Assembly (NCBI GenBank): GCA_963765875.1
Contig: CAVXYK010000023.1
Span: forward strand, 8,802-40,801
From: an uncultured Chloroflexia bacterium
GTDB taxonomy: Bacteria > Chloroflexota > Anaerolineae > Caldilineales > Caldilineaceae
Length of the DNA stretch: 32,000 nt
Direction of reading: 5' to 3'
The notes beneath the pieces are model-generated. The model worked only from the letters and a program-made list of their open reading frames with translations. It did no database searches and was not told the DNA's origin. The position numbers and the translations under genes were made by a program. Each line of letters opens with the position of its first letter. Position 1 is the first letter of the stretch. This document shows positions 1 through 32,000 of this stretch, piece after piece.

Positions 1-110
1 GCTTTGCCGGCAATAACTTGTTCGTTCTCCCGGGGACTGCGTCCTGGCATGTTGCAAGCATTCAGCAACAGCGCCAGGGCGATCATGCCAAGAAAATAGC
101 TGCGCTTCAT
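1..110 (-). CDS. Putative lipoprotein, N-terminal fragment (gene continues past the window start)
   Basis: Reverse-strand ATG at 108-110 opens MKRSYFLGMIALALLLNACNMPGRSPRENEQVIAGK. This is a signal peptide with lipobox LLNAC. Purine-rich AAGAAGGGG lies just upstream. Only 36 codons are visible. Confidence 0.4.
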   Translation of the reverse strand, partial: MKRSYFLGMIALALLLNACNMPGRSPRENEQVIAGK

Positions 111-483
111 TGCTTGGGCCCCTTCTTGCTCTCACCATCACCTAGGTTTCGCTCGTTTTTCACTGCAACAGAATAGCAGGGCAGGATCGAGCTTTCCACA
201 GATGAGGCAAAAACGTCGTTTTCTGCGCAGCTGGGTGCGTTGCATGGAGCATATGCTACATGTGTGGCGCATATCGGTGACCTTGCTTTCGTGCGGTGGC
301 CGTGCGGACATCCCAAGTTGATGTTGCCGCCTCGCGATTGTGCCGTCTTCGAGCTTTCGTCAGGAGGAGAACCACTGGCGGGCACCGCTCCCGTCATATC
401 TCGCCCGCATGCCCCAAACAGAGGGGGAGACATCAGCCGATGCCTCCCCTTCTCATTCAAGTCGTTTCAACACTCGTTCAGGG

Positions 484-924
484 TCAACGACCCATCATGC
501 CGTCGTTGCCAAAACCGCTCATCAGCCCATGCACGCCGCGCATCATGCGGCCGACCGTTCCCTCAAAGCCCTGGTCCATCATGCTGCCATGGCCGAAACT
601 GCCGCCCATCAACCCGTGGAAACCACTCATCATCCCGGCTCCCATCATGCCGTGGCCCATCATGTCTTCTCCGGCACCGTGGCAGTTGCCGCCTTCGTTC
701 ATGCGCTGCAACATCTCTGCGGTGAACTCGGCGCCGTGGACCTCAGTCATACGCTGGATCATCTGACCATATTGCTCGGGGTCCATCTGCTCGTGCATGT
801 TCCAGCCGCCGTTTTCGCTGCCGCCATCGCCGGGATCGGCCATCGCCGTTCCGAAGAGAAGCCCAAAAGCCAACACCGTCACACCCAGAGCCACAAGCCA
901 TTTCGAATTGCGAACCATTTTCAC
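484..924 (-). CDS. Secreted Met/His/Gly-rich protein, probable periplasmic Cu(I)-binding protein
   Basis: Intact 146-aa ORF with signal peptide MKMVRNSKWLVALGVTVLAFGLLFGTAMA. The mature part is dominated by MMGHGMMGAGMMSGFHGLMGG..GMMGR motifs, like Met-rich copper-binding proteins. It sits in copper gene context, with a direct-repeat box 85-123 nt upstream. Confidence 0.75.
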   Translation of the reverse strand: MKMVRNSKWLVALGVTVLAFGLLFGTAMADPGDGGSENGGWNMHEQMDPEQYGQMIQRMTEVHGAEFTAEMLQRMNEGGNCHGAGEDMMGHGMMGAGMMSGFHGLMGGSFGHGSMMDQGFEGTVGRMMRGVHGLMSGFGNDGMMGR

Positions 925-1005
925 ACTTCCTTTGCTTCGTCTATCGCAGCAGCCTCAGTGGCCGCTGCATGTTTGATTGACTTTCCTGATTTCAGGATAG
1001 CGGTC

Positions 1006-1047
1006 AGTTGTGAAGGAAATGTGAATCAGATCCGCTCCTTTTGTGAA
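1006..1047 (-). promoter_or_regulatory. Direct-repeat box: TTCACA-N5-TTCACA plus a third in-phase TTCACA (read on the minus strand). Candidate OmpR-family response-regulator site upstream of the Met-rich protein gene.
   Basis: Plus-strand TGTGAA hexamers lie at 1009-1014, 1020-1025 and 1042-1047, spaced 11 and 22 bp. The 23-mer at 1006-1028 is identical to 12712-12734, upstream of the multicopper oxidase. Confidence 0.5.
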
Positions 1048-1167
1048 CAGTCGGTCCCGAGGACGATTGCGCGTTAGGCTGTTCCAAGAAAATGAATCCC
1101 TATTTGACGGCCCTAAAGCCGCTGCGAAAGCGTATATTTGGGAAACCAATATTTTTTTGTAGCGGCC

Positions 1168-1714
1168 TTACTCGTTGTGGCTGGCAAAGACATCCATATT
1201 GCCGTCCACGTCAAACGAGATGACATCGAAAGGCTGGCCCGGGTTGCCAGCGATCTCCATGCCCGGCGAACCCACCGGCATGCCCGGCACGGCAAGCCCG
1301 GCCACATCAGGGCGTTCGGCCAGCAATTGGCTGATATCCTCAGCCGGCACATGACCTTCGATCACATAGCCATCCACGATAGCCGTGTGGCAGGACTGGA
1401 GCCCGCCCGGCACATGGTTCTCCTGCTTCACAGTCGCCACGTCGCTGACATCATGGGCCTCGACCACAAAACCGGCCTCCTCCATGTGCTCGACCCACCC
1501 ATTGCAGCAACCACAGGTCGGCGATTTGTAGACGGAGACCACGGGCTGGGTTGTGGTCTCAGCCGTCTGCGGCATCGACCTCCTGGGCTGCCTCAGGCGC
1601 ATCTACCTCTTGGGTCGATTGTTGGTCTTCCGCCGGTGAAGTCGATGCTGAGGCTCGAACAAGCGGCAAATACAAAGAGGAAGAAGAGCAGAAGAGGTAA
1701 AACATTCCATTTCA
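1168..1714 (-). pseudogene. DUF411 (CopG-like) metal-binding lipoprotein; frame broken twice in the 5' linker region
   Basis: The 144-aa ORF carries ..VVSVYKSPTCGCCNGWVEHMEEAGF..CHTAIVDGYVIEGHVPAEDI, matching the DUF411 pattern. A lipoprotein signal MKWNVLPLLLFFLFVFAACSS starts at 1714 behind a GGAGAA RBS but lies in another frame. A linker (..STSPAEDQQSTQEVDAPEAAQEVDAADG) lies in the third frame. This implies breaks near 1650 and 1600. Confidence 0.7.
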
Positions 1715-1787
1715 TGGTCGGTTTCTCCAAATGATAGTAACTGAAATTGAATAGTGCTCGCATCAAGTTGCGGTAATAAGAGAGTGA

Positions 1788-3990
1788 TCAGCCTGGCGTT
1801 ACCTCCAGATTTGTTCGTCTCAAAGTTTGGGCATTGATAGCCACAATGATCGTGCTGATCGACATGAGGATCGCGCCCAGCGCAGGCGGCATGATGATCC
1901 CAAACGGGGCAAGAATCCCGGCCGCCAACGGAATCATGATGATGTTGTAGCCGGCGCCCCACCAGATATTCTGCTTCTGCTTACGGTAGCTGGCCCGGCT
2001 GAGTTTGACGATCTTCACCACGTCCAGCGGGTTGCTCTTCACCAAAATGAGCCCTGCGGATTCGACAGCGACATCTGTGCCGCTGCCAATGGCGATGCCG
2101 ATATCGGCACGCGGTAAGCGCCGGGGCGTCATTGACACCATCGCCCACCATGGCCACCAGCTTCCCCTGTCCCTGTAGCTCCATAACCTTCTGATCCTTG
2201 TCGGACGGCAGCACCTCGGCAAAGGTCTGATCGATATTCAACTCGCTGGCCACGGCGTTGGCGACATCCTTGCTGTCGCCCGTGAGCATGGCGACCTCGA
2301 TGCCCATGGCATGCAGCGCTGAAACGGCTGCGCCGCTCTCCTCACGCACCACATCCGCCAGCGCAAATGCGGCCACCACCGCTTGCTCCCGCACCAGATA
2401 GACGACAGACTGTCCCTTTGCACCGGATTCTTGGGCAAACTGGACCAGCATTGGCGACCGCTCTGCTTCCAAGTATTCCAGCAGCCGCGGACCACCGACA
2501 TAGATCGTCTGTCCGTCGTAAGCGGCCTTCACGCCACGACCTTTGAGCGTTTCGAACTCGGTGATCGCAGGTAGATCGAGCTGTTGTTCATCTGCAGAAT
2601 GCCGGATGGCACGGGCGATGGGATGCTCGGAATCCCCCTCCACGGAAGCAGTGATGGCCAAAGCCTCATCAGGCTAATATCTCTGCTTCTGTTGTTACTA
2701 TCGACGACGCCGATCTCGCCCTTGGTCAGGGTGCCGGTCTTGTCAAAGGTGATGATATTCAGATCCTTTGCCAGTTCCATCGCCTGCCGGTCCCGAATGA
2801 GAATCCCGTTCTTGGCCCCCAGCGCGGTCGTGTTGGCCACCACCAGAGGGACGGCCAGGCCCAACGCATGCGGACAGGCGATGATCAACACTGTTACGAC
2901 CACGGCAACGACCTGCGTGTTGACACCGCCAAAGTAGACCGTCCAAACCGCACCGGCAATCAGAGCGGCGGCAACGGCCACGTAGAAGAGCATGGACGCA
3001 GCCCGGTCCGCCAGCAATTGCGTCTTCTGACTTGCTGCGTTGCGCTTCATCTACAAGGCGCATGATGCCGGAAAGTGCAGTGCTCATCACCAACAGCAGT
3101 GACTCGCACTCGCAGGCTGCCGTTGCCGGTATTGACCGTTCCTGCTATCACAGAGGCGTCGATACCCTTGTTCACCGGTCTTGATTCGCCAGTCACCATG
3201 GCTTCGTTGATCTCTGACTCACCGTCGACAATCATGCCGTCGGCCGGCACACTGGCCCCGGGGCGTACGAGCACGATATCGTCCGTCTTCAGATGGCTTA
3301 CCGGATGCTCCTCCGTGCGCCGTCCGGCATCACCACATCGGCCGTGTCCGGCAACAACTGTGCCAGCGCATCCAACGCGCCCGACGCCTGGCGGACGCTG
3401 CGCATTTCCAACCAATGACCCAGAAGCATGATATCGATCAGCGTCACAAGTTCCCAGAAGAAGTCTTCGCCGATGTCCCAAACAAGGGTCGCCATGCTGT
3501 AGAAATAGGCCACGCTGATCGCCAGCGAGATGAGCGTCATCATGGCCGGTTTTCGTGTCCGCAGCTCCCAGGTCGCCATGCGCAAGAAAGGCAGCCCGCC
3601 ATAGAAGTAGATGACCGTGGAAAGCACCGGCACGATCAGCAGACTGCCGGGAAATGCCGGCGCTGTATAGTTAAACCAGCCCTGAATGGACGGGCTGTAG
3701 ATGATGACCGGAATGCTGAGGACCAAGTTGACCCAGAAACGATTGCGGAACATGATTTCATGTCCCATGTGGTCGTGGTCACTGTGGCCTTCATGCGCGT
3801 CATGGCCTTGTTCTTCCGCATGTTCGCTGTGGGCATCGTGGGCTTGATGGCCCTCATGGCCGGCGTGTGTTTCGTGCTCCAGATTGCATATTCGGCAGCA
3901 GGCGCAATCGTGGTCCTGGCTATCCGTGTATAGTCTACCTGCCTCAAAATTATCTGCGTCGTGATGATGCTGACTCGATATCTGCCTCAA
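1788..3990 (-). pseudogene. copB: P1B-type heavy-metal ATPase, CopB-like; five frame breaks as assembled
   Basis: Fragments 3298-3990, 3047-3481, 2743-3093, 2529-3050, 1981-2661 and 1788-2222 join colinearly. Motifs in order: His-rich N-terminus ([36 protein letters not shown]), TGES, CPH (2868-2876), [17 protein letters not shown]. Breaks lie near 3320, 3085, 3030, 2670 and 2113. The start (TTG at 3990) is uncertain and has no good RBS. Confidence 0.85.
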
Positions 3991-4014
3991 GAAAAATGGA
4001 GCTTGATTGGCTCC
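3991..4014 (-). terminator. Small hairpin plus U-tract on the minus strand, abutting the copB ORF
   Basis: On the minus strand GGAGC-CAATCAA-GCTCC (3998-4014) is followed by ATTTTTC (3991-3997). It could terminate the DUF1624 gene or act as an attenuator in front of copB. Confidence 0.45.
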
Positions 4015-4020
4015 GCTCTC

Positions 4021-4130
4021 GCCTCACCCTGCCATGGCGCTAAGGGCGCCACGGCGGTCCCTCTCCACCCGGTGGAGAGGGAAGCGTAGCCACTCGATCT
4101 ATAGTCCAGGAGGCGAAGCAGGGTGAGGCA
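4021..4130. repeat. Nested inverted-repeat element: a 12-bp outer stem enclosing two 10-bp hairpins
   Basis: The outer stem pairs GCCTCACCCTGC (4021-4032) perfectly with GCAGGGTGAGGC (4118-4129). One inner hairpin is GCCATGGCGC/GCGCCACGGC (4031-4055, one mismatch). The other is CCCTCTCCAC-ccg-GTGGAGAGGG (4059-4081, perfect). Confidence 0.5.
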
Positions 4131-4152
4131 ACTGTGAACACAATGCACCTTT

Positions 4153-4968
4153 CTACGATACCGTCAGCCCGATCCTGGATAACCCCAACGTCACAATCAA
4201 TAGCACGAATAGCAACGGCTGATGAATCAAATAGATCGTCAGCGAATGGCGACCCATCCATCCCAGCGGGACAGTCAATGCCGGTATCTGCCAGTCCGGC
4301 AATCGAAAACAGCGAGTGGCGTTCTGGTAGGCAGAATTGCCAAGCCAGATGCCGATCAGGACGACGCCGAACCAGGGCAACAGCGGGAAATAATCGACAT
4401 AGAGATGATCAACCGGTTCCAAACCCAGCCAGATCAGCCATGGCCCTGACACCGTGAACTGCTGTGCGATCTTGCCGGCAACGAAGAGCACCAAACCCAG
4501 GCCCAAGTTGAACCAACGTCGGCGCAGGAATGGATAGGCCAGGATCACAGAGACGCCGATGAAGTGCAGGATGCCGAATCGAATCGCCATCTCTGCGCCA
4601 AGCGCAACGCCTGTTACCAATGTAATCACAAGACCCCAGCCCAGGATGATAAGCCCCCGTCGCAGAAAGGGTCTGAAAGTCACTGGCTCACCTTTGGCTT
4701 CTATTTGCTGAGCACGCAGCGCCAGAGAGACGCCGGCCAATACCATAAACGTCGATGCCGTGACCCGTTGAAAATAAAGCCAGAACGGATCTGTGAAGAT
4801 GACGTCGGTTACGCCGAAATAGTACAGGTCGTACATCAAGTGGTATATGACCATCATGACGATGGCAACGCCACGAGCCGCATCGATTTCCCAGAGACGC
4901 CGTGTTGATGCGGGACGAGCGACAGGTTCAGTTACTGGAACTGCGATTGCACCTGTATTCAATGTCAT
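4153..4968 (-). CDS. DUF1624 / heparan-alpha-glucosaminide N-acetyltransferase-like integral membrane acyltransferase
   Basis: Polytopic membrane ORF with the family-typical opening RLWEIDAARGVAIVMMVIYH. The likely start is the ATG at 4968 (MTLNTG..), which overlaps the upstream stop as ATGA (4965-4968). The 5067 start in the track would overlap the upstream gene. Confidence 0.7.
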   Translation of the reverse strand: MTLNTGAIAVPVTEPVARPASTRRLWEIDAARGVAIVMMVIYHLMYDLYYFGVTDVIFTDPFWLYFQRVTASTFMVLAGVSLALRAQQIEAKGEPVTFRPFLRRGLIILGWGLVITLVTGVALGAEMAIRFGILHFIGVSVILAYPFLRRRWFNLGLGLVLFVAGKIAQQFTVSGPWLIWLGLEPVDHLYVDYFPLLPWFGVVLIGIWLGNSAYQNATRCFRLPDWQIPALTVPLGWMGRHSLTIYLIHQPLLFVLLIVTLGLSRIGLTVS

Positions 4969-5601
4969 TCGTGCACGACCACGAGCGTTCCTACGTTGGA
5001 ATCCGACGGAGATTGCCAGGCCGGTCCCTTGAGGTCGTAGTAGGGTCCGGCCCACTCGAATAGCCACTGCGCGTCTGCGTTGGTCATGTTGACACAGCCT
5101 CGGCTCATTGGCTGACCGAAGTTATCATGCCAGTAGGTTCCGTGAAAGCCGATCTCACCATCAAAATACTGGACCCACTCCACATCCGGCAGATAGTAGT
5201 AGTTGCCGGCCTCCTTGGTACCTCCGTCCATGTCTTGGACGCGTGTCTTGACCCACATGCGAAACTCGCCCACTCGCGTCGGCGTATTGGGTAACCCAGT
5301 GGATACGGTGAAGGCACGCAGCGCTTTGCTTCCTTCATAGGCGACCACGCTCTGCTCGCTCAAGTCGACATCGATCCACTTTTCAGTGGTGGTCGGCGTC
5401 GTCGCATGACGATGGCTGCCAACCGTCGGGTCCGGGGCAACACGTGGGGATTTCACCGGCAAAGGCGGCAGCCCGGCCACGGATCCATAGGCAAGCCCGC
5501 GATGGCTCATGCGCAGCTTTGGCCGGTACGACGCCTACGAATAGGGCCAGCGCAAGTCCAACGAGGACCGCTGCAATTTGTCCAATCTTCTTTCCTGTCA
5601 T
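4965..5601 (-). CDS. L,D-transpeptidase (YkuD domain) with N-terminal membrane anchor; one frame break near 5495-5515
   Basis: Catalytic signature FHGTYWHDNFGQPMSRGCVNM. The anchor MTGKKIGQIAAVLVGLALALFVGVVPAKA (start 5601) is in a different frame from the body (4965-5510). Confidence 0.8.
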
Positions 5602-5884
5602 TCGGGTTTGCCTCTACAAATCCATGTGCCATTTTGTCTGTTGTCACTTCAAGCGTGAGATGAACGATTGTCTTGTTCACGCGTCTGCGCCGTCGGTATG
5701 GAACCCGAATCAGCCCCTGTTGAGTATATGCACCGGCCTTCGGTAATTCAAGACCAGCCAATATTCCTTATCGAATCGGCCATTCGAGCCATCAAATTGC
5801 CCGATATCAGACATCTGTGCAGGATATGAGACGCAGCAGCAATGTCAGATAGCACCCGATACCTGGCTCAGGCGCATTTTACGA

Positions 5885-6118
5885 CTATGGGTAACTGAGG
5901 AGCCGCGCGGTGTAACCAGAAGGACTTTCTTTACCCAGATTATCGACAGTTGTCGCCAGCTGCTGCGGCCCAACAATGGTTGGATCATATAGAACGCGCA
6001 CTAGACCGGATTTCAATACAACGAGCCCATCCAGAACCCCTCCCACTGCCATTAGGCCATCGCGAATCAGAACAGTACATCGTGGAGATCTCATACCATG
6101 CACAAGGAGCAAGACCAT
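5885..6118 (-). CDS. HMA-fold small protein with a degenerate SxxC metal site
   Basis: MVLLLVHGMRSPRCTVLIRDGLMAVGGVLDGLVVLKSGLVRVLYDP..LATTVDNLG follows the HMA pattern, but GMTCxxC is replaced by GMRSPRC. The ATG at 6118 has GGTGGA 8 nt upstream. The track ORF extends to 6214. Confidence 0.45.
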   Translation of the reverse strand: MVLLLVHGMRSPRCTVLIRDGLMAVGGVLDGLVVLKSGLVRVLYDPTIVGPQQLATTVDNLGKESPSGYTARLLSYP

Positions 6119-6472
6119 TGCGGTTTCCACCTGGACCGGGGAATCGGCGGCAATCTCAACCGGCTCTACGACGCCTTCGCCTGGATCAGGATGGCCGGAC
6201 CTCGATAGGTACACTGCTCACTACTCCTTTCGCATTCACTGCACCGCCCGCAAAGCCGGCGAGGCGTTTCTCACCAATGCATCGATTTGGTGAATGATTG
6301 GCGCCTAGTCAAATTGTAGCGGCGGACGTTACGTGCTTGCAGGGCGACGTCGCGTGATGCAACCGGGCCGAATTGCTTAGTTCGGTTCTCCGAGCGTGCA
6401 GGATCGCCGCGTACCGCATTCTCGTTTGTAACCTTAACTACTTGCGGCGCCGGGAACGCATGTTGGCCTCAA

Positions 6473-6495
6473 TATACCCCCCCATGGGGGATGGG
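6473..6495 (+). promoter_or_regulatory. Candidate CsoR operator (C-tract/G-tract palindrome) 45 nt upstream of csoR
   Basis: TATACCCCCCCATGGGGGATGGG has a perfect 12-bp core CCCCCATGGGGG at 6479-6490. It resembles the C/G-tract pseudo-palindromes bound by CsoR proteins. Confidence 0.5.
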
Positions 6496-6534
6496 AGAAG
6501 ATCGAAACGATGTAGTAGGAGGGGGCACAAAATC

Positions 6535-6813
6535 ATGAATGATGAGACGACGAAAGCCGTGGCGCAGCGCCTGGCCAGCACGTCAGGTCACGTCAAAGGT
6601 ATCGCACGCATGGTGGACGAAGACGCCTACTGCATCGATGTCATCAAACAGATCCAGGCGGTGCAGGCTGCTCTCAGCAAAGTCAGCACCATGATCCTCG
6701 ACGATCACCTTCGCACATGTGTCACTGCTGCCATCCAAGGTGACGATCTTGATGAGCGGGAATCCGTGCTCAACGAAATCACCGGTGTCTTCGAAATCTC
6801 TGGAAAGCTGTAA
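6535..6813 (+). CDS. csoR: CsoR/RcnR-family copper-sensing transcriptional repressor
   Basis: 92 aa from the ATG at 6535, preceded by AGGAGG. Family pattern ..GHVKGIARMVDEDAYCIDVIKQIQAVQAAL..HLRTC.. carries the Cys/His/Cys Cu(I) ligands. It lies directly upstream of copZ-copA. Confidence 0.9.
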   Translation: MNDETTKAVAQRLASTSGHVKGIARMVDEDAYCIDVIKQIQAVQAALSKVSTMILDDHLRTCVTAAIQGDDLDERESVLNEITGVFEISGKL

Positions 6814-6853
6814 CCACCTATCGACCATTGTCATCAAGTGAAAGGATGAGACC

Positions 6854-7060
6854 ATGACCACTCGAACCGTAACCGTATCCAATATTAGCTGTGGCCATTG
6901 CACCCACACCATCGAAACAGAGCTGGCCGACTTGAGCGGTGTTGAGACAGTGCAGGCAAGTGAAAGCGACAAATTGGTCAGCGTCACCTGGGATGAGAAT
7001 ACTACGTCTTGGGAGTCGATCCAGGGATTGCTTGAGGAGATCAATTACGCACCGTCCTAA
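6854..7060 (+). CDS. copZ: CopZ-like HMA copper chaperone
   Basis: 68 aa; TVTVSNISCGHCTHTIETEL has the CxxC motif in an HMA fold. It lies between csoR and copA. Confidence 0.85.
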   Translation: MTTRTVTVSNISCGHCTHTIETELADLSGVETVQASESDKLVSVTWDENTTSWESIQGLLEEINYAPS

Positions 7061-7172
7061 TGCAACTCGGCATAGATCCATCCGGTCATTCTGTTTTTCA
7101 GAACTGCGCGAGGATCTCTGCCCTGTCAATCACGCCCGGCCAAACCGAGCCTGCGAAACGTTGGAGTAGACA

Positions 7173-9762
7173 ATGTCAGAAACCAAACAACTCACCGTTC
7201 CCGTCATCGGCATGACGTGCGCCAACTGTGTAGCCGCGGTGGAACGGAATAGCATGAAAGCCGAAGGCGTTGATGCCTCTTCGGTCAACTTCGCCAGTGA
7301 AAAGCTGACGATTGAATATGATCCCGAGATCGGCACGTCGCAGGAAGTGCTCGAAGATGTCATACATCGTGTGCAACGGGCCGGCTACCAGATTCCGACT
7401 GCTACATTGGAGCTGCCCATCATCGGCATGACCTGTGCCAATTGCGCCAATACGATTGAGCGCCGCCTGAAAAAGGTGGAGGGTGTGATAGCGGTCAACG
7501 TCAATTTTGCCAATGAAAAGGCGACTATCGACTACGTGGCGGGATTGGCTACCCGCGCCGATCTGGTAGCCGCCGTGCGTCAGGCCGGCTACGACGTGGT
7601 CGAAGTGAGCGGCGATGAAGAGACAATGGAAGATGCCGAAGCTGCCGCCCGCGCCGCCGAAGTACACCATCAGACGAAGCGCTTTGTCGTTGGCGTCATC
7701 TTTACGCTGCCTCTACTCGTGCTCAGCATGGGACGAGATCTGGGCCTTCTCGGGGCCTGGTCCCATGAGAACTGGGTGAACTGGCTCTTCCTAGCCCTGG
7801 CCACACCGGTCCAATTCTACGTCGGCCGCGACTACTATGTGGGCGCCTACAAGTCGCTGCGCAATGGCGCTGCCAACATGGATGTTCTCGTTGCCCTGGG
7901 CACGTCGGTTGCCTATTTTTACAGTGTGGCCGTGCTCATCGCCCTGACCATGGGCTCGACTGTACTGGGCACACACGTCTACTTTGAGACGTCCGCCGCG
8001 ATCATCACATTGATCGTGTTGGGCAAGCTTCTGGAAGCGCGTGCAAAGGGGCAGACCAGCGAGGCCATCAAGAAATTGATGGGCCTGCGTGCCAAGACGG
8101 CGCGCATCGTACGCGATGGCCAAGAGATCGACATGCCCATCGAAGAAGTTGCGGTCGGTGACGTTGTGCTGGTACGTCCCGGCGAAAAGGTTCCTGTGGA
8201 TGGTTTGGTGCTCGAAGGCCGATCCGCAGTGGATGAGAGCATGATCACCGGTGAAAGCCTTCCGGTGGACAAAACACCCGGTGACGAGGTCATTGGCGCC
8301 ACTCTCAACAAGCAGGGACTGCTCAAGTTTGAGGCCACCAAGGTCGGGCGTGAGACGGCCTTGGCCCAGATCATCAAGCTGGTGGAACAGGCGCAGGGGA
8401 GCAAAGCCCCAATCCAACGCCTGGTCGATCAAGTCTCAGCCTACTTCGTACCCGCCGTGATCGTGATCGCTCTGCCTAACCTTCGTTTTCTGGCTGGCCA
8501 TGGGCGCCGGTTTGGTACCTGCGCTGCTGCGTCTGGTCGCGGTGCTGGTCATCGCCTGCCCCTGCGCCATGGGCTTGGCCACGCCTACGTCGATTATGGT
8601 CGGCATGGGCAAGGGAGCGGAGAACGGCATCCTCTTCCGCAGCAGCACGGCGCTGGAGCAGGCCCACCAGCTCACCGCAATCGTGCTCGACAAGACCGGC
8701 ACCATCACCCGCGGTGAGCCGTCTGTCACCGATGTGGTGGTTAGCGATCTGTTCAGGCTGCCGACGCCGCAGTTGGCTGTAGCAGGTGCCGCAGTTGTTG
8801 CCGACGGTACGATGTCGCCCGCAACCAACGGAGCAAGCAACGGCTTCACCAACGGTACCGGTTCTGACCTGGACCGCGAAGAGTATTTGCTGCGCCTGGC
8901 TGCCAGCGCCGAGCGTGGCTCCGAGCATCCTTTGGGAGAGTCCATCGTGCTGGCCGCACAGGAGCGTGGACTATCGTTGAGCGAGCCGGACCGCTTTGAG
9001 GGGGTTGCCGGCCGCGGCATTGAAGCCCACATCGATGGGCGCGACGTGCTCGTGGGCAACCTGAGACTGATGCGCGAGCGGGATGTTGCGCTTAATGAGC
9101 TTGAGCCCAAGGCTCAGCAACTTCAGGACCAGGCCAAGACGGCCATGTGGCTGGCTGTAGATGGACAGGCAAGCGCCCTGATCGCGGTTGCCGATACCAT
9201 CAAGGATAGTTCCAAAGAGGCCGTGGCGGCCATGCACGACATGGGACTGACTGTGGTCATGATGACAGGAGACAACCAGGCTACAGCCGAGGCCATCGCG
9301 TCCGAGGTTGGCATCGGCCGTGTCTTCGCCGAGGTGATGCCTGGTGACAAGGCCGACTATGTTACGCAATTACAGGAAGAAGGCTTCAGCGTTGCCATGG
9401 TAGGCGATGGAATCAACGACGCGCCGGCCCTGGCTCAGGCCGATGTAGGAATGGCCATCGGAACGGGCACGGATGTGGCCATGGAGGCTGCCGATGTCAC
9501 GTTGATGCGTGGTGATCTGCGCAGCGTCTCTCAGGCGATTCACCTCTCCAAAGCGACCATGCGCAACATCAAGCAGAATCTGGGATGGGCCTTTGCCTAC
9601 AACGTGGCGTTGATCCCGATTGCAGCAGGCGTTTTGGCTTTTGCGCCCTGGGCGCCCAGTTGGCTGCGTCAACTGAATCCCATCTTGGCGGCTGGGGCTA
9701 TGGCCTTCAGCAGTATCAGCGTAGTGGCCAACTCCCTGCGCCTCCGTCGGCTCAAGCTGTGA
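7173..9762 (+). CDS. copA: Cu(I)-exporting P1B-1 ATPase CopA with two N-terminal HMA domains; one frame break near 8473-8476
   Basis: Two GMTCANC motifs, TGES, CPC (8557-8565), [17 protein letters not shown]. ORFs 7173-8717 and 8500-9762 join as ..AVIVIAL|[16 protein letters not shown].. if one C is removed from ctgcct. RBS GGAG precedes the ATG. Confidence 0.9.
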
Positions 9763-9781
9763 CGCACCATACATGACACGG

Positions 9782-9843
9782 CGAGGAGAAGAGACCATCG
9801 ATTTCTGCGCTTACATGCAGAAATCGATGGTCTCTTCTCCTCG
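9782..9843. terminator. 27-bp perfect-stem hairpin between convergent copA and the SRPBCC gene (likely bidirectional terminator)
   Basis: CGAGGAGAAGAGACCATCGATTTCTGC (9782-9808), an 8-nt loop, then the exact reverse complement (9817-9843). No clear U-tract. Confidence 0.55.
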
Positions 9844-9974
9844 TGATTCTCACCCCTGGCCTGGAACGGCAACCGGCAGCAGCTCATCCATTTGCTCTAG
9901 AGCTTTTCGACAATCCACTCATGTACGCACATATTGCACAGCTTCTATCAATTCTGTCACTATGATGGTCTGCT

Positions 9975-10418
9975 CTAATCGGTTCTTTGGGATTCCAGCA
10001 ACTGCTTGAGAGCATCAAGATCTTTACCATCTTGCCTTGCGGCCAATCTGCCGAACAGTCCCTCCATCAGTTTCCCAACACCTGTACCTTTTAGTTTCCC
10101 TGTCAGAGTCAGTTGTGTCCCGGTCTCTTTCGGCTCAAACCTCGATTGACTAGTCGCCTGGATACTACCCTGGGAGCCCTTGAAACTATACACTTCGAAT
10201 GGCTCCCAAGCCGTGATTTCGACTTCGGTCTCCACAACGCTCCAACCGAGTTTGACCAGCACCTTATAAGTTGAACCGACACCAGGGGGGCCTTTGGATG
10301 TCCACTTCGCGGATTTAGTAGCACTTGACCACTGAGAATGGTTGGCAGGGTTGGTCACAAAGTCGAAAACCATCCGTTGCGGATGGTTGATGAAAATGCT
10401 TTCTTCATACGTATACAT
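9975..10418 (-). CDS. SRPBCC (START / polyketide-cyclase-like) superfamily protein
   Basis: MYTYEESIFINHPQRMVFDFVTNPANHSQWS.. is typical of SRPBCC proteins. The ATG at 10418 has GGGAGA upstream. The longer track start at 10523 is unlikely. Confidence 0.65.
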   Translation of the reverse strand: MYTYEESIFINHPQRMVFDFVTNPANHSQWSSATKSAKWTSKGPPGVGSTYKVLVKLGWSVVETEVEITAWEPFEVYSFKGSQGSIQATSQSRFEPKETGTQLTLTGKLKGTGVGKLMEGLFGRLAARQDGKDLDALKQLLESQRTD

Positions 10419-10551
10419 GCACAATCTCCCTGTATGGCGTGGAAAAAGCAAATTGCCTCTCGATAATCGGCGCCACCGCGCCGATTTCTGGGGCGAATGA
10501 CAGATCTGCAATATCCACGCCAAGCTGTTCTCTATCGCTATCGACTGAGCC

Positions 10552-10713
10552 TTATAGAATTGACCAGATCGACGCTAGAAACGTGGCCAGGATACCTATT
10601 AGAAGAACTGTTGCCATTGCGACAATGATGGTTCGCTGTTTGGTGCTTCCCGAACTCCCGTCGTTTGGTTCTTCCTGGGTATCGGTTGGATCGTGCCGGT
10701 AAGTATTCGCCAA
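10552..10713 (-). CDS. Hypothetical 53-aa C-terminally anchored membrane protein
   Basis: TTG start at 10713, preceded by GAGGGAGG at 6 nt. The product MANTYRHDPTDTQEEPNDGSSGSTKQRTIIVAMATVLLIGILATFLASIWSIL has one terminal TM helix. Too short for the ORF track. No family recognised. Confidence 0.3.
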   Translation of the reverse strand: MANTYRHDPTDTQEEPNDGSSGSTKQRTIIVAMATVLLIGILATFLASIWSIL

Positions 10714-10960
10714 AGCTGCCTCCCTCTACTATCTCGCTGATCGGCGAGATAGATCCATTTACTTGCGGTGCTGAATGTTATCGGGGAGCATGGGTGTAAT
10801 GAAGTATAGGGAAATTACGTGGTGGATATCAAGGTTTAGCCGAATTCCGAGGTGGTGAAGCCATTCCCGTGCTGAAATCGCCCTTTTTCAGACAGAGGCG
10901 TCGCAAATAGAGAGCGCAGTGATTCAAACCATGCAGCGGCCGAATCGATTCAATAAACAA

Positions 10961-11000
10961 AAGCCTTGCCGTCCGACGCCGTTGTCGAACCGCAAGGCTT
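10961..11000 (-). terminator. Rho-independent terminator of the multicopper oxidase gene
   Basis: AAGCCTTGC (10961-10969) pairs with GCAAGGCTT (10992-11000), with an inner CGAC/GTCG stem. On the minus strand it is followed by TTGTTTATTG. It lies 32 nt past the stop at 11032. Confidence 0.6.
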
Positions 11001-11031
11001 CATACGACCTTTTCCTGACGTTCCGATCGGG

Positions 11032-12618
11032 CTAAATCGCATCAACCCGATAGTTGCGCATCATGCCCATATCTTCATGCTCAAGATTGTGGCAATGGTA
11101 GAGAAAAAGACCCGTGTAATCTTCGAATCGAACCAGGACTTGCACCCGTTCACCAGGCATCACCAATACAGTGTCTTTCCAGCCGTCGTCAACATAGCCT
11201 TCGCTAACCGTCTTCCAGTCGGCCTGCATTCCCGAAGCAACTTGTCGACTCAACACCTGAAAAGACTTGCCATGGACATGCATGGGATGGGGAAGCAGCA
11301 TACCACCCATCATCCCCCTGCCTCCGCCCTGATTGGCAAACTCCCACACCTCGGTGCTGCCGAGCTGTACGATCTCGTCTTTTGCGACATCGGTCATCTC
11401 AAAGGTGCGCCCATTCAGTGTCCATCTGCCCTGGTTCATCTGCAGGGCAAAGCGACAGCGGTGCGTCTTCATTGGCGGCGTTTGATGCCGCCAACCGATC
11501 GATCGTTGAGAGACGCAGGGGAAGAGCCAAGTTCTCTTCTGCTTCTCGATCGACGCGCACGCGCAAAACGGGGAAGTCGGAGCCGCCCTGAGCGCCTCCC
11601 ATCATGCCTGGGCTGGAGAAAGGCAAACTCCTCAAAACCATCTCGCTGCCCAAGACGCTGGTCGCCAAAATCCGTCCATAGTTCCACACGTTCACCAGGC
11701 GCCAGCATGACGTATGGCCGCTGCACCGGCGCTTCCAACAGCCCGCCATCAGTCCCGATCACGGTTACGGGCGCGCCGTTTTCCCAGGCCAGCTTGTGAG
11801 ATGCGGGAGTTGGAGCCGTTCAACAAGCGCAGGCGATAGGCGCGTTGTTCAACCGGCAGGGTGAATGCCGGATTGCCGTTGATCCAGATTTCCCTGCCCA
11901 AAAAGCCCGTCATCTGCTCCATGTGGCCCCCGGACTGGTAGACCAGTTGATTGTCGTCATTGAGGGTTCGATCCTGGATCACGAGTGGAATATCATATGC
12001 GCCGTCGGGCAATCCGGCCGCGGTCTCTTCATCGTCGGAGACCAGAAAGAGGCCGGCCATGCCCGCATATACCTGCGGTCCCGTGCGCCCGTGGGGGTGC
12101 GGATGATACCAGTAGGTTCCGGCACGGTTGCGAACTTCAAACTCATATACGTAGGTGTGATCCGTCTCCACCACGTAGCGCGGGTGTCCATCCATTTCAG
12201 CCGGCAAGTGCAGGCCGTGCCAATGGAGGATGCTGGGTTCAGGCAACTCGTTGATGAAGTGCAGACGCACCCGCTGGCCTGTTTTTACCCGGATCGTTGG
12301 CCCTAAATAGCTGTCCGGGATCGGCTGCAGGGCAGATTCTTCGCCTTTCAGCAGCTCCCCGGTGACCTGCCAGACATGCGTTGGCGTACCGGGTCGAATT
12401 TCAATTGAACCGGGTGCGGCTTCGTAGGACAATCTCAACGTCCGGATCAAAGGGGAACTCCTTGTTCGACTGCGTCTCTTGATTGGCGGTCGCGGGGATG
12501 ACCGCGGCCGTATTGGCGTTCAGGGCATCTGCACAGCGGGTGCACAGCCTGCTACTAGCGCCATCGTCGCACCAATAGATGATAATTGCAGAAATGTTCG
12601 CCGATCCATTGACTTCAT
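11032..12618 (-). pseudogene. Tat-exported three-domain multicopper oxidase (CueO/CopA-like) with Met-rich inserts; at least 4 frame breaks as assembled
   Basis: Twin-arginine signal MKSMDRRTFLQLSSIGATMALVAGC (ATG 12618, RBS GGAGGAG). Copper-site motifs HWHGLH, WYHPHPHG, HPMHVHG and HCHNLEHEDMGMM. Fragments 12520-12618, 11749-12450, 11469-11762, 11399-11749 and 11032-11472 are colinear. Breaks lie near 12460-12520, 11797, 11650 and 11465. Confidence 0.85.
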
Positions 12619-12711
12619 GATTTGGGATTCTCCTCCACTTTCACACGTTTGCTGTTCTGTTCGGCCGCTTATCCGCGACCGTTCGCTCTCTCCGGCACAA
12701 GTATATTCTTG

Positions 12712-12734
12712 AGTTGTGAAGGAAATGTGAATCA
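12712..12734 (-). promoter_or_regulatory. Second copy of the TTCACA-N5-TTCACA box, 97-113 nt upstream of the multicopper oxidase start
   Basis: AGTTGTGAAGGAAATGTGAATCA is identical over 23 nt to 1006-1028, in the same orientation relative to the downstream minus-strand gene. Confidence 0.5.
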
Positions 12735-12803
12735 AACACGCAATTTAAATGAATAGCTCGCTGAAGACACCAGAAGTTCACTTTCGTTGGACTGCTTTGC
12801 CAT

Positions 12804-13770
12804 CTAATTCATGCCCGCCTTGGCCAACTCTTCTTCGATCAACGGTTGAAACGATTCGTAAGGAAGCGCCCCTTGGATCGGACGGCCGTTTAGCGCAAAC
12901 GTGGGCGTACTGCGCACACCGAGTTGGCGAGCGAAGTCATTGTCTTGCTCGACCAAAGCCTCCGTCCGTCCTGAATCGAGACATTCGTCAAACTGTTCGA
13001 CTGTCGAGTTCGAGCTCAACGGCAAGCTGCTTCAAGTTATCTTTGCTGAAAGCCCCTTGATTCTCACCATCCCAGTTTTCAAAGAGCAGATCATGATATG
13101 CCCAAAACTGCTCCTGTTCGGTCAGCACATTCGCTGGCCTGCACCAGCCCAAACGGATTCCTCTCCCAAGAAATGCAAAATGCACATACCCGAAACGAAC
13201 CTTCCCTGTATCGATGTACTCTTGCTGAATCTGACGACCCGCGTCAGTGGCGAAACGCCGGCAAAACGGTCACTGGAAGTCGCTGAACTCGATCAGCGTG
13301 ACCGGCGCATTCACATCGCCAATGAAGTGGCGTACATTGGGCAGAGATCGCAGCAGCAATTTCTCCTGAAAGATCAGGCGTTGGCGTGATCGAGAACTGG
13401 GAGACTGGGACACATTGTCCTTCTCTTCATCCTTCGAGGAGAAGACGAGTCGGGTGTCTCCTCCTCAGCGAGTGCGATATCGTCGGCAGGCTCAGGCGGC
13501 AGCGCTCTGTTGGGCATTCGCAGACGGATCGGGTTTGCCACCAATGGCCAACTGATCCGTGAACGGCCGTGCGACGTATCCGATCAGATAGGCCAATCAC
13601 AAATGCAAGCAGCAGAGACGACCCAACTCATCCCAGATCCACGACCCCGTTGGGCGGATCCTGAGACTCGGTTCGTCTTCGTTCACTGTCAGCCCGTCGG
13701 TGATCGGCCCACCCGGACTCGGCTCAAGGGACTCGATTTGGCTCGTTTCATTGACGTCATTTTCGGTCAT
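12804..13770 (-). pseudogene. Membrane-anchored DsbA-family thiol:disulfide oxidoreductase. An in-frame TGA sits at the first Cys of the CxxC site, and there are several frame breaks.
   Basis: ..DVNAPVTLIEFSDFQ-TGA-PFCRRFATDAGRQIQQEYIDTGKVRFGYVHFAFLG.. then ..QFWAYHDLLF.. and ..FDECLDSGRTEALVEQDNDFARQLGVRSTPTFALNGRPI.. match DsbA/BdbD-type proteins. The ATG at 13770 has an AGGAAG RBS. The N-terminal TM/linker needs compensating shifts, and a further break lies near 13000. An alternative GTG start is at 13413. Confidence 0.65.
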
Positions 13771-13819
13771 ACCTGGTCACTTCCTATCTGTTTGGCTGTT
13801 CGGCCAAAATGAATGTAGT

Positions 13820-14590
13820 TCAAGACTTCACTTGCGATGCGTCTCGCTGTCGCTGCCCAGCGTAGAACGCGAGTATGTAGAGCGCCAGCAGAACGGCCGC
13901 CAGCGCTACGACCTGAGAAACACGAATGCCGGCAACAGCCGTGTTGGATGTGCCGCGAAATGCTTCCAGCAGCAATTCGGTCACGCCAACATAGAGCACT
14001 CCATACCAGAATATCTCGCCGGGCAGCGCTGTCGGCATCATTCGCCATAGCACAGCGAGTATCACGGCCAAGGAGATGGCTTCATAGATCTGTACCGGAT
14101 GTCGACGTACCTGCCACAGTTCGACAGCCCAGGGCAGATCTGTCGCTACGCCGTATCGCTCACCGGTTGCAAACTGGCCCAGTGCCAATACGATCAGTAC
14201 AGAAACGGATACCAACGCCGCATTGTCCAAAATCGTCGAAGTCGGTATCTGTACGCGTGTGCAGCAGGATCAGCGCCACGCCAACGCCGACGATCAGACC
14301 GGGAATCGCCGCCAGCGTACCCGGTCGCAAGCTCAACAGCAGGCGCGGCGTCTGCACATAGATTGGGTAGAATTGGGCGGCATAGGCCAGTCGAGCGCCA
14401 ATCACGACCGCGGCCAGACCGCCGTAGAGCAGCACAGACTGAACGCCCGTTGCCGATCGTCGGCTTTCCCCGGCACGGCCAGACGACGCATGGTTCGCTC
14501 GCCCACTTCGCTGCCAACCCAGATCGCCATCAGAAAAGCAAGCGGCCCCACCGCAAGCGTGAATCCGCCAAGCGAAAGAACCGGCATCAT
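13820..14590 (-). pseudogene. lgt: Prolipoprotein diacylglyceryl transferase (Lgt) family protein; at least 2 frame breaks
   Basis: The C-terminal part ..LGQFATGERYGVATDLPWAVELWQVRRHPVQIYEA.. is the Lgt signature region. Upstream colinear TM fragments ([26 protein letters not shown].., ..[26 protein letters not shown]..) are in other frames. Breaks lie near 14450 and 14230. Confidence 0.65.
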
Positions 14591-15123
14591 GGCTTGCGTC
14601 GCCGCCAGACCGATGCGCTGTCCGCCGTCCATCAGGCTGGCCGCGGTTGAGCGGACCGCCGACCTTGATCGCCTGAATGCGTCCCTCGGCATCGATGAAC
14701 ACTGTGGTCGGCAAGGCGCGACACGCCGTAGAGCGCGCCGACATCCGTCCGCTGATCGAGAAGCAATGGGAAGGTCGTGTCGACGACGCCCCTTGCGAAA
14801 CCTTCCACGACAGCGCCTTCCTCTCCTTGGTCGATTCCAATCAGCATAGAGTTGATCGGCACCATACATCTGCCAGAACGCCTCAAGCTCGGGCATCTCA
14901 GCCCGACAGGGCGGGCACCAAGTCGCCCAGAAGTTGAGAATCACGGGACTGCCGCGTCAGCGCAGAGAGCGTGACTCGATGATCCATCTGTTGTGGGCAG
15001 CGTGAAGTCCGGCGCCAAGAAGCCGACCATCGGGCGCCGGTCAGTGGCGCCGCTCTGAACATCAGCCGGCAACCTGCTACAATTGATCCAAGCGACGCCA
15101 AGCAACAGAGCCACCAACATCAT
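14591..15123 (-). pseudogene. TlpA/ResA-like membrane-anchored thioredoxin-fold protein (WCPPC); at least 3 frame breaks, 3' end not resolved
   Basis: Anchor MMLVALLLGVAWI, then ..APDFTLPTTDG.., [20 protein letters not shown] (CPPC at 14906-14917), ..[36 protein letters not shown].. and ..[20 protein letters not shown].. are spread over three frames. No stop is seen before the Lgt start in the last frame. Confidence 0.65.
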
Positions 15124-15591
15124 GCCACGCCAGAACGAGGCAGGCAGCGCTGTTTGCTCGTGCTCGGTCTCTGCTTTCGTGAGATCGCCATCAGATAGTT
15201 ACTCTGTGCCTCTGATTTGTTCGCCAGCTGGAGGTGGTCAGACGAAACAAATGAGCCGTTGATACCCATTGTTCATTCGTTATACAATCAGGCCAGAAGA
15301 CTTAATCATTTCCGACTTTCTATTCGGACTGTTTGAGTCTAGAAACGTTGTGTCAGGTATGTCAATGAATTCGGTTGAAATGTCTATTTTGAGGCCCATT
15401 TTCAGGCGAAAAGTGTTGGTTTTCACATCGACGCTGTCGGATATGCCTGCGTGCACATCTGAGGCTGCCAAACGCCTGAGGAGAAATTCTAACTCTGGCA
15501 TTCCCTGTGGTTGCGGGCTGACCGCCCAGGGCTAAGGCCGCCGAGCTAGAGAGCAACCACAGAAAATCGTCCAGAATCAGGAAAAATCGAC

Positions 15592-16715
15592 ATGAGTCAA
15601 ATCACCAATGCCCCCAGAGCTAACAACGTGACCGAAGTCTTGGCGGCCAGCGATCATCGTCGGCGGGCTGTTGCTCATCACCTATCTACACTACTCGACC
15701 GCGCCCGGTCTTGTCGGCCTACATGCGGTCTACCGCTATTTCTACTTCCTGCCGATTGTGTATGCTGCGCTGCGTTTCGGCTTACGGGGCGGGCTGCTGG
15801 CGGCATTGGCCGCTTCACTTCTCTTCGCCCCCCACATCGTCTTCAAGTGGGGCAATTTCCCGGAAGACAGCATCAACGACCTGCTTGTTGTCGTCGTCTT
15901 CTTTGGCGTGGCCGTCATCACGGGCGTCACGGTCGACCGCCTGCGCGCGGCCCAGCAAGCCGAGAGCCAGACAGCGGCGGAGTTGGCTGCATCCCTGCGC
16001 AAACTGGAGGAACAGGGCGACGAACTGCGACGGGTTGAGCGACTCAGTGCATTGGGCAATCTGGCGGGTGGATTGGCACACCAGATCCGCAACCCAGTCG
16101 GCATCATCCGTGCCTGTGCACAGCTATTGGAAGCCGACAGCCAAGTGGAGGCTCACGAGACGGCTTTGGTGATCGAAGAGGAGACGGATCGAATCGAAAC
16201 GCTGGTCCAGGATCTGCTGCGCTATGCTGATGCCACTCGTCCGCAATTGGTGCCCACGGATGCCGCGAATTTCCTTGGAGCAGATTGCAATCCGTGTGCA
16301 ACCCATGGCAAACGCGGCCGGCGTTGAAGTCCAGACCGTGAGTGATGCACGCCTGCCACTTGTATTAATCGATTCGAGGCAGATGGAGCAGGTCCTCTTG
16401 AATTTGGCGGTCAATGCAATCCAGGCACTCGATCAAGGAGGGACTGTCGTGTTGGCTGCTCGACAAGGTGAGGACCTGCAACATGTGGAATTCCGGGTCT
16501 CCGATGACGGCCCCGGTATTGACGAGGCGGATCGCCAGCGAATCTTCGATCCCTTCTTCTCTACCAAAGACGGTGGTTCAGGGTTCGGCTTAAGTGTCGT
16601 AAATCGAATTGTGGAAGATCATGGTGCTCGTGTCACGGTTGTTACCGATCCGGATGGGGGAGCGACGTTTGTTGTCTGCCTGTCTGCTGCGCCTCCGCCG
16701 GATGCGTTGATGTAG
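15592..16715 (+). pseudogene. Membrane sensor histidine kinase (DUF4118-like TM domain, HisKA, HATPase_c); two frame breaks
   Basis: YRYFYFLPIVYAALRFGLRGGLLAALAASLLF is a KdpD-type membrane module. H-box LAGGLAHQIRNP. N/G boxes LLNLAVNAIQA, DDGPGI and GSGFGLSV. Breaks lie near 15650 and 16270. Confidence 0.8.
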
Positions 16716-16827
16716 CAAATGCTACACAGCCGCCAAAAATCGGCGTATTTCCGACATCGGCCCATCGTTTCGCGGCTGCATAGAAGCGTTTTCTCTCTTG
16801 CCCTGACAATTGAGATAGGATCGAAGG

Positions 16828-18144
16828 ATGGCACGAACAATTCTAGTAATCGACGACGAACGACAATATGCGCTGGGTGCTCGAACGCGCGCTGGCCAAG
16901 GCCGGCTATGACGTAGTCACGGCTGAACGGGGCGAACAGGCCATCCAACGCTTTGCGCGCCATGCGGTCGACCTGGTCTTGCTGGACCTGAAGATGCCCG
17001 GCATGGATGGCATGACGGTGCTACGCGAGCTGAGGCGGCGAGACACGACCGTACCCATCCTGCTCCTGACCGCATACGCCTCAGTGCCTACTGCAGTCGA
17101 AGCGCTTCAGATCGGCGCCTCGGACTACCTGCGCAAGCCATTCGATCTAGAGACCGTTCTCGCCACCATCAATCGGTACATCGCCGATTCCAGTGACGTT
17201 CCCGTGACCGACGAACCGCCGGCGAAAGCGCCTGCATCAGTCGAACCTTTTACCGAGTTCGTCGGCGCAACACCGGTACTGCATGCTGCGTTGACGCGCG
17301 CCAGGGCGGCACAACGAGCGCCATATCCCGTGGTGGTGCGCGGCGAACCGGGTACGGGCCGAAGACATCTTGCGCGTTTGATCCACGCTGGATCAGACGC
17401 AACGGTAGGCAAGAAGCTTGTCGAACTCGATTGTGCCAATCTGCCGCCGGCAGTCATTGCCCACGAACTGTTGATCGAGCCGTCTGCTGACGAAAGCGGG
17501 GGACTTTGGCAACAAGCATTGGGCGGCACGCTCCTGCTATCCAATGTCGAAGCGCTGCACGACAATCTGGTGCAGAAGGCTGTGGACCTGCTTGCCCCAT
17601 ACTTACTCTCCAGCGAGCGCCCGCATGGGTTGCGCCTGTTGCTGACGTCAGAAATGCATTGCAGGAAAGGTGGTCGCAGATTTCGGCGCTCGCTTTTGAT
17701 ATCTTGCTGCCACCGCTGCGCGTTCGTATCGACGATCTTCCTCTGTTGTTGGCACGCTTCGCCCCGGATGCAGTATGGGATCGACAGGTGCTCTTACTGC
17801 TGAGTTCCTACGAGTGGCCGGGCAATGTGGGCGAGCTACAGCGTGTCGTCCAGCAGGCAACCTATCTAGCCGCAGGTGACCCAGTGGGGACTGATCATCT
17901 ACCCAGCAATATTCTGGATACAGACGCCCAAGTTGCCGGCGTTTTTCTGCTACCGCCCGAAGGGATCAACTTGGACAGGGTTGAGGAGAACCTGATCCGA
18001 CAAGCGTTGGAGATGGCCGGCGGAAACAAGACGCAGGCGGCGCGGCTGCTCGGTCTAAGCCGTGCGACGCTGCTCTATCGGATCGACAAGTACGCAATCC
18101 TCGCCGATGATCCGGAGAACCCGGTTGTCGAGCAAGACGAATAG
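16828..18144 (+). pseudogene. NtrC-family response regulator (REC, degenerate AAA+, Fis-type HTH); two frame breaks
   Basis: REC: MARTILVIDDE..LVLLDLKMPGMDG..DYLRKPF. The central domain is recognisable (PPLRVRIDDLPLL, YEWPGNVGELQ) but lacks key motifs. HTH: GGNKTQAARLLGLSRATLLYRIDKY. Breaks lie near 16866 and 17650. Confidence 0.8.
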
Positions 18145-18269
18145 CGCCTCGTTCGCAATTTCTTCACAGATTCAGGGTACACTATGGACAAAATAGGCTG
18201 AGATCCGTAGGGGCACTTGGTCGGGCGGGAAAATAGATCCAACTACGACGGTGAGTTCGCCCGCCCCAT

Positions 18270-18316
18270 CACGTGCCCGTCGCCGACGAATCACCACTTG
18301 GGACGACGGGCACGTG
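18270..18316 (+). other. 13-bp perfect-stem hairpin between the NtrC-like gene and the lipoprotein/RR/HK operon
   Basis: CACGTGCCCGTCG (18270-18282), a 21-nt loop, then CGACGGGCACGTG (18304-18316). No U-tract. Possible terminator or leader structure. Confidence 0.4.
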
Positions 18317-18420
18317 AACGGGCGGATGGACGGCTCGGAAAAATCGGAGCACCATTCCCGCCCGTCGCCATGCCCCTATGGATCGTCGCCCAACTGAAAC
18401 CATTGCGAGGAGACTATGCT

Positions 18421-19125
18421 GTGAGATTGTTGTCTGAAATGAATAAGCGACGCCGCACCCTGTTGGCGGCCCTACTGTTGCTCGCCGCCATTCTTGTGGC
18501 CGCGTGTGCGCCCGTCCAGTCTGTGCCCGTCGCAATGGCGCAAGCGACCGACAACGATGCTGAAGCTCCCCACGAAATGGTCGTCGACGGTAAGGTCGTC
18601 GACCATGGGTCCATTCACGCACAAATGAGTGCAGAATCGACGGAACTGCCGGTGGAAACGCTTCCGTCAATCCCTCTGACTATGCCGGGCAATGATGCCT
18701 TTGGCGCTATTCAGGAGTTGACCGCCATTCTCCTGGTGGACCCGGAAACGGATTGGCGTCGTGTGAACCTGGAAGCGTTGCGCGTACACCTGGCCGATAT
18801 GGAGAACATGACGCTGCGCGTGGATGTGGTCGAGCAGAGCGAGACGCCGGCTGGCGTTCGTGTCGTCATTGAACCGCAGGATGAACGTACCTTGGCCTCC
18901 TTGCGTCGAGTGTTTGCGGCCCATCCGGCTCAGCTCGCCGCCGAAACAGGATGGACGATGTCCGTGCTTGAGGAGAATGGCTGCTTCATCCTCACCATTG
19001 AGACCGAAAATCCAAATGAAATCGAAATGATCCGCGGCCTAGGCTATATCGGTGCCATGGCCATCGGTGAACACCACAAGATACACCACCGCATGATCGC
19101 CACCGGGGCCAATCCACATGAGTAG
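18421..19125 (+). CDS. Lipoprotein of unknown function with a His-rich C-terminus, first gene of the RR/HK operon
   Basis: GTG at 18421 (RBS GAGGAG at 18408-18413) or ATG at 18439. Signal/lipobox MNKRRRTLLAALLLLAAILVAAC. The C-terminus is ..GLGYIGAMAIGEHHKIHHRMIATGANPHE. No family recognised. Confidence 0.6.
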   Translation: MRLLSEMNKRRRTLLAALLLLAAILVAACAPVQSVPVAMAQATDNDAEAPHEMVVDGKVVDHGSIHAQMSAESTELPVETLPSIPLTMPGNDAFGAIQELTAILLVDPETDWRRVNLEALRVHLADMENMTLRVDVVEQSETPAGVRVVIEPQDERTLASLRRVFAAHPAQLAAETGWTMSVLEENGCFILTIETENPNEIEMIRGLGYIGAMAIGEHHKIHHRMIATGANPHE

Positions 19126-19158
19126 TGTTGGACGACGCTCAGCGATGAATACGCTACC

Positions 19159-19885
19159 ATGACGCCATTGATTGTCGTCGTGGAGGATGACGCTCAGATT
19201 CGACGCGTTGTCGAAGGCTATCTGCAACAGGACGGCTACCGCGTGTTCACCGCCACCGATGGCCCGTCGGCCTTGGCGCTGATCCAGCGCGAGCAGCCGA
19301 CGTTGATCATTCTCGATATCATGTTGCCGGACATGGATGGGCTTGAGATCGCCCGTCGCCTGCGCGCCAGCGACCATCCTGCCGTGGCCGGCGTCTACAT
19401 CATTATGCTCACAGCCCGCGTCGACGAAACGGACCGTGTCATCGGTCTGGAACTGGGCGCAGACGACTATGTGACAAAACCTTTCAGCCCGCGTGAGTTG
19501 GTGGCGCGTGTGCGTTCAGCGTTGCGAAGACTGGATACACAGCAGTTGAACGCCGACACAGGGTCAACTAAAAGCCGGCGATTTGACGCTCGATCCAACG
19601 TACCGCAGCGCTACGCTAGACGGTACGGCAGTCGATCTGACCGCCACCGAGTTCGATCTGTTGAGTCATCTGATGCGCCATCCGGATAGGCCATTCACTC
19701 GCAGCCACCTGCTCGACATCACCCAGCCCGATCCGATTGGCGATAACGCTGCCTACGAACGCACCATCGATGCGCACGTCAAAAACATTCGCCACAAACT
19801 GGGCGACGCCGGGCGGAAGAGCCGTTTCATCGAGACGGTTCACGGCATCGGCTATCGCTTCGTCCAGCAGGACCCGAAGCCATGA
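19159..19885 (+). CDS. OmpR/PhoB-family response regulator; one frame break in an A-run near 19570
   Basis: REC: [28 protein letters not shown]. Winged helix: [50 protein letters not shown]. Its stop overlaps the kinase start as ATGA at 19882-19885. Confidence 0.85.
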
Positions 19886-21290
19886 ACCGTCTCTGGATCA
19901 AGTTGCTGGGCGCGTTCGCTGTGGTCATCCTGATTGGCGTACTCGTCACGGTATTGGTGGCGCGACAGGCGGCAGCAACCCAGCTCTCCCACCTAATGAT
20001 CGGCAATCAGATGGTCAGGCCTGCCTCGTTACAGCAAGCCGTGAACAACTTCTATGCGGAACAGGGCAGTTGGGATGGCATAGACAAGCGCTTGCCGACA
20101 CTCGTGCGCGCTGCCTCGGATGGCGGCATGATGGGGGGATGATGGGCGGGATGATGGGCGGTGCAATGGGGATGTTCGACGGCCGCATCCGCGTCGCCAA
20201 TGTCCACGGAATCATTGTGGCAGACACCGCCGGACAGATCAATGTGCCGTTGGAAACGCAATCAACCGGCACCCAGTTGCCCCTCATGGACGCCAGCAAT
20301 CAGGTCGGTACACTCTACATCGACGGCCCGATAATGACGATGCCGATGGCCAATGATACGGCTCTGATGACCGGACTGACCCGCGCGATTCTGACCGGCG
20401 CTGTGATCGCCGGGCTGGTCGCATTGATCTTGGCGGCCTTTGTCGTGCGTCAGATCACCCGGCCCGTGGTCGAATTGGGCAACGCAGCGCAGCAGATTGC
20501 TGAAGGAGATCTCGCCACCCGCGTGACAATCCGCAGCGGGGATGAACTGGGTGATCTGGCAGGATCATTCAACAGCATGGCCGAGTCGTTGCAGGAACAA
20601 GAGCAGCTACGACGCAATCTGATGGCCGATATCGCGCATGAATTACGAACACCTTTGAGCGGCATCCAGGGCAATATCGAAGCGCTGCAAGACGGTGTTT
20701 TTCCGCTGACCGCCGAGAATCTGGCGCCGATTCACGAACAGACGATCCTGCTCAATCGGCTGGTAGATGATCTGCGCACGCTGGCGCTGGCCGACGCCGG
20801 TGAATTGACGCTGACAATTGAATCGATGGATCTAGGCGAACTGTTGACACGTACGCTTGACAGCTTCCGATCCCAGGCCCACGCGTCGCAGATCAGCATG
20901 AAGGTTGGCGATCTTAACGACGGGTCAACCGTCGTGGTTGCCGGCGACCGAGTACGGCTTAGCCAAGTGGCGACAAACCTCATCGACAATGCGTTGCGCC
21001 ATACATCTTCAGGCGGAACCGTCACGGTTGACATGACCCTTGAAGGAGCGACCGTGCGCTGGTCCGTCACCGACAGCGGTGAGGGCATCGCCGCGGCAGA
21101 CTTGCCCCACATCTTCGATCGGTTCTACCGCGCCGACGGCTCACGCAGCCGTTTGAGTGGTGGCAGCGGGTTGGGCCTGACCATCGTCAAGCAGATTGTC
21201 ACGGCTCACAATGGCGTCATTGATGTGATCAGTCCGCCTCCGGGGGCGCCGCGGGGAACACGGTTCACGGTGACGCTGCCCGCTGTGTGA
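19882..21290 (+). CDS. Sensor histidine kinase (2 TM, Met-rich extracytoplasmic loop, HAMP, HisKA, HATPase_c); one frame break in a G-run at 20133-20138
   Basis: TM1 [23 protein letters not shown]. Loop with [20 protein letters not shown]2 plus HAMP. H-box [15 protein letters not shown] boxes [15 protein letters not shown] and [10 protein letters not shown]. Restoring one G rejoins ORFs 19882-20142 and 19737-21290. Confidence 0.85.
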
Positions 21291-21620
21291 GCCATTTGAT
21301 TGCCTGCAGCGTTATCGCTATGCTCACACCCCGGAACAATGCCTGAGACCTGATTCGAACTCGAGAGAGATGGATAATTTTGCCATCCGCTCAAGTATGA
21401 TTTACGATCCAATATGTCTTACGATCGTACAACTCCGATGATGTGGCGAACCCGTCTGATTCTGGTTGGCCAACAATTGACACCATACGATCTTGCTGGT
21501 TGTTCCCGCGCCCACACAATCGTGGAGCGCGTTTCAGCGCGTTGTTGAGACAGAACCCATTCACAACATCGGGGTAAGCCTGCTGTCCAGACAGTAGGCG
21601 CATTCGCGGAAATCACCTTG

Positions 21621-22215
21621 ATGACAGACTCACTATTTATCGACAACCGAAACCAGCGACCCTCTGATGAGGCCTTACTACGCGCCTGTCGAACGGGCGA
21701 TGCAGCGGCATGGGAGAAACTCCTGAATCGCTACGAGCGGCTGGTCTACTCCATCGCGCGCAATACCGGCCTATCCCCCGAGGACGCCGCCGATATCACG
21801 CAACTCACGTTTAGCTATCTGTTGCAAGGCCTGGACGGCATGACTGATGAAGGCAATCTGCGTGCATGGCTGGCAACCGTGGCCAAACGCCACAGCCGTC
21901 GTCTCCTGGTTCGCCAGCTCCGCTATCAGACATCGGATATCGATGATGAGATCGTCAGCAAGCTTGCTGCCAGGCCAGGCCAAGGCCGATGGGATCGAGC
22001 GTTGGGAACTGGCTGAATGGCTGCGCAGTGGCCTAGAGCGCATCGACGAACGATGCAGACGTCTGCTTCGTGCACTCTATTTCGATCCGGACGAGCCGTC
22101 ATACGCAAACATCGCGTCATCGATCGGCATTGCCGAGGGCAGCGTCGGGCCGATCCGCGCCCGCTGCCTGAAACGACTGCGAGACTCACTGACCGATAGC
22201 GACGGCAACGCTTGA
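21621..22215 (+). CDS. ECF-type sigma-70 family RNA polymerase sigma factor; one frame break near 21960-21990
   Basis: Region 2-like: AAAWEKLLNRYERLVYSIARN..EDAADITQLTF. Region 4-like: LERIDERCRRLLRALYFD..SYANIASSIGIAEGSVGPIRARCLKRLR. Confidence 0.8.
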
Positions 22216-22333
22216 CACCCGTTCGATGCTGAAAGTCAACGTCTGTTCTACGATTGGTGTATTTTTGACCAGCGAATCGTGCAGTTAATGGATAGACATT
22301 GTTGTTTCTTGGTAGCTGTACAGCGGTACACTG

Positions 22334-22428
22334 ATAGACCGCGGATTAGGCGAATTCGGCGGACAAAACCAGATTGATTCGGATTTTATCCGCGAGAATC
22401 AGCCTCATCCGCCAAATCCGCGGTCTAT
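22334..22428. repeat. About 95-bp extended inverted-repeat element between the sigma and anti-sigma-like genes
   Basis: The 19-bp arms ATAGACCGCGGATTAGGCG (22334-22352) and CGCCAAATCCGCGGTCTAT (22410-22428) pair with one mismatch. An inner hairpin TGATTC/GAATCA encloses CGGAT-TTT-ATCCG. Confidence 0.5.
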
Positions 22429-22476
22429 TTGGATCGCAGCCTGAATAGTTACGATTTTTGTGAGCCGAACTCGATT

Positions 22477-23118
22477 ATGGATACAAATCCGATGCCAACT
22501 TGGCAACAATTGATAGACTGGATTGAAGGCAGACTATCGACGGCGGACGCCGCCATCATTGAGCAACAGGTGGCCGGCGCCGACGAAAAGACGCTGGCCG
22601 ATGTTGCCTGGATACGCGCCTTCCTACGCGTCGGCGATGAGATCGTCTTGGACGAACCGCCGGCCGAACTGCGTACTACTCTGCGAGCAAGTTTTGACGC
22701 CTACGCCGGCAAGAAGGTCGCAGAGCGGGAGACTGACGATTCTCCAAATCTACTGAATCGTCTGGTCGCCGCGCTCACATTCGACAGCGGATTGCAGCCC
22801 GGCCTTGCCGGCGCCCGCGCCGGCGATTTAGGCGCGGCTCGCCAACTGATCTACTCGACCGATACGCTCGACCTTTCGCTCAATGTTCAGCATGGGACCG
22901 ATGGCGTGCGCGTCGATGGACAAATTCTCCCGGTCAAAGACCTTACACTTGATGCCTTTCAAGTCCGAATTCAGCAGGGGACCCAGCTTGTGGCAGACAC
23001 GCCTGTCGATCCATACGGCCTCTTCTCTTTCACAAACGTCAGGCCAAACAGCTATCAGTTGCTCCTGAATATCGAAGACCTGAGCGTTTGGATTGATCCC
23101 CTAGATCTGCGTGAATAA
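22477..23118 (+). CDS. Soluble anti-sigma-factor-like protein (N-terminal helical anti-sigma-like segment without Zn ligands, C-terminal beta-sandwich-like region)
   Basis: WQQLIDWIEGRLSTADAAIIEQQVAGADEKTLADVAWIRAF resembles the N-terminus of anti-sigma factors but lacks HxxxCxxC. No TM helix. The C-terminus (GQILPVKDLTLDAFQVRIQQG..GLFSFTNVRPNSYQLLL) resembles a carboxypeptidase-regulatory-like fold. It follows the ECF gene and ends 12 nt before the CHAT gene. Start uncertain: 22429 TTG, 22477 ATG or 22492 ATG. Confidence 0.5.
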   Translation: MDTNPMPTWQQLIDWIEGRLSTADAAIIEQQVAGADEKTLADVAWIRAFLRVGDEIVLDEPPAELRTTLRASFDAYAGKKVAERETDDSPNLLNRLVAALTFDSGLQPGLAGARAGDLGAARQLIYSTDTLDLSLNVQHGTDGVRVDGQILPVKDLTLDAFQVRIQQGTQLVADTPVDPYGLFSFTNVRPNSYQLLLNIEDLSVWIDPLDLRE

Positions 23119-23130
23119 GATCGCACATCC

Positions 23131-26075
23131 ATGACAAACCTTCCCATCGTTGACGAAATCGTGGTGGAGCTGCTGGCTCTGCCCTCATTTACGCACCAGA
23201 TGGAGCTTCTGGTCGCCAACAATCTGGCGGACGAGGCCGGTCTGGCCGAGTTGCTATCCTATGCAGAAAAGGCTGCCCGCCATGATCCGTTGCAGGCGCG
23301 CGCGTTGACGCAGCTCTGTGAACAGGTTGCGATCCAGATCGCCACCCCGGCGCTGGTTCCCCGAGCAAACTACCTGAGCGCACAAACATACGTCCTGCGT
23401 GGGGATGCAGACACGGCCTTGAAACTCATCAAAATCGCCCGCAGCCAGTTCGTCGACCTGGGGATGACGGTGGATGCACTGCGCACCGATGTCGGAGCGA
23501 TGAACACGTTGACAGCGCTCGGGCGATATCACAACGCACTGGAAAGCGGCGGCGCGGCGCTCGCCCAGATCGACAACGCACTTGCAAGTGCGGACCAGGA
23601 GTCCACAGTCGCCCTGAACCTGATCCGTGCCAAGATCCATGATAACCAGGGGCCTGCTCTCTGCGAAATGGGCCGGTTCGAAGAGGCACTGACCGCATAC
23701 GATCGCGCTGAATCGATCTTTGAGTCGTTACAGATGACGGAGGATCAGGTACTTGTCCTGAACAATCGCGGTGTTGCTCTCCGCTATCTTGGCCGCGTGG
23801 ATGAGGCGCTGGACGCGTACCAGCAAGCCGCTGCCCTGTTACCCGACGCCGGATATCTGTATGCGCTGATGTTGAACAACATCGGTGACGCCCACTTGCT
23901 TCTGGGCGATTATCAGGCAAGCTTGGCTGCCCTTGCCGAGGCCCGGCGCGAGTTCTCTACGTTGGATGCGGAGTACGATCTACAGATTTGCATCAGCCAC
24001 ATGGCAGATGCCTACCTTGCGCTCAATCTATATCCGGAAGCGCTTGCGCTCTATCGAGGGGCGGTCGAAAGTCTCGAAACAACCGACTACCAATACTACC
24101 TGGGCAAGGCTCTCTGGGGGATTGGTTCGATCCATATTGCCCTGCTCGAGTTGGACGAGGCTGACGCTGTCCTCAAACAAGCCGTTGAGCTCTTCATCGG
24201 CCTAGACAACGTGCCCATTGCCGCCCAAATCATTCTGGAACAATCCGCTTTGCACGAAGCACGAGGCGATCACTCTACCGCGCTGGATGCGGCACAACAG
24301 GCGCTCGACATGCTTGGTGGTCAAGGATGGCCCGTACAACGTGTCTACGCACATCTGCGCCTGGCAGACTTGCTTCTTCCGGACAGTGAAGAAGCCGAGC
24401 GCCATCTACAACAGGTGGACACTCTGCTTCAAGATGTCGGTCTTCCTCACCTTCGCTACCGCTTCCTCCAGCGTATGGGGCGGGTGCGCCTGCTGCAAGG
24501 CAGAGATGACGAGGCGCAGCAACTGCTCGAAGCGGCAATTGCAGAGATCGAACGACTACGCAGTTCACTCGTCGATGAAGCGATGCTCGTCTCGTTTCAG
24601 CAGGACAAGATGGCAGCGTACGAAGCCCTTATCCAACTCCACCTCCAACGATTGGCCGTGGATCAGAACGACGAGCAGGCACTTCAACGCACTTTCGACC
24701 TCATCGAACGCACCAAGTCGCGTGCTCTGGTCGAACGCATCTCGGGTGCGGTGCATGCGCAAGTGCCAGAAAAGGGAGACACAGAAGGGGAAGACCAAGA
24801 AACGCTAGACCGCCTTCGACGGATACAGAATAGCCTGAACGCGATCTACAGCGATATGCTCGGGCACGACAGCGGCACGCCCGACGAACAGACAATGTCC
24901 GGAGACCGGACATTGCGAATGCGCCAACTCGGCGAACGGGCCACCAAGTTGGAACAGGATCTGACGCAGGTTCGTCTGCAACTGGCCGCACATCAGCGTG
25001 CGTCGGAACCGTTCGAGCAACCGCTGCCGTTGCCTGAAATTCAGGCAAATATGCCCGGCGATCTCAAGATCGTCAGCTATCACATTGCCGGCGACGAGGT
25101 ATTGGCGTTTGTCTTAACACATGACACCATTCATGTTGTCCGCAAGATCAGTTCGACATCAACCGTGCAAGATCAATTGGATCTGCTGGCGTCGCAGTGG
25201 AATCATCTTCGAGCCCGCAGCGCTGTCGTCGAACGCCACATCGCCAGGTTTGAGCGCAACGCACAACACATTCTGCACCAACTCTATCTCAGTCTGCTGG
25301 CGCCGCTCGAACAACTGCTCGGCCTCGACGTGGATGCGTCGGTGGGAAGGATCGTGATCGTGCCCCATGGCCTGTTGCATCAGGCGCCGTTCCAGGCACT
25401 CTATGACGGTGAGCGCTATCTGATCGAGAAGGCGGAGATCTCCTTTGCGCAAAGTGCGACCGTACTCGCTCTCTGCCAACAGCGACAACCACGTCAATCA
25501 GACCAGCTCCTGGTTTTGGGTGTGTCCGATCCCGCTATTCCGGCCGTGGAAGCAGAGGCACTGTCCATAGCCCAAGTGCTGCCACAGGCCGATCTCTTTT
25601 TGAATGAGAAAGCCGGTCTCGAAACCTTGTCTGCCAACGTGTCCGCTTGTCGAGTCCTGCACCTTGCTTGCCACGGACTCTTTCGGACTGACAACCCGAT
25701 GTTTTCAGCCCTGAAACTGTACGATGGATGGTTGACCGCGGCAGACTCTTCAGGGCTCGATCTCGATGGAGCGATTGTCGTGCTCAGCGCCTGTGAATCG
25801 GGACGGGGCGCGGTTCTGGCCGGCGACGAAACGATGGGACTCACGCGAGCGTTCTGGGGGCAGGCGCGGCCACGCTCGTTGTGAGCCAGTGGCTGGTGCA
25901 GGACGACACCGGCGCCATGTTGATGGCGGAATGGTACGCAAGGCTTGCGAGAGGGCAAAACGCTGCTGCTGCGTTGAGAGGCGCTCAGTTGGCCATCAAG
26001 AGTAGTCATCCACATCCTTACTACTGGGCTCCCTTCGTGTTGATCGGCAGCCGCTCTGCTATTTTTGACGAATAG
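23131..26075 (+). CDS. TPR-repeat / CHAT-domain (caspase-like, clan CD) protease; one frame break near 25852-25856
   Basis: About 600 aa of TPR-like helical repeats (..ALKLIKIA.., ..EALTAYDRAESIF.., ..EALDAYQQAAALL.., ..EALALYRGAVESL..). The CHAT core is VLHLACHG (His codon 25672-25674) and VVLSACESGRG (Cys codon 25792-25794). The tail ..LVVSQWLVQDD..YYWAPFVLIG continues in ORF 25881-26075. Confidence 0.85.
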
Positions 26076-26145
26076 GGCCTGATCCCAACGATCGGCCCGA
26101 CGTTGCACGGACTGCCGGTTTCTTATCGGCAAAAGGAGGAAGACG

Positions 26146-27705
26146 TTGCGAAATATCTACCACAAACTACTACTGGTTTGCGTTTTGATTGGATTGTTTC
26201 TGTTTGTAGGGGTTCCGATCGGGCACGCCGATGTCGGAGAAGATGACGATCCGGAGACAACAGAAGTCGTTGTGAAGCTGAATCCGACCGGCGGCACAAA
26301 CATTGAAGCGATCAATGCGGCATATGGCACCATCACAATCGAAGTGCTTGTCGGCAGCGCGGGAATCTACCGGTTGCGCGTGCCCGCAGCCACCACAGCC
26401 GACAAGATCGCCAATGAAATGCAAGGGGACGGACGCCTGCTCTACGCCGAACCAAACTACAGCAGCGAAGCGCCGGAAGGCAACCCACGTCATATCGGCT
26501 CGTGGGGCGGGGCGGATGAGGGCGGATCCGCCGAGCAGTACGCTTTCGACATGCTTGGACTGCCTGATGCTCATCAGTTTAGGCGCGGACAGGGCGTTGT
26601 CGTGGCCGTTCTGGACACAGGCGTCCAGCTCGACCACCCTGATCTGGCCGGCAGTTGGACGACGGCACGCTATGATTTTATCGACGATGACGACAATCCC
26701 ACTGACGTGTCGGATGGTCAGGACAACGACGGCGATGGTCACTTTGATGAGGCGTTTGGCCACGGAACCCACGTGTCGGGCATCGTGCATCTCACGGCGC
26801 CCGAGGCCAAAATCATGCCGCTGCGTGTGCTGGAAGCCGACGGGCACGGCAATATCTTCGTCATTGCTGAGGCGATTCAGTTTGCGGTCGACAACGGGGC
26901 GGATATCATCAGCCTTAGTTTGGGGTCGGCGCAGGAATCAGAGCTGATGGAAGATGTCATAAAGGATGTGATCGAAGCTCACGATGTTGTCGTTGTTGCG
27001 GCCGCCGGTAACTTGGGCAGCAATGAAAAACAGTTCCCGGCATCGGAAGAAGAGGTATTGGCCGTCACGTCCATTGATGAGCGCAGCAGGAAGTCCGACT
27101 TCGCCAACTACGGCGAGTGGATCGACGTCGCTGCGCCGGGCGAGGCCATCCTCAGCTCCTTCCCTGTGAGCGACCAGGCGACATGGAGCGGCACATCGAT
27201 GGCTGTTCCCTTTGTGTCCGGCCATGCTGCCCTGATCCGCAGTGCGCTCCCTGCCATGCAGTCCACCGAGGTCATGGCCTACATTCGGGCATCCGCCCAA
27301 TCACTGGATTCGCTGAACCCGAGTTTTGAAGACGAGCTGGGCACGGGACGGATCAATATCGGCGGCAGCATACGAGCGATATGTACCGAAGACGGCACAT
27401 GCAGCTTGCCAGACCTGACCGGAGAGATTGTCCTTGAATCGCGCGCCGTCGTCGAAAGTCGCCCAGGCGCCGGCTTTGTCGGCGTTTGGACCATCGGCGG
27501 GCACACCTTCGTTGCCGACACGAGTACAGAGATTCGAGAAGAAGATGGAGCCCTTGTCATCGGCGCCTGCGCTGATGTCGAATACCTGAACGCATCACCC
27601 TACACAGCGCTGGAAATTCGCAGTCGCGAACGGGATAAATGTCCTGTCGGTCCGACTATTCCACCATTGAACCGAAATCTATACCTTCCGGTCATCACCC
27701 GCTAA
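26146..27705 (+). CDS. Secreted subtilisin-like S8 serine peptidase with a C-terminal DUF5666-like module and LYLPVITR tail
   Basis: TTG at 26146 behind AGGAGG (26134-26139). Signal peptide MRNIYHKLLLVCVLIGLFLFVGVPIGHA. Propeptide-like region. Asp/His/Ser triad motifs VAVLDTGV, HGTHVSG and SGTSMAVP. Intact 519-aa ORF. Confidence 0.9.
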   Translation: MRNIYHKLLLVCVLIGLFLFVGVPIGHADVGEDDDPETTEVVVKLNPTGGTNIEAINAAYGTITIEVLVGSAGIYRLRVPAATTADKIANEMQGDGRLLYAEPNYSSEAPEGNPRHIGSWGGADEGGSAEQYAFDMLGLPDAHQFRRGQGVVVAVLDTGVQLDHPDLAGSWTTARYDFIDDDDNPTDVSDGQDNDGDGHFDEAFGHGTHVSGIVHLTAPEAKIMPLRVLEADGHGNIFVIAEAIQFAVDNGADIISLSLGSAQESELMEDVIKDVIEAHDVVVVAAAGNLGSNEKQFPASEEEVLAVTSIDERSRKSDFANYGEWIDVAAPGEAILSSFPVSDQATWSGTSMAVPFVSGHAALIRSALPAMQSTEVMAYIRASAQSLDSLNPSFEDELGTGRINIGGSIRAICTEDGTCSLPDLTGEIVLESRAVVESRPGAGFVGVWTIGGHTFVADTSTEIREEDGALVIGACADVEYLNASPYTALEIRSRERDKCPVGPTIPPLNRNLYLPVITR

Positions 27706-27742
27706 AATTACCCCACAACTCGGCGTCTTCATATTGCTGCAA

Positions 27743-27794
27743 TGACCCCAAAAAGCAGGCATGTTTTTGTGAACATGCCTGCTTTTTGGGGTCA
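27743..27794 (+). terminator. 23-bp perfect-stem hairpin terminator after the S8 gene
   Basis: TGACCCCAAAAAGCAGGCATGTT (27743-27765), loop tttgtg, exact complement (27772-27794), followed by TTTAGTATT. Confidence 0.65.
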
Positions 27795-27926
27795 TTTAGT
27801 ATTCCATTTCCACCAATTTCAGAATCTGGTGTATTTTCGCGCCGCCGGTGGTGCAGTTATAGAGCGGAGGACAGCATTGTCCTGCAACTGTCGGGTTTGT
27901 ATTAGTCATGAGCTTGGAGGATAGAA

Positions 27927-29985
27927 ATGGAACGTACCACGAATCAGCGCCACCTACCCACTATTTGGATCGTTGGGGGGGCGCTCCTACTGCTTCTTCT
28001 GACAATCTTGAGTTGGAACAGCGTATTGGCTGCCCCTGTCAATGAGGCCCCGCTCTCAGACGGCGACGTAGAAGTCTACGGCCGCATCGATAGCTTCCCC
28101 GCGGCGCTGACCGGCGATTGGATCGTAGATGGCATCACCTATGTCGCGGATGGCAGTACTGAGTTCAAGCAGGAAGCGGGGCCGTTTGCGGCAAAGAAGT
28201 GTGTGAAGGTCGCCCATTTCCCAGGCACGTCACCCTTGACAGCCAGCGAGATCGAAACGGAAAACGACTCGGACTGTGACGGCACTGTGACCGAAACGCC
28301 GGAGAGTACTGAAACACCGGAGAACACTGAAACACCGGAGAGCACTGAAACACCAGAGAGCACTGAAACACCGGAGAGCACTGAAACACCGGAGAGCACT
28401 GAAACACCGGAGAGCACTGAAACACCGGAGAGCACTGAAACACCGGAGAGCACTGAAACACCGGAGAGCACTGAAACGCCAGCGCCCTCGGAAACGCCTA
28501 CGCCGGACGATGATGAACGCAAGGTGCGTGGCATTGTCGACCGTCTTCCCGACTCCGGCCTGACCGGCACGTGGGTCATCGACGGCGTCGAATACTTGGC
28601 AGACGGCAGCACCGAGTTCGAGCAAAACGATGGACCGTTTGTCGTTGGCGCCTGCGTCGAGGTCGAACTGCACGCGTCAGGCGACCCCGCAGTCATCGAT
28701 GAGATCGAGACCGAGCATATGGGGCACTGCCAGGGAACGCCGACATCAACGCCCGGAGCAACGGGCACCCCTGACAACGAAGAGGAAATCTACGGTCGTG
28801 TCGATAGCTTCCCAGCGGGTCTAGTCGGTAACTGGATCGTAAACGGCACAACCTACGCTGCCGATTCCAATTCTGAATTCGAACAAGAGCATGGCCCATT
28901 CGTCGCCGGCGCCTGCATCAAAATCCACGCCGACACGAGCATGTCCCCCCCGTCCATGCCGCGAAGTTGAGACAGAGCATGAATACCGTTGCGGCAGCGA
29001 CAGTACGCCTCCGACTACGCCGGAAGCGGAGATGTACGGCGCGATCCAGAGCTTTCCCGAAGGCTTGGTCGGAACCTGGAACATCGGTGGTATGACCTTT
29101 ACTGTTGATGGAGGCACCGAATTTGACCAGGAACATGTCTCATTTGGGATCGGTGTTACAGTGAAAGTACATTTCATCACCCGGGATGATGGTACCCACT
29201 ACGCACGTGAAATCGAAACGAAATTCCAGACCGACAGCGATGACGATGATGGCGACGGCGAGTTTGAGGGCGCTGAGGGTCATTCCTACGGCGTCATCAC
29301 TGCTTTGCCGGACAGTTTGATCGGCGAATGGACCGTTGGCGGCATAAAGTACACGGCAACCGCGCAGACACGGTTCGAAGAGGAGGACGGTGGGTTCGCG
29401 ACCGGCGCTCAGGCCAAGGTCGAATATGTGACGCGCAATGGTGAGCGTGTCGCACGCAAGATCGAAATGACTTCGGCCAATGGCGAAGTCTCGGATGACG
29501 AACATGCCAGGCTCTTCGGATATGTTCGGAAGATGCCTGCAAACGGTTTCGTCGGCGCATGGACCATTGATGACACTGCTTTTTCTGCAGATGCAGCAAG
29601 TCGCTATCAAGAGGATCACGGTCTGCTGGGGCTGGGCGCTTTTGTATCGGTTGAATATACGCTACAGGATGGCAAACTGCTCATTCACGAACTTGAGACC
29701 CATGTGCCCCCTGGGGCGGGAAGTGACGATGCGGTTGGCCGAATTGAGGGTAACGGCGATGGTAGCGTGGTTGCCGCTATGCAATCAGGGGCTTGGCGCA
29801 TCGGCGGTGTAGCATACCAGGTATCACCGGTAACGAATTTAGATGATGCTGCAGCGCCCTTGACAGTCGGTGCGTTGGTGACAGTCAACAGCTACGATGA
29901 CGTCAACGGCAACCGAGTCGCCACCCAGATTCGCAGCATTCGTGTCGGCGATCAACGGATATTCTTGCCTGTGGTGATTCGCTAA
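27927..29985 (+). CDS. Secreted protein with seven DUF5666-like beta-modules, a TETPES linker and an IFLPVVIR tail; one frame break in a C7 run (28945-28951)
   Basis: RBS GGAGGA and a signal peptide (..IWIVGGALLLLLLTILSWNSVLA). Seven repeats follow the pattern [FY]G.[IV].S.P..L.G.W.[IV].G..[YF].....TEF....G.F..G..[VI].[VI]......A.E[IV]E. ORFs 27927-28970 and 28891-29985 join within module 3. Confidence 0.75.
28290..28505 (+). repeat. In-frame 18-bp tandem repeat (ACTGAAACACCGGAGAGC, encoding TETPES): 10 near-identical plus 2 degenerate units
   Basis: Units are counted directly from 28290. Units 3 and 5-10 are identical. Unit 4 differs by one base and units 1-2 by a few bases. Confidence 0.9.
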
Positions 29986-30027
29986 AAGGCCGGTTTGAGA
30001 CAGAATCGAAAGAGCGCAGATGCTTTT

Positions 30028-30071
30028 CCAGTGGTGACAGAAACGATGTCCATCGTTTCTGTCACCACTGG
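30028..30071. terminator. 21-bp palindromic hairpin between convergent genes (likely bidirectional terminator)
   Basis: CCAGTGGTGACAGAAACGATG (30028-30048), tc, then CATCGTTTCTGTCACCACTGG (30051-30071). It lies 43 nt after the stop at 29985 and upstream of the stop at 30204. Confidence 0.55.
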
Positions 30072-30203
30072 CGCTTACCACTAATCATGCGAGCTCGGCC
30101 AAGGATGGTGAATGACCTCAACAGTACGCCCGGCAGACAAGTTTGTCCGTTGGAACACCAGGCCCACATTGACGACAGATCCTCGTTGCAGTTGAAGCAA
30201 TAT

Positions 30204-31421
30204 CTACAATTTTCGCTGAGCCTGTTCAAGCAAGGTGGTGATGGGTATCCGTGTGTTGATGGTCTGTAGCACCAACTCATCAATGACGGCAGCGATGTCC
30301 GCCCAGTTTGCCAGACGCGGCAGCTCGCGTGCATGCTCGTGCAGTGAGGCCATGCGATGGTAAAAGGGAATCTCCGCGTTGACCTCAGCGTCGGTCCAGG
30401 TAGATTTTCGGCAACCGATGCCGCCTTCCAGGGTGAGCAGCTTGTCCATCTCTGGCGAGGCACAGTGGCGCAGAAAGCGATAGGCTAGGTCGACGTTGGG
30501 ACTGTTGGCGTTGATGGCCAGGATCCAGTAGGCATTCAGCGAGACCGGTTCACCGTTGATGCCATGTGGAATATTGGCGATGGCGACCTTTCCCTTGACG
30601 CGCGATTCCGAAATCGTCTCGGCCATGCCTGCGAAGCCAAACCAGTTGATCATCATGGCCACCTCGCCGCCGGCAAATGCCATGCCCGACTTCACCGAAT
30701 CAAACTCGCGTGAGTCAGGATGAATGGCTGAACGATCGTTGAGAATCGTGCGATAGTAAGTGAGACCGGCTTCGGCTTCGGCTGTTTGCAGATTCCACTT
30801 GCCTTGCTTGTCAAAGAGATCCCCGCCACGCGTCCACAGTTGCAGGCAGAAATCATAGACCGTGTTGTGACCGTCGGGATAGGCAGCGAAGACAGTGCCG
30901 TAGAGCCCCTCTTCCGGCCGCTGGAAGAACCGCGCAACCTGCTGAAATTCGTCCCAGGTCTCGGGCACGCGCAGCGGCTGACCGGCCTCCGAAAGGTATC
31001 GCGCCTGCTCTTCCGAATTCTCGAAGAGATCTGCGCGGTAGATCAGGCACTCGGGTCCGTCATGGTAGGGCAGGCCAAGCACGGCGTCATCGAATTGGTG
31101 CATCTGCAGGAGCGACGTCGTCCATCCGTCGGGGTAGTTTTCTGGTGGTTCGCTCTGGAAAAAAGAGCCCACATCGGCGATAGCGCCTGACTCATGGGCC
31201 TGGGCAAACCAGTCTGAGGAGAGATAGGCCACGTCCCAATTGGATGGCTCCTCAGCCTCAAAGATGGCGCTGTGCAGCGGGTGTAGGTCGAACGGTTCTG
31301 CATCCAGCTCAAGCGTTGTCCCCTCGTTGTTTGCAAACAGTCGCCATTGCTCGGCGATGGCACTTTCAAATGGCCCGAATTTGCGAACCAAAATCCGGAA
31401 CGTGTCGCGTTTCTGTCCCAT
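30204..31421 (-). CDS. Family-1 solute-binding-protein-like protein (sugar ABC SBP fold) with no recognisable signal peptide
   Basis: ..PETWDEFQQVARFF..GLYGTVFAAYPDGHNTVYDFCLQLWTRGGDLFD.. is typical of sugar SBPs. The ATG at 31421 has AGGAGAG 5 nt upstream. The N-terminus MGQKRDTFRILVRKFGPFES is not hydrophobic. Confidence 0.7.
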   Translation of the reverse strand: MGQKRDTFRILVRKFGPFESAIAEQWRLFANNEGTTLELDAEPFDLHPLHSAIFEAEEPSNWDVAYLSSDWFAQAHESGAIADVGSFFQSEPPENYPDGWTTSLLQMHQFDDAVLGLPYHDGPECLIYRADLFENSEEQARYLSEAGQPLRVPETWDEFQQVARFFQRPEEGLYGTVFAAYPDGHNTVYDFCLQLWTRGGDLFDKQGKWNLQTAEAEAGLTYYRTILNDRSAIHPDSREFDSVKSGMAFAGGEVAMMINWFGFAGMAETISESRVKGKVAIANIPHGINGEPVSLNAYWILAINANSPNVDLAYRFLRHCASPEMDKLLTLEGGIGCRKSTWTDAEVNAEIPFYHRMASLHEHARELPRLANWADIAAVIDELVLQTINTRIPITTLLEQAQRKL

Positions 31422-31473
31422 TTTTCTCTCCTGCTCTACAAAGGCCAAAGGCTTGGTCGCCCCAAATCGTCCA

Positions 31474-32000
31474 TCACGCTGTGGTATCGTCCAAAATAGA
31501 CGTCGAACCTATGTGGCTGGAACGGCAGACGGCGTCGACCAGCGCCATGGTGCGATAGGCGTCGTCCACATCTGTGATGCCGTCAACGGTCTGTCCATCC
31601 ATGCGCTGCATGAGGCTTGCCATGGTGCCGATAAAGGCGTCGGGGAACCAGCTGCCGTCGATGGTGACTGTGTTCCATTCGGCATTGCCCTCATCATCCA
31701 GCCGACAATACTCAAACTCGTCGGGCACGCCGGTCGGATAGTTCATCAGCAGGCCCATCTTGGTCTTGATGGCGCCCTTTGTCCCTTCCCACATGATGTA
31801 GCTCTCCTGGTTGTCGAGTCCGTAGGCATGGAAGTGGTTGGTGCTGATATTCACCCGCACCATGTTGCCATAGTCCAGGATCATGCTGCTGCGTGTGCCG
31901 TCCATCTTCGGTGCGCTAGGATGGTTGACGATCTTGGCGTAGACGCCCTGCGGTTCGCCCAGGAACGAGCGGACGAGGTCAAGGTAGTGAATGCTGTGAT
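31474..32000 (-). CDS. Gfo/Idh/MocA-family oxidoreductase, C-terminal part (5' end lies beyond the window)
   Basis: The frame is open to the window edge: HSIHYLDLVRSFLGEPQGVYAKIVNHPSAPKMDGTRSSMILDYGN... This matches the C-terminal alpha/beta domain pattern of the family. Confidence 0.65.
   Translation of the reverse strand, partial: HSIHYLDLVRSFLGEPQGVYAKIVNHPSAPKMDGTRSSMILDYGNMVRVNISTNHFHAYGLDNQESYIMWEGTKGAIKTKMGLLMNYPTGVPDEFEYCRLDDEGNAEWNTVTIDGSWFPDAFIGTMASLMQRMDGQTVDGITDVDDAYRTMALVDAVCRSSHIGSTSILDDTTA

Follow-up and report, generated by a model that had tools for sequence, protein, structure and literature searches.

Judged from its sequence, the locus appears to carry the Chloroflexota (Caldilineales-like) version of a signalling cassette of four genes, which is found in several phyla and probably controls secreted proteins through anti-sigma proteolysis. 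Five genes lie on the plus strand of the 32-kb window, the whole stretch of DNA that was analysed, and encode an ECF sigma factor, a protein termed X, a TPR-CHAT protease, an S8 subtilase and a DUF5666 repeat protein (Table 1). Some 60 loci, drawn from Chloroflexota, Actinomycetota, Acidobacteriota and Planctomycetota, keep the core order sigma, X, TPR-CHAT and S8. It was conserved in six loci reached through X, again in two loci reached from CHAT homologues and, in a GTDB-wide scan of 63 loci, in essentially every locus that was long enough; two short Burkholderiales contigs contained sigma and X only and end after X. The genes flanking the core vary from locus to locus everywhere. A sequence-only reading of this DNA had proposed testing whether the five-gene neighbourhood recurs in relatives. 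The four-gene core does recur, but the seven-module DUF5666 protein was seen only in the closest relatives and is variable cargo outside the conserved core.

Table 1. Positions of the cassette genes and associated elements in the window.
Feature	Position (strand)	Description
ECF sigma factor gene	21618/21621..22215 (+)	~199 aa after 1-nt frameshift correction
Motif P1	22258..22288 (+)	sigma-X intergenic gap; TGTATTTTT 22258-22266, 14-nt gap, GCAGTTAA 22281-22288
Insertion in X leader	22334..22428 (+)	~134 nt, 30-nt inverted arms, long hairpin; window-specific
Gene X	22477..23118 (+)	213 aa
X linker codons	22759..22818 (+)	RLVAALTFDSGLQPGLAGAR (aa 95-114); most conserved X stretch
TPR-CHAT protease gene	23131..26075 (+)	981 aa after correcting 1-nt deletion at ~25853
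Catalytic dyad span	25672..25794 (+)	His848 codon 25672-25674, Cys888 codon 25792-25794
Secreted S8 subtilase gene	26146..27705 (+)	519 aa
Terminator-like hairpin	27745..27792 (+)	20 paired positions, 3' of S8
Motif P2	27830..27860 (+)	5' of DUF5666 gene; TGTATTTT 27830-27837, 15-nt gap, GCAGTTAT 27853-27860
Secreted DUF5666 repeat protein gene	27927..29985 (+)	685 aa after correcting 1-nt indel

X gave no Pfam matches. Its composition agrees with the earlier description of an anti-sigma-like protein without Zn ligands or a TM helix. It contains no cysteine and one histidine, and a TM helix is absent because the maximum Kyte-Doolittle-19 score is only 1.07. AlphaFold modelled an N-domain of four helices and a confident beta-sandwich, corresponding to an N-terminal anti-sigma domain that lacks the Zn ligands (aa 8-84) and a C-terminal CarboxypepD_reg/NOMO-like domain (aa 121-210). 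The anti-sigma-like identity was upheld by distant homologues, one of which (P0033) gave a zf-HC2 match; because Acidobacteriota homologues retain H-x3-C-x2-C in the aligned N-terminal helix, X is by homology a genuine class-I anti-sigma-type protein. Among the X proteins examined, those of Chloroflexota and Actinomycetota, including that of the window, have lost the Zn ligands and kept a disordered linker. This linker (aa ~95-120) is conserved, with aa 98-118 predicted by AlphaFold to be disordered (pLDDT <50), and of the 31 columns of the X alignment that are invariant or nearly so, 13 lie in residues 95-124. Its core, FDS...G-x-R, persists across the sampled phyla, with only Gly-x-Arg clear in Nocardioides. 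The modelled linker is a candidate site for docking or cleavage by CHAT.

The tight coupling of X is with CHAT and not with sigma. In eight loci read in detail, the X-CHAT gap was -4 to +12 nt and the sigma-X gap 80-261 nt; the 12-nt spacer given earlier for the window (23118/23131) is correct. The coupling within the cassette is not absolute, since Nocardioides has a diverged TPR region in CHAT, a diverged FDS portion in the linker and no S8 after CHAT.

The TPR-CHAT protein matched CHAT (1e-62) and gave numerous TPR matches, with a solenoid of 13 repeats at aa ~8-540 and the CHAT domain at aa ~739-973. Neither a signal peptide nor a TM helix was detected in its sequence, and it is a cytoplasmic protein with a caspase/separase fold. 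The His/Cys dyad was found intact, as had been read from the sequence, and is kept in 54 of 54 relatives, among which the protein shows ~45 % identity over 99 % of its length. A structure search with the AlphaFold model (pLDDT 85.8) returned Csx29 (8eey_B, E 1.5e-14), separase and the anti-sigma factor DdvA (8rot_A, E 2.8e-12) as the best matches, and Csx29 was the best PDB-sequence match as well. Both Csx29 and separase act as switchable proteases with specific substrates. Cleavage of X by CHAT is plausible.

The sigma factor was recognized by Pfam (Sigma70_r2 8e-10, r4 0.004) and by TIGR02937 (75 bits, cutoff 43), and it matched the E. coli sigmaE structure 1or7 over its full length, a comparison that revealed no N- or C-terminal extension of the pro-form type. 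Cys24, Cys147 and Cys184 are conserved in the family, the latter two positioned in sigma4, and the sigma2-sigma4 linker is variable.

We found a bipartite motif, TGTATTTT-N15-GCA, with only two matches in the window, one before X and one before the DUF5666 gene; the same scan showed no such promoter-like motif in front of the sigma gene itself. A sigma promoter had been predicted before 26146 or 27927, and a copy does precede 27927, but the other lies before X (22258) and not before S8. This placement suggests that X, CHAT and S8 form a single sigma-dependent operon. When the scan was extended to relatives (68 loci, 874 kb), 86 of the 88 plus-strand matches fell at three places, namely upstream of X in the sigma-X gap at the position of P1 (45 related loci), between CHAT and S8 (14) and immediately 3' of S8 (27), against nine matches on the minus strand. 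The -10-like half covaries by clade. Because the motif recurs at equivalent positions across phyla, these sites are likely to be the regulon of the cassette sigma; from motif position only, we infer that this sigma recognizes them. The insertion in the X leader was not found in the 91 % relative.

The putative outputs are exported proteins. S8 carries a Fervidolysin N-prodomain, a Peptidase_S8 domain (7e-46) with Asp/His/Ser triad motifs readable in translation, and a signal-like N-terminal helix; with a signal peptide and prodomain, it therefore acts extracellularly. A weak DUF5666-like module follows at its C-terminus, with the tail ...YLPVITR. The DUF5666 protein (1e-51) has seven modules counted by eye, a TETPES x10 linker encoded by an 18-nt repeat (28293-28477) and the tail ...FLPVVIR. 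In other genomes the place of the DUF5666 gene in the second motif unit is taken by genes for M6 or S8 proteases, or for GT28/GT4 glycosyltransferases.

We tentatively favour, with a confidence that stops a little short of evenly balanced, a sigma switch in which CHAT cuts X and thereby releases sigma onto TGTATTTT-N15-GCAnTnT promoters. Sigma would be expressed from its own promoter and held by the N-terminal anti-sigma domain of X, while X and TPR-CHAT, co-made from tightly coupled genes, would form a pair of substrate and sensor-protease. A cytoplasmic cue read by the TPR solenoid would switch on the CHAT dyad, and CHAT would cut X at the disordered FDS...G-x-R linker that joins the anti-sigma domain to the beta-sandwich. 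Sigma, freed directly or after degradation of the remaining X, would then bring RNA polymerase to its promoters. P1 would drive the X-CHAT-S8 operon, providing feedback and resetting the switch, and the second promoter unit would yield the seven-module DUF5666 exoprotein. The outcome would be a programme of secreted proteases and envelope remodelling.

The same arrangement also fits an alternative that we regard as rather unlikely but substantial, namely that TPR-CHAT is an output and X is inactivated by ZAS-type oxidation, by a partner protein or by Clp/Lon degradation. Sigma would then induce X-CHAT-S8 and the cargo, and CHAT would work on other substrates in the cytoplasm, for instance in the processing or maturation of products of the regulon, or serve as a suicide protease. 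CHAT and S8, lying downstream of the putative sigma-dependent promoter and so within the regulon, could be outputs and not regulators; however, position 3' of the promoter cannot separate the two roles, because anti-sigma genes commonly sit in the regulon of their own sigma. General proteases are known to degrade soluble anti-sigma factors such as RsrA, RsdA and M. tuberculosis RseA. Since Acidobacteriota X proteins keep the Zn ligands, redox inactivation without any protease could occur in those lineages, but the Chloroflexota and Actinomycetota proteins have lost these ligands and yet keep the linker. The coupling of X to CHAT, not to sigma, likewise speaks against this alternative.

A further possibility, put forward in the ECF54 literature and in our view improbable, is that no functional anti-sigma exists, that CHAT or the subtilase acts on sigma directly, through its abundance or by activating a pro-sigma, and that X is a beta-sandwich accessory. 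Descriptions of the ECF54 group state 'lack of putative AS factor' and place it among those 'regulated by proteolysis' (bioRxiv 10.1101/2019.12.11.873521; PMC8999054), and the three conserved cysteines and variable linker of the sigma family also speak for this reading. Against it, the N-terminal part of X shares homology with zinc-binding anti-sigma domains, S8 acts outside the cell and sigma has no terminal extension suggestive of a pro-form.

The five co-directional genes are present as originally placed, but those for sigma, CHAT and DUF5666 are not continuous ORFs, a point absent from the earlier reading. Each is interrupted by a single-base frameshift: at ~21975-21990 in sigma, at ~25853 in CHAT, which lacks one T by comparison with the intact 91 % relative, and at ~28940 in DUF5666, inside a C8 run. 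If these shifts were real, the cassette copy in the window would be dead, and we see a small chance that it is a decaying pseudogene cluster, non-functional in the source organism. Three of the five cassette genes are affected, and the database copy of the CHAT ORF (P0299, 917 aa, 100 % identical, on a 61.7-kb contig) has the identical truncation. However, at least five unrelated genes of the window are also split (a P-type ATPase, two histidine kinases, and NtrC-type and OmpR-type regulators), three of the five frameshifts examined fall in G7, G5 or C8 runs, the frames are otherwise intact and conserved without stop codons or decay, and the nearest relatives are MAG assemblies, one of which (L007) is fragmented too. 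Because at least eight genes of the window are split, and CHAT (975-986 aa) and S8 (519 aa) are uninterrupted in relatives, the shifts are most likely assembly indel errors and not locus decay.

It is highly improbable that we are dealing with an ordinary accessory module of a type III-E Craspase whose Cas7-11 and array lie beyond the window: CHAT does match Csx29 best, in structure and in PDB sequence, but the NCBIfam Csx29 model gave 45 bits against a cutoff of 300, X carries an anti-sigma domain and is unrelated to Csx30, PADLOC returned no match for sigma, X or CHAT, and neither the window nor the ±8-10 kb around ~70 related loci (contigs up to 2.9 Mb), the flanks of which all differ, contained Cas7-11, cas genes or an array. 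The cassette is thus stand-alone, as first described, and of the proposed link to Csx29 and Csx30 the shared logic and fold remain, not the family; the Craspase resemblance is an analogy and not family membership. Craspase, a precedent for the path from protease through anti-sigma to ECF sigma (Csx30/CASP-sigma; PMC10028731), likewise combines a TPR-CHAT protease, a sigma inhibitor and an ECF-type sigma with a motif in its own locus. It depends on Cas7-11/gRAMP, whereas the window cassette has no Cas7-11, crRNA, array or Csx31; its inhibitor is Csx30, against a classical anti-sigma domain with a beta-sandwich here; and its outputs are defence genes, in contrast to secreted proteases and envelope enzymes. 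The window CHAT protein shares ~14 % identity with Csx29, exceeds it by ~250 aa and contains a far larger TPR solenoid.

One of the closest known systems is ECF54, whose genomic context, as described in the literature, the neighbourhood matches. That neighbourhood has been catalogued bioinformatically (Huang 2015; Casas-Pastor 2021, bioRxiv 10.1101/2019.12.11.873521 suppl. file 4; review PMC8999054), so that the novelty implied earlier is not supported: the ECF sigma, the CarboxypepD_reg-domain protein at +1, the TPR/CHAT protein and the subtilase are all part of it, and proteolysis had already been proposed. The cassette is a variant of a catalogued, experimentally uncharacterised system. Both share two sigma4 cysteines (C147 and C184 here), a -35 element starting GTAT and occurrence in Actinomycetota. 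The published group is 100 % Actinobacteria, whereas the window copy is from Chloroflexota; the subtilase is at +2/-1 and CHAT at +3/-2 in ECF54, against CHAT at +2 and the subtilase at +3 here; the ECF54 motif is GTATCAG-Xn-CTCC, against TGTATTTT-N15-GCA here; and the ECF54 description reports no anti-sigma, whereas the +1 protein of the window has a ZAS-type anti-sigma domain.

In the DdvA-DdvS system of Myxococcus xanthus, DdvA fuses an anti-sigma domain to a TPR-CHAT part with a His/Cys dyad, and signal-induced protease activity, with CHAT-mediated anti-sigma cleavage as the activating step, was proposed (PMC11506125). DdvA is a structural match of the window CHAT protein, but a sequence relationship is not detectable. 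In DdvA a single membrane-spanning chain carries both the TPR-CHAT, which is periplasmic, and the anti-sigma domain, which binds Zn, and intramembrane proteolysis by RseP follows, whereas the window proteins are separate, soluble and cytoplasmic; the regulon is CBASS/CRISPR there and exoproteins here. CalpL-CalpT-CalpS provides another precedent, in which a soluble signal-activated protease cuts a soluble anti-sigma and frees an ECF-like sigma, but CalpL is a cA4-activated, type III CRISPR-linked Lon-SAVED protease and not a TPR-CHAT protein, and the components are unrelated to those of the window. Finally, in DegS/RseP-RseA-sigmaE and RsiW-sigmaW a class-I anti-sigma domain also holds an ECF sigma until site-specific proteolysis releases it. 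RseA and RsiW span the membrane, and the proteases that cut them work in the periplasm and within the membrane, whereas in the window every component upstream of sigma is cytoplasmic and the candidate protease is one of caspase fold.

We found five co-directional genes on the + strand at 21618-29985, as the sequence-only reading had described, by combining a six-frame ORF listing with three-frame translation; three of them are interrupted by frameshifts. The first gene encodes an ECF (group IV) sigma factor with sigma2 and sigma4 only (TIGR02937, 75 bits against a cutoff of 43), which matched sigmaE 1or7 over its full length. It is followed by genes for the soluble anti-sigma-like protein X, a TPR-CHAT protein, an S8 subtilase and a DUF5666 repeat protein, the last two having signal-like N-terminal helices. 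At its C-terminal end the subtilase has a DUF5666-like module (residues ~446-491, 27480-27620; Pfam E 0.0053, with phmmer matches in the related loci L008-L011). The seven modules of the DUF5666 protein belong to the same type, which suggests that the two exoproteins have a common binding or anchoring domain. Their C-terminal tails are also alike, YLPVITR (27685-27705) and FLPVVIR (29965-29985). The tail consensus, (I/L/V)(Y/F)(L/I/M)P(V/L/F)(V/I)x(R/Q/N)-COOH, occurred in Chloroflexota loci only (L008-L011, L016-L018) and possibly serves this lineage as a tag for sorting or secretion. Modules 1 and 2 of the DUF5666 protein are separated by a (TETPES)n linker, whose codons form an 18-nt tandem repeat at 28293-28477 (10.3 copies, 96% matches).

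Features of the cassette and its surroundings, with positions in the window
Feature	Position	Size	Strand	Evidence or remark
Sigma factor		199 aa, frames joined	+	Sigma70_r2 8e-10, r4 0.004
First motif copy	22258-22288		+	within the 261-nt gap between the sigma and X genes
X	22477-23118	213 aa	+	no Pfam match for the window protein itself
TPR-CHAT protein		981 aa, frames joined	+	CHAT (PF12770) 1e-62, numerous TPR matches
S8 subtilase		519 aa	+	Fervidolysin prodomain and Peptidase_S8 7e-46
Terminator-like hairpin	27745-27792	20 bp	+	precedes the second motif copy
Second motif copy	27830-27860		+	97 nt before the DUF5666 start codon, past the hairpin
DUF5666 repeat protein		685 aa, frames joined	+	DUF5666 1e-51; seven modules counted by eye
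Split genes outside the cassette	7173-9762, 15671-16715, 16868-18144, 19159-19885, 19737-21290			single-base frameshifts

Single-base frameshifts split the sigma gene (~21975-21990), the TPR-CHAT gene (~25853; one T absent compared with the intact 91% relative, L001/L008) and the DUF5666 gene (~28940, in a C8 run). At least eight genes of the window are broken by single-base frameshifts, several in G7, G5 or C8 runs; those outside the cassette include genes for a Cu P-type ATPase, two histidine kinases and NtrC-type and OmpR-type regulators. At the frameshifts examined the sequence is a short homopolymer or a short repeat (G7, G5, C8, A4 and CCAGGCCAGGCC). A tandem repeat coding for GGMMGG (20119-20161, period 11-12 nt) in a histidine kinase gene coincides with one frameshift. 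The CHAT ORF of the deposited 61.7-kb contig (P0299, 917 aa) is truncated identically, as expected if the frameshifts were real and this copy were a pseudogene cluster. However, unrelated genes of the window show equivalent splits, and the CHAT (975-986 aa) and S8 (519 aa) genes of relatives are uninterrupted, making a pseudogene cluster improbable. For these same reasons the frameshifts are most likely indel errors of the assembly, and a split pattern across so many genes is typical of uncorrected long-read assembly errors.

X contains no Cys, and hence no H-x3-C-x2-C zinc motif, and has no hydrophobic segment (maximum KD19 1.07), which bears out its earlier description as a protein without Zn ligands or a TM helix. 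In a comparison of the N-termini from all loci, the window protein reads QQVAGADEKT at a position where the Acidobacteriota homologues bear the zinc anti-sigma motif H-x3-C-x2-C, RAHLADCTTCSAQ being one example. P0033, the most distant word-index match of X, scored zf-HC2 and retains the motif. X is therefore homologous to ZAS-type anti-sigma factors, with the ligands lost. The AlphaFold model of X (31 sequences, mean pLDDT 76.6) has an N-terminal domain of four helices (9-16, 22-33, 37-55 and 63-84), the ~80-aa anti-sigma type, and a confident beta-sandwich at residues 121-210 (pLDDT about 90), separated by residues 98-118, which are predicted to be disordered (pLDDT below 50). This disordered linker, RLVAALTFDSGLQPGLAGAR, is the best-conserved segment of X: L100, D103 and R114 are invariant, and 13 of the 31 invariant or near-invariant columns fall in residues 95-124. 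Its FDS...G-x-R core persists in the phyla sampled, with Nocardioides retaining a clear Gly-x-Arg alone after divergence of the FDS part. The sandwich is CarboxypepD_reg/NOMO-like, with homologues matching PF13620 and PF22904 and the X profile matching the Ig-like repeats of NOMO2 (3e-8). A fold search of the model against the PDB returned generic Ig-like or FN3 sandwiches only, none at E <= 0.001, and was uninformative on the anti-sigma domain. The zinc motif of the homologues, the four-helix N-terminal domain, the conserved linker and the sandwich together identify X, by homology and predicted structure, as a soluble class-I anti-sigma factor minus its Zn ligands, linked through a conserved short linear motif to a beta-sandwich. 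The linker is a candidate site for CHAT cleavage or docking, with FDSGLQPGLAGAR included in the predicted cut region.

The TPR-CHAT protein was modelled with confidence (pLDDT 85.8, pTM 0.81) as ~13 TPR pairs (aa 8-540), an insert of helices and a small beta part, and a CHAT domain (739-973), and its relatives share about 45% identity over 99% of the length. The His/Cys dyad read from the DNA proved to be His848 (25672-25674) and Cys888 (25792-25794), and both residues were kept in 54 of 54 relatives; with its CHAT fold, the protein thus has the features of a clan CD cysteine peptidase. The best structural matches in the PDB were Csx29 (8eey_B, 1.5e-14), separase and the anti-sigma factor DdvA (8rot_A, 2.8e-12). 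Confidence in the CHAT domain is lowest at a disordered loop right after Cys888 (890-901, ~25798-25833; pLDDT about 33), located where caspases have their activation or intersubunit loop. No signal peptide was found in CHAT, and no TM helix in either CHAT or X. CHAT is coupled to the gene for X rather than to that for sigma, and the 12-nt spacing between X and CHAT was correctly measured.

Conservation of the arrangement was examined from several sides. A word index gave only 33 homologues of X, all in Caldilineaceae or Anaerolineae-like metagenome contigs; the six neighbourhoods looked up all read sigma, X, TPR-CHAT, S8, with no cas genes and with flanks unrelated to one another. A GTDB-wide scan with the X alignment yielded 63 loci in Chloroflexota, Actinomycetota (Rubrobacter, Acidimicrobiia, Nocardioides and uncultured lineages), Acidobacteriota (Pyrinomonadaceae, Blastocatellia), one Planctomycetota and two Burkholderiales, the nearest relatives being Chloroflexia and Caldilineaceae MAGs. 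When the window proteins were compared by phmmer with six-frame ORFs of the loci, the order sigma-X-CHAT-S8 appeared in nearly every locus long enough to judge (~60 loci carry the cassette), and X adjoins the sigma gene in all loci. The exceptions are the planctomycete, whose S8 precedes sigma; several loci, Nocardioides among them, in which this search detected no downstream S8; and the two Burkholderiales contigs, which end after X and so show sigma and X only. In the reverse test, two CHAT homologues (43-45% identity) occupied the identical arrangement. An exhaustive search with the X profile returned 337 representative clusters (50% identity, E <= 1e-30), which include some long multi-repeat proteins matching the beta-sandwich alone; more than 100 of the top 150 clusters are full-length X-like proteins of 200-220 aa. 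The sigma profile gave at least 7240 matches, mostly unnamed metagenome proteins.

Comparison of intergenic regions revealed a motif, YGTATTT(T)-N15/16-GCA(C/T)T(G/T)(T/A)T, which for the cassette can also be written TGTATTTT-N15-GCA(C/T)T(G/T)(T/A)T. The window has exactly two copies, both on the + strand. In 68 loci (874 kb) we found 88 + strand matches, of which 86 lie at three positions: upstream of X (45), between CHAT and S8 (14) and just after S8, before the next gene (27). Matches on the - strand numbered just nine, several of them facing divergent genes beside sigma. The carriers (L003-L069) are Chloroflexota, Acidobacteriota and some Actinomycetota, and the -10-like half varies by clade, being GCAyTkwT in Chloroflexota and GCACTGTT in Acidobacteriota. 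The motif was not found upstream of the sigma gene, where the sole match was a weak sigma70-like one (21380-21408), and autoregulation of sigma through the motif was rejected on this ground. Its position and conservation suggest that the motif is the target promoter of the cassette sigma. If so, X-CHAT-S8 would form one sigma-dependent feedback operon and the next unit a sigma-dependent cargo, with sigma expressed separately. The sequence-only reading had suggested looking for such a promoter before 26146 or 27927; a copy does precede 27927, and the other copy in the window stands before X, not S8. Nocardioides L052, L056 and L062 carry a divergent cassette in which similarity fails to reveal the TPR part of CHAT and no S8 follows; they lack the GTATTT motif and have instead a conserved GGAACGC...GCGTTCC palindrome upstream of sigma.

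The X leader contains an insertion of ~134 nt between the motif and the start codon, with inverted 30-nt arms (22334-22363 and 22399-22428), which is absent in the 91% relative and folds as a long hairpin (-64.8 kcal/mol, z = -3.3). Possible identities are a leader structure and a small palindromic mobile element; the window holds no second copy, and no Rfam match was found in the window. The DUF5666 gene follows S8 only in the closest relatives (L008-L011). In other lineages the same slot, with the same upstream motif, holds varying cargo (L003, L006, L013, L015, L019, L020, L024, L041, L071), including GT28/GT4 glycosyltransferases, M6 InhA-like metalloproteases, extra S8 proteases with PPC/PKD, ATP-grasp or PIG-L enzymes and small secreted proteins.

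We tentatively propose that the cassette is a free-standing, CRISPR-independent switch, present in at least four phyla, in which a cytoplasmic TPR-CHAT protease senses a cue and cuts the linker of X, so that sigma turns on secreted proteases and envelope glycosylation. In this model, the best supported of those considered, sigma would be sequestered by X. TPR-CHAT would be made alongside X from the coupled genes; its solenoid of TPRs would detect a cytoplasmic cue, whereupon CHAT would cleave X at the conserved disordered linker. The sigma thus set free would recognise the promoters of the X-CHAT-S8 operon and of the exoprotein or glycosylation cargo, and transcribe both. The main rival, that CHAT is itself an output and X is inactivated by another route, appears somewhat less likely. 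A third idea, found in the ECF54 literature, is that the proteases act directly on sigma; it has only a slight chance of being right, because an anti-sigma domain was identified in X. Were the linker-cutting switch true, CHAT would stand as the first 'site-1 protease' of a classical anti-sigma domain that is both soluble and of caspase fold. Its confirmation would extend transcriptional control by caspase/separase-fold proteases from CRISPR-linked defence to ordinary bacterial signalling, and would make a compact protease-to-sigma switch available for engineering. In several phyla, inspection of the loci is enough to name the probable target promoter and regulon.

PADLOC gave no match for sigma, X or CHAT, and a defence-system identity was rejected. 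The functional analogues are Craspase/Csx30/CASP-sigma (PMC10028731), CalpL/T/S and DdvA-DdvS of Myxococcus xanthus, in which an anti-sigma domain and TPR-CHAT are fused in one membrane protein (PMC11506125). As the earlier reading had stated, neither Cas7-11/gRAMP nor a CRISPR array occurs in the window; the flanks of related loci were likewise free of both and contain no cas genes. The Csx29 family model NF041237 scored 45 bits on CHAT against a cutoff of 300 and sequence matches in the PDB were limited to the CHAT domain (E 2e-5), so membership of the Csx29 family was rejected. The PDB has Csx30 chains, 8eey among them, yet the profile search of X against it (E up to 10) listed no Csx30; in contrast to a Csx30-type substrate, X combines an anti-sigma domain with a beta-sandwich. 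With no Cas7-11, array, Csx29-family CHAT or Csx30, an ordinary Craspase module or its remnant is effectively excluded. DdvA differs in being a single transmembrane polypeptide with a periplasmic TPR-CHAT, whereas here the two proteins come from separate genes and neither has a TM helix. Cassettes of this type could also represent a source from which type III-E systems and DdvA acquired their protease-sigma logic.

The ECF54-type neighbourhood has reportedly been listed since 2015 as an ECF group lacking a known regulator, with proteolysis a guess. Its published context comprises a protein with a carboxypeptidase regulatory-like domain, always at +1, a subtilase, and CHAT and TPR proteins (Casas-Pastor 2021, bioRxiv 10.1101/2019.12.11.873521 suppl. 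file 4), and the group is described by a 'lack of putative AS factor', the promoter GTATCAG-Xn-CTCC and 100% Actinobacteria (bioRxiv 10.1101/2019.12.11.873521). A review lists ECF54, as a proposal, among sigma factors 'regulated by proteolysis' (PMC8999054). The window likewise has an ECF sigma, a carboxypeptidase-regulatory-like protein at +1 (X), TPR/CHAT and a subtilase, and it shares the Cys pair in sigma4 (C147 and C184). Among the matches listed for the sigma profile there was no ECF54 reference sequence, of which SFT86700.1 is one. Unlike ECF54, the window copy belongs to Chloroflexota, and the cassette, present in Actinomycetota, is also found in Acidobacteriota and Planctomycetota, with its sigma-X part in two Burkholderiales contigs. 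The gene order also differs, with CHAT at +2 and S8 at +3 in the window, and the window motif TGTATTTT-N15-GCA has only GTAT in common with the ECF54 promoter. GTATCAG-N12-20-CTCC was rejected as the cassette promoter, its single match in the window, at 9713, being unrelated to the cassette. The CRISPR-independent protease/anti-sigma/sigma logic first proposed from the DNA is partly supported, being plausible and now better grounded; the system is, however, a variant form of a neighbourhood that had been catalogued before without any experimental work, and not a categorically new one. The analysis turns the ECF54 guess of proteolysis into a specific model, in which the +1 protein is the anti-sigma factor, its linker is the candidate site and CHAT is coupled to X.
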